Shown: positions 1-64,000 of the stretch, in pieces
Numbering within the stretch: position 1 is the stretch's first letter
Layout: every line of letters begins with the position of its first letter
From: Malacoraja senta
Lineage: Eukaryota
Assembly: GCA_038087875.1 (NCBI GenBank)
Contig: CM075993.1
Location: 4,652,001-4,716,000 of the forward strand
Direction of reading: 5' to 3'
Length of the DNA: 64,000 bases
The notes under the pieces: model-generated
The model's input: only the letters and a program-made list of their open reading frames with translations
Told to the model about the DNA's origin: nothing
Databases searched by the model: none
Made by a program: the position numbers and the translations under genes

Positions 1-587
1 CCACAGGATTTACTTTTAAATTGTTTTTGGGGTCACTTACTTCAGGACCGTTTATATTTTCCACCCTCATTCCATTTTGAAAACTGAACTGCTCGTTCAT
101 AACCATTCTGAATTAGAAACTTGTAAACTTGTAATTTGTCTGTAAACTTGTTTTAACTGTAAAGTGTCCTTGAGTGTCCTGAAAGGCGCCCATAAATAAA
201 ATGCATTATTATTATAGCTATAATAGTAGTGTGCTTTTGACCACTTCGCTAGTAAGTAATAATTTACAGTGTACGAAAAATACATAGCTTTATTCAAGAG
301 GAAAAATAAGTGTTTTTATTAATTAATTTGAGGAAATTTGACAGAGAAATATTGAATACTGAGGATCAGATGACGTGATGTAGCTTGAAACCAGAACAAG
401 TCCACTTTCGCCTCTATAATCCAGGTGAGATTATACTACCTAAAAATTATCATCACCATCCATTTAATTATATTAACAATATGCTATGGAGCAATTGGAA
501 ATATTCTATTTTCCGATTTGCATAGGCACGAGAATTTTGCACCCAATGCATTGGTGATGGAAAGTAAATGACAGTCAGTGATAATAC

Positions 588-1026
588 TGTGTTGGAAAGA
601 ACAGCAAGTGCTGGTTTACACCGAAGATAGACACAATATGCTGGAGTAACTCAGCGGGACAGGCAGCATCTTTGGATAGAAGGAATGGGCGACGTTACGG
701 GTCGAGACCCGTCTTCAGACTGAGAGGGAGACACAGAGATATGAAAGGGTAAGGTGTGAAAACAAGACATCAAAAGAGACGACGATCAAGGAAAATGCCG
801 AATAGATCATTGTTAGCTGGGAGAAAGTGACAACAAAGCAAACAGAGACAAAATGTAATCAGGGGGACAGTCAGACTGGTCGAATAACTAGGAAGGGGAG
901 GGGGGGGGGAATGGAGAGAGAGAGGGAAAGCAAGGGTTACTTGAAGTTAGAGAAATCAAAATTCATATCGCTGAGGTGTAAGCTGCCCTAGCGAAATATG
1001 AGATGCAGTTCCTCCAATTTGCGCTG
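588..1026 (-). mobile_element. 5'-truncated Penelope-like element: ORF C-terminus (937-1026, internal stop) plus 3' region with hammerhead-like motif and tail
   Basis: 937-1026 minus translates as QRKLEELHLIFR*GSLHLSDMNFDFSNFK*, resembling the end of the PLE GIY-YIG endonuclease domain. It is continuous with the abundant short repeat family. Confidence 0.8.
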
Positions 1027-2594
1027 CTAACACTGCTGACAAAATCAAAGTCTGACTTGGACAAGCCACATATGAACAAACATAACAGACTTTATCGAGG
1101 ATGGTGACAGGAAGAAATAGGTTTTAGAATCTCAGTGAAAATACCATAATCTCCCAAATCCACCTTGTTTTCCCACTGGCTGCACTAAACTTGCGAATTA
1201 TAGCAGCCACCTTAAAGCACTGAAGCAAAAACACAAAGTGCCAGAGTAATTCAGCGGGTCAGGCAGCATCTCTGGAGGACATGGATAGGCAATGGTTTGG
1301 GTCGGGACCCTGCTCGGTTCACTTGTCCTGCCGGTGATTTTGGAGGATTTTGCAGTTTTATTTTGTTTTATTTCTTCAGTTTTATTAGTAGTAATAAATA
1401 GTGAAGAAGCATTTAAAAATGTGACACCTATTTTTAATATTTTGTTTCTAATATGTTGTGAACTAAAAAAAGGTGAGGGTAACCAATATCAAGGCATACA
1501 CAGCTGCCAACAGGAAGAGTTGTGATAATCAGGTGGTCCCATCTTTCCAACTTTCAAATAATCTGTTCATTGTTGTCCCATGTGAGGCAGGCTACGACAA
1601 ACATCCCTTCCTCAGTACCACCCTGACAACTGACTTAATAGAATTACAGGCTCTGCTTTAATAACACATCTCAACTACAGGCCAGCAAAAACGACACTCT
1701 CAACCTGAATTATACAGCCAGAGATTCATATCCAATTATTAGCTAAAGTAACTATTACACAATCCAATCACAGGGAAAACAGCTGTTAATCTTCAATAGG
1801 TCGCTGCATATTAGTGGCTCACATGAACAGACCGTCTTTGTACTGGCCTCCACATACAGACTGTAATTATGTCCTAGTGACCGGCTGGGTGGGGACAGCC
1901 AGCCCCCTCAGACCCAGGCAGCAGATGGGGAACAATCAGTTCAATGTTCATCATCTGGATATGTATTAGGATAGTGCCTAGCATCTCTGACACCTTTGCA
2001 GCTACTATTTATGGTATTAATTGCCATGGCAGATAAAACTGTCTGTGAGGACGTGGTTAGATTAAGACAAAGATTTTATTCCCACTAAATCTGGCAATTG
2101 AATAGCTACTTATTTTCAATCCTTGCGCAGTAAAATTGGAAATATATGGAGGATGAAGGTTCTGCATTTTGTAATTCATTTCAGGATGGAGGCATCGCAG
2201 CATTCAGTGAGCATTCCAACTGCTCTTGACAAGGCAGTAGTGAACTACCTTAGTAAAACGGAACAGTCCTTCTGGTGAAGGTACTTCCACGGTGGTGTCA
2301 AGGATTTAGCCCGAGCAACATTATACGATAATCATTTTACACGGCAGAATGATGTGAAGCTTGAAGAGGAATAAGCAGGTGGCGGCGTTCCCATACACAG
2401 GTACATGCCGCATTTGCCCAACATGGGCAGAGGTCAAGGTTTTGTGAGGCAGCACAACATAAAGAGCAGCCAGCAGTGTAACTCAATTCTCTTGGCTGTA
2501 CAATGCACTGGTAGGAATCTGAAATGAGCAGCTAAAAATTCCTTGGCTCACAGTAACAAAATAAATCTGCCAAAAGCAACACTCTAAAATGTGT

Positions 2595-2857
2595 GGTACA
2601 CAAAAATGCTGGAGAAACTCAGCAGGTGCAGCAGCATCTATGGAGCGAAGGAAACAGGCAACGTTTCGGGCCGAAACCCTTCTTCAGACGTGAAGGGCTG
2701 GGTCGGTCGGGCGGTCGGAAGGGTCCGTCTGAAGAAGGGTTTCGGCCTGAAACGTTGCCTGTTTCCTTCGCTCCATAGATGCTGCTGCACCCGCTGAGTT
2801 TCTCCAGCATTTTTGTCTACCTTCGATTTTCCAGCATCTGCAGTTCCTTCTTTAACA
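2595..2857 (+). mobile_element. PLE fold-back insertion (inverted arm + spacer + sense arm + ~36-nt tail) with a hammerhead core on each strand
   Basis: Direct repeat aacactctaaaatgtgt at 2578-2594 and 2854-2870. CTGAAGA..GAAA at 2729 (+) and 2687 (-). Confidence 0.85.
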
Positions 2858-2903
2858 CTCTAAAATGTGTCACTGCTCTGTTATCTTGTATGATGTATAT
2901 TAA

Positions 2904-3112
2904 GTGTGTCGGAAGAAACTGCAGATGCTGGTTTACACCGAAGATAGACACAAAATGCTGGAGTAACTCAGCGGGACAGGCAGCATCTCTGGAGAGAAGG
3001 AATGGGTGATGTTTCGGGTCGAGACCCTTCTTTGGACTGAAACATCACCCATTCCTTTTCTCCCGAGATGCTGCCTGTCCCTCTGAGTTACTCCAGCATT
3101 TTGTGAATACCG
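2904..3112 (-). mobile_element. PLE fold-back insertion, second subfamily
   Basis: 14-bp TSD atgatgtatattaa at 2890-2903 and 3113-3126; inverted arms. Confidence 0.85.
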
Positions 3113-3254
3113 ATGATGTATATTAATCTTGTTCTAACAGTAACTTATATTGAAAATTTATATAACCCAGCAGATGCTAATACTCTAAAGTAAAAACTAA
3201 AAGTACAGTTCCAGAAATACACAGCAGGTCAGCCGTGAAGAGGGGAAGAGAGTT

Positions 3255-4130
3255 AGAAACATAGAAAATTGGTGCAGGGGTAGGCCATTCAGCCCTTCGA
3301 GGGCTGATCATTCAAAATCAGTACCCGGTTTCTGCTTTCTCCCCATATCCCTTGATTCTGTTAGCCCTAAGAGCCATATCTAACTTTCTCTTGAATACAT
3401 CCAGTGAATTGGCCTCCACTGCCTTCTGTGGCAGAGAATTCCACAGATTCACAACTCTCTGGGTGAAAAGACTTTTTCCTCATCTCGGTCCTAAATGACC
3501 TACTTATTCTTAAACTGTGATCCCTGGTTCTGGATTCCGCAAACATGGGGAACATTTTTCCTGCATCCACCCTGTCCAATCCCTTAAGAATTTTATGTTT
3601 CTATAAGATCCCCTCTCATGCTTCTAAATTCCAGTGAATACAAGCCCAGTCGACCCATTAGACATAGACAATAAGTGCAGGAGTAGGCCATTCGGCCCTT
3701 CGAGCCAGCACCGCCATTCAATGTGATCATGGCTGATCATCCCCAATCAGTACCCCATTCCTGCCTTCTCCCCATATCCCCTGACTCCGCTATCTTTAAG
3801 AGCCCTATCTAGCTCTCTCTTGAAAGTATCCAGAGAACCGGCCTCCACCGCCCTCTGAGGCAGAGAATTCCACAGACTCACAACTCTCTGTGTGAAAAAG
3901 TGTTTCCTCATCTCCATTCTAAATGGCTTACCCCTTATTCTTAAACTGTGGCCCCTGGTTCAGGACTCCCCCAACATCGGGGACAAGTTTCCTGCCTGTA
4001 GCGTGTCCAAGCCCTTAACAATCTTATATGTTTCAATAACAAGATCCCCTCTCATCCTTCTAAATTCCTGAGTGTACAAGCCCAGCCGTTCCTTTCTCTC
4101 AGCATATGACAGTCCCGCCATCCCGGGACT
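3255..4130 (-). mobile_element. Two adjacent CR1 (HER1-like) LINE 3' fragments
   Basis: Minus frame RTRDHSLRI..FRTEMRKK is typical of the CR1 ORF2 end. Two 3' ends at ~3255 and ~3659. Similar fragments at ~7070-7390, 13405-13590, 18750-19220, 41215-41560, 42696-42990 and 50513-50766. Confidence 0.8.
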
Positions 4131-4755
4131 GTCTTTTGTTAATGTTTCAAATTCAAATTAATGACCAGAGCTGGTAAAAATGAGAACATAAGTTGTCGAG
4201 ACGGGGTTGGAGGAGGGAGAGAGCAAATGGGATGTCTGTGCTGGGATGGAAATGAAGTAAAGTTGTCAGACACAGTTGATAAAACTAAGCAAACACCTGT
4301 GCATCAACTAAATTTTCGTTCTTTTTCAGTTTGTTGCCTAACATCACCATGCCAACCCTTCCAAACTCCGTCCTTTTGATTGCTAGTCTAGTCGAGGCAT
4401 GACATTCTGTGCATCCGAAGGTTGAAAATTAATAAAGCAAAATTCTTTTGATCCAAATGCAAGTAGATTAGTTATTCTTTACAATTATTTTATACTCTGT
4501 GCCTGTTACAAACAGCTAAACCAAGCATTGTATGAGTTACGCAAGCTCCCCCATCGCAAGTAAATGTCGGTTCTGCTGTCAAATGCTACCATTTGCCAAA
4601 CAATCCCTAAATAATTAGTGCACCACTCTCGGTATGCTGTTCCTGTCTCTCAGCCCCAGAACCCAGGATTCAGTTCGGACCTCAGGTGCTATCTGTGTGG
4701 AGTTTGCATGTTCTCCCTGTGATCATGTGGGTTTCCTCCAAGCGCTTCAATGTCC

Positions 4756-4998
4756 TGTGTAGGAAGGAATCGGAGATGCTGGTTTACACCGAAGATAAAC
4801 ACAAAATGCTGGAGTAACTAAGCGGGACAGGCAGCATCTCTGGATAGGAATGGGTGACGTTTCGGGTCGAGACCCTTCTTCAGACTGAGCTTCAGACTGA
4901 GTCTCAGTCTGAAGAAGGGTTTTGACCCGAAACATCACACATTCTTTCTATCCAGAGATGCTGCCTGTCCCACTGAGTTACTCCAGCATTTTATGTCT
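4756..4998 (-). mobile_element. PLE fold-back insertion nested in a V-SINE
   Basis: TSD gcttca(a/g)tgtcc at 4744-4755 and 4999-5010. Head-to-head hammerhead cores around ~4890. Confidence 0.85.
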
Positions 4999-5276
4999 GC
5001 TTCAGTGTCCTACTGTATCCCAAAGACATGCAATTTATCAGCATGATTGGCCATTGTAAATTGCCCCTGGGGTCTAGGTGAATGGTGGAAGCTCGGGAGA
5101 GTTGGCAAAAATTTGCGCGAATTAAAGAAATGGGATTAATGTAGGTTAAGTGTAAATGGGTGGTTGAAGGTCAACATGGATCTGGTGGACCAAAGAACCT
5201 ACATCTCTTGATTCGTCTTGATGTCATCATCAGTAATCACTCGTCTGCTGCCTCTAACATGTAATATCATTGGCAT

Positions 5277-5373
5277 ATCGCTGGTCTGAAGAAGGGTTTC
5301 GGCCCAAAACGTTGCCTATTTCCTTCGCTCCATAGATGCTGCTGCACCCGCTGAGTTTCTCCAGCACTTTTGT
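5277..5373 (+). mobile_element. Solo tail-less PLE arm
   Basis: 13-bp TSD atatcattggcat at 5264-5276 and 5374-5386. Confidence 0.8.
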
Positions 5374-5552
5374 ATATCATTGGCATGAGTAGGACGTAGA
5401 TATAGATGGATAGGTTAGGACCATCTACGAGCACAGCATGCACACTTCCTTTAAAGTCTCAAGATTTGTTGTGCAATGATCAGTCTATTACAGAAAATCA
5501 AATTTTCGTCAATAAGATCCAAAGCATTCTAGTACAAATGTTGAACCCAGTA

Positions 5553-5836
5553 GTGTGGCGGTAGAGTTGCTGCCTTATAGTATCAGAGACCTGGGTTCGA
5601 TCCTGACTACGGGTGCTGTCTGTACGGAGTTTGTACGTTCTCCCTTTGACCTGTGTGGGTCATCTCCAGGAGATTGGGTTTCCTCCCACAGTCCAAAGAC
5701 ATACAGGTTTGTAGGCTAATTGGCTTGGTAAAATTGTACATTGTGTAGGATAGTGTTAGTGTGTGGGAATCGCTGGTCGGCGCGGACTCGGTGGGCCAAA
5801 GGACCCATTTCTGCGCTGTATCCATAAGCCAAACAA
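5553..5836 (+). mobile_element. HE1-like V-SINE
   Basis: Aligns by eye to 61986-62285. An older copy lies at ~4620-5200. Confidence 0.75.
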
Positions 5837-7508
5837 AACATTGTGCGGCAGTAATGTTATATTCCTTACGGATGTCATAGGCATCCTTACACATGTCAAA
5901 GGCCCAGGCATTGACAGATACATAAAAGAAAATGAGACAAGTCAATGCTCAACAGAGGGTCATATCTCTCTCATTTCTGACGAAAATTAATAATTTTTGT
6001 AACCAAATAAACCAGTAGCGCTGATTTCAAATGGGTGCGCAGCCAAAACAGGTTTCACTGTTAGCATAGGCTAACATCTGGGATTAGGATTGGAAATGAT
6101 ACCTGCAACAGGGCAACACGCACCATCAACCCTGGAGGATATTAAACGGTTAACAGGCTCATCTGCTTTTACTGTTCGAAGGGAGTGGCAAACAAGAGAA
6201 TAATGGCCAATCTTTAGTCTGAGAAGTTCAGTTTAAGAGTGGTGCGTAAACATCTCAGATCAAACAGTTAACTGTTACGGGTGTTGTAAGAGGACGATTT
6301 ACAACCAATTAGTTTGTTTTGAAATGCCCTCTATGACTGCATGCAAGGAGGAATTCGCTGAAAGTTAACTGCTGCAGGAGTCAGACTAATGTCTGAATCG
6401 CTTCTATTAGGCACAAAAACACTGTTTAAATCCAACTCATACTCGCACTTAAATTGTTTGAAAAATAGCAATTACTTTGTTATTTACAAATTACACAGTG
6501 ACACTCTCATCTCACAGTTCCTGATTGGGGGTTGCATTGAAAATTGGGGGAGTTGGAAAAATTAAAAACCAGAAAAAGCCTAAAGGGTAAAAGATTGTTA
6601 ATTTTATTCAGTGAAATTTTACAGCAGATGTAGTTTTTATGAATGTCACTGTTATTGTGAATAATCTCCACTCAACAAGATGACTATTAACTAGTTAATC
6701 TTTTTCTGCTGATACTGGACGAGTCTGAATGTCGGCCGGGTTTCTGAGAGAAAAGTCTTCTCAAATACTAAGTTTGTTCAGTTGGTGGCACTCTTGCCTC
6801 TCAGTCGGAGATTGTGGGCTCAAACCACATCCTGATATTTACATTGACATTAAAGTGCAGCAATGAAGAAGTACCATACTGTTGGAAGATGGCATTGTTT
6901 GATGAGCCCTTTGCTTATTCTGATAATAGTTCCGATTCAAAGTAGAGCAGGAGGTTTTGCTAGTGCCCTTTTCATTTTCCCACACTGACACACCAAAAAT
7001 AAATTAATTGGTCACAGCTGTTTGTGCCTTTAACCTGGATATATTCTTCTGTTATGCAATTGCAGTTATAGAGTCATGCAGCTATACAGCATGAAAACAG
7101 GCCTTATGGCCCAACTCGTTCTATGCTGCTCAAGTTACCAAAATCAAACGTCTCTAACATGCCTCGCCTGTTCCATATCCTTCCAAACCTTTCCTATCTA
7201 TGTATCTGGTCAAATGTCTTTTAAATGTGGTAATTGTACCCGCCTTTACCACTTCCATTTATGCACCGCCCACTGTGTGATGTAGTTGCCCCTCAGCTCC
7301 TCTTTAAATCTCTCCCCTCTCACCATAAACCTAAGCGCTCTAGTTTTTGACTCCCCTATCCTGGGCAAAAGACTATGGCTATCCATTTTATCAGTAATTC
7401 TTTGTTTGAGGTAACTAGATTGGCCCTAAAAGGTACTGCACAAAACTAAATGCTTTGTTTTCTCCCATCTAACACAAAACACCGTGACAATTTCAAGACC
7501 AACTCAGT

Positions 7509-7709
7509 CTTCTTCTTCTTTCATGTCCATCTTCCATGTTTCAAATGTTGACATCGCTGTCATCGTCCGTCCTGAAAAGGACGCGGGCTTCCGGCGACAA
7601 TCAGTGGGAGCCATCACTTGTTGCAATAGATGATGGTGGTAGCAGAATTAGCTCGGGTTACTTCCAGTTTCCAGCCCCGCGACGTGGACGCTTCTGCTAT
7701 GGGGGCCGC
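7509..7709 (-). mobile_element. Short non-coding retroposon (family H2) with 5' HDV-like ribozyme and (GAA)n tail
   Basis: 10-bp TSD ccaactcagt at 7499-7508 and 7710-7719. Minus-strand tail GAAAGAAGAAGAAG. CpG-rich, with internal hairpins (CGTCCT-tttc-AGGACG; CCATCA..TGATGG). Confidence 0.85.
7640..7707 (-). ncRNA. HDV-like (CPEB3-like) self-cleaving ribozyme motif
   Basis: Minus strand: P1 GGCCCC(C), A, P2 TAGCAGAA, P3 GCG, L3 TCCACGT, P3' CGC, P1' GGGGCT, P1.1' GG, 19-nt P4 region, C-TAA, P2' TTCTGCTA. G1-U wobble and catalytic C (7651) are present. Confidence 0.85.
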
Positions 7710-9548
7710 CCAACTCAGTAGGCAGGTCTATCATCAGAATGGCGCCACAGTCATGAGTAACTCTGTTTTAGCACGCATTGTAGATGATTATATGGTCACT
7801 TTGTAATCTCGTCTCATTTTGTCCTCCCATTTCCATGCTATGTGTTTGTTCTTTAATAGTAACCTTGTTACTTCAGCAGTTGTAATCTTCGGAATGTTTT
7901 CTGGTAGAACAACAACTTTGGGAGTCACTGGAATCAAACAAATGGAAACAGGCATTCCCATGGTAGGGAATTGTTGAGGCGAATAGTGTGGATGCATTTG
8001 AGGAAAAAAAGCAAAAGAATGGGGAAAGGAGAAAGGGACAAGAGTCAATAGTGTTTTATTGTCATATGTCCCAGATAGTACATTGGAATTCTTACTTGCA
8101 GCAGCACAACAGAATATGTAAACATAGTACACTGTAAACAATACAATAAACCAGAGAGAAAAATAAGTTATTTTTCAGAAGGATGTACTGATGTTAGTTA
8201 GGTGAAGTGCACAAGGAGGAAAAAAATGCTACAGGAAATAATGGAAGGCAGACAAACAAGTTGGTGTTGTAAACTTCACACAATTCTATGTAGTGTAACT
8301 TTCATCATGGTTTTAATTTAACTAAATATGAACATATACTTTTATAAGTTTTCATGGAATGACGATTATTTCTTCCCCATTGCCAAGCACCAGACAAATC
8401 TAATCTTTATTTACACAACTCCCACTGAGGTCTCTGCCAACCTGAAAGTCACTCACTTAAAAGTAAACAAGGTCAGCATGGTTAACTTAAAGAAACATTC
8501 CCTTGCTGAGGAAAGCACCCACAATTTATTTCTTACAAATTTTGTCAAGAGCACAATAAAAACTTGCATCGCAATTTATCTGCAACAATGCTGTTACAGT
8601 CGCCCTTGGGTTGATGCAGAAGGCAGCCAGCAGTGCATTAACACCACACTGCAACAAATCTTCGTTGGCGATAGTCGCTGTCCAATTTTAATGCAAGGCA
8701 AATGTAGGACTGATGATACTGGTATTTTTGCTGACAATCTTTTATTTGTCTCTTCTTGTGCAATTCATGGTGGAATTGTATTGGGCAAAGTTGACATCCA
8801 ACAGAATTAGCACTGGTCTAATAAAAACGTACCCAATTAAAAAAAGGTGTATTCCTTGCATGCAAAACTGAAAGTTATATTACATTTATATTACCAAAAT
8901 TATACCTCATGGCCTCTTGAAATCTATGATATAATAAATGACCGACTTTGTTCATTGAACATGAGGAAGACCATCATACTCCTTGTTCCCCTTTTTGAGC
9001 TCCCTCATTTTCTCTGTTTGAATAACATTCTCACCACACAGAGAAATCAACAAATTTGCTATATATCCTGGGAGAATATATACTGCTGCTTAGATAAAAA
9101 ATAGCTTGATGCTAAAGTATTGGATACAGTCCTAGGCTTCTCCCCAGCCAAGTAGAAATTGCCTGACAGCAGTTATGAATGATCTGAGGCATCTCGAAAA
9201 GTTATGACCACGGAAAGGTGTATGTTTAAATGGTCAGAAGGCAAGCTGAAAATAAAAAGGGGGAATTTTTGATTCCTGCCAGCTTTCACAAGTCTGGGCA
9301 GCACTCGATATGTGCCCCTTAACTTCCTGTTGAAGGATGACAGTGGCCATCTGCTAGTATCTATTGCAGCACAAGGATTGGAAAGGTTCACAGATCAATC
9401 CTTGATGCTTGGTATTGGCTGAGCATAACCAATTCAGTGGAATAAAATTCTCCCAGACTTTGACGTGGATCGGGCAGTGGCCAGCACGGAACATCCTGCA
9501 GGCTCTGCAGGACAAGGACTCGATGGATCTGGTGGGTTGTTCACCTAA

Positions 9549-9844
9549 AGGGCCTGTCCCACGATGCGAGTTCACCCAAGAGCTCTCTCCAGTTAAAAAA
9601 AAAAATCAAGCTCGTGGTGAGTACGTAGAATGTACGTAGCGGGTACGTCGGAGCTCGTGGATGTCTCGTAGCGGCTCGTAATGCTAACGGCAGGTACTCG
9701 GGACGCGCGGAAACTCGTGAAGTTTTTTCAACAGTGTGAAAAATTTCCAAGAGTAAAAAAATACTCGTGGTGAGGTGCCATGAGTTTAATTTTTTTTAAA
9801 CTCGGGAGAGCTCTTGGGTGAACTCGCATCGTGGGACAGGCCCT
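9549..9844. mobile_element. PIF/Harbinger-type MITE
   Basis: Long TIRs AGGGCCTGTCCCACGATGCGAGTTCACCCAAGAGCTCTC; flanks TAA/TTA; non-coding. Confidence 0.8.
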
Positions 9845-11393
9845 TTAGGTTATCAATAATCAAACCTTCTGATAATCAGTGTCCATAATGTCATGTTAAA
9901 GATGGTTAACTAATATTACCACCCACTGAAGCATATTGTCCTCGCGAGGCAATTTACACTAAGAAAAAGGTGGTGTGGGTGGGGGGTGAGAATAATCTGG
10001 GTAGAATTTAATTTAATTAGTGATGAATTTTAGTTTCCTTCAAATCCTCAAAGCATCAACAGATTACAGATCATTAAGAATTTCATCCGGGCAAATGGTT
10101 TAAATAAAAAAGGATTTGAAATAGAAAGAAGGTTGTTTGAGCACTTCAGAGCTGGCAACTAATTACTGTAAATGGGACTGTTTTGAATTAGGATTTTGTT
10201 CTCTTTACATTCCTCCATAACTCACTGAATACAAATATTCCACAATTCCTCTATATGGAGGCTAAATTAAGGCAGTCCACAGTATTGTTATATCAGTGTC
10301 AAATGGCACTCTCGCGAACAATGTATTAATTGAAGTAAAATATTTAAAGTATCACCAACTCGTATTTTATAGACCTGTGAAATTATACATTGCAGAACCC
10401 GAAATCCATTAGTATAGTTCACAACAATGTAGAATAATAGAACAAAATAAAGTTGTTCTGATTTCATGCACAAAGCATGGCAGAAAAAAATGAAATATGA
10501 TTTTACACTTTCAAGTTGCATTATCTTATTTGAAAGTTGTAGGGGGATAATTTTTCTCTGTTGATTTATTAGGACTGAGAGAAAAGAGTTAGCATCAGTT
10601 TGGAGAATTGAAGTTCTGTTGGATAATGTCAGCTATTTCTAGTGATAATCCTTATATCCTCGCTACCCTTTACTCAAATAGATATCATGCCGCATCTTTC
10701 AATCAATAGACAATACACATCAAATTCTAATGGCAACATAACAGAACTATACAGTGCATGAGAGATTTTCTGGACTTTTTCCAACTTTCTTTGTGTCACT
10801 GAATCAGAGGCTGGAGGTAAATGTCATTTTTCCCATTCCCTCGGCACTGCTGAATTGCGATATCCCGGATTCTTCACCACACGATGAACAAAAACGACAA
10901 TCAGGGAAGTATAATTTTTTAAAGTATACAAATACTAGTTGACTGTAGAAACAAGGATCTGCAGATGCTGGTTTACACAAATGGACACAAAGTGCTGGAT
11001 ATATTCTCCAGAGATGCTGCCTGACCCACTGAGTTACTCTCACACTTTGTGTCCTTTTGTGGATACCAGTTGATTGATCTGGTGGTACGGCAAAACCGGA
11101 GCGTACACTGTCAAAATGAAACGAGGTTTCACGTTGCTGTTTGAATAAAACTCTCAATTTTTGAACGCTTGGCACTCTGTATGAAATTAAATAGTTAAAT
11201 GGAAAGTAGAAAACGGTATTTCTACTGCGAGTCTCACCCAGCAAAGAAAAAGCACAAATTATTTCACCATGCTTATAGTGATGGACCGTGATGTTTCTTT
11301 CCCTAGACCGAAATATCACTGCAGCCTAACCATGAACAGGCCGATTAAAAGAAACTTCTCTTTTCACCATTTACATTGGGGCAGTTAGTTTTA

Positions 11394-11532
11394 AGGGCCT
11401 GTCCCACTTACGCAATTTTTTCGGCGACTTGCTAGCACCCGTCATAGTCGCTGAAAAATGTCGGCAACCTGCTGCGACTATGACGGGTGCAGGCAAGTCA
11501 CCGAAAAAAATTGCGTAAATGGGACAGGCCCT
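11394..11532. mobile_element. PIF/Harbinger-type MITE (short relative of 40388-40719)
   Basis: TIR AGGGCCTGTCCCA; TTA on both sides. Confidence 0.8.
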
Positions 11533-12387
11533 TTACAATTGCATTTGTAATTAATACTTTGTTCAGCATTTCCTCTGCAGGCCACACCCAACCTACTGAA
11601 CTGCGTTCATAGGGAACTGCAGTAGCTGGTTTACCAACAAAGACACCAAGTGCTGGAGTAACTTAGTGAGCCAGGCAATATCTCTGGAGAATGGAAATGG
11701 GACGTTTTGAGTTGGGACCCTTCTTCAGATTGATTGTAGGTGGGACGGAGAAGCTGGAAGAGCGAATGGGCCTTCTCCCTCCTCCCTATATTCTTTCCTC
11801 TAGCTTCACATTTCACAACTCTTCAATCCTTTTGTCTCACACCTTCTGTCCTTTCATATCTGGCACCCATTTCTTCTCTCCAGAGATGCTGCCTGTCCCG
11901 CTGAGTTACTCCAGCATTTTGTGTCTACCTTTGTTCAGCCATCTGCCTATCAAATAAATCCTCATCTGTATCAATGCCTATTTCCAGCTTTCTCTTCCCC
12001 CTCCCCCCCCACAATGTCAGAAGAAGGGTCCCAAACCAAAACGTCACCTATCCCGAAGTTTAAGAAACATTTGGGCGGTTACATGGCTAGGATAGATTTA
12101 GAGGGATATAGGCCAAAAGCAGGCAGGTGGGGCTAATGTAAATGTGAGTCGATGTGGGCAAGTTGGGCTGAAGGGCCTGTTTCCATGTTGTATGACTATG
12201 ACTTTCTCCAAGATGCTCTTGAGAGATGCTCTCAAGAGAGAGTTCTTGAGAGATGCTGCCTGAGTCGCTGACGTGGCCAAGAATGAGTGGGTGGGGGGTG
12301 GGAGGTGCAGAGAGGGAGCGGCAGAGAAAGGGAGAGAGGGCGCAGTAGGGAGAGAGAAAGGAGGTGGCGGGGAGAGGGAGTGATGGG

Positions 12388-12393
<6 letters not shown>

Positions 12394-12437
<44 letters not shown>
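12394..12437. repeat. (GA)n microsatellite within a purine-rich low-complexity tract (~12290-12610)
   Basis: Directly visible. Confidence 0.9.
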
Positions 12438-12440
<3 letters not shown>

Positions 12441-13626
12441 TACATGGAGAGGGAAAGTGGAAGTGGGGGCAAAAGGCAGAGCAGGATTTGGGGCATTAAA
12501 GGAATAGTGAGAGTGGGAGTAGATGATAGAAGGGTGGGGGTGGAGAAGAGGCTGGAGACAGAACTGGGAGGTAAAGAGCGGAGAAGGAGTAATGATGAGG
12601 AGAGGGGATATATAGCTGAGCCAGTGATTTCAAATGGTGTAGTGTGTTCAGAAATGTTCGGAAATTCGGAGGTGCAAAGGGTCTTGGAAGTGCTGGTTCC
12701 CAAAAAGTAAATATGCAAGTTGAATCGGGATAGTAAAGAAGGCATATCATCTCTCATTCGTGTCTGCATGGGAAAACTGCAATATTGTTTGCCTTGCAGG
12801 AGAAAATACGTCAACAGAATTGCAATCAGCCGATGAGGATTGCTCTTACGTGGGCGAGGAGAGAAGATAATTTCAATTTATTGAGCACAAAATTATTCTG
12901 GAAGGAATTTTACTGCAAGATAATTCCATTGCAGTATTCCCATCTATCCGTTGTGCCACCTTGTGGAAAAACATGGTCAATTGCCATTATCAGCCTGTGT
13001 GAAGCAAAGCTCCTCACACTTGTTGTTAGTTGAAGATGCCGCAAGCACATCGAATCCCTTGCTGGATGAAATCCTCTTGCTCTTTTGGGAGGTGCGGTTG
13101 TAGAAGAGCCTTTGTAATATTTTGTTCCTGTGGCAATCAACAGGCATATGCCTCTACAATTATAATTCAGACTCAGCTGACGCCTATTAAACTAGTCTTG
13201 GTGCTTTTTTAAAAAGAGTCAGGGGAGGCACAGTGGTGCAGTTTGTTGAATTCAGTGCCCTCAAAACCACAGTAGTGTACCAGAAGCAAGTCCTCCTTAA
13301 ACAACAGATTCTCTAAGAAACACAACACATAAACAAACAATAATATGTTTGTTATCTATACCTCATAGTTGTGCGTTCTTTTTCAAAAAAGGTAAACTCC
13401 TAGTTCGTAAGTTCTAGGAGCAGAATTAGGCCATTTGGCATTCAATCATGGCTGATCGATCTTTCCCTCCCAACCCCATTCTCCTGCCTCCTCCCCATAA
13501 TCCCTAACACCTGTACTAATCAAGAATCTATCAATCGCCACCCTAAAAATATCCACTGACTTGGGCTCCATAGCCTTTTGTGGCTGTGACCCAGAGGTAA
13601 GGCAATCTTGCATTCTGGTAATGTTA

Positions 13627-13862
13627 AGGGCCTGTCCCACTTTCACGACCTAATTCACGATCTTTTTTACTCGTGGACATTTTTCATCATGCTAGAAAAA
13701 CGCCCCGACCTTTTGATGCCATGAGTACCTACGACTAGCATCACGGCCTGCTACGACCTACCTACTACCTCCTACGACCTCGTGACGACCATGCTGCGAG
13801 TATGAGTCAAGGGGAAACTCGGCAGAGGTCGTGAATTAGGCCGTGAAAGTGGGACAGGCCCT
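13627..13862. mobile_element. PIF/Harbinger-type MITE
   Basis: TIR AGGGCCTGTCCCACTTTCACG; TTA on both sides; internal (acctacg)-like repeats. Confidence 0.8.
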
Positions 13863-13937
13863 TTAACAGGTCAACAATTGTGGAATTAATTTAGAGGAAC
13901 TCTATAGAATCAGTTCTTTGTAAACTCATGATGACAG

Positions 13938-14805
13938 CTGATGACACCACTGTTGTGGGACGTATCACTGATGGGGATGAGTCAGAGTAGAAGAGAGATC
14001 GAGCAACTGTCCATATGGTGCCAGCACAACAACCTGGCCCTCAACACCAGCAAAACAAAGGAACTGATTGTGGACTTTGGAAGGAGTAGGATGGGGACCC
14101 ACAGTCCCGTTTATATCAACGGGTCGATGGTTGAAAGGGTCAAGAGCTTCAAATTCCTGGGCGTGCACATCTCTGAAGATCTTTCCTGGTCCGAGAACAA
14201 TGATGCCATTATTAAGAAAGCACATCAGCGCCTCTACTTCCTGAGAAGATTACGGAGAGTCGGTTTGTCAAGGAGGACTCTCTCTAACTTCTACAGGTGC
14301 ATAGTAGAGAGCATGCTGACCGGTTGCATCGTGGCTTGGTTCGGCAACTTGAGTGCCCTGGAGAGGAAAAGACTACAAAAAGTAGTAAACACTGCCCAGT
14401 CCATCATCGGCTCTGACCTCCCTTCCATCGAGGGGATCTACCACAGTCGCTGCCTCAAAAAGGCTGGCAGCATCATCAAGGACCCACACCATCCTTGCCA
14501 CACACTCATCTCCCTACTACCTTCAGGTAGAAGGTACAGGAGCCTGAAGACTGCAACGACCAGGTTCAGGAACAGCTACTTCCCCACAGCCATCAGGCTA
14601 TTAAACCTGGCTCGGACATAACACTGAACTTTACTAGCCAATACTGTTATTTGCACTTTATCAGTATATTGACCATTGTGTATATATTTATAGAATGCCT
14701 TGTAGTAAATGCCTACTATGTTCTGTTGTGCTCAAGCAAAGCAAGAATTCCATTGTCCTTCCAGGGACACATGACAATAAACTCACTTGACTTGACTTGA
14801 CTTGA
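13938..14805 (+). mobile_element. 5'-truncated Rex1/Babar-type LINE (RT C-terminus, frameshifted, 3' UTR, (CTTGA)n tail)
   Basis: ADDTTVVGRI at ~13938, then the frame with WCQHNNLALNTSKTKELIVDF...FKFLGVHISEDLSW...KKAHQRLYFLRRL (ORF 13941-14621). Tail acttgacttgacttga. Confidence 0.85.
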
Positions 14806-15461
14806 ACTCAGTATCAACAGTTTATTATCCGACATATCACCCTTGTTTCAAGGCCAGCAAACAATTTAGATGGAGACGCAAGAGACTGAAGATGTAACAA
14901 ATAATCTGCTGGAAGAAGTCACTGGATCAAGCAGCATGTCTAGAGATATGGGACCAATTTTTCAACTGAGGCCATTTATCTGGTTGAAAGAGTAGAGGGC
15001 GGAGAGGTGGCAAGACCTGGCAAGCAATAGGTGATTTCTGGTGAGGAGGGGTTAATGGTGAATGGAGTCAGGAGGGGGAGGGAAGGCGTCAAAATAATAT
15101 TAGAGGCTGGAAGTATGTAGGTGGAGGCAACAATTGGCTGCAGATGGTGGAATCTCATTGGAAAGGACAGTGAAGCATGGAATGTCATGTGAGCAAAATC
15201 AAATCAGTGCATTACAATGTAGAAGTAAAAATAATAGCAGAATATATATTGTGTTCAAAAATCTCAATAGACCCCACTCCCCACCCAATCAGTCAAAGCA
15301 ATTGAGGGTTTATTGATCATAGAACAAGAAATAAAAATGTTAAAAAACTCAATGGATATTGCAAAAAAGTCTACCACTTCAAATGAGGTGATGTTTCAAG
15401 TCCCAAAGGGGACCCGAAACATCACTTATCCATGTTCTCCAGGAATGCTACCTGACTCGCT

Positions 15462-15618
15462 TCTTCTTCTTCTTTTTCTTCTTCTTCTTGCGTATGGCGT
15501 GCACAGCCTAAAGTTGTAGGACAACTTGTTCTATTTTATCTTATTTGATTGTGCACGCCAGGTTGATTGCATTGGTTGAAACAGGGCGGACCACGTGAAG
15601 GTTGCAATCTCCCACCCC
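15462..15618 (-). mobile_element. Family H1 copy, ribozyme head 15565-15618, inserted into a PLE fragment
   Basis: TSD cctgactcgct at 15451-15461 and 15619-15629, directly abutting G1. Long (GAA)n tail. Core helices intact. Confidence 0.9.
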
Positions 15619-17096
15619 CCTGACTCGCTGAGTTACTCCAGCACTTTGTGTCTCCTTTGGTTATCATTGGTATTTTGTTTAACTGCAGGTCCAATAGCTT
15701 CAATAGTAAAAGAATAGCAATTCCATTTCCTAACATCAAGCAAATTTAAATCAAGTCACTGAATGCCTCCTGAAAAATTACCTCCACCCACAAAATCAAT
15801 CACCACTGACGGACAAATTGGGGATAAATGCAAATTACAGATGGGAGGTAGCAATTGGAAATAAACCTGCCGTAGGTACAGTGGGCAATCACCATGGGAC
15901 CATTTGAAGGAGGTAAAAACAGCATCAAATTGGCGGATTATTGGCACCTTCTCTCAGAATTTATGATCAGACTTTGACCACCATGTCTAGATTGCTTTGC
16001 TAAAATAAATGTTTAAGATAGTTTATTTGGTGGCCAGGCAGAAATCCAATCAGACAAAATCAAAAAAAATGTTTTTAGTCAATATGGCATTTTAAAAATA
16101 CAGTCAATTTTGGGTTAAGACTTTTGCAATTCATTAATTTATTCCGGCTCTTCATATCCTTTTGCGCAGACAAACTGAAGGATCTTCTAGTCAATGGCAC
16201 AGCATTTCATCCCCTACATGGCCACATTGTAGCCTTCAGGACTTAACACTGAACTGGACAACTTCAAGCAACCTGCTTTCTTTGCAATGTTTTGACCAAG
16301 TCCCAACGAATGAAGTCAATCCAAAATCGTAACTATTTTTTCAGATAGCCCCAGGTCCGTTAAAAAAAGAATTCAATCAATGCCTATCAAAGAGATTATC
16401 TAGTCGTAACCTCCACACTGGTGTTATCTTTGCAAATTTACTTCCAATCTATTCTGCCATGTTTTGGTTTGGGGTCACCCTGCTGTAGGAAGGCCGTTAG
16501 ACACAAAGTGCTGGAGTAACTCAGCGGGTCATACAGCATCTCTGGAGAAAAGGAACAGGTGACGTTTCGGGTCTGGTATATGGGACTAGTGTAGATGGGG
16601 CATCTTGGTCCGTGTGGCAAGTTGAGCCAAAGTGTTGTATCACTCTATAAATCTAAAATGTTAAAAGGTAATTTATTAGAAATCCTGAGCTTGTGAATGC
16701 TTCATGCTCAAATCAAAGCCGTTTATTTTACACTTGGATCAGTAACATTTTTCAATTATATTTTAAGTTTCCAGGATATATAGTACTTGGGGATAGTTAA
16801 TATTTATTAGACTTCAAAGCTGTCCAGTGAATAGCACAGTGCATTGCATTCTATCGCTTTCCACTGCAGGGTAACGGTTCTCCACAGCTCTCCGTAAGAC
16901 AAGCATCCAATTTTTAAAAAGATAGTTCGTAGGAAAAGGGAGCTGGGAAAGAACTGGGGACAACTGCTGTTGAGGGGTAGAAATTGGACCCAGCACACCA
17001 TCTGTACGCAATGCAAATGCAGAAAAATACTTATCAAAATTCTCAAAGATGGTATAAATTTGTTTAGAGATAAAACACAATGTATATTAGTTAGAG

Positions 17097-17324
17097 TGTT
17101 TAAGAAGGAACTGCAGATGCTGGAAAATCGAAGGTACACAAAAATGCTGGAGAAACTCAGCGGGTGCAGCAGCATCTATGGAGCGAAGGAAATAGGCAAC
17201 GTTTCGGGCCGAAACCCTTCGATGGGGACTGATGGGGATGGGTTTCGGCCCGAAACGTTGCCTATTTCCTTCGCTCCATAGATGCTGCTGCACCCGCTGA
17301 GTTTCTCCAGCATTTTTGTGTACC
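17097..17324 (-). mobile_element. PLE fold-back insertion
   Basis: Inverted arms around the spacer gatggggactgatggggat. Degenerate TSD tattagt(t/c)aga. Confidence 0.8.
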
Positions 17325-18953
17325 TTGTATTAGTCAGAAATGTATTTAAATTCCCGTTACAAAAGAATGGAGAGTATTTGCTGATATCTGAGAGACAAAG
17401 TTGTACTTTGCAAAATTATTTTTGTGGCCATACTTTGTAGCAGTGATTGATATTAGTAGCTTCTTTTACATTCTAAATTAGACACATTTCTATTAATTCC
17501 AGAGTCAAACGGTGGAGGAGGGATATGGTCTTTGGTAAGAATTTACAATGTACACTGCATTAATACAATATGTTAACCCAAATGGCATAAGATACAGCTA
17601 CGTGCGATGATTAGGGATGATAGGATGACAGCGAAAAAATAGCCCAAAAAGGCCATTAAATCAACCAATGCCAAAGACATGGTTTGTAAGTTAATTGGCC
17701 TCTTTAAAATTACCTCTGGTGCGTAGGGAGTAGATGTGGAAGTGGGATAACACAGAACCAGTGTGAATGGGATGAGCAATGTGTTCTTGGTTGGGCTAAA
17801 GGCCCTGTTTCCATGCTGTATCTTTAAATTAAACTAATGAATGCAATGAGGGGCATAGACAAGAATTTTATATTTAATTGTTTTTGGGAACATTAAACAC
17901 AAATATTAAGAATATATCCTTAATGATCATGGGGTGGAGAGGCAACAAGGGGTGAAAAATAGAGGGCCATTCCCTGCTGGCGTCACTTTACCTCCCATCT
18001 CTGGGAGTGACTGGTAACACCGACTGATGATGTTATCATTTGAGGAGGTGGGAAAGGAGAGTTGGAACCTGAACAAATCAGAAATAGAGATTATGATATC
18101 TGACTATAACCTGATTTTTCTGATTAGCTTTTTGTTGATTCACCATTTATTGCTGAAACCTCTATATTCCTACTTTTAAATGCAGTGACTTGTAAATTAA
18201 TGGGAGATGCCACCTATTTTGTTCACCCGTCGGCAGATATCCTGAAACCAGTAAGTCATTAGTAAATGTACATCTGTGTAACAAGCTCGCACACAATTTG
18301 ACAGCTTTGATGGATAGCAGCTTCTCAAAGGCTCCACCCCTCCCATCGTGTGATGTTTTTTAGCCTCTCCAGGGAAATTCAATTAAGAGTGTCTGTTCCC
18401 GCCCATCAGTCAATGATAGACACCATCAGGTTTCTATCCCTAACTCATTGACACGCGAGATGTGTCTGGATCTACAAGTTAGCAAGGGAATTACTGCCTG
18501 ATGGTTTGTAGATGCTAATCTTTCGTCTAGTTTTCTAAAACGAGAGCCAGCCACTGTTGTCTGTATGGAGAATAAACTGTGGGTGACTGAAAATGCTGTT
18601 AAGTAATGGAATTTTGTTTGGATCCAGGCAAAATAAGTTACCAGGTAAGATTATACAGTGCCACTGCACTGATTGCACATTAAAACCAACTGTGCAATAG
18701 AAGTGGGGCACAATGTACCCTCAATTGTAAAATGCATCAGACAACAGTCGAATAGAGTGGATGGGGAGAGGATGTTTCCACAAGTGGAAGAGTCTAGGAT
18801 TAGCTCAGCCTCAGAATAAAATTACTTATCTTTACAAAGGAGATGAGGAGGAATTTCTGTAGTCGGAGGGTGGTGAATCTGTGGAATTCATTGCCACAGA
18901 CGATTGTGGAGGCCAAGTCACAGGTATTTTTAAAGAGGATGTTGACAGATTCT

Positions 18954-19065
18954 TGTTTAAGAAGGAACTGCAGATGCTGGAAAATCGAAGGTAGACAAAA
19001 GTGCTGGAGAAACTCAGCGGGTGCGGCAGCATCTAGGAGCGAAGGAAATAGGAAACCCTTCTTCA
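18954..19065 (-). mobile_element. PLE 3' fragment nested in a CR1 fragment
   Basis: TSD gacagattcttg at 18944-18955 and 19066-19077. Confidence 0.8.
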
Positions 19066-20132
19066 GACAGATTCTTGATTAGTAAGGGTGTCAAAGGTTA
19101 TGGGGAGAAGGCAGGCGAATGTGGTTGAGAGGGAAAGATAGATCAGCCATGTTTGAATGGTGGCGAAGATTTGATGGGCCGAATGGTCTAATTCAGCTCC
19201 TATGACTTCTGAATTTATGAACCTGGCTGCTTCCTTTTACTGAAGTCTGGGACAAGATGACATTCTCAGACCTTGCTATAAATTCACCTCATGTCCCACT
19301 GATTTCATCACAATCTCTGGCGTTAAACTTACAACTAAGGCTTGACATTGCTTCAGCCGCAGTCGAACACTGATTCCTATCCAACACCAACCTATTTCTA
19401 CCTGTGTAAAATTCTTCACCTCTACCCATTTTACACTGAAATCTCCCTCATGCTTTTGCCACAATAATTTCAACCCTGGCCCCTGCCAACCACATATTCA
19501 CTGACAAAAACGTCTCACAATCATCCCCATCTTGCTATTTACTCTGCGTTGCTGCCCATCAACCCCCGCTTTTATTGACCTTTAGTGATTTCACTTCATC
19601 AAACCTTAAATTTAGACCTCAATGGTACCTTCAAAGTCCTCAAGGATTTGCCCAGCTGTAACTGCTTCTGGCCTCAAGTGGTCTTGAGCATTTCTTCTTT
19701 CATGTCCATATTTCAATGCTTCTCCTCTCCCTTCTCACACCATTTGTGGTACAGCATTCGGCTTCTGCATCTTGATTCTCGACTTAAGAAATGTTGCCTG
19801 TTTATTTGCCTCTTTTAAAAACTTTCTCAACACACAGCTTCAGGCACAAAGTACTGCAGTTACTCAAAGATAGACACAAAATGCTGTTCCCAATGATGGG
19901 GGAGTCCAGAACCAGGGGCCACAGTTTAAGAATATTCTCCTGCCTTTCATGAATTGCAGAATGAAACTTGCGATTGCCAAAATGTTACCTGTAACCATTA
20001 TCAATTTTCAAAGAAATGCAAAAAACATTTGAGATGGAACGTAAGAGCAATCATCTAATGCTTCAGAGTCCAGTGTTCATACCGCTTTTTATCAAAATGT
20101 ACAAACTCAATCAATCTTACTCTTGACTCTTA

Positions 20133-20434
20133 TGGGGCTGTCCCACTGTACGAGCTAATTCAAGAGTTCTCCCGAGTTTCCCCTGATTCGAACTCGGAGA
20201 ATTACAGTAATAGCCGTTCGTAGGTACTCGGGGCTCTCGACAAGTTGAAAAATCTTCATGAGTCTTCACAAGCTTACCGCGTTTCCCGAGTACCTGCCGT
20301 TAGCGTTACGAGCCGCTAAGAGACGTCCCGAGCTCCGACGTACCCGCTACGTACATTCTACGTGCTTACCACGAGTGATTTTTTTTAAAACTCGGGAGAG
20401 CTCTTGAATTACTTCGTACAGTGGGACAGGCCCT
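20133..20434. mobile_element. PIF/Harbinger-type MITE, interior related to 9549-9844 in the opposite orientation
   Basis: TIR (A/T)GGG(C/G)CTGTCCCACTGTACGA; TTA on both sides. Confidence 0.8.
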
Positions 20435-20792
20435 TTACACTTAACATTGGGTCAGTCTCTGAAATGTGAACAATATTGGGTCATTGTATGCAATTCTACC
20501 ACATCGTGAACCGTTTCTAATTAGGAGACTCTTTTATTATTGTGCTCAAAATGAAAGACGTTCCACATAACCGAACAGAATGGCGAAAGCTTGCTGCCCA
20601 ATGCACTCAACTAAGTCTAAGTAAGTCAAAATGAAAGGAGGAAACTTTGTTATGCACCATCAGCAATTGTCAGATATTCTGCAGAAATACAATGTTATTA
20701 AAGCAAAAAGGAAAAAAAAGTATTGTTTCATTGTCCAGCATTATTTATCTCTATTCCATAAACCATCAAAGTAAAGTACCAGGCACCAATAC

Positions 20793-20919
20793 CTGCTTCT
20801 CCAGAATACGGATGATCTCTCCCAGTGTTCTGTCAAGAGATGACACCTTGTTGTTTGCCCACGGCCCACTATCCTGTCCTTGCTGCTGCTTCAGAAGATC
20901 TTTCACCAACCTCTGCAGC
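20793..20919 (-). CDS. SCAPER: SCAPER internal exon (127 bp): (K)LQRLVKDLLKQQQGQDSGPWANNKVSSLDRTLGEIIRILEKQ
   Basis: ttctttgcatacAG acceptor and GTattg donor. Resembles SCAPER LQRLAKDLLKQLQVQDSGSWANNKVSALDRTLGEITRILEKE. I found no further exon in 1-20792 or above 55509. Confidence 0.95.
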
Positions 20920-22491
20920 CTGTATGCAAAGAATAAAGTGTTCCATTAAATTATACCACTGGTCAGCTAAAGCAAAATAATGGATAAAGAGGAATCTCTC
21001 ATGAAGAGAATTTTGAACTCATTGTTTATTTGTTCTTAAGGTGTTATTGACCCTGACAAAGCCACGTATCACATTAGTTAACATAATAAATTAGCCGTGG
21101 GGTTTTTTAGTAGAAAATATTTTAAAAGTGAGCGATTTACCAGTTCAATTCACATGGCAAACCATGTAGCATTAGATTAGAATTATGCCTATGACTGGTC
21201 AGGTAGGGATGGCAGAATTATTTGGTGAATGGTAGCTTTCATAAGGGAGTCAGAAAAATCTGCAGTATGAATGAGAATTTTTTAACTTACACTCCAGAAC
21301 TAAGTTCACTCCAACTTCAGTCAACAAACTGCAATATCCAGGCGAATCTTATGAACGAACGTGCGCAGTTCAGACCCAAGCTTCAAGTTATCATTGACTT
21401 ATTTGCCAAAACAGGAATGGGTCTTACACTTAACATTGGCAAAAACAATGGTCCACTATCAATCTGTCCACTAAGCAACAATAACAAACAATAGACTACT
21501 TCCTATATTTTCCGGACCCACCTATCGACGAAGACAGGCATTGTTGATGAAGAAATTCACTATTGCCTTCATTGCAGATTTTGTCTGTCTGAGGAAAACT
21601 AATAGATGTCAAACCTGGCAAAACTTCACAGAGGGAAGCAGATGCCTCTACTCTCTTGTGTGCTTTTGCCAGTGGGAGGCTCAAAGCACTACAGAGATAC
21701 CACCAATGCCTTCTCCAAAAAAACCTTCAATCTTCTGGCAAGGTAGTAGACCATCACCAGCCTGCTCTCCACAACTAACATCCCCGACTGGCTTACACTG
21801 GTGTTCCCAATGATGGGGAGTCCAGAACACTGGTGTTCCCAATGATGGGGGAGTTGGGTTAGCCATTTCTTTTAAACTTTACATGACACTAGATTCCTGA
21901 AACAGCTAACCAACTTGAGCTCCTTCATGCCAAGAATATTTTCAAAGCCTCCTCGAAAATGTGTAATGTCCACATCCGTGCGAATCCTTTGCCTGTGGCA
22001 GCTCAAAATGGAAAGGCAGCATTCCTGATGGCATTGACAATGATCAGCCCACGCATCAGGAGTTTCCCAGCCCAGCATAAATGGGGGAAGGACCACACCA
22101 CCTCCCACACTACTCATCTGCCTCCCTGGTATGCAATTCCTACCTCTCTAATGGGTCAGCCTGCAGGTTTTACATTGGCTTCATTAGCCACCACTCAAAT
22201 GACACCGAGAGAAGCCTAAGAAGGAGATATTTAATTTCTGTTATCAAGTCTAATATCCAGGTAAGTGTACCTTGGAACTGCGTAAGAGCCTGGGTTTCTT
22301 TCAGATCATCTGTGAATTTCCACTCGAAGATGTGCTCTAGAACTTGAGTTTGAAATTCAAATGTGACATGATATAAATGTTAAAGTGTTCCCCATTTTTT
22401 CTTCTTCAATTACTCCTTGGGATTGAGATTGACCAGCTATATGGGTTCTAAGGTGACTGATGAAACCAGATATGGAGAAAATGAAAACAGC

Positions 22492-22687
22492 TAGACACAA
22501 AAGAGCTGGAGTAACTCAGCGGGTCAGGCAGCATCTCTGGAGAAAAAGGATGGGTGATGTTTCGGCTCAGGACCCTTCTTCAGAACTGATCTGAAATGTC
22601 ACCCATCTTTTTTCTCCAGAGCTGAGTTACTCCAGCACTTTGTATCTATCTTCGGTTTAAACCAGCATCTGCAGTTCCTTTCTACAC
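22492..22687 (+). mobile_element. PLE fold-back insertion
   Basis: 13-bp TSD aaatgaaaacagc at 22479-22491 and 22688-22700. Confidence 0.85.
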
Positions 22688-25040
22688 AAATGAAAACAGC
22701 CAACCGTGGCCAGTTCTGAAATGGTTGAAGATTTTCCACTGTTTTCAAGGAGGGGTTTGTCCCATTGTCAGGTAAACTTTGAAGAGAATGCATTTGCTCA
22801 ATGCTGGGGCTCTCTCTGAGAATGAAACAGTTCTTCTGGATGTTAATTCAGTAAAACAGCTAGATTTAGGTTGACAATATCACAACATTCAAATCCATTT
22901 CTCTCTCTCAGATGCCAGCTCACAAATTAACACACCTATACATACTACTGTCATAATTCCCTATGCTGGGATTTAGTAAGCTAGCCCAGAGTTGCTAATT
23001 CATTATAATTACATTACAAGACATATCTCATAATGTTATTCAGCATTCCAAAATCGATGTGCATTTTTGGTATTTACTAAGAAGATGTCCGGGGAGTTGA
23101 AGTTTGATCTGCAATACAGACCATCATCTGCTGTGGAAAGTATAAGCATGTTGGTCAATATGGAAGGATTTCACAGGCAACCTTCCAAGGGTTTTGATTT
23201 GAATCCGACTAAGAGATTTCCTGGAAGTAAATCAAGGGGATGTGACCTTGAACACAGTCCTGGTTTCCATCTCAGTAAAATGGTTAATAATGCAGCATTC
23301 ATTTGACCATCTTTTTGGCTGTACACTCCTTGCTCATTCCTACAGCTTCGATCTTTGTACAAGTACCTTGCAAGACTGTCTAGGTCAGTTTGTGAGAGTA
23401 ATAAGAGGATTCCTCAAGATTACCGACAACGGTTAGAAAACGAGGCAATTTCTCGAACTAAATTAAACAGGGATGTTCCCTGAAATACAAACTATGGATG
23501 AATCCCAAGCAGCCACGTGGCAATCATAACCAAATGCACATTTCCCCCCATTTACAAAGGGACACTTTGCAGGAAATCAATGTATTAAATAAACATTTGG
23601 AATGATTCCATTAGTTTCACCACGAGAACCCTGGTTGCCTTCCATAGCTCAGGAACCATGATCGAACAACCTAGCATTATAAAATGCATCAACCAAAGTA
23701 TTTTATTACCAATTAATATTCAAATTAACACTAGCTGAAGCAGGCATGCAGAATAAAGGTAAGGACAAGGTATAAGAAGGAACTGCAGATGCTGGTTTTA
23801 AACCTAAGATAGACACAAAATAAGAATCCCCTCCTTATCCAATTACAAAATGGAGCAATTACCATCAAAATGTGGATTGAACAATAACATGAATTTCTGT
23901 ACAATTAAAATGAGAGAAGGTGATTCACAGCAGCAATCAGAGCTACGTAAAGACATATTAGGACAGGTATCTGAAAGCTGGTCACATGTATATTTTTAAG
24001 AGCTGCTCAAAGATGAAAGGTGGGAAAAATGTGCGATGGTGCAATATGATGTATGTCAAACGGGAATTAATACTGCTATACATATAATGATACCCACAAG
24101 ATGGATGAGAATTTTTTATTTGCAAAATGTAGAGGTAGCAACCAGTTTTGGATTTCTACTAGAAATACTTAGCAGGAAGCGCCGTAGGAACACAATGATG
24201 GCCAGATGGGCTTTGGACTTTGAATAATGGCGTCTAAAGTGGTGGCGCCCACATGTGTAATATATGCAAAAGGAATTTCACAGCATATGTGACATATAAA
24301 GCACTATTGAACCAGCCTGATTTTAATTGGACAAGGCACAAGAGTCTTGGAGTCTGTTCAATGCAGTAGATCATCTGTTCAGAATATGTTTTAATTTAGA
24401 ATCTCATTTAAATGCCACTGACGGCTTCTCATTCATCTAAGACGTGCATCTATTAGTTCGAGGCACTGAGGCTGCCTGAACTAATTGGTTGGAAATTGAA
24501 TTTGTACACCTTCTCTCTCAGCTTGACCTTCTAACTGGAGGGAAACTGCCCCACGATAAAGCCACGAGTTGCACGAGTGACTCTTCAGAATCTAAATTAT
24601 GTGGTCAGCTTTAATTGGAGGTTGTTAGCGTTTTTTTTGATAAAGTATTCTGTGAATGGAAAACAGGCTGCATGGAATGAGCTAAATTGAAATCACCAAT
24701 CTGGTGAACAAGGTCTATAAATAGATCTTTTGCAATCAATGTACAATTAATAATAGGCTTTCGGCACCAAAACAACATTTTGATGATAGCTTTACAAAAG
24801 CCAAATGAGTAAAACAAAATCTTGGGCAATATTTTAATAACATAAATTTATTACGCTTCCAAATTTCTTTGTGTATCAGTTCTCATCTAACTATGACCCC
24901 AATTAATATTTCAAATTTTTTGTATTTCAATTGTACGGTTTGTGCTTTTCCTAATTTTCAGAAACCACAAAATAACGGCAGTTTCTACATGACGTGTAAT
25001 TAGCAGAACATCTCAAGGAGGCAGCTGACTCTTGATGTAG

Positions 25041-25162
25041 GAGAACTGGCGGATAAAGTACAGTTGTGGTCTGAGGAAGGGTTTCGGCCCGAAACGTTGC
25101 CTATTTCCTTCGCTCCATAGATGCTGCTGCACCCGCTGAGTTTCTCCAGCATTTTTGTGTAC
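25041..25162 (+). mobile_element. Solo tail-less PLE arm with ~30 nt leader
   Basis: 16-bp TSD ctgactcttgatgtag at 25025-25040 and 25163-25178. CTGAGGA..GAAA core at 25070. Confidence 0.8.
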
Positions 25163-26296
25163 CTGACTCTTGATGTAGTCAGTCGCACAGTTTACGTAAA
25201 ACCTTGACCAGCTCAGAAGCCAAAGAAGGATATGAGAAGCTGAGTTGGCTGCATGGTCGCAGTTTTTCCCAGAGCTAGATCGTCATCTTTTATTCAGTTT
25301 GGGGTTGAGTCCACTTAGCCAGTTAAAGCAAATCAATGGACACATCCATCAAATAGTGACTAGAGTCTTGCAATTGGTTCTACTGCCCAAGATGGGCTGC
25401 TCACGGCAATATACTTTGGAGTCAAACATACACTTGGTTAGGAGATACAAGGCACTGCAGATGCTGGTTTACAAAGAAATACACAAAGTGCTGGAGTAAC
25501 TCAGCAGGTCAGGAAACTCAGCAGATCGGAACGCTTCTTCAGACTGATTGTGGTGGGCAGGAACAGAAACCTGGAAGAGAGGGGCAGGACAAAGCCTAGT
25601 GAGTTGATAGGTGGATACAGATGATAGGGGAGGGGGGGGAAGTAGATGTTTGGACAATGGCCAGAGTTCTATGAATTGCCTTAATAATTTGGATCTTCAG
25701 GGCTGAGCCACTTGGCTGAGAGAGTACTGGCATGAACTTTCAAGATTCTAATACAATGCACTCTTTTAGACTATTACAACATTAGAAAGTGTTCAATCAA
25801 AGAGCAGTCGGCAGATGTGATGCTACATTCCTAGAATTATGAAATCTTCTCTGCCAAGAAAGAAATGAACAACAGCACCCATTTATGACAAATATTTTGC
25901 ATAGATTAAGGCTAACTAAAAGTTACTTCCAATGATGTAAACTACACATTTTGGTTGCATTGCTGAATGGAAAAGAGATAATCCATTGCAACATCAGAGG
26001 TATAGAAGTATATAATATTAGGAGAGGAATCGATGGGTAAGCAGTTTGAGAATGGTGGGTGCCTGCAACGCATTACCAGGGTGGTGGTGGAGGCAGATAC
26101 GATACTGACATTTAAAAGACTTTTATATAGCCACATGGAAGTATAGGGAATAGAGGGATATGGAACATATACAGGCAGGTGAAGTTGGTTTCACCAGGCA
26201 TCATGTTTGGCACAAACAATGTGGGCCAAAGGGCCCATTCCTGTACAGTACTTTTCTATGTTCTTTATTGATGATCACAGAGATACAGGAGGTTGT

Positions 26297-26433
26297 GGGG
26301 TGGGAGATTGCAACCTTCACGTGGTCCGCCCTGTTTCGACTAATGCAATCAACTCGACGTGCACAAACGGAAGATCAAATAGAACAAGTTGTCCAACAAC
26401 TTTAGGCTGTGCACGCCACACGAAAGAAGAAGA
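26297..26433 (+). mobile_element. Short retroposon family H1, full length, HDV-like ribozyme head (26297-26350), (GAA)n tail
   Basis: GGGGTGG-GA-GATTGCA-ACC-TTCACGT-GGT-CCGCCCT-GT-TTCGA-C-TAA-TGCAATC. TSD aggaggttg at 26287-26295 and 26434-26442. Confidence 0.9.
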
Positions 26434-29400
26434 AGGAGGTTGAGTGCCTCCACAATTGTGATGTTATTTACACAAGTGAAAAAAATAATTGCAAAATTAT
26501 AAATGTTGCATTGACATATTTACTATTTTCACATAAATTCCATGAGAACAAATTTTAATCTGCATCACAATTTTTTAGGTGGTGGTCGGTAAGTTCTGCA
26601 AGGGCAAATTTTCAGAACCAGAATGTCCAGAAAGCGAGGTCATCTCATAGTCATAAAGATTTCAAAGGTCTTTTGTACCAATTAAGGTACAGTGAAATAT
26701 GAATTACCACACAGCCATACAAAAAAACACACAACTACATAAAAGTTTATATAAACATCCACCACAGCGGATTCCCCACATTCCTCACTGTGATGGAAGA
26801 CAAAAAAGTCCAATCTTCTTTTGCAATGAAGGATCTTTGACCAAAAACATCAGCTTTCTCTGACGCTGCCCAACCTGCCTAGTAAGTCGAGCATTTTGTT
26901 AGTGCTTTGGATCAATAACATCTGCAGATTCTTGCCCCAATTTCTTTTTTGCCACTCTATCATTTTCAAGAATGATTTACTTTTCCTTGAGAAACTGCAT
27001 GGTTTCACTCAACACTTCTGAATAGTAACGTTACTGAGAATAGAAATTCAATAATCCTTACTAATAGAGTTCGGCATATATTTTCCCTTTTTTGCTATCA
27101 ATTAAAGTTCATTAAACTATCAATGAGGGCTTAATGATTCCTCAAACCCAACACAAAAATGATTACACTTCACCTTTGTTTGAGTGTCACAATCAAATAT
27201 TAATTCAACCACAATGCCAAATTTATTTGCATTTGCCTGCATTTCAAGAATTCATGACAATATCTGCATTTCCCAATTGCTGGCACCGAGTCAAGTGCTT
27301 GATGTTGAATATATTATCTATTATGATACACCACTGTAGCATTTCTGATATCATTGTCCCATGTATGTGGTACTAAACAAAGGCTCTGTCTATCTTGTGT
27401 AGGAAGGAACTGCAGATGCTGGTTTAAACCGTAGACACAAAAAGCTGGAGTAACTCAGCAGGTCAGGCAGCAACTCTGGAGAGAAGGAATGGGTGACGTT
27501 TCGGGTTGAGACCCTTCCTCAGACTGAGAGTCAGGGGAAAGGGAATGAGAGATATAGTCGGTGATATATATGATGGATCAGGCAACTGTTAAAGATTTCC
27601 ATGATGTTCTTCAACTCCCCGGCAAACATTCCTCCTTCCGTGATCATAATAATCATCAACTAGAAGCCTTGCTTGCCTTCAGTAGAAGACAGAACGGCAA
27701 ACTAATCTAAACTTTCGAGTAATTTATGGCGTGTGAAATGCTTTGGGACTTTCTGTGGTGTGTGAAGTCTACGGGTGGTATGCTTTTCATACTTCAAGGG
27801 TACTGGTTTTAATAAACCTTACTGCCAAAAGCTCAGCTCGAAGCATTTCATTGAACAAAGCTTTCACCTGTCAAAAGGGCTCTCGGGTACATAAACTATA
27901 TGCCTACTCTGACCCCAGCCAATGACAGAGTGTTGAGTGTCCCAGTGGAACCTCTCATATTATGGCTTCAAAAAGAAACTTTTCACAAACTTATTTTTCC
28001 ATCCCTCCAATCAATTCACATAGGATGGAAGGGTCGCTATATTACTGGCAGAAGGAGCTGACAGTTGAATCTTGTATTCAGCATTGTTGCCAATAATGTG
28101 TCCTCCTGACCTATTCGACACTTAAAGCAGAGATTTCTGTAAATTCACATTGTACTATGAGGAAACCTGCAGTGGTAAAGCAGCCAACAGTGCCATTCAA
28201 AATTGCAGGTTTTCACTGATTCTAGCCAGAAAAAAAAATCCCATGAAATGATTCACATGTTTAACGTATCATTTCTGAATTAGTAGTGGTAATTCAATTG
28301 AAGCACATGTTATGGCACCATTAGGACCCTCATATTTTAATAGCTGAATTATGATATCTCCTGTCAGTATTTCATTGTAAAAGTATGCTTTTGATTGAGA
28401 CAGTGAGAAAAGAGAACTCTTTGTACTCTTGTGCAAATGATAATCATAATCTTGAGCTCCCCCTCAGGCTTTCATGCAAATCTTTTTATTTTAAATGACG
28501 GCTATAACAGGAAGAAGAATATCAGATGCGCTGGGATTAAGATACAGTGGCTCTTCAAGTTGATAGAATTTTACAGTGAATATCTCAGGCTAGTTTCACA
28601 TTGACAATTGAGACAATAAATTGTATAAAGTTAGTGAAATTATAGTTTATGATTAATAAATTCCCAACCCACCTCCTGTAGAACAATTAGCATAATTCTA
28701 TGACTTTAATTGTGAGGAATTAGTTTTGAGTCTTTGATCAGCTATGCGGTGACTGAGTACTTGAATAACTATCAGTTGATCAAAGGAGTATGAAAATAGA
28801 TTTGCGAAGGAAAAGTTACTTCAGAGTACAGTACTTAATTTAATTTTTCCTCAATTAAATCGGCAAAGTGCAGAGAGACATTTTAGCGTGAATAGTAGAT
28901 ACACAGAGCTCCAGGAAACATTTCATAATGCACACACAAGAAATTCTGAGCAGAATGCCAGTATAGGCATTTATCAATGAAAATATATAAATACTAGTCT
29001 TGCTTGTTTTTAATACTAGTCTTACTTTTTGAACTTACCTGGGCAGATGACAATCCGAGTTGCTAACCAGTTAAGCTAAAACTGCTGGCACAGGCAGGTC
29101 TCACACTGCTAGTCGAAACTTTCAAAAGTGACAGTGCCAGAAAAGGGATTAATATTGAGAACAGGAAATCTCCTATAGAATGAGAAAATGCTTGAAGCAT
29201 ATGCATTTTGGGACCATGAAACTTAAGGCAGCCAATTTATCTATTCAAATTGCAAACCCAGAGGGTGGAATTCTGATCTCTGATCAACTCTTTACTGCAT
29301 GTGGTAATAAACAGAAAGGATGATAAAAACCTTCAAATTCCTCAACACTCTTCTGCAACAGGAAAATATTTAACACAAGTAAGGAAGGTTAGTTATGAAT

Positions 29401-29441
29401 GGAAAGTAGATGTTTCATTGCAATCTTTGCTGTGTGTCTTA

Positions 29442-29992
29442 AGGCCCTGTCCCACGGGCAGGCGGTTACAGGCGGTAAGCGCGGCGTAGCAGGAAGTGGG
29501 GAGCGCGCGGCTGCCACGCGGGTGCCACCGTACGGCCTGTCCCATGAGCATGCGGCAAGCACAACCTAACCGGAAGCGGCTGCCGCGCGGAGGCCGAGTG
29601 TTTACCGTACGGCCTGTCCCACGAGCATGCGAATGCATGCGGCGAGCGCGGCGTCGGGTGATGACGTCATCGCGCAACGCAACGCGCTACGCGATGACGT
29701 CGAGACGGCTCGCGGCGTCCAGGCGGTGCTCGAGGCGTCCAGGCGGTGCTCGCGGCGTACAGGCGGTGCTCGCGGCGAAGAGGCGGCAGCGGGGCGGCAG
29801 GCCGTTGCCGCACGAGATTTTTGAACAGTGTCAGTTTTTCTGAGCCCCGCGCGGTGTCGGGACCAACTACATACGGTTCCGGCGATCTGCGTGGGACCGA
29901 CCCCGCGGGCCCCTAGCGGTCCACGCGCGTTCCCCACTTCCTGCTACGCCGCGCTTCACCGCCAGTAACCGCTTGCCCGTGGGACAGGGCCA
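29442..29992. mobile_element. GC/CpG-rich Harbinger-type MITE
   Basis: ~70-bp imperfect TIRs starting AGGCCCTGTCCCACGGGCA; flanks TTA/TAA; internal aggcggtgctcgcggcg repeats. Confidence 0.78.
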
Positions 29993-31196
29993 TAAGGGTT
30001 CTATTTATGACACATTGGATGGGGTGAAAATTTCATGTTTGAAATTCTGACTATGCTTCAACACAGTGCAATGGGAACATTTTTACGATCACTCAGCTTA
30101 CTGTAAATAAACAAGTAAGTAAGTTTATTGGCCAAGTATTCACATACAAGGAATTTGCCTTGGTGCTCTGCCCACAAGTAACAACATGATATACATATAT
30201 TCTATAATTGCTGAACCTCACTATGAAGGAAAAGTAGAAACAACGAACTGCAATTCTGTTGATTTTTAATTCTGCATCTACCTCATTAAGGTATCATGCT
30301 TTGATAACATAATTGGAAAAATTAATCCAAAGCAGCTGCAAACCCTGACAGTTTGAGAGTGTGGAATTAAGGTGAATTCAGTTGAAATAACATAAACCTG
30401 GATAAAATGAATCTCTCTCATTTTAATTGGACTTCCTCACAGTGCTCAGTGCACAGTTCCTCAGTGCTGAACTCCTCCAACACAGTTTCGACAGACAAGG
30501 CCATAAAGACAAGTTTCAGAAAGGATGCAAAATTGGCTTTAATTTTTAAGAATGTTTAATTGTTTTGATAAACTTGGGTAAAGAAGTTTAATTGCCTTTA
30601 AAGTCAGATTGCTTAGTTCTAATTATTTTCCTATCAATTTTACATCTACCAATTGCACAAACACAAATGCAGAGATCACCATAGCTTCCAACACTAACCC
30701 GTTCCTTGCCCTCACTTTGTAGTCGCCAGCAGCCCTTCATTCAAGTGGCCGTGCGAGTATTCAGTCAGTTCTGACTACACTGCATGGGAAGCATCACAAT
30801 CTTGCAAAATCTGCCCTCATCCTAACACTGCTACACAGATTTAATTCTCAGCAAAGGCCACTTAATGGTGATCAGAAGCGGGGGCCCCCAGTTGCTATCA
30901 CTTCATATCCCAGTGTGTAGGAAGGAACTGCAGATGCTGGTTTACATCAAAGATAGACACAAAATCCTGTAGTAACTCAGGGGAACCGGCAGCATCTCTG
31001 GAGAGAAGGAATGGGTGACGTTTCGGGTTGAGACCCTCCTTCAGACTGGGTCTTACCCCACAACTAACTCCAGGGCAGTTGTGACTAAATGTAATTGTCC
31101 AGCTGATTTCTTCTTTATGACTCAGTACCACTTTACATGGCTAATTTAAGCTTTCCTAACAAAGAAGCAAACTTAAGACACTAAATCAATTTGTGC

Positions 31197-31326
31197 TGGA
31201 CAAAAATGCTGGAGAAATTCAGCGGGTGAGGCAGCGTCTATGGAGCGAAGGAATAGGTGACGTTTCGGGTCGAGACCCTTCTTCAGACTCTACAGTTTTT
31301 CTAGCATCTGCAGTTCTTTCTTAAAC
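31197..31326 (+). mobile_element. PLE insertion: inverted arm joined directly to tail
   Basis: 14-bp TSD aaatcaatttgtgc at 31183-31196 and 31327-31340. Confidence 0.8.
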
Positions 31327-32140
31327 AAATCAATTTGTGCAATTGCTTTGTTCCATTACAGCATCTATGTTAATAATGCATACAGGAGAAGCCGAAGTAC
31401 ACGTTCCTCTTTATAATCATCAAACCTCCAAGAAATTCTCAATACTGTTGATTTATTGCACTTCCATAAGAGCTGGCAGTCATATTTCTGGTAACTACGT
31501 AGTAAATAGCAAACGGCCCCTTCTCTTTTGGTCTTCAGTTTCATGCTCATCCATTATCATTGGCCAGTAACTTTCTTAAAAAATGATACAGCAGTTTGGA
31601 TTATTCTGCCAGTGACCTTCACCTTGCTTCTCAACCCTTTTCTCAAAGATTTTTCCATTCCAATATAAATTATTTAACCCTTTCTTTTTCCAAGTAAGGT
31701 CCTTAGCTCCATAAATTTAACAGTTATTTTCTGCTGGATGAAAATAGTGGTGTATTTCTGCAAATATTTGTTTATATTAGATACACATAATCTAAACAGC
31801 TATTTCCTTTATCATCGTAACTTTTTTGCATATCTTTAATTAATTTGTTCTATATCTCTCCACATCACCGTCTATATCTCTCGTTTCCCTTTCCCCCGAC
31901 TCTCAGTCTGAAGAAGGGTCTGGACCCGAAACATCACCCATTCCTTCTCTCCAGAGATGCTGCCTCTTATTTACTCCAGCACTTTGTGTCTATCTTCGGT
32001 TTAAACAAGCATCTGCAGTTCCTTCCCACACATAATCTCAAACCTTCACTTGCAGATTGAGAAGTTAGCCACCATTCCTCACAACGGCTTAATTGCTGTT
32101 TACATGTTAAATGAGCCTTATCTATTTAAATGGCACTTAC

Positions 32141-32206
32141 TTTGCTTTGAAGGGAGAATCTGGGATCTGTGCTCTGGCTTCCAGTGAGCTTTCATACTCT
32201 TTACCC
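32141..32206 (-). CDS. SCAPER: SCAPER internal exon (66 bp): (R)GKEYESSLEARAQIPDSPFKA(K)
   Basis: tctacatccAG acceptor and GTaagt donor. Phase 2/2 joins both neighbouring exons in frame. Resembles SCAPER AKEYESLMETKNSGSDSPYKAK. Confidence 0.95.
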
Positions 32207-32841
32207 CTGGATGTAGACAACAGAAGAAAACATTAAAACATTGGCTGAAGAATCTTAAACAAATCTAAAATGCATAGTATGTATTAGTTATTGTTTCAAT
32301 GCAGAATAAACTATTTAGCCTCATCATATGACCCTTTTCTTAACCCCTTCTTCAAAATATAGGTTTGCAACTTCATTTTCACAGTGGCCCGAGGTACCAT
32401 CGTTGTAACCCTTCACTCATCTGTGAAGTGCTCATCTGCACGAGAGGCACCACGAGAGGTTGTTTTAGGATTATGTTACATTTTTATTTAACTTCAATTT
32501 AAAAATAGTTCATACTGCATTCAACAAAACAGTTTAACCAGCATTCTCAGCTAATGGCCTGTGATTTTGAGACTGATCCCTGATTACTGATACGGGCCAG
32601 CATCGTGACTCAACAGCTGGCAAATATCTTCAGTGACCAGGGATCAATCCTAACCTCGAGTGTATTCCGCTTAGAGTTTGCATATTCTCCCCACTGCTTC
32701 AGCTTCCTCCCACCTTCCACAGATGTGCTGGTGGGTAGGTGGGTAGCAGAAGAATTGATTACAGGGAAATATGAGGGGTAATGGGACAGACGGGAATCAG
32801 AGTGTTGGCATAGATTTGACAGGACAGATAGCCTCCTTCTA

Positions 32842-33044
32842 TGTGTAGGAAGGAACTGCAGATGCTGGTTTAAACCAAAGATAGACACAAAATGCTGGAG
32901 TAAATCAGCGGGACAGGCAGCATCTCTGGAGAGAAGGAAGGGGTGACGTCTGAGGAAGGGTCTCGACCCAAAACGTCACCCATTCCTTCTCTCCAGAGTT
33001 GCTGCCTGTTCCGCTGAGTTACTCCGTTATTGTGTGTCTATCTT
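32842..33044 (-). mobile_element. PLE fold-back insertion in the 3' end of an old SINE
   Basis: Direct repeat tagcctccttctatgt at 32829-32844 and 33045-33060. Confidence 0.85.
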
Positions 33045-34186
33045 TAGCCTCCTTCTATGTTGTCAGGAAATGTGAGAAACTTCCAGTTATGTTTATGTGC
33101 ATGTACACGATGACCATACAGAACAGCAGAAAATTACAAGTGAACAACACTTGTAGGCAGCGCAGGTTATTTATAGCATTAGGTAGACAAAAGTGCTGGA
33201 GAAACTCAGCGGGTTTAACTGCATGGCACCTCATACAATGTTTTAAGAGTAAGCAATGCTCTCAGATCTTTGCTTTTATCTCTATGGATAAAATATAGCA
33301 GCAGAAACATTTCCAAGACAAGAACATTACTGAAATTTACACTCATCTTACTGGAACGATTAAAAATATAAATCCAAATGATAGGCCTACGACCATCACT
33401 TAAGATTGTAAAGACTACAAAAGAATGAAGGTTGAAAGACACTAGTTTAGCCCTTAAATCCCACAGATTGAAGAAGGGATGAGTGACGGATGTGGACTTA
33501 TTACATAGGTTGAGCACTCGTTGAGAAATGGCCAAGGCTGACAACTTCCATATTTGCAAACCTATTCCGTAAGTCTCCATTATAGGCAACCCTCAGAATA
33601 TTGGTCTTTTGCTGTGAGTGAAGGAAGATGTTGTAATTTTTCCGTTCCCTTTTCATCTATATTTTTTTGTCATTAAAATCTTCAGTTTCACACTGCAGAT
33701 ACCAGGTATAATTATTGCATTGTGATTCGCCTTACATTGTATGAGAACCCATCCATAAAACATGACAAGCTCAGTTAGAAACTAATCATTTCCTGAATTA
33801 GTTTCTGACTAATAACAGAAATAATTCAGTTTAAAATAACAGCCTGCTGGCAATCCCAATCAGAGATTAAGTCATAAATTAATGTGGTAGGGTTGATTTA
33901 CATTCCATCACTTCCCCCCCACCTACACTTTTGAAGTTGGCGATTCTCGTTCAGACAAAGCCTCTCTGGTACCGCCACTGGTCACTGGCCAGTACTTCAG
34001 CAAATCGTCAGTCTTCACGCCTGAGCTTCAACCAAGTTTAATTCCAAAACGACAACTCCATCTGATATCTGGGTGCACTTCCATGTAGAGTTAAACCATA
34101 ATCAGAAACCTTGTAGAAACAAGGAACTGGGAATGCTGGTTGACAAAAAGAAAAAGACACAAAGTGCTGGAGTAACATCTTTCGTA

Positions 34187-34398
34187 GGTACACAAAAATG
34201 CTGGAAAAACTCAGCGGGTGCAGCAGCATCTATGGAGTGAAGGAAATAGGCAACGTTTCGGGCCGAAACTGAAGAAGGGTTTCGGCCCGAAACATTGCCT
34301 ATTTCCTTCGCTCCATAGATGCTGCTGCACCCGCTGAGTTTCTCCAGCATTTTTGTGTACCTTCGATTTTCCAGCATCTGCAGTTCCTTCTTAAACAC
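34187..34398 (+). mobile_element. Young PLE fold-back nested in an older PLE fold-back (~34112-34456)
   Basis: Inner TSD gtaacatctttc at 34172-34183 and 34399-34410. Outer TSD taatcagaaac at 34099-34109 and 34457-34467. Confidence 0.85.
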
Positions 34399-35007
34399 GT
34401 AACATCTTTCATGCTGCCCGACTCGCTGAGTTACCCCAGCACTTTGTATCTTTTTTTAATCAGAAACTTTGGCTGTTTATGTTTCCCATATTAACATTAG
34501 CATGGATAATGAGGACAGGCTTAACATTCCCAAGGCTGAGAAGCATTCCAGCCCTCCCACAAGTACAACCTAGAACAGATCCTGACTGTCGAGATGGTAG
34601 TTTTAGTGTTGATCTACGGAGAGACTTTAACATTATCATGCAAAGCTCGACCAGGGCATCAGAAGAATTCACTAAAACCCCAGAGAAAACAAAAGTGGGG
34701 GTGGTTGAGATGAGAAAAAATATGCTAACCTGATTAAAACAAAACTTCTGTTTAACTAAGCAGACAATTATTGAAATAGGCATTTCCAAAACGTGATCGT
34801 ACATAAGCACAGCTAATTGAAAATTGACACTGATGGTAAATAAACTTTCCAGGATTAAGTAATAAGTAACTGGAAGAAAAGTTATTACATTTTGTGTGCT
34901 GACTTTATTGCCTATAAATCTATATAAGTTTCATGTAAGTTCTATATGCAGGGTGAAGGAAGATAAAGAACAGTTGGAAGTACATTTACCATTTGAAACA
35001 GCACATA

Positions 35008-35316
35008 GGGTGGCACAGTGGCGCAGCGGTAGAACTGCTGTCTTACAGCACCTGAGACTCAGGTTCGATCCTGACTATGGGTGCTGTCTGTGCGGAGTTA
35101 GTACGTTCCCCCTGTGACTATGTTGGTTTCTTCCGGTTTTCTCCCACATTCCAAAGTGGAGCAGGTTTGTAGCTTAATTAACTTCTGTAAATTGCCCCTA
35201 GTTGCAGGATGCAAAACTGGGATTACATAGAACTAGTGTATGGGTGATTGATGGTCGGTGTGGACTCGGTAGACCAAAGGGGTTGCTTCCATGCTATATC
35301 TCTAAATTATACTAAA
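35008..35316 (+). mobile_element. HE1-like V-SINE
   Basis: A/B boxes, central domain and CR1-like 3' end. Related copies at ~37441-37740 and ~57443-57672. Confidence 0.75.
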
Positions 35317-38300
35317 CCAGAGGTTTAATTGAACGTCATTTTTCTTGTATTGCTGATCTTGTACCTTGACCATTTTGATGATAATACCATCAAAAGGAGA
35401 TATATTTACTAACAAAGTTCACACATGATAGAAATCAATGGTCTCTTGGAGCCACTTGCAATGAACATATCAAAAATTACTTAACAACTCCTCATACGTA
35501 TCAGATCTAAAATAAATAACTTTCTGAGCTGTTTTGCAAATAAACAATATACTATACTACCAAACAATTATTTGAATTCTGAATGTCCATTTGCTCGCAA
35601 ATATATAAAATAATCTTCTAGGCTACTTTGAGACTTTGTCGAAGAAATGCTGGAATCTTTACAAGACGTAGTCCTGCTGCTTAATAAAAACAACAGCCTC
35701 CATCTATCTTGTTTACACTGGCGAACAGCCGCAACTTCCACAGATAAGGGGCACCACTGCTGCATTTGGCTCCAACTTGTCCAGATCAACAGGTGAAAGC
35801 TGTCACCTAAACATCAACCTTCATAGGGCCTTGCGTTGGGAACGCCCAAGTCACTCATATCAGCAGTGCACGTATAGAATCACTGCACAAGTATGCAGAC
35901 AAAGGGGAGACGTACTGAAAAGATAGCAGGGGATTAGGGAAAGAAATTGATTACAGAGAAATAAGAGGGGTAATGGGACAGATGGGAATCAGAGAGTTGG
36001 CATAGATTTGACAGAACAATAGCCTCCTTCTAGGAAGGAACTGTAGATGCTGGTTTAAACCGAAGATAGACACAAAATGCTGGAGTAACTCAGAGTAACT
36101 CAGTATGCATTATGAAGTGTGAAGGAGGGACTCGACCCGAAACGTCACCCATTCCTTGTCTCCCGATATGCTGCCTGCTCCGCTGAGTTACTCCCGCATT
36201 TTGTGTCTATCTAGGGGATTGTGACTTCGATTTTCGATTGTGACTTCGATAGGGGATTGTGACTCCCTGATTCACTACAGTAATTAGTAACCAGACTCGT
36301 TCCTGAAATACAAGGTTACGCAATAGGCTTATGAAGCAGCATATATTTAAAAAAAATATGATTTTGACCAGCCAAAAAGGGAAATCCTCAACTGAAATAA
36401 AATGCTTCAATGAACCCAGCAGGAAGATTGACACCAAAAAAAAATGCTTGAAGATTGAATCACCAGCAGTCAGTAATTTTCTCCCTACTGTTTTGGTATT
36501 GGAATAGAAAGTTGCCAATAATAGGAGACAAAGGTTGAAGTATGTTGCCAGAACACACAGCTCCAAGTGAGAGAGTGGAGAATGAGTATGCATTGCAGTT
36601 TCTGTTCTGTGCCAAATTAATATTGCGTCCATTTATATATCACATTTAAAGACAAAAAGATAACCCGAGGCACAGCATGGAAGCATAATTGGATGGAAAT
36701 TATTTACCAAATGGGCACTGTCCCAAATATTTTTAGACAATTTTGATGAACAAAGCATATGTAAAAGTTGAACAAATGAATAGCAAATCGATCCAATACA
36801 AGCAAAAAAAAGATTCTAAAATCTCATTCTTGTTTTGATATCCCACCAGTTAACTCCAGCCAAATAGCTTACAAGAATACTGTACTGCTCAAAATGTCAT
36901 CCCTTGCTCATTCCCACTTGTAATTGCTCCTTTTTGAGTAGTTCTCCCATTTTTTAAATTTAATTCTTCATTATTTTACTTCTACCTCTTTGTCCAAGTT
37001 GTTGTTTAATCTGCCCCAAAACAACCTTGCGCCTCAGCGTCAACTTTTTATTTGAAAATTCTCTTGTGAAGTGCCTCGAGACTATTTATAAATAGAATGA
37101 ACCATTATTTTCCAATGCCATCAATCGGGACTTTTTTGGCTCTGTTCAGGTTTTACCTCAACATCCTGTCCTTAGAATAAACAATCGTGACAAACACAGC
37201 GGCATTAGAGATGAAAAGACTACTCCCAAATACGTTATGTTCAATGTAAGTGATAGTACATCATGTTGCCCAGTGATCTGAGTGGATACAAAGAGCCAGC
37301 ACTGACAAGATGGCTCAAATGACACCTCTCACCACCCTTCTTTCCTGTGATTTTATGAATGGCAGCACAAATACTCAGCTGACATCACTGAAAATGATCA
37401 CTACGAATGTCAGAAGAGTCCATTGGTTAAATGAAAATCAGTGGCACAGTGGTGCAGCTGGTAGTGCCGCTGGTCCAGAGAACCAGGATCGATCTTGTCC
37501 TTGGGTGGTGTCTGTGTGGAGCTTGCAGGTTCTCCCCATGACCATGTGGAATTCCTCCCGAGTTACACGGACATGTGGGTTTGTCGGTTAATTGGTCTCT
37601 TTAATTTGCCCACTGGTGTGTAGGGAGTGGATGCGAAAGTGGGATAGCATAATACTAGAGTAAATTGGTGATCGATGGTCGGCGTGGACTCGGTGGGCCG
37701 AAGGGCCCGTTTCCATGCTGTATCTTTCAATTCAATTCAACTCAAAATAGTGCAGGCTAACCACCAGATGAAAATTAAAATAGAATATTTAAGGAAAAAG
37801 TCTTCAACATATTCAACGTATATATATTATTGCAAAATAACTTTTTGTGGAAAAGAAACTGCAGTTTTGTCCATTATATACCATCAGTCGACAAAATGCT
37901 CAAAAGTCAAATCCAATCAACAAATCCAGATTTTTAAGCAAAAAGGGCATTGCGAGACAGTTTTAGCACACTGAAATATTTAAGTTATTGCCAAAATACA
38001 ATATTATACCGTACTTGGGAACTCGGAAAGTCAATTAAAACCTTTAAACGTAGTATCTCACCCATAACAAAATAAGGGTTATAAAATGAAAATCAAGATT
38101 AATCTGTCTTTTACCTCCACCGTAGAAACTGTGAACAGCATTAGAGAGCTATGGAAGAGGTCTGGCGATGGAGTCAGTAAGTTGAGAGTTATATGTTAAT
38201 ATAATGGTTGCAGGCACATTTTCCATCAGTATATAATCCAGTTTGATTGCCCTGTTGTGTTTTTTTTTAAATTGCTTCATTACACTTGCCTCAAGCCATA

Positions 38301-40387
38301 ATGCCTGCTGTTTGGCCATATAGCTAAAATACAATAAATGCTGAAGTAGCATAAAAGGTGTTTATTTATCAATTAACCAAAAATTAATTATGCACGTGCA
38401 GTGAAGTACAGGTACAATGAAAAGCTTGCTGGGAGCAGAATCGCAGGCACATAAACTTAGATGACACACAAAAACATAAATTATGCACATATTACACAGA
38501 AACTCTACAAGGTGGTGAAATAGAGAAGAAGGGGTGTAAAATAAACAAAATGTTAGTGCAGAATAAACTTCAGTCTTGTAGATAGTAGATGGGATGTCAG
38601 GAGAGGAGTCACTCACCTCAGAGTGAGTACCTGCTCATGTACAGGCGTTATTTATGTACCTGGTCCATTTAGTTTCAGGCCAGTTGTGACACCCAGGATG
38701 CTGACAGTGGGGTCTCAGTGCTGGTACAGTCATTGCACATCAAGGGTAGGTGGTTACTCTTGTTTTTTTTGTTGAGTTAGTCATTACCGGTCATATCTGT
38801 GGCACCAATGTAATCTACTCATGACCCAAGCCTGAATATTGTCCAGATCCTGCTGCATACAGGCATGGGTGTATAATTTGCTGAGGAGTTGCAAATGGAT
38901 CAAACACTGTGATCAAACACTGTGGGTGGGGCGAATGGGTGAGAGACGCCTGGAAGAGAGGAGGGGCAACGCCAAGATGAGATCTGGAGCCCAATGATCT
39001 TGATGAAACCCACACCAGGCATCGATGAGTAGGTTATTGGTAAGTATATTCCATTAAAACCAGGTCAATTTTCCACATTACCGGGTCGATGCCAGTATCA
39101 TAACTGGAACAATCCGGATCGGACGCACAAATTATTTTTCTCATCACAGCCTTGATGCAAACATGGGACAAAGAGCTGAGAAACTACAGTTGGGATGTTG
39201 TCTGCTTCCATAGCCTTTGACGTCAGTACTCGCAAACATTTCGGAATATCACATGGAGCAAATCAAATTGGCTGCAGACTGGGGTCTCTGATGGTCGGAG
39301 TATTAGCGGATGCCAAAATGAATCATCTACTCAGTAAATAATGAATGTAAAAATGTATTTTCCATGTGGAAATCTAATGCCAAGAATTATAAAGTAACAA
39401 TTTTGGCATAAATGAGACACAAAATAAAATGGTGCAGCTCTCAAGACATACAGGAACAGAGATCTGGATTATGCATTGGAAGTGTCAGTGTAGGTTGAGA
39501 AATGTTTAATAAAGTACTGCCAGTACCGGCAGCACAAACTTCCTGTTAAGTAATATCATTTTTTTTCACTGAAGTAAATTGCAGAGAGTTGTGGACACAG
39601 CCCAGTCCATCACACAAACCAGCCTCCCTCCCACCAACTCTATCTACACGTCACATTGCCACAGGAAAGCAGGCAACATAATTAAGGACCACCCATTCAC
39701 CTTTCCCTCCTCTCCAGTCAAGCGGGAGAAACAAAACGTTGAGAGCACGTAGCACCTGATTCAGGTACAGCTTCTTCCCACTGTAAGACACAAAGTGCTG
39801 GAGTAACTCAGCAGGTCAAGTAGCATCTCTGGAGAATAAGGATGGGTGACGTTTCGTGTCGGGAGACTTCTTCAGATTCCTTTCCGTTCTTCTCGCTGTT
39901 ATCAGATTACTCCCATAACTCCCGTAAACTAGCCCTGATCTTCCAACCTGCCACACGGCAGAGAACAAAGGGGACTCGGGTTGGGGGAGGCGGGAAGGAA
40001 GAGCGATCATCAGGACTATATGGAATACTTTTGTAACGTTGTTGGCACCCTATACGTGGCCACTCTTTGTTTGCTTGTGTATTGTAGGCAAAATAAAGGA
40101 TTTCACTGTGCCAAGTACATGTGACAATAAAGTATCAATCAATCAATCTTGGACTTGGTTTTATCTGCACTTTCTCCAACTGTAATGCTATTATGTTGAA
40201 ACATCATATTCTGCACTCTGATATTTCTTTCTTTGCACTATCTGCTGTATTTGTGTATGGCTTGATTGTCCTCATGTGTAGTATGATTTGACTGGGTAGC
40301 TTACAACAAAGCTTTTCATTGTATTCCTTCACACGTGACAATGAGAAATCAATACCAATGCATGAAAGGTACCTGAAGGTAGGGTAA

Positions 40388-40719
40388 AGGGCCTGTCCCA
40401 CTTACACGATTTTTTTCGTTGACTTGCCGGCACCCGTCATAGTCGCAGCAGGCCGCCGAGATTTTTCAAAATGTTGAAAATCCAGCGGCGACCAGAAAAA
40501 GGTACGACTCTTTGGGCGACTACTCACGACCATCCAGGCGTCATCCTGCGACATGTCGACACGTGACACTTGTTTGGTCGTGTGTAGTCGCCCAAAGAGT
40601 CTTACCTTTTTCTGGTCGCTGCTGGATTTTCAACATTTTGAACATTTTCGGCCACCTGCTGCGATTATGACGGGTGACGCTAAGTCGCCGAAAAAAATCA
40701 CGTAAGTGGGACAGGCCCT
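40388..40719. mobile_element. Harbinger-type MITE, almost fully palindromic
   Basis: ~150-bp imperfect inverted arms from AGGGCCTGTCCCACTTAC; flanks TAA/TTA. Confidence 0.8.
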
Positions 40720-41575
40720 TTAAAATGCTTAGACTGATGAGTTTAGAATGATCAGAGCATAAACAGCGCAAAATTAGCAAACAAAAATGCATGACTACCA
40801 AAAGGACACCATTTTCAGAATATGCCGACACTGCCCACTGACTTTAATGTTAAAAAAATTTAGGGACAATTTTTTCAGGCACAGCTCAGATTTGACAGGA
40901 ACAAGGGAACAAGCGCAGAGATCCAAGATGCGGCTTTCATGCCGCTTAAGGTCAAATTATTAGTGTTTATCACTGAAGTAAAAATTATTGAACATTATAT
41001 TTGAAAATTACTCAACTTATCATTGAACATAAAAAGTGTTTATTCTGCATTTTGCCATTTAGATTCTTATTTTCACCTTGCAATTCCCTCATCTACATAA
41101 AAGCCACCTTTTGGGAGTCAGTATTCCTCCAGACTTCGAGGAAAATCTTTAATAAGGCACATTTTTTAATTTTATGGAGAAAATAATGCAAAACTGGACC
41201 TGTGGCACTTCAAAGAGACATAAAGCACGGAAACAGGCCCTTTGGCACAACTTGCCTACGCTGACCAAGATGCCCCATCCACGCTAGTCCCACCTGTCCA
41301 CATTTGGCCCATATCCCTCTAAACCCTTCCTACCCAAGTACCTGTCCAGGTGCCTTTTAAATGTTGTTATCGTACAGGTCTCAACAACCTTCTCTGGCAA
41401 CTCAAACCATATACACACTGCCCTCTGTGGGGAAAACAATTGCCCCTCAGGTTCCAATTATTTTTTTGCCCTCTCACATTAAACCTCTGCTCTCTGGTTC
41501 TTGATTCTCCTACAATGGGTAAACGACTGTGTGTTCACCCTATTTATTCCCCTTGTCATTTTATACCCAGATCAT

Positions 41576-41716
41576 CTACTTCTTCTTCCGTATGGCGTGC
41601 ACAGCCTAAAGTTGTACGACAACTTGTTCTATTTGATCTTATTTGATTGTGCATGCCGGGTTGATTGCATTTGTCGAAACAGGGTAGACCACGTGAAGGT
41701 TGCAATCTCCCACCCC
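41576..41716 (-). mobile_element. Family H1 copy, ribozyme head 41663-41716
   Basis: TSD acccagatcat at 41565-41575 and 41717-41727, abutting G1. The P1' variant CTACCCT still pairs with GGGGTGG. Confidence 0.9.
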
Positions 41717-43898
41717 ACCCAGATCATGAGGGGCATAGATAGGAAGTGCAAAGGAAAATCATATATTACACTTTCTACTCCTCTGTAGTAGAAGTGGGGA
41801 AAGTTACATAGGTCTATCACACAAAGTTAGTTTTCATGGATTTTATAGGCTTCATTAACCATCATAAAATCAAGATTTCTGTTGAGCATGATACAGTATA
41901 CAAGATGTGAATTAATCCATTGCATATTGTGTAATGTGATATCATATCAGCGGGGTAACAAGCAATCATGTTTCCCCCTTATAGGTTATGTTGTAATCTG
42001 AACCCCATGACTGAATCATTACCTTGTAATTTTCTGAAAGGTATTCTCAATGTATCACTCACACTTTACACTATTGATTAGAGAGAAACAGGGGGCGCAA
42101 ACAGCATGGCAGTGAAAAACGTGATAGTATGTCACAAAGCTAATGACCAATGTCAGCTTTAACAGCTCTTTTTAATAAGGTGACAGAGGATCACGGCCTT
42201 CCAGTGACCCTGGGAGACCACGACCCTGTCAAAAGACTGAGACATCGAATCACCGAGCACATCTACTTAATCTCCTCCATTCAAAAAAAAAAAGACAAAC
42301 GAGAGCCTGAAGTCTGAGCCACAAATTCATGGTTAAGATTCAAGCGTTTAACGCGAATTTGTTCTTTTAGGATTTATAGGAAAATGCAATCAGGTGGTTG
42401 AGGGCACTGGGACAATAACAGAAAAGAGAAATGCACGTTGACAATGACAAATAACAACCCCTGACAACAGCTTTGCAACATGGTGAGATTGCTGAACCTC
42501 TACATTTGTTCTGTTAATCATGTTCATTCATGGCAGCAACACCAATGGATAATAATTTCAAGATTCTTTTTGTTGTTTGTTGCTTTTAATGAAGTGATCT
42601 TGGAGTGGGAAAAAATAAGCAACCCAGGTACCTGCACAGATACAAGATCACAGGTAACTCAGCGGATCAGACAGCATCTCTGGAGAAAAGGATAGAGGCA
42701 TAGAGTGATATATTGTGGAAACAGGCCCTTCGGCCCAACTTGCCCACACTGGCCAACATGTTCCAGCTACACTAGTCCCACCTGCTTGCATTTGGTCCAT
42801 ATCCCTCCAAACATGTCCTATCTATGTACCAGTCTAACTGTTTCTTAAATGTTGGGATAGTCCCAGCTTCAACTACCTCCTCTGGCAGCTTGTTCCCCCT
42901 CAGATTACTATTAAATCTTTTCTCCTTCACCTTGAATCTATGTCTTCTGGTTCTCAATTCCCCTACTCTGATCAAGAGATTCTGTGCATCTTTGAAGAGT
43001 CTTTGAGTCCACATTCCCACTGGGAAGAATGTACTGATTCTGTATGTCTATAATTGGATGGTTAGCAAACAGATTTACTGCTAGCGATACGTTTGGCACG
43101 CAGTGGGAAGAAATCACACCAGGTTTTGGTGTGTCCGACAGGGCCAGATCGTAAAGACAATTTCTAATTGCTCTTGACCTATGGCAGTCCCTCTGGTGAT
43201 GGTTCCCCCTCAATGCTGTTGGGCAGGAAGTTCCATGATGTAGACCAGATGACTGTATAGGTGATGTTTTGGGTCGAGACCCTTCTTCAGACCTCACTCT
43301 GAAGGGGCAATCATGATAAGCCTGGAAACTATGGACCACTGCAACAGTAGTGGTGAAGTTGTTGGAAAAAAATTGGAGGATCAGGATTTGGGTTCACTTA
43401 GTAAGGCACAAAATTATTTTCTGAGAAGTTAGCATAGTCTCATGCAGGGGGAGATCATGGCTCACGAATCTGACTGGGAATTTTGAGAAGGCATTGCAGA
43501 ATACACAGCTGATGTCTCACAAGATCTGCCACAGTACTCTGGCCTAGATGGTCACAGAGGGTCCAAGATGTGGAGGGAAACTGGATCCAAAATTGGCTTG
43601 GTGATAGGCGGCAGAGTGTAGTCATGGATGAGTTATTTTCTACCCCCAAGTCTGTAACAAGTGGTGCACCACTGCGACTGGTGCTGGGATATTTGTTCTT
43701 TATCATACACATTAGTGACTTGGATGAGAATGCAAATGGTCTTATTGATAAGTTTGCAGACAACACAAACGTTGGTGAGTCGTGGTTAGCAAAGAGGGTT
43801 GTCCAACTGATCCTTGCTTCACGCTACATGTCTGCTCTGTCTCCTTTAAGCCACGGCTGCTTCACGCTACTCGTTACATGTCTGCTCTGTCTCCTTTA

Positions 43899-44399
43899 AG
43901 GGCCTGTCCCACGGGCATGCGACTCCATGCGGCAAGCGCGACCTAACCGCAAGCGGGGGCCGCGCGGTGGTCGAGTGATCCCCGTATAGGGCCGGTCCCA
44001 CCAGCATGCGGCAAGCGCTACTAAATCGGAAGCGGGGGCCGCGCGGAGGTCGAGTGCCGTCAAGACGGTGCGTACGTACGGCGAGGCGGTGCGCACGGCC
44101 TCGATGCGGATGCGTCTACCGTCGAGGCGGTGCACACGGCCTCGATGCGGCTGCGTCCGGCGTCGAGGCGGTGCGCACGGCCGTCGATGCGGCGCGCACG
44201 GCCTCGATGCGGCAGGCTGTTGCCGCACGGAATTTTTGAAGTGTCAGTTTTTCAGAGCCCCGCGCGATGTCGGGACCAGCTCCGCACAACTCCATGGGGC
44301 TCTCGCGATCGAAGTGGGACCGGCCCCGCGACCCCCGCGACCCGCTTGCGGTTATGTCGCGCTTGCCGCATGGAGTCGCATGCCCGTGGGACAGGCCCT
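43899..44399. mobile_element. GC/CpG-rich Harbinger-type MITE
   Basis: TIR AGGGCCTGTCCCACGGGCATGCGACTCCATGCGGCAAGCGCGAC. TTA TSD supported by the empty-site duplicate at 43841-43859. Confidence 0.85.
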
Positions 44400-44464
44400 T
44401 TAAGCCACGGCTGAGATCAACTGGAAGGGGGGGCAACGCAATGGCAGATGGAACTTGATCCAGC

Positions 44465-44586
44465 TTCTTCTTCTTTCGTATGGCGTGCACAGCCTAAAGT
44501 TGTAGGACAACTTGTTCTATTTGATCTTCCGTTTGTGCACGTCGAGTTGATTGCATTAGTTGAAACAGGTTGCAATCTTCCACCCC
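44465..44586 (-). mobile_element. Family H1 copy with internal deletion of the ribozyme core
   Basis: 14-bp TSD gaacttgatccagc at 44451-44464 and 44587-44600, abutting G1. L3, P3' and part of P1' are deleted between agg microhomologies. Confidence 0.88.
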
Positions 44587-45037
44587 GAACTTGATCCAGC
44601 CAATGGTGAGCTAATGCACTTCAGAAGGTCAAACTCTGGTCAGTCATATGGAATAAATGGCAGAAACCTTAAAACCATTGATGTAAAGAGGGTCCTTGGG
44701 ATCCAAGTCCATAGCTCCCTGAAAGTGGCAACACAGATGGATGGTGTAGTGAAGGTGGCATTTGGTATGTAGAATCAAGAATCTGCAGATGCTGATATAC
44801 ACAAAAGGACACAAAGTGCTGGAGTAACTCAGCAGGTCAGGCAGCATCTCTGGAAAATATGGCTAGGTGACATTTAGCGTCGGGGAGTTCAGACATTTGG
44901 TATGGGATGTCATACAGCAGAGCGTGCAGAAGTGATTCACCAGGATGCTACTTGGAATGGATGGCTGTAGTTATAATGAGAGATTGGATAGGCTGGGTTT
45001 ATTCTCACTGGAACATAGGAGGTTGAGGGGTGACCTT

Positions 45038-45716
45038 CAAGGTTTCAAGGTCAGCTTATTGTCACATGTACCAATTAAGGTACAGTGAAATTTGAGTTAC
45101 CATACAGCCATACTAAGTGAAAAGCAACAAGACACACAACCACATATAATAAAAGTTAACATAAACATCCAACACAGTGGCTCCCCACATTCCTCACTGT
45201 GATGGAAGGTAATAAAGTTCGATTTTTTCCCTCTTTATTCTCCGTTGTTGAACCATCCACAGTCGGGGCCGTCAAAGCTCCTGCAGCCGGCGATCTGAAG
45301 CCCTCGCGTTGGGGTGATCGAAACTCCTTGTCGGGACGGTTGAAACTCCCCGCGGCTTGGAGCTCCCGAATCGATCTCTAACCAGGGACCTTGTGCTCCA
45401 TGATGTTAAAGTGCACAGGCCCGTGGTTGGAGCTCTCCACAGTCGATCCCCAGCAAAGGGATCGCAAGTTCCACGATGGTATGTCCGCGCTGCGCCCGCG
45501 GTTGAAGCGCCGGGTCAGTCTCCAGGAAAGGTTGCGCCACCCCACGATGTTAGGCTGCAGCGCGGACGGAGATACGATACAGAAAAAAACAAAAACGCAT
45601 CTCCGTCGAGGTAAGAGATTGAAAATAGTTTCCCCCAGCCCCCCACCCCACATAAAATAAACCAAGGAACACTAAAACATACTCTTTTACAAGTTCTTAA
45701 AATAGTAAAAACAGAA
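45038..45716 (-). mobile_element. Non-coding retroposon with a Rex1-like 3' end, inserted in a CR1 fragment
   Basis: gacctt direct repeat on both sides, after which CR1 sequence resumes. Minus-strand 3' end catgtgacaataa..cttgaaaccttg. A truncated relative lies at ~26657-26820. Confidence 0.6.
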
Positions 45717-45993
45717 GACCTTATATAGATTCATAATATTATGAGGAATGTACATAGGATAGATGGAATCTTTTTGTCACACAGACTGAAGGTTAAGTTT
45801 TTCTCTCTGTAGATGAGGAGGCTGCCAGAGGAGGTGGTAGAGGTGGTAGATAAAATTACAACAGTTCAAAAGGATTTGGACAGGTACTTGGATAAGAGCT
45901 TCGAGGAACAAGGACCTAGTGCGAGCAACTGCGATTAGTGTTGACAGGCATTACAGCCGACATGAGTAAGGTGAGCCAAAACGGGCCATATCG

Positions 45994-46128
45994 AAGTCTG
46001 AAGAAGGGTTTCGACCCGAAACGTTGCCTATTTCCTTCACTCCATAGATGCTGCCTCACCCGCTGAGTTTCTCCAGCATTTTTGTCTACCTTTGATTTTC
46101 CAGCATCTGCAGTTCCTTCTTTAACACA
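45994..46128 (+). mobile_element. Solo PLE 3' unit with intact minimal hammerhead motif and tail
   Basis: TSD gggccatatcg at 45983-45993 and 46130-46140. Core CTGAAGA-A-GGGT-TTCG-ACCC-GAAACGTT at 45998. Confidence 0.85.
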
Positions 46129-46242
46129 GGGGCCATATCGGAGCTGTTCGATGCTATGATTCTATGAAAAGTTGCCATTATGTTCCAACCTTTAATGGTG
46201 CAGGAGGAATCGTGTAGACTAGCAACTCGAGTCTTCTCATAA

Positions 46243-46906
46243 AAGGCCTGTCTCACGAGTCTGCGGTCATTGGCGGCGAAACGGGAAGAATCTACCGCTC
46301 CTGGGCCGCCATAGACCGTGCACTCGGTCAAACGCACAATTCCGGGGCCGTGCGGCGTTGTTCCCAAAACCGCACGGTGCTAAAATAAAACCAACACTGT
46401 TCAAAAATATGTCCCTACCGCACAGCCTCCGCCAGTGAGGCACGAGCGTGGCACGGCCGCCGCCACAGCCGCCGCCAGTGTGGCACGAGCGCCGTGAGTA
46501 GAACCATCACCGCCACAGCCTCCGCCAGTGAGGCACGTGTGCGGCACGGCCGCCGCCACAGCGCCGCGATCAGCACGGCCGCCGCCACAGCCGCCGCTTG
46601 TGAGTCACGTGTGCGGCACGGCCGCCGCCACAGCCACCGCTACAGCGCCGCGATCAGCACGGCCGCCGCCACAGCCCCGCAGATCCCAAATGACGTCATC
46701 GCAGTCGGCCCGCCCTTTTTTTTTACTTACCGCAAGCTCGTGGGACCAGCCGTCCTTAAATCACTCGGCCCCCGCGCAGCATCCGTGCGGCGCTCCCGTG
46801 GCAAAGGCTCGGCGCTCTCGCCATTGCCGTGCGGTCCCCTCTACAGGCGAAGCCGCGCTTCACCGCGCTTCACCGCCGATGACCGCAACACTGTGAGACA
46901 GAGCCT
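46243..46906. mobile_element. Divergent GC-rich Harbinger-type MITE
   Basis: Imperfect TIR ..CTGTCTCAC..TGCGGTCAT(t/c)GGCGG; flanks TAA/TTA; internal tandem gcacggccgccgccacagc repeats. Confidence 0.7.
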
Positions 46907-49900
46907 TTACTATTCTCAACTTCAGTACTGAATGGTTGTCTAACAAACCTCTACTTTTGTGCTGTCTCAACAATATTCCAGTTACAGTGGTGTGTCATTA
47001 GGCCAGGCCATTCAATTAGTTTGGACGCATAATTCATGTTACGGTACCCTATTTCTCATACGTGCAAGCTTCTCCCAACCTTCAAAACACCACTTCTACA
47101 ATCTTACTTCACTTTTCAGTGCCCCTCATTATACTTGGGTGACAATTGTCAGTGATCGGAGAGCTCAGAGCCACATAAACAGAGCATGCGGTCACATTTA
47201 TATATGGTTATTATCAGTGAGCATCAGGTTGGCTGTCCATTCAAGTTCGAGTTTGTTGGCCTATGTGATGGGAGTGAATATGGTCTTGTTCCAAACATCT
47301 GCATATCTAAATCTTCCTCACCTGCCACACCTTCTCCTGCCTCTCCTCACTTCCAGCTCTCTTCCCCCTTCCCACACAATCACCTATCCACGTTCTCCAG
47401 AGATGCTGCCTTACCTGCTGAATTACTCCAGCACTGTGTGTCCTTTTGTGTAAACCAGCATCTGCAGTTCCTCATTTCTACATTTGCACTGTAGATCAGT
47501 CTCCAATATTTTCTATTTTTAATACTCCAACCACAGTTATGTTCATAACATAAAACACAATTCATTTTTGCTGCTTGCCTCTCCTTCCTTTACTAGGCGT
47601 AGCAATTTAATGTTCTCAGGGACATCATTCAAACCAAGACTGATTGTGGAGTTAGATATAGATTTTGATGCTATGTCACCTAATTTTTGCTGCTGAAGAA
47701 GGGAATCCTCTCAAGAACAGATAATTATAAAGTGCAAGAAAGAGTTCTATTAAATCATGTTCGCAATTATTTTGGCAAGACTCTCCCTCTCAACACTTCA
47801 ATTGGATAAATTGCCAGGTTAGAGATTTCAGAAGCAGTCTCTTTACTGTTGGTATGTCTGTAGTCCAAGTCTGATGTGGCAAGCTCATGGAGCACAGGGG
47901 GATGTGGCTCCAAGACAATGAAAGGTTACAACTGAAGAAGGGTCTCGACCCGAAACGTCGCCCATTCCTTCTCTCCAGGGATGCTGCCTCACCCGCTGAG
48001 TTACTCCAGCATTTTGGGTCTACCTTCGATTTAAACCAGCATCTGCAGTTCTTTCTTACACATTATACAAACTTTGTTGGTTAATGCTGGGGGAATGGGC
48101 CAATATTTTTATTTTTATTCTCGCACATGTCATTATAAATCTATAAACATTGAGAAGCGAGAACACATGCAAGCCAGTTGGTTTCCCTCCAGTCCTATAC
48201 CTTCATGTTTAGTTATTTATTTCCCTTTTGTTCTGCTCACATGCATCATAGGTGGCTTATCATTTCATATCTGAGAATCAGATATTGCAGGCACAGATGC
48301 TGACAGTTTTATAAAGACAGGGGTTAAACTTGGTGCAATTGCTGGGCAATATATTACTCTTCAAACAGCCCAGGCTAAATGGTTTCTGGTTATAAATATT
48401 AGCGGTCAGTGAGATCACAAAGCTGTCAAGCAGACCTGATAATATTCAATTCATCATGGCCCATCCCTTCATTTACTCCCTGTCTACACAGCGACAGATT
48501 ATCCAGTGGTGTTTGGCTATCTCATCAAAAGCAGAATAGCACCTGGTACTGCTCATAGGCAGGGCTGTTCTTTGAAATATCAAATCTCATACTCTCCTCC
48601 ATAAACACACAAGCACATATTGACTACATTTAGAAAACATACTATAACTTTTTTTAAATTTTTATTGCTTCATAAGCAGCTGAAGAGATAAGCATGCATT
48701 GGGCATTCTAATATTTAGGCAAGGCTTGTTATGGGCTTGTGCTAATGGGCAAACTTGGTTTGAAGGAATTCTGTTTTCAGGCAGCTAACTAAAATAGGAC
48801 TTCTTCAGACTGGTAGGTGACATTTTGGGTTGGGATCCATCTTCTAAAGAAAGGTCCTGACCCAAAACGTCATCTATCCATATTCACCAGAGATGCTGCC
48901 TGACCCGCTGAGTTACTTCAGCACATTTGTGTCTTTTTTTGCAAACTGGCATCTGCATTTCCTTGTTTCTACTAAGATTTGATTACAGTTCAGAATGGAG
49001 GTAAAACATGGGCCAGAGACCAATGTGCAGGGTGGTGCAATTATGAGATGGATAACTTTTAACAAACAAAATAAAAATTTGCATGTTGTGGGCATTTCAA
49101 GTGTTATATTTGCTTAAATTCCTTTCAAGTTAATTTCAGTGATTGCAACACAAGCGGATTACCGGTTGAAGCACAAGAGTAACAAAAAGCTAAACATCTT
49201 AAGAAATTAGTATAGCAAACAGCATCTGTGGAGCCAAGCGGTGGTGTAAGTTGATGTTTCGGGTCAAAACACTGCAACAGGACTGAGTAGACAGACTGCC
49301 AGCACATAACACTACGAGAGGGTAGGGATGGAGTCTAGTGGAACCACGTGGGGAGAGGATGATGGGCATCCAAGACCCAACTCTTGCCATTCCTACTATG
49401 ATCCCATTACTCGTCCTCTCTCTCTCTCCCCCCCCCCCCTCCCTTTCAGCTTCCGCATAGTGCACTGTCACCCTCCCATCCCAATGTGTGTTTCAAATAA
49501 AATGTTTGGATCGAAAACCTTGTTGGATCTGCCAAGTAAAAGCTTTGTTTGTTGTAATGGTTAAGGTTGGATAAAGGAATCAATATTGTGTCTTGTTTAT
49601 ATGAGTGACTATTTTCTTTGTGACGAGAAAATAATGTTTTTAATCATTAGGCTCACCTGGTCTCCAAATCTGGATGGTTTTTACTTCATTCCAGAAACAG
49701 TCTAAATATTCTGCCTCAGTCTGTTCACATTCAATGGATAATCTCAATTCTGAGTTCAGTAAGTAACAAGCTTTACTCTTACGAATAGTCATTTTTACTC
49801 TGTAGATTTGCCAATACTTTGGAAGAGGAGGGGGGCGGGGGGCGGGAACAATAAAGCAATCTGAGGGTTAAACACACAACATTTTAACAGTTTTACCCCT

Positions 49901-52900
49901 TTTCTTGAAAGTAAAACCTCTTTAAGTGAATTTCAATTCTGTGGCAGTCTTTGTAGGCAATGCAATGTTTCACTATTGTTCACTTCATGCAAATGAAAAC
50001 TTTTGCTTCAATTTCTGAACATTTCATCTTGATTATCTCCATCTTCTTTGGCAATACCTCAGAATCGGGGATGACTTGCTGTAACCGAGTGGCTGCTGAA
50101 TGTGAATTATTTTAAAATGGGATAACCATTGCATATTAGCTACGACAAGGTATTTGTCTAATGGCAAGGAGGTCCGAGGTAATTGGAGTTTAGACTCTGC
50201 AGTGGGCCTACACCCTATGCACATAGACACATACTCGGACCAATTTACCATGAATATACACACATAATCTTGCGCACACTCTAATCTTCAGATTCTCTCC
50301 CTTAACCCCTTTCCCTCAGTGTCCCTAACCATTCTCCCCACCACCACCCCCGACAGGCTTCCACAGTCTCCCCCTCTCTTCGTATCATCTGAAAGAAGTC
50401 TGAATTTAGGAGTACTCAGATAGGAAGATTGTTCAACACAGTTAAAGGGAGTAAGGATGGTGAGTTATAGGGAAAGAAGCAATATCAATGATTTCAGAAG
50501 ATTCTGGGTGACAATAGACAACAGGTGCAGGAGTCGGCCATTCGGCTCTTCGAGCTGTGATCATGACTAATCATCCATAATCAGTACCCCGTTCCTGCCT
50601 TCTCCCCATATCCCTTCACTCCTCTATCTTTAAGAGATCTATCTAACTCTCTCTTGAAAGCCTCCAGAGAATTAGCCTCCACTGCCTTCTGAGGCAGAGA
50701 ATTCTAGATTCACAACTCTCTGTGTGAAAAAGTTTTTCCTCATCTCTGCTCTAAATGGCTTACCCTGGACAAAAATTAATAGAATGTTTATTGAAGGAGA
50801 TGATGGACAAGGAATTGCGTCAAAAGCAAAAGACAATAAGATGCAAACTGATTGAAATTTGTCTAAATCGTATGTTCTAAACTTGCACATATACTAGTGG
50901 CTGGAGAAAATGTCAGTACAAGTGTGCATTTACCCAAAGCGACCAAAGATAGATTACTTCACAAAGATGTTTTGAATCTTGTGCACAATAAACATTCAAT
51001 AATTATCTGTTTCAAAGAAAGTTTGAAAAATATGCCTTACAGCTACTCATAACCACACAATCAGATCACTCAAGCAACATTTGTTCTGATGCAGCCTAAA
51101 GCAAACATTTAAAAATAAATGGAAAGGAAAATATGCTTTTCATAGAATTCATACAAAGATTTTTTTCAAGCAGTTCCTGATCAGTTAATCAGACTGTGCC
51201 AGCTGAAAACGATGTATCACAGGCTCCTCTTGCAAACAGCTGATGCATTCAAAGCATTTATTCCTACTGAATGCATTTCATTCACTCAATCATTTCCAAA
51301 AGGTGCCAGTTAATGAAAGGACCCAAGTTCAGCTCTAAAGACAAACCTAATCTCGTAAGAAAAATCTATGATGTGCTTTTTCCCCCCCCATTCGCTGGGC
51401 AATGAGATAGTTCCTGCAGGACTGAAGGTCAAGGCATGACCCTCTAAATCTTCCATTGGTCTCCCGGTTTTAGGAGCATGGGGTCAAAATGACCCACATT
51501 TTTCATAAACTAATGTAAACACCAAAAAGCACATAATAGAATGCATCACTGAGGCACATCTGATCTCCGGCTGCCAATCTGTGCTAATTTTAGTTCTGGT
51601 ACTTAGCTTAATAGTGACAATCATTAGGATATTGTGGGGTTATTTTATATCTTCATTTCACGTGGAATTTTCATTATATGTCCAAATGAAATGAATGTAC
51701 AAGATCACTACACTTTATCTTTTATCTTTAAATTCTTATTATGCGATGCAGTGAATAAATAGATTCAATCAGGTAGCTGAGCTACCTTTGCAGATGGAAG
51801 ACTTGCCAGCAGTGATGGGAGAATCATTTGAATACATTTTGGGTATAAAACGAATCAAAGGATACTGGGTTAGTGCTGGAAATTGACACGGAGGTAAAAG
51901 ATCAGCCACAATCCATTGAAATGGAGAGCAGGCATTGGGGCCAAATAGCTACTGTTTAAAACGATGTTTGGTTAAAATAGAACAAATAATCTGGATATGA
52001 AATGAATGAATTAAAGGAATGCTTTCGACTAAGTACATTGGTATTTGTCACATAAAATATTTTCAACAAATTTCTCCTGAAAATCTCTAACTGCTGTTAG
52101 TATGCATTTTCAAAGGAGCAGATGAGGTCCTAATATCTCACCCATATTGAAATGTAAGCTTACTTTAGACAGTCACAGAACATCACAGTCAATTCTATTT
52201 TCACCTGATGTCAGCAGCTGAAATGCACTAAAAAGATCACTGAATAATACATCAATGAAACATACCATTTAGCCCATCAAATTGATAGCAGGTATCGTGC
52301 AGAATACTTCTATACTGATCCTTCCTTCCACAGCTCAGATGCCTTGAGAGGAACATAACCCCTTGAGCAAGATCTACCCAAGAGTTTCAACCACAATTTC
52401 AACTTGAAATCTACTTGTCCGCATGCATCACAATGAATATTGGTCACTAGAGTATAAACTTTTAGGAAAATTACTTTCAATAACTGATGTGCAAATATCA
52501 AGCCTCGTGGCAGAAGCCTTCTGTTTCGTTTTGAAGAGTTTAGAAGCACTGTTTCGGAGTTCAGTTTCAGGCTGTTGAAGTCTGAGTCCCACTATTGTGT
52601 TTTTTCTCCTTGTGACCAATAAATGTGCAACAGCTGTTTGCAGCTCATTTATTTAGAATATGTTTTGTCCACCATTGCAAGCAAATAAACACAATAGAAT
52701 CTCCTTCACCCATGATGGTAGCGAATACCTCACAGTGGATTGCAAAGTAGCGAACAATTAGATGTCCTCATTGTAAGGGCAATCTGTCACATACACGAAT
52801 AAAGTTGAGCAAATTAGAAGGACTGAAATATTTTGGGCTACCATGCTGCTATATTGTTTCTTTATTTAATCATTCAAAGGATATGATTAGCCCTTGCATT

Positions 52901-53288
52901 CTGACATTTATGGTTTATTCCAGAACTAAAATGGCAGTGAAGAAACAAACATATTGGTGTGTCTGGCAACATATTCACCAGACCAGATAACGATGGCCAA
53001 TTCCTTTTTCTGAATCAGGTGGGATTTTAATGAAAATCGCTGTTTCTGGGACTATCATCTTATGCGAGTGGTGCCAGTGCAGGGTCAAACAGGAAGAACT
53101 TTGGTTGGAACTGTGTTTCAAAACTTCTAGCAGATAATGAAGCAAACTCTGAAAAGTTCACAAATATGTTTTTTTGCATGAAGCGCTTAAAGTGTTCCAA
53201 TTCAATAAATTACTCGACAAGTAGTCAAAAATGTCGATGATCTAGCAGCTATTCACAGGTAACAAAAGAGACACATAACCAGTTAATC

Positions 53289-53479
53289 TGTGTTAAAGAA
53301 GGAACTGCAGATGCTGGAAAATCGAAGGTACACAAAAATGCTGGAGAAACTCAGCGGGTGCAGCAGCATCTATGGAGCGAAGGAAATAGGTAACGTTTCG
53401 GGCCGAAACGTTACCTATTTCCTTCGCTCCATAGATGCTGCTGCACCCGCTGAGTTTCTCCAGCATTTTTGTGTACCTT
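53289..53479 (-). mobile_element. PLE fold-back, perfect palindrome
   Basis: Direct repeat ccagttaatctgtgtt at 53279-53294 and 53480-53495. 78-bp perfect arms centred on 53402. Confidence 0.9.
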
Positions 53480-54326
53480 CCAGTTAATCTGTGTTTGGTT
53501 GTTTGTGTTGAAATTAGAATGTTAGCAAGAACATCAAGAAAAATCTTTACCTTTCTTTGATCGTCTTGGATCTTTTATGTTCACCTGAACAGAATGATGG
53601 ATGGGCAGCTAACTCTAAAAATCAGCTGCTTGCTCATACCTGCACTTGCGTTTTACCTTTGAATCCATACTCAATCTTGGACATGCGATTTCTAGATCAG
53701 ATGCAAGAGTTTTGCAAACTGTGGACAAGTTCTAATCTTTTGACACCATATACGCTTCATTTCTGTAAATACCTTGCAATTAAGATAGATTGGCCTCGGA
53801 GTTTGCCAATCCAGTGCTAATTCCTAATAAGTCTTTGTCAGTTTCTTTGAACGCATCACGGAATACAATATGCTTATTAAAACCTTTTCTTCAGGTCCAG
53901 TGCAAGCAATTTTACCAGACTGACAATTACAAAATAAGAAAACAAGGTAGACCTTGTAGACCAAATCTTACAGTATATTAACTATGCATAATTCACAATC
54001 ACGATGTTTGATGCTTCTTATTTTTAAACAGTTGTTACATCGTAACAACTTTCCTTGTATCTATATTGTATTACATATACACGAAGAAAGCCTACTAATT
54101 CAATTTTTCACCCATTAATATAAAACGGTCTCCTGTGCTTTTACAAATATCTGGAACAGCAGAAAAGGGAGAGGAAAAAAAATGTTTAAACCAATTCCTT
54201 TACCTCCTGCCAACTAGATCAACTGTGCTGGGCAGCAGACAATTGTCTGCATATTCCCTCAACCAGGATGAACTTGACAGAGGCAAGAAAGCAAAACAGA
54301 ATGCCAAACAACACTATAAAACAAAA

Positions 54327-54510
54327 GGTAGACAAAAATGCTAGAGAAACTCAGCGGGTGAGGCAGCATCTATGGAGCGAAGGAAATAGGCAACGTTTCG
54401 GCCCGAAACGTTGCCTATTTCCTTTGCTCCATAGATGCTGCCTCACCCGCTGAGTTTCTCCAGCATTTTTATCTACCTTCGATTTTCCAGCATCTGCAGT
54501 TCCTTCTTAA
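54327..54510 (+). mobile_element. PLE fold-back, near-perfect palindrome
   Basis: TSD actataaaa(c/g)aaaa at 54313-54326 and 54511-54524. Confidence 0.85.
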
Positions 54511-55372
54511 ACTATAAAAGAAAATATTGTAATGGCACATAGCGAACAGGAGTGAAGCCCAGAAAGCCAAATTTTATTTACCAATGCTTAAAACAAGAGT
54601 ATGGCAGTGATATACAGGAGCCAAGACAAAAAGAGACTGACAGGTTTTAAGTGTGGGGCATGTTGCTATTCACTCCGAAGTTCATTTACTACTTTATGTG
54701 GAGGATCTACTTCTGTAAGCCCAGGGTAACATAATACAAAGTAATTTGCTACTGCAATGTCTCAATCCAAAATAGCTGTAGCAGGTGACAGTCTATCTAT
54801 AAGGCAAGCAGGATGGTTACGACCGATGATAAAACATCATCTGCACACCACTCTGATCTGTAAATATCGCTTTCCAGGCTTATGACAAACTACAGGTCTG
54901 ACAACTCACTTTACATTTGAGGGCATTCCTAACTTTTTCCCTTGTTGTGACAGGCAAGAAAATTAATTATACTTCAGACCTGGGATGTGACACTCCTGCA
55001 TATTGCCTTCTATTTGTTGATTACTATTGATTTTCTTTGATACTTCATTTAAAAATCAATAGCTAGAAAGAAAAATAGGCATGGTTTACACATATTTAAA
55101 CATACAAAGGCACCCTGGAAGAAGCCGGAGTTCCAGCCAGGCGCTGGCAGCCAATTATGAGAAAAGCTCTTAACAGGTGAAAGAAAGGGCTCGAAATCGA
55201 TTTTCAGTTTTCTTTTCCAATCACAGAAAGTGGCTATAAATTAGGATAATCGGTATATTTTTTAAGATAACCCATGAAGCAAATAACTTCAGGCTTTTTA
55301 AAACAGAAAGCACCAATAAGTTTTTATAAAAGGAGGATCCCAGTGTCATATTGAGAGGATGGCTCACATTAC

Positions 55373-55509
55373 CTGGAGTTCATGCGAGCGCGAAGTTTCT
55401 TGGCCTTCTTCCTGATTTTTTGCTTCTCCTCTGCATCCTTCAACCCCTCTGGATGGACACAGGTCTCGGTCACAACATCCAGAATGTATTTCTTGCAGGA
55501 CAGATGTTC
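55373..55509 (-). CDS. SCAPER: SCAPER internal exon (137 bp): EHLSCKKYILDVVTETCVHPEGLKDAEEKQKIRKKAKKLRARMNS(R)
   Basis: Minus-strand ttttttcatcAG acceptor and GTaatg donor. The translation resembles human SCAPER EHLSLKKYIIDIVVE...KKKAKKIKARMNFR (recalled). Phase 0 start, phase 2 end, which fits the next exon. Confidence 0.95.
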
Positions 55510-58500
55510 CTGATGAAAAAAATATATAAATATATCAATAGTCAAGAAAAACGTTATCGTTCACGGCAACTCAAAGATCCATCACGTGCACATCTGGACA
55601 GTCAATCATGACCCAAATCATTTATAAAGGTCTCTGGAAGCAACCAATGGCCAAATGTGTGAAGACATTGTGTAGCACTAGTCCACACGAAGAAGAAAGT
55701 GTTCAAGTCTTCATGTATGCTGAATTTCCTGGCCTTATCTACAATCACAGTTCACAGGTTATAGGAGTAGAATTCGGCCATTCCGTCTACTCCGCCATTC
55801 AATCATGGCTGATCTCTGCCTCCTAATCCCATGGGGAGGACGCTTTAGAAGAAAAGGTTGCAATGTCAGGATGAGACATTTAGGGCTGTGATGAAGAGAC
55901 ATTTCAGAGCGTGATGAACCTGCTGAATTCTCTCATACAGAATGGTGGTGGAGGCCAAGACAGTGAATATACTTTGGGAAAAAATTCTCAAAACAAAAAT
56001 TGTTAAGGGCAGATTGGGAATAAGACATAGTAATGGAGGGTCAGCCATGATTTTAATGATAGGCAGCACAGGTTTGATGGGCCAAATGGCCTACTACTGC
56101 TATTTCCTTTGTTACTAGAACGTAATCAATAACCATTTAAAAGTTTTAACATCAGCTTATAAAAAAATCTGAAAATGTAGACAGGAGATTAATATGACTG
56201 TACAATCGTCGACTACCGTATTTACATTCTCCCTCATTTTCCAGTACCAATGTTGTAAAATCATTATCAACGGCACAAGGATATTAAATGAATATTATTT
56301 TGAATTAAATCATTGTGGCTTTCCAGTTGAGCTTTACGAATGCCAATAACCAGTGTTGGTATCATACTTCAGTTAGATACATTGAAGGTAAGTTATACCT
56401 TACTAAAAATCACACCTTAATGCAAGTTTACAAGAGACATCACATATTGAAAGAACTGGAACTCCACTTAAAACTACACCCAACTTTGGCAGCTTGGCCC
56501 TTTGGCCGAGACTGCCAAATTAATGAGTTCTCCAAGTAATGTTTATCCCTCAATCAAGATTAATACAAATTATCTGGTGAATATCCATCGTTACTTACTG
56601 GACCTTACTAGGAACAACATGTTTCACACATCATAACGGATAAACATGGCGTTCAGGCTTTCCAAATTTCCTTAAGTTACGATTATACTGAAATCAGGCA
56701 AAATCAAGGCAGATTCCTTCTTCCAAACGGTTTCATGTGTACATGTGGCTGTAGGAGAACATTTCATTGATGTTTGGTGTTGGGAATACCAAATGAATAT
56801 AATCTTCCACAGTTAATGTACATTGGATTTTTGGTTGTAGATATAGGCATACTAGAATGCTTTGGAGCAAGTAAATCACTCATTTTCGGGAAGGGTTAGG
56901 ACAGTGATTTGGGATAGAGCAATTGTACGCCAGCCAAGAATTGTCATTCCAAGTTGGGAGCAAGCAAATTTGAGGTCAATATCTAAAGGACCTATTAAAA
57001 CAATTCAATGTCAATACTGGCTTAAAGATGACCGAATATATAGCAGGCAGAGAGGCCTTTGCAACATTATGTACACATAAATTAGAATATCATTGCAACC
57101 AAGTAACTAATCACTATTTCTCGATAATCTTAGGCTGATGATAATACAATTGTTAATCTGTGCACTGCTACTGCTACTATTAGTAATCAATAAGTTGTTA
57201 TAAATCGTATCAAAGTTTTGGATAGAATGGACATTACATTTTCAATTCATCTGACTGGTTTATGTGGCACGGAAAATGACATAGGATAAATATTGAGGGC
57301 AGAGTCTTTACCCTAAATATGCTGTCTTTAAAGTAAATAACTACCTGACATTTTAATTTCCTTCTTAACCAGTAGGAGGGAATTAATTTAGGTTTCATGC
57401 AGGATTCTGCCAATTACGGAGATACCTTATATGGACATACCACTGGCGGCACAGCGGTAGAGTTGCTGCCTTCCTACAGTGTGTTTTTCTCTGAGACCTT
57501 CGGTTTCCTCCCACATTCCAAAGACATACAGGTTTGTTGGTTAATTGGCTTAGTAAAAAAGTGTAAAATTGTCCCTAGTGTGTGTAGGATAGTGTTAATA
57601 TGCGGGGATCGTTGGTAGGCACGGACTCGGTGGGCCGATGGGCCTGCTTCCACGTTGTATCTCGAAACTAAACTTTCCTAGATGTTTTCAACTCAAAATA
57701 TCTACCACAAATTTACACGTTCATACCAGATGAATATCAACTCCAGACAATCATCCTAGATGTTGACCCATTTAACTGAAATAAAGAACCATTTTTACAC
57801 CATGACATTATTCTTCCTTTCACATCCTTCCTTATTTCCCACAACATTTAATCTCATTAGGTGAATACACCAGTTGTGGTTGACCCATCAACAATGACCC
57901 ATTAATATCCGATTTCCTGTCGTCATTGGGTGAATTGTTCGAGCTCTGTTCAGTACATTTCCACATGATGCAACTATGAAAGGGAACCAGAGAAGAAAAA
58001 CAAATACATTGCACCATTTTATGGTGCTTCTCCAAGAATTAAATTTTGTCCGTTCCATGTGTGTTTAGAGTTACAAATGAATCCGCGTATGCTTCTGCTG
58101 GGAATGCATGACATCTCATTATCAATTCTGTAAATGGTTGAGATGTGAAGGCAAGCCAGAATACAAACATTTGTCATTTGACTGGAACCTGTAGGGTGCT
58201 GGTACAATTGTCGCGACTGCTGATTGTGCAAGAATATTCCGCAAAGTAACAAAATTGCATTGCATAAATTCAGAGTGTTTTAATAGTTTCTCTTACCCTC
58301 ACGCAAAAGGTCACAATTTTTTACAGACTCAAAATAATTAGAAAACTGAAATTTGGCAAATAAATTGCCGGACATTAAATGGAGAGGCAATATTTTTTGT
58401 TCAACTAGCAGGGCTTGACTTACTGCATTTACGAGTTTTGTTTGATAGGACACCACAAAATGTGAAATGGATTCTGAAGAAAGCCTGCAGCAGAATGATT

Positions 58501-60891
58501 TAATGCAGATTTGATGGAGGAAACCAGTCAAAGTGGAAAAAAAAACACGCTGATATATTATTTTAACATACGTTTGTCTTACTGCCAGCCCTAAGCATTG
58601 AAAAAATAAACCTCCAGAAAAATAACGTGCTATGATATGAACACTTTGCACAACTAATTCATGTCAAAGAGTATCAAACCCTAACTGCGATTTACAATTT
58701 TAAAATTTACGATTTTATAATTTTTCTCTCTCCTCTTTTAATTTATGATTAGACATGGCTGCAGCCTTCCCTCCAGTATTGTACCTAGACGGCTCAGTGC
58801 TTAGATAACGAATGTCACCGGAATATGCTTCCATATGTACAGAGCAGCCACTCTTATGTTATATCCATAATAACGTGGATAATGATAGCGGATAGGGAAA
58901 CTTTGTCCGATTTTTCCACATTATACTCAGAACACTGAGATGCGGCTGCAATCTAGTGATACATCCTAAATCAGAATACATCCGCGATCAAAGTTAAGAT
59001 AACCCACGTCTCTCTGGCTCAGCTTCAGATCAGATACAACATTAATCCTCAAAGGTGCTGCAGAAAACTTTAAAACATCGATAAATATTTTTGCTAACCT
59101 GTGATGAAGGTACAGTTTATAGACAATTTTTCCTATGAAAGTTACATGTATTTCCAACATCTGTAATAAATGCTCTTTTTAAATCAACTCTCAATTTGCA
59201 GAATTAAAACTTCTGTATTATAATCTATGCAAATCCAAAATACTATATTTATAATCTGTACTGTGAAGAATTTCTGTATATGCAAGATCTAAATAAAATT
59301 GTAACACAACACAGCACCACTTTGTGGGCACCTACTCCAGTTTGAACATGCAACTGCATGGAAAGATGTACTTACCTACAATTCAAATCCAACAAAACAT
59401 TAACAAAATAAAATTAGTGTGTGCACATCAATTGCAATGTCTGAAAATTGCTGGGTCTAGTATTGGACATGTAAATGACCTCGGGTACATTCCTATCGTA
59501 ACATTGCTGCAGTTCAAATCAGATAATTTGGGAAGAACAATAGTCATTTGTAAAGTTACTGAATGAAACCAGAAAAAAATACACAGTGAAAGCGTTATAG
59601 AACACTGGTTGAATGTTCAGTAGATTGAGCTCGTACACTCCTGACATATGATTTTGCTACACACTCCACAACTTGACATACACTGCAGGCTTCACACTAC
59701 ATGTAACCCGCAGAATACCAAGGCACTGGAAAGTTATCTTTCAGAACCTAAGCAAACGTGTTTTTTTCAGTCAAAGGAAGACGTAATTTTATTTTTGTTT
59801 ATATTTCCGTATTAATATTGCAAGGCCTTATAATTTCATGTTATTTGGAAGAAAAATTGAGCTCTTAGAAGTGTTCTTAAATACTGTTATTTTCAACTCC
59901 TCTAATTCAGCATCAGAGACCAATCTTTCAGCAACTATGTCCTCCCTCTGGAATTCTTTTCCAAAATCACTTCATTTTTTTCACCTTTCCCTTCAACTTC
60001 TAAAGTCTCTTAATTACATTTTTTTTAAACCATGACTTTTGGCATTTTCCTCCCAGCCGTCCTAATCACAGTGGGTGTCCTTCCTGCCCTTTGTGAAGTG
60101 CTCCAAGGCTTTGTCTAAAGGACAGTATGTAAGCACCTGTTAGTCCTGATGGCCAACAGGTGTTTACATGCTGCCTTGTTACTGATGAATTCGACATAAA
60201 TCTCTGTCTTACGTGGAACAAGTTCAAACCTCAATGTTATTTGTGTTCCTTATATTGCATAAATCAATGTTATTTTCCTGGTGTGTTCATTCGTTGGACT
60301 TTATTCTTACTTCCATAAAACAATAAATATATTTTCTAAAGTGCACTTCTGCTCAGTGAGTAGTCAAGCAATGAGCAATAAATTAGGCAAAGTAAAACGT
60401 GAGAATTTCATAGCATGACAATAGCAAATTAACAATAAAACACGCTTTCTATAAAATGTGATGCCTTTAAGCAGCATAGAGATAACTTGGAGATCATGAC
60501 TAAAGCTGGTGAACCTGCTCACCAGAAGTACGTTTCGGTATTACTAGATGGTAGTGTTGGTGTTCAATTTGTATCCTACAACTAATCAATTATATCACCT
60601 GAGAAATAAAGTGTAATAATAACAGCATACAAATGTATAACAAGTACATGATTATCTGCTTCCTGTATTTAACCAAATCAATTTATTCTTTAAAAATAAT
60701 TGTTAAACGTTGCCTTATAAAGTGAGAATAAATAATTCCAATTCATAGACTTTTAGTTAATTAATATCACTAGCCAATAATAATTTGCAGCCAGAAGTTA
60801 AAGTCTGTTGAAATAGAGCAATAATGTCTCGTTCACAACACAGACACTGACTGCTGTTTCTGGTCCTGGATGTCTAGAGCAAACATGACTG

Positions 60892-61010
60892 TCTGAAGAA
60901 GGGTCTCGACCCGAAACGTCAACTATACTTTTTCTCCAGGGATGCTATCTGTTACTCCAGCTCTTTGTGTCCATTCTCAGTTTAAACCAGCATCTGCAGT
61001 TCCTTCCTAC
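60892..61010 (+). mobile_element. Solo PLE 3' unit beginning at the hammerhead core
   Basis: TSD acatgactg at 60883-60891 and 61011-61019. Further family fragments lie near 1230, 10945, 11610-12050, 16500, 25445, 27397, 30914, 31800-32030, 36030, 39786, 44768, 47380, 47931, 48800 and 61100-61420. Confidence 0.8.
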
Positions 61011-61985
61011 ACATGACTGATTAATACTTGCAAAATAATAAAACAACCATTCACTCTCCATCATACTCTCATCCCCCTGTCTTTCCTAGCTTTCGACCTA
61101 AATCCTTTCCTCTAGCTTTACATTTCACTCTTCTTCTATATCTGACACCCTTCTGTGCCCTGTCACTTACTCCACCCATCTGCCAAGCAACACCACCACC
61201 ACCCCCTCCCCCACCCTTCATCTGTATCCTCCTATCACTCGCCTGGCTTCGTCCCGCCCCGCCACTCTTTTCCAGCTTTCTCCCCCTACTCTATTGGCCT
61301 GAAGAAGGGTCACGACTGAAAACATCGCCGGTCCATTCCCTCCACAGATGCCGTCGGACCAGCTGTGTCCCTCCAGCACTTTGTGCATTGCCCGAGATTC
61401 CAGCATCTATAGTTCCTCATGCCTCACATTTTCACACTCATCTCAGAACAGCATCTTTTACTGCAGCAGAGTAAATCCTGCGACTTGGCTATGAGAGAAG
61501 AGCTAAACTAGGATGATCCGCATCCGATTGTTCTGAAATCCTGATTTTCCAGCGGGTTCCAGACCAGCTGTGTGGTCGGAGGCAGGGTTGGATTCTGGAA
61601 CACCTGGATTCAGGAATGTGGTTGTAGTTGGGAACTAGGGTCTATTTCTTGCTGCCTTTAAACTCACCAAGTTCATCGGTAAATATATGATACCACTATA
61701 CAACATGTAAAAAAATGTGAGATAAAAGTGTTTGGGTATTAATAGGCACAATATCCAACAGCTCGGAGGTTTTTGCTCGTTCTACACAACCAAAGTCCCA
61801 AGTGTGGCTGATAATGTAGTTTTATCATTCATGAATCATCGTCATTCTTGATTGTGAAAATAAAGGGGTTAAACATATTTCACACGGTGAAGCGGTAACT
61901 GGAGGAGGGGAGAGACTTCCAACACAGCAATCGGGATTAAGAAAAAAATAGCAATGGGCGAGATCCCGTCTGATAAAAGTGCGAC

Positions 61986-62285
61986 ACGGTGGCACAGCGG
62001 TAGAGTTGCTGCCTTACAGCGCCGGAAACCTGGGTTCGATCCCGACTACGGGTGCTGTCTGTACGAAGTTTGTACGTTCTCCCCGTGACCGCGTAGGTTT
62101 TCTCCGAGACCTTTGGTTTCCTCCCACACTACTAAGACTTACAAGTTTGTAGGTTAATTGGCTTGATAAATGTAAAAATTGTCCCTTGTGTGTATAGGAT
62201 AGTGTTAATATGCGGAAATCGCTGGTCGGCGCGGACTTGGTGGGACGAAGGGCCTGATTACGTACTGTATTTCTAAACTAAACTA
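61986..62285 (+). mobile_element. tRNA-derived V-SINE (HE1-like), near full length
   Basis: A box tggcacagcggt, B box ggttcgatccc, central ggtttcctcccacac..aaagac domain, CR1-like 3' end and (taaac)n tail. Confidence 0.8.
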
Positions 62286-64000
62286 TTACTTCCGTTTGTT
62301 CTATGAGTTAATCCTAAAGCTCAATCCTAATTTTTAATTACAATACTGTGATCAGCCATGATCACGGTGAATGCCGGTGCTGGCTCGAAGGGCCGAACGG
62401 CCTACTCCTGCACCTATTGTCTGATGTCTAATAATTTGAAAATTCAGTTTACTTCCCAGCTAATATTTACAAAATCTGGGCCAAATTCTGGTGTTCAATC
62501 CGAATGCAACACCACTGAAATAGACAAGTGTATATGCCAGCCACAGCGTTGGACTTGAGGAAATGAAATAAAATCTCCCTATCCACCTGCAGCTGTGAAC
62601 CGGATTCAAGATGTCATCACAGCTATAATCTATTCACACTTGACAATCCTGTCTAAAGTGATAACCGAACAAAACAAACTTAATCCCCGTCTCTGAAACC
62701 GACACCCGTCAGTAACAGACCTTCAGATATAAAATGACAAGTCAGCCAGCTGTCCCACTGCTACTGCATGACAATTACAAGCAGCCCATCAAATGAGGTT
62801 GGGTGTGGCGATGAATGAGGGCACAAGCCAGCATCCCTGATGCCTGTTCAGATATACATTTTCTCATTATAACCTGCCCTTTTATGCAGGACTCGGACAG
62901 CATCAGAAGTTCAACAAGCGTATTCAATTGTCATTCGACAGTTTCCAGTTTATCGATACTGACAAGGGAGAGAGAAGGCAAAGGGAGGGGGTGGTGAACT
63001 CTCTTTCTAGCACCACCGAATGAACACTGCATGGTTACAAGTATTTCTCAGCGTTCTCACCTTTCATGTTGTGAGGCTTCAGCAAATATCACAATTTCAT
63101 CCTTAAGAATTCATAAGGAAAACAGTGAAGTCATGACACCGATTCAGACACTAGTGTCAAATCTCAAAGGTTTAGATCAAAGTGCTGGATTATCACATCG
63201 AACAGATTAAATACCAGTAAGTCTAAACTTGCAGGTTTGACTTTTCAAACCAATATGGCAAATATTTTCATTAAACTCTTTCACTCAGCAGCAGATTAAT
63301 AAACCAACTGGCTTTTGACATTTTAAATGACATAGAAAACAGACAAATTAAAGTGTCAATTTGCTATCGTTTGCTATAGCCTAGCATCACTCAACATAAC
63401 TGTTAATACCTGTAGTCAAAACATACTTGGTTTACCTCCTACTGAAACATGCATCCTGACTTTTCTAACTTCACACTCAATCATTTTAATCATCTCAAAA
63501 CCAAGGGCTGGAGGTTCCACCAACACATTATGTTTTAATGACGATGCCAGTGTCTGCCGTTTCTTGTATCTCCATTCCAATCATCTCCTGGCCAGATTAC
63601 CATCTCCCTTCGTAGTCAAACCTAACCCTGCACAAAACCCAGCTGCCCATATTCTGACCAACACCAAGACCTCTCCATTCTTAATCTCAGCCATTGTCAA
63701 TCCACCATCCCATCATGAATAAAACTCCCATCTTAATATCATAACAGAACTGGACACCAAGCATGTGCTCCAGTTTCCGATCCTCTCCCCTCCTCCCTCA
63801 AATCGGAGACAACCGGTTTTCTTTCAGTACTCTTTCTCTTTCACCTTACTTTCCCACCTTCCCACCCAATGACAAGGTGAGATTAGAAACAGACTCCAGA
63901 GGATTGTTACCCATCTAGGTTATACTAATCTATCATGAATAGTTTACCTCATTTACAACTCCTTTTCAAGAGCTTATGTATTCATATTTCATGTAATGAA

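Follow-up and report, generated by a model that had tools for sequence, protein, structure and literature searches.

A short repeat in the genome of Malacoraja senta raises the question of how a ribozyme known from a mammalian intron comes to stand at the head of a mobile element. The CPEB3 ribozyme is encoded by the mammalian Cpeb3 gene and, in the passages of PMC10919898 that concern it, is counted among the very few self-cleaving RNAs of mammals, with more than 100 million years of conservation and a link to memory in mice. Excerpts of PMC8256844 describe it as highly conserved among mammals and give HDV-like ribozymes six invariant nucleotides only. According to excerpts of PMC6765202, PMC7761336, PMC7936874 and PMC3774820, HDV-like ribozymes head R2, RTE, Baggins and L1Tc elements, where they free the RNA from a co-transcript, and some non-autonomous elements also use them. 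Here, we report a CPEB3-type ribozyme at the 5' end of a retroposon, called family F, found in a 64,000-nt stretch of DNA (the window, meaning the whole stretch analysed), together with sister families A to E from the same genome.

The copy in the window lies on the minus strand and has the following parts, numbered along the window.

7509..7709, minus strand: family F copy, a non-autonomous retroposon of about 195 nt, recognised by its 10-nt target-site duplication (TSD) and genome matches
7710..7719, no strand: TSD on the element's 5' side, CCAACTCAGT, same as 7499-7508
7499..7508, no strand: TSD on the element's 3' side; with 7497-7498 it makes a 12-nt duplication with one mismatch, adjoining G1
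7640..7707, minus strand: HDV-fold, CPEB3-type ribozyme head of about 67-68 nt, from the RF00622 match and covariation across six families
7707, minus strand: G1, with cleavage predicted by the fold between 7708 and 7707
7702..7707, minus strand: P1 5' strand, GGCCCC, pairing with 7673-7678
7673..7678, minus strand: P1 3' strand, GGGGCT (alignment columns 30-35)
7692..7699, minus strand: P2 5' strand, pairing with 7640-7647 (8 bp)
7640..7647, minus strand: P2 3' strand, read from the sequence and the six-family pair counts
7689-7691 with 7679-7681, minus strand: P3, GCG/CGC, 3 bp, enclosing L3
7682-7688, minus strand: L3, TCCACGT; the core of P3 and L3 is the best-conserved block of the six-family alignment
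C7687/C7686 with G7671/G7672, minus strand: P1.1, 2 bp, CC/GG, read from the sequence
7652..7670, minus strand: P4 region, a weak irregular stem in family F; 7658 deviates in the window copy
7651, minus strand: candidate catalytic C in J4/2; behind it come TAA and the 3' strand of P2
7529..7639, minus strand: element body, in which no RNA gene or tRNA was detected, with a small hairpin at about 7568-7583
7509..7528, minus strand: 3' tail, GGACATGAAAG(AAG)n, the presumed recognition or priming end for the reverse transcriptase of a partner element

P1 has six pairs and sets G7707 opposite T7673, a G-U wobble at the predicted cleavage site. Every part of the nested double pseudoknot first drawn for this locus (P1, P2, P3, P1.1 and the candidate C) was found as drawn. 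The 20-nt core occurs once in the window at ≤3 mismatches, with 0.00 expected (100 shuffles). In an alignment of 17 sequences, conservation is at least 90% in the column of C7651 (C57 of the first row), and four columns of L3 are invariant; since C7651 aligns with the C that precedes GAA in the Rfam consensus, it would be the catalytic cytosine.

The insertion measures 201 nt, from 7709 to 7509 on the minus strand, and lies between two copies of a 10-nt direct repeat. This repeat is perfect (CCAACTCAGT on the plus strand, at 7499-7508 and 7710-7719) and is the sole direct repeat of ≥9 nt in 7470-7750; it brackets 7509-7709 as the original prediction of a TSD-flanked retroposon had proposed. 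The distance of 2 nt then given between G1 and the duplication holds for the 10-nt repeat only, as the 12-nt reading with one mismatch adjoins G1. The element end reads GAAAGAAGAAGAAG (7522-7509). The C-run of P1 has one C more (7701) than in 27 of the 28 other parsed copies, and all contigs from four public runs have other letters at 7658 (P4), 7585 and 7586, which makes the window copy a slightly deviant member of its family. ARAGORN detected no tRNA in 7400-7820. On the best overall explanation, which we regard as very likely, the window copy is a dead-on-the-spot non-autonomous non-LTR retroposon with neither a protein gene nor a polymerase III type head. Elsewhere in the window, 13941-14621 (plus strand) holds a 226-aa open C-terminal fragment of an unrelated LINE, whose relatives (RVT_1 and PF09004) are named from teleosts, a catshark and Xenopus.

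Family F is dispersed through the 1.94-Gb assembly. The 201-nt query returned 2076 first-look candidates, 40 of which were scored, at 95-100% identity, and the window copy's 15-nt core has 452 exact occurrences, against 3 for a reversed control; the expectation of further genomic copies was thereby borne out. Thirty family F copies were fetched, two of which duplicate others, leaving 28 independent copies. A duplication is recognisable in 24 of the 28 (only 6 nt long in two of these) and in three there is none; the remaining copy, with a variant head missed by the pattern, was unparsed in the TSD search. With TSDs in 24 of 28 and copies this numerous, the claim of a mobile family held. The duplication adjoins G1 in 19 of the 24 copies and is 1 nt away in three, 2 nt in one and 3 nt in one, so two independent criteria, the fold and the duplications, agree on the first base. 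All but one of the 28 other copies start GGCCCCA, the exception (L019) having a substitution in the C-run; these 28 parsed copies comprise 26 listed with ribozymes, along with L011 and L021.

Flanks vary between copies, hence family F is not site-specific. The contigs of the four public runs also part from one another at the element ends. TSDs, many dispersed copies and an 18-nt tail in common with a LINE are the marks of a non-LTR retroposon. The description as SINE-like fits only loosely, because no classical SINE head (tRNA, 5S or 7SL) was found with ARAGORN and Rfam; a tRNA-like head, considered as a candidate, was rejected on the empty ARAGORN result.

Among the fetched loci, L001 on contig C3554 equals the window copy with identical flanks (compared with 7400-7820) and is probably an assembly duplicate or haplotig, and two others are segmental duplicates of each other. 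In contigs of runs X1, X6 and X17, positions 7512-7582, the 3' ~70 nt of the element, stand behind other upstream sequence, which makes them a 3' module common to another repeat family. The sole run on record as RNA, among 23 contig runs, holds only this 3' module joined to another sequence. Contigs break at repeat borders in any case, so their starts and ends say little about RNA 5' ends.

At least five further families with a CPEB3-type ribozyme are present in the genome (A to E; 30 RF00622 loci fetched). Family A is an autonomous LINE, in which the ribozyme head is followed by a 1014-aa open frame (L062) with endonuclease domains (PF03372 and PF14529) and RVT_1 (PF00078). The element measures about 3.1 kb from head to tail; its tail lies within about 35 nt of the stop codon and ends GACACGAAAAGAAGAAGA, and one copy lies within an 11-nt duplication. 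Two copies of about 3.1 kb, with the frame behind the ribozyme, are apparently intact or nearly so.

L062 4130-7174, minus strand: apparently intact or nearly intact LINE copy
L061 281-3103, plus strand: apparently intact or nearly intact LINE copy

Relatives of the family A protein at 45-63% identity are named from amphioxus, sea urchins, psyllids, aphids, moths, a crab, a tube worm, an Antarctic fish and the lizard Anolis. Elements of the RTE clade are about 3.2 kb long and have a single frame for AP-endonuclease and reverse transcriptase; their very short 3' UTR closes with a simple repeat. Going by architecture and named relatives rather than a tree, the family A LINE appears RTE-like. The LINE protein matched two metagenome loci at 85-86% identity, both truncated and lacking the head, and a degenerate core pattern matched 0 stretches of metagenome contigs. 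A search with an alignment of 13 proteins gave six loci in prokaryote-labelled assemblies, none with a ribozyme match at E≤1.

Family E is a second SINE-like family, of about 175 nt, without P4 and with a tail ending GATAAGAAG.

L051, L053 and L057-L060, locus positions about 1501-1690: family E copies, with TSDs of 8-12 nt in five of the six by reading

Its start lies one position inside the aligned P1, the first pair being G-C and the usual wobble U unpaired, which does not fit a simple G-U wobble rule. In families A and E, the divergence from the flanks likewise falls where P1 begins. Of families B, C and D, only heads beside truncated LINE copies were encountered; family C was considered as a free-standing element of about 100 nt, and this was rejected, its copies being heads that adjoin truncated LINE copies on the opposite strand.

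The LINE tails end ACACGA..(AAG)n, and that of family C ends (TAA)n. The LINE tail at L039 (family B), GGACACGAAAGAAGAAGA, is identical to the last 18 nt of most family F copies, and families F and B both have CTAAT in J4/2 and ACCACC behind P2'. These short matches point to a family-B-like LINE as the likely partner of family F.

Support for the fold was sought in 17 heads (4 F, 4 A, 2 B, 2 C, 1 D and 4 E), aligned with MAFFT; the rows are related to one another, and those of the window copy and family D, each one column off, were kept at the cost of a few cells. P1, P2 and P3 are paired in 94.1% of 288 cells, compared with 41.8-55.2% when the 3' partners are slid by 1-3 columns. Both sides have changed in 8 of the 18 pairs (46 cells), four of which are P2 pairs. 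The observed paired share, double-change cells and covariation score were reached by 0 of 500 shuffles, and the number of pairs with double changes by 26 of 500; the count of further pair types was reached by 489 of 500, so that measure lends no support. Between families, P1 and P2 covary. A GU wobble is present in the seven rows with letters at columns 1/36, as well as at 2/35 in the family F rows. The sequence of P4 differs among families A, B, C and D; the stem is weak in F and absent from E. The L3 C and the G behind P1' occur in family F only; the other families have T and T there, so only family F has the 2-bp P1.1, which counts as one event. Folding without pseudoknots gave family F no energy excess (z +0.76 for the window copy and +0.60 for L004), and nested minimum free energy folding recovered P1, P3 and P4 in families A (z −1.79) and C (z −2.25).

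These observations suggest a life cycle in which a source copy would be transcribed within a longer host or read-through transcript, and the HDV-fold head (the first ~67 nt) would cut just 5' of G1, leaving an RNA that begins at the element's first base. The proposed cut draws on the fold and on where copies begin. The 3' tail, GACACGAAAG(AAG)n, would then serve the reverse transcriptase of an RTE-like LINE in the same genome for target-primed reverse transcription, a step expected to leave TSDs of 10-12 nt; the tail match and the TSDs are both observed. Copying to the end of the RNA would recreate the ribozyme head in each new copy, and the head is seen in the copies.

The same copies could belong to a SINE-like repeat of the ordinary kind, in which transcription initiation fixes where the RNA begins and the head is an inactive fossil or serves another role, such as protein binding or the start of translation, as proposed for LINE ribozymes. 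The RNA of any retroposon begins at its first base, so copies starting at G1 would also be expected if transcription began there, and family E lacks the wobble pair. Against this, Rfam and ARAGORN found no head of the tRNA, 5S or 7SL type, the column of the catalytic C and the L3 core are conserved, the fold predicts the same first base as the duplications do, and the helices stay paired through changes on both sides in six families, which argues for selection on the fold. We therefore give such a repeat little chance of being the right description. Family F is, with a high degree of confidence, a retroposon probably mobilised by an RTE-like LINE, with a predicted self-cutting head that is homologous in sequence to the CPEB3 ribozyme.

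At least 10 of the 30 RF00622 loci hold an inverted head (G1 to about +95..+130) that faces, head-to-head, the variable 5' truncation point of an RTE-like LINE copy on the opposite strand.

L035, L038, L039, L042, L046, L048, L049, L052, L054 and L056, around locus position 1500: inverted-head loci

A duplication of 10-13 nt encloses five of the seven composites tested; since it encloses the whole composite, head and truncated LINE were inserted together. Twin priming is known from human L1, and the inverted heads resemble its products, with the second primer here landing about 100 nt from the RNA 5' end. If this is true, these elements would often leave an additional, inverted copy of the ~100-nt head where a truncated insertion meets its junction, and such copies would multiply free-standing ribozymes, the raw material for domestication. 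L052 also contains a repeat that we take to be typical of sharks and rays; along with the named relatives of the unrelated LINE fragment at 13941-14621, it speaks for a non-mammalian genome with fish-type repeats. At L033, positions 1670-1796 form a near-perfect hairpin of about 127 nt within a LINE copy; its matches to several microRNA precursor models, found on either strand, stay below the cut-offs, and it probably represents a small inverted-repeat element.

How far these heads are related to the mammalian ribozyme was assessed with Rfam. The E-value search covered 7450-7780 (331 bases), where the window copy matched RF00622 (CPEB3_ribozyme) over the full model length at 32.8 bits (E 3.7e-7; 7641-7717, minus strand). 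The curated cut-off of RF00622 is 35 bits, which leaves the copy 2.2 bits short; as 32.8 bits is below 35, a scan of the whole window at the gathering threshold gave 0 matches. Four other Rfam matches in 7450-7780 have E-values of 1.8 to 7.2 and none is HDV-type. No other HDV-type family matched at E≤10 in 7450-7780 or at E≤1 in seven sister loci. The covariance models thus bore out the original prediction of a hit: CPEB3_ribozyme was the sole credible match (E 3.7e-7), though below the 35-bit threshold, and the other HDV-type models went unmatched.

Sister loci score higher. The seven reached 37.2-61.3 bits on RF00622, and a genome search that scored 59 of about 102,000 rough candidates listed 60 matches, with 39 at or above the cut-off and a top score of 64.2 bits; sister families thus exceed the cut-off by up to 29 bits, one of them with the same P4 stem as the mammalian ribozyme. 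None of 14 control genomes had an RF00622 match above the cut-off. The CPEB3-type 15-mer of P3-L3-P3' has 1004 exact occurrences in the genome, against 0 for its control.

The window copy has the fold of the CPEB3 intron ribozyme and is nearly identical to it in P2, P3, L3, J4/2 and P2'. The P2 5' strand, P3, P3' and P2' equal the Rfam consensus, L3 and J4/2 differ from it at one position each, and 39 of the 48 aligned positions outside P4 are identical (hand count). P1 is unlike the consensus in sequence and self-complementary nonetheless; compared with the CPEB3 ribozyme, family F has a P1 whose sequence is inverted yet pairs, a P1.1 of two pairs and a weak P4. Family C shares the sequence of the P4 stem with the mammalian consensus, and also P1 and P2, whereas family F shares P2. 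L042, a decayed, 5'-truncated family C copy, agrees with the consensus in 54 of 67 positions, among them 14 of 18 in P4 (hand count). The earlier claim of a CPEB3 likeness beyond the fold was therefore upheld, given the nearly base-for-base match in P2, P3, L3 and P2', the sister families at 37-64 bits and a P4 common to one of them.

Convergence would account for this likeness if any compact HDV-fold ribozyme looked alike, and L3, P3 and J4/2, being near the active site, are constrained; the P1 of the window copy is also unlike the CPEB3 consensus. The shared sequence extends, against this, to parts that are free to vary, namely P2 in family F and P1, P2 and P4 in family C, and neither the other HDV-type Rfam models nor the 14 control genomes (above the cut-off) gave a match. 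Because P2 and P4 vary freely here and the fold has six invariant nucleotides, common descent is the best explanation for helices that agree in sequence, and the dispensable P4 stem common to family C and the mammalian consensus also favours common descent over convergence. We consider convergence extremely improbable. By these comparisons, the head of the window copy appears clearly related to the CPEB3 ribozyme, as a homologue in sequence and not in fold alone.

The two differ in setting. Passages in PMC10919898 and PMC8256844 place the CPEB3 ribozyme at a single intronic locus in mammals, whereas the heads described here belong to repeated mobile elements; the window copy lies in a repeated element whose flanks differ, and not in the single mammalian CPEB3 intron that defines RF00622. 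Their relatedness in sequence suggests an origin of the mammalian ribozyme as the head of an element of this kind. We infer the direction of descent, from retrotransposon to CPEB3, from the position of the head, which occupies its functional place in an autonomous element belonging to a widespread clade, and from the single intronic locus of the mammalian ribozyme. Capture of a host CPEB3-type intron ribozyme by a retrotransposon would reverse that direction, and the comparisons made here are unrooted. Capture is harder to reconcile with at least six families, among them an autonomous LINE, that carry the head in functional position, or with relatives of the LINE protein (45-63%) that span amphioxus, sea urchins, insects, fishes and a lizard. 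In the excerpted texts, HDV-like ribozymes stand at the 5' ends of invertebrate RTE elements (PMC6765202, PMC7936874, PMC3774820), and the CPEB3 ribozyme is described for mammals only (PMC10919898, PMC8256844). Capture is, in our estimation, unlikely. We think it reasonably probable that the CPEB3 ribozyme is a domesticated RTE-type 5' head, with autonomous and non-autonomous relatives still present, and recently active, in this fish-type genome, with P1, P2 and P4 inherited and with inverted heads as the raw material.

The arrangement itself has precedents. In passages of PMC6765202, PMC7761336 and PMC3774820, known retrotransposon ribozymes come first in the element, with the cleavage site at its 5' end, as predicted here, and the elements they head lack promoters of their own and depend on co-transcription. 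The heads reported here differ in being of the CPEB3 sequence type and in a vertebrate, with other HDV-type Rfam models unmatched. R2 SIDEs (PMC3414825) and NARTc of Trypanosoma cruzi (PMC3383444), as their excerpts describe them, are short and non-coding and join a 5' ribozyme to the 3' end of a partner LINE, as family F does. Unlike them, family F is not site-specific and has many copies (2076 first-look candidates), and what ties it to a LINE is the head type and an 18-nt tail. The excerpted text of PMC8233481 makes no mention of origin, retrotransposon or fish. In the literature searched, no paper was found that links the CPEB3 ribozyme to such elements or reports it in fishes; Ruminski et al. 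2011 and Webb et al. 2009 may bear on this. Sanchez-Luque et al. 2011 is said to cover ribozymes at retrotransposon 5' ends.

The mechanism, with HDV-like ribozymes at RTE 5' ends and short derivatives of such elements, is thus already known; since the kind of system is known, what is new is the link to CPEB3. Family F adds a vertebrate, high-copy example of a ribozyme-headed non-autonomous retroposon, and the presence of CPEB3-type heads on mobile elements of a distant vertebrate makes the question of the origin of the mammalian ribozyme testable.
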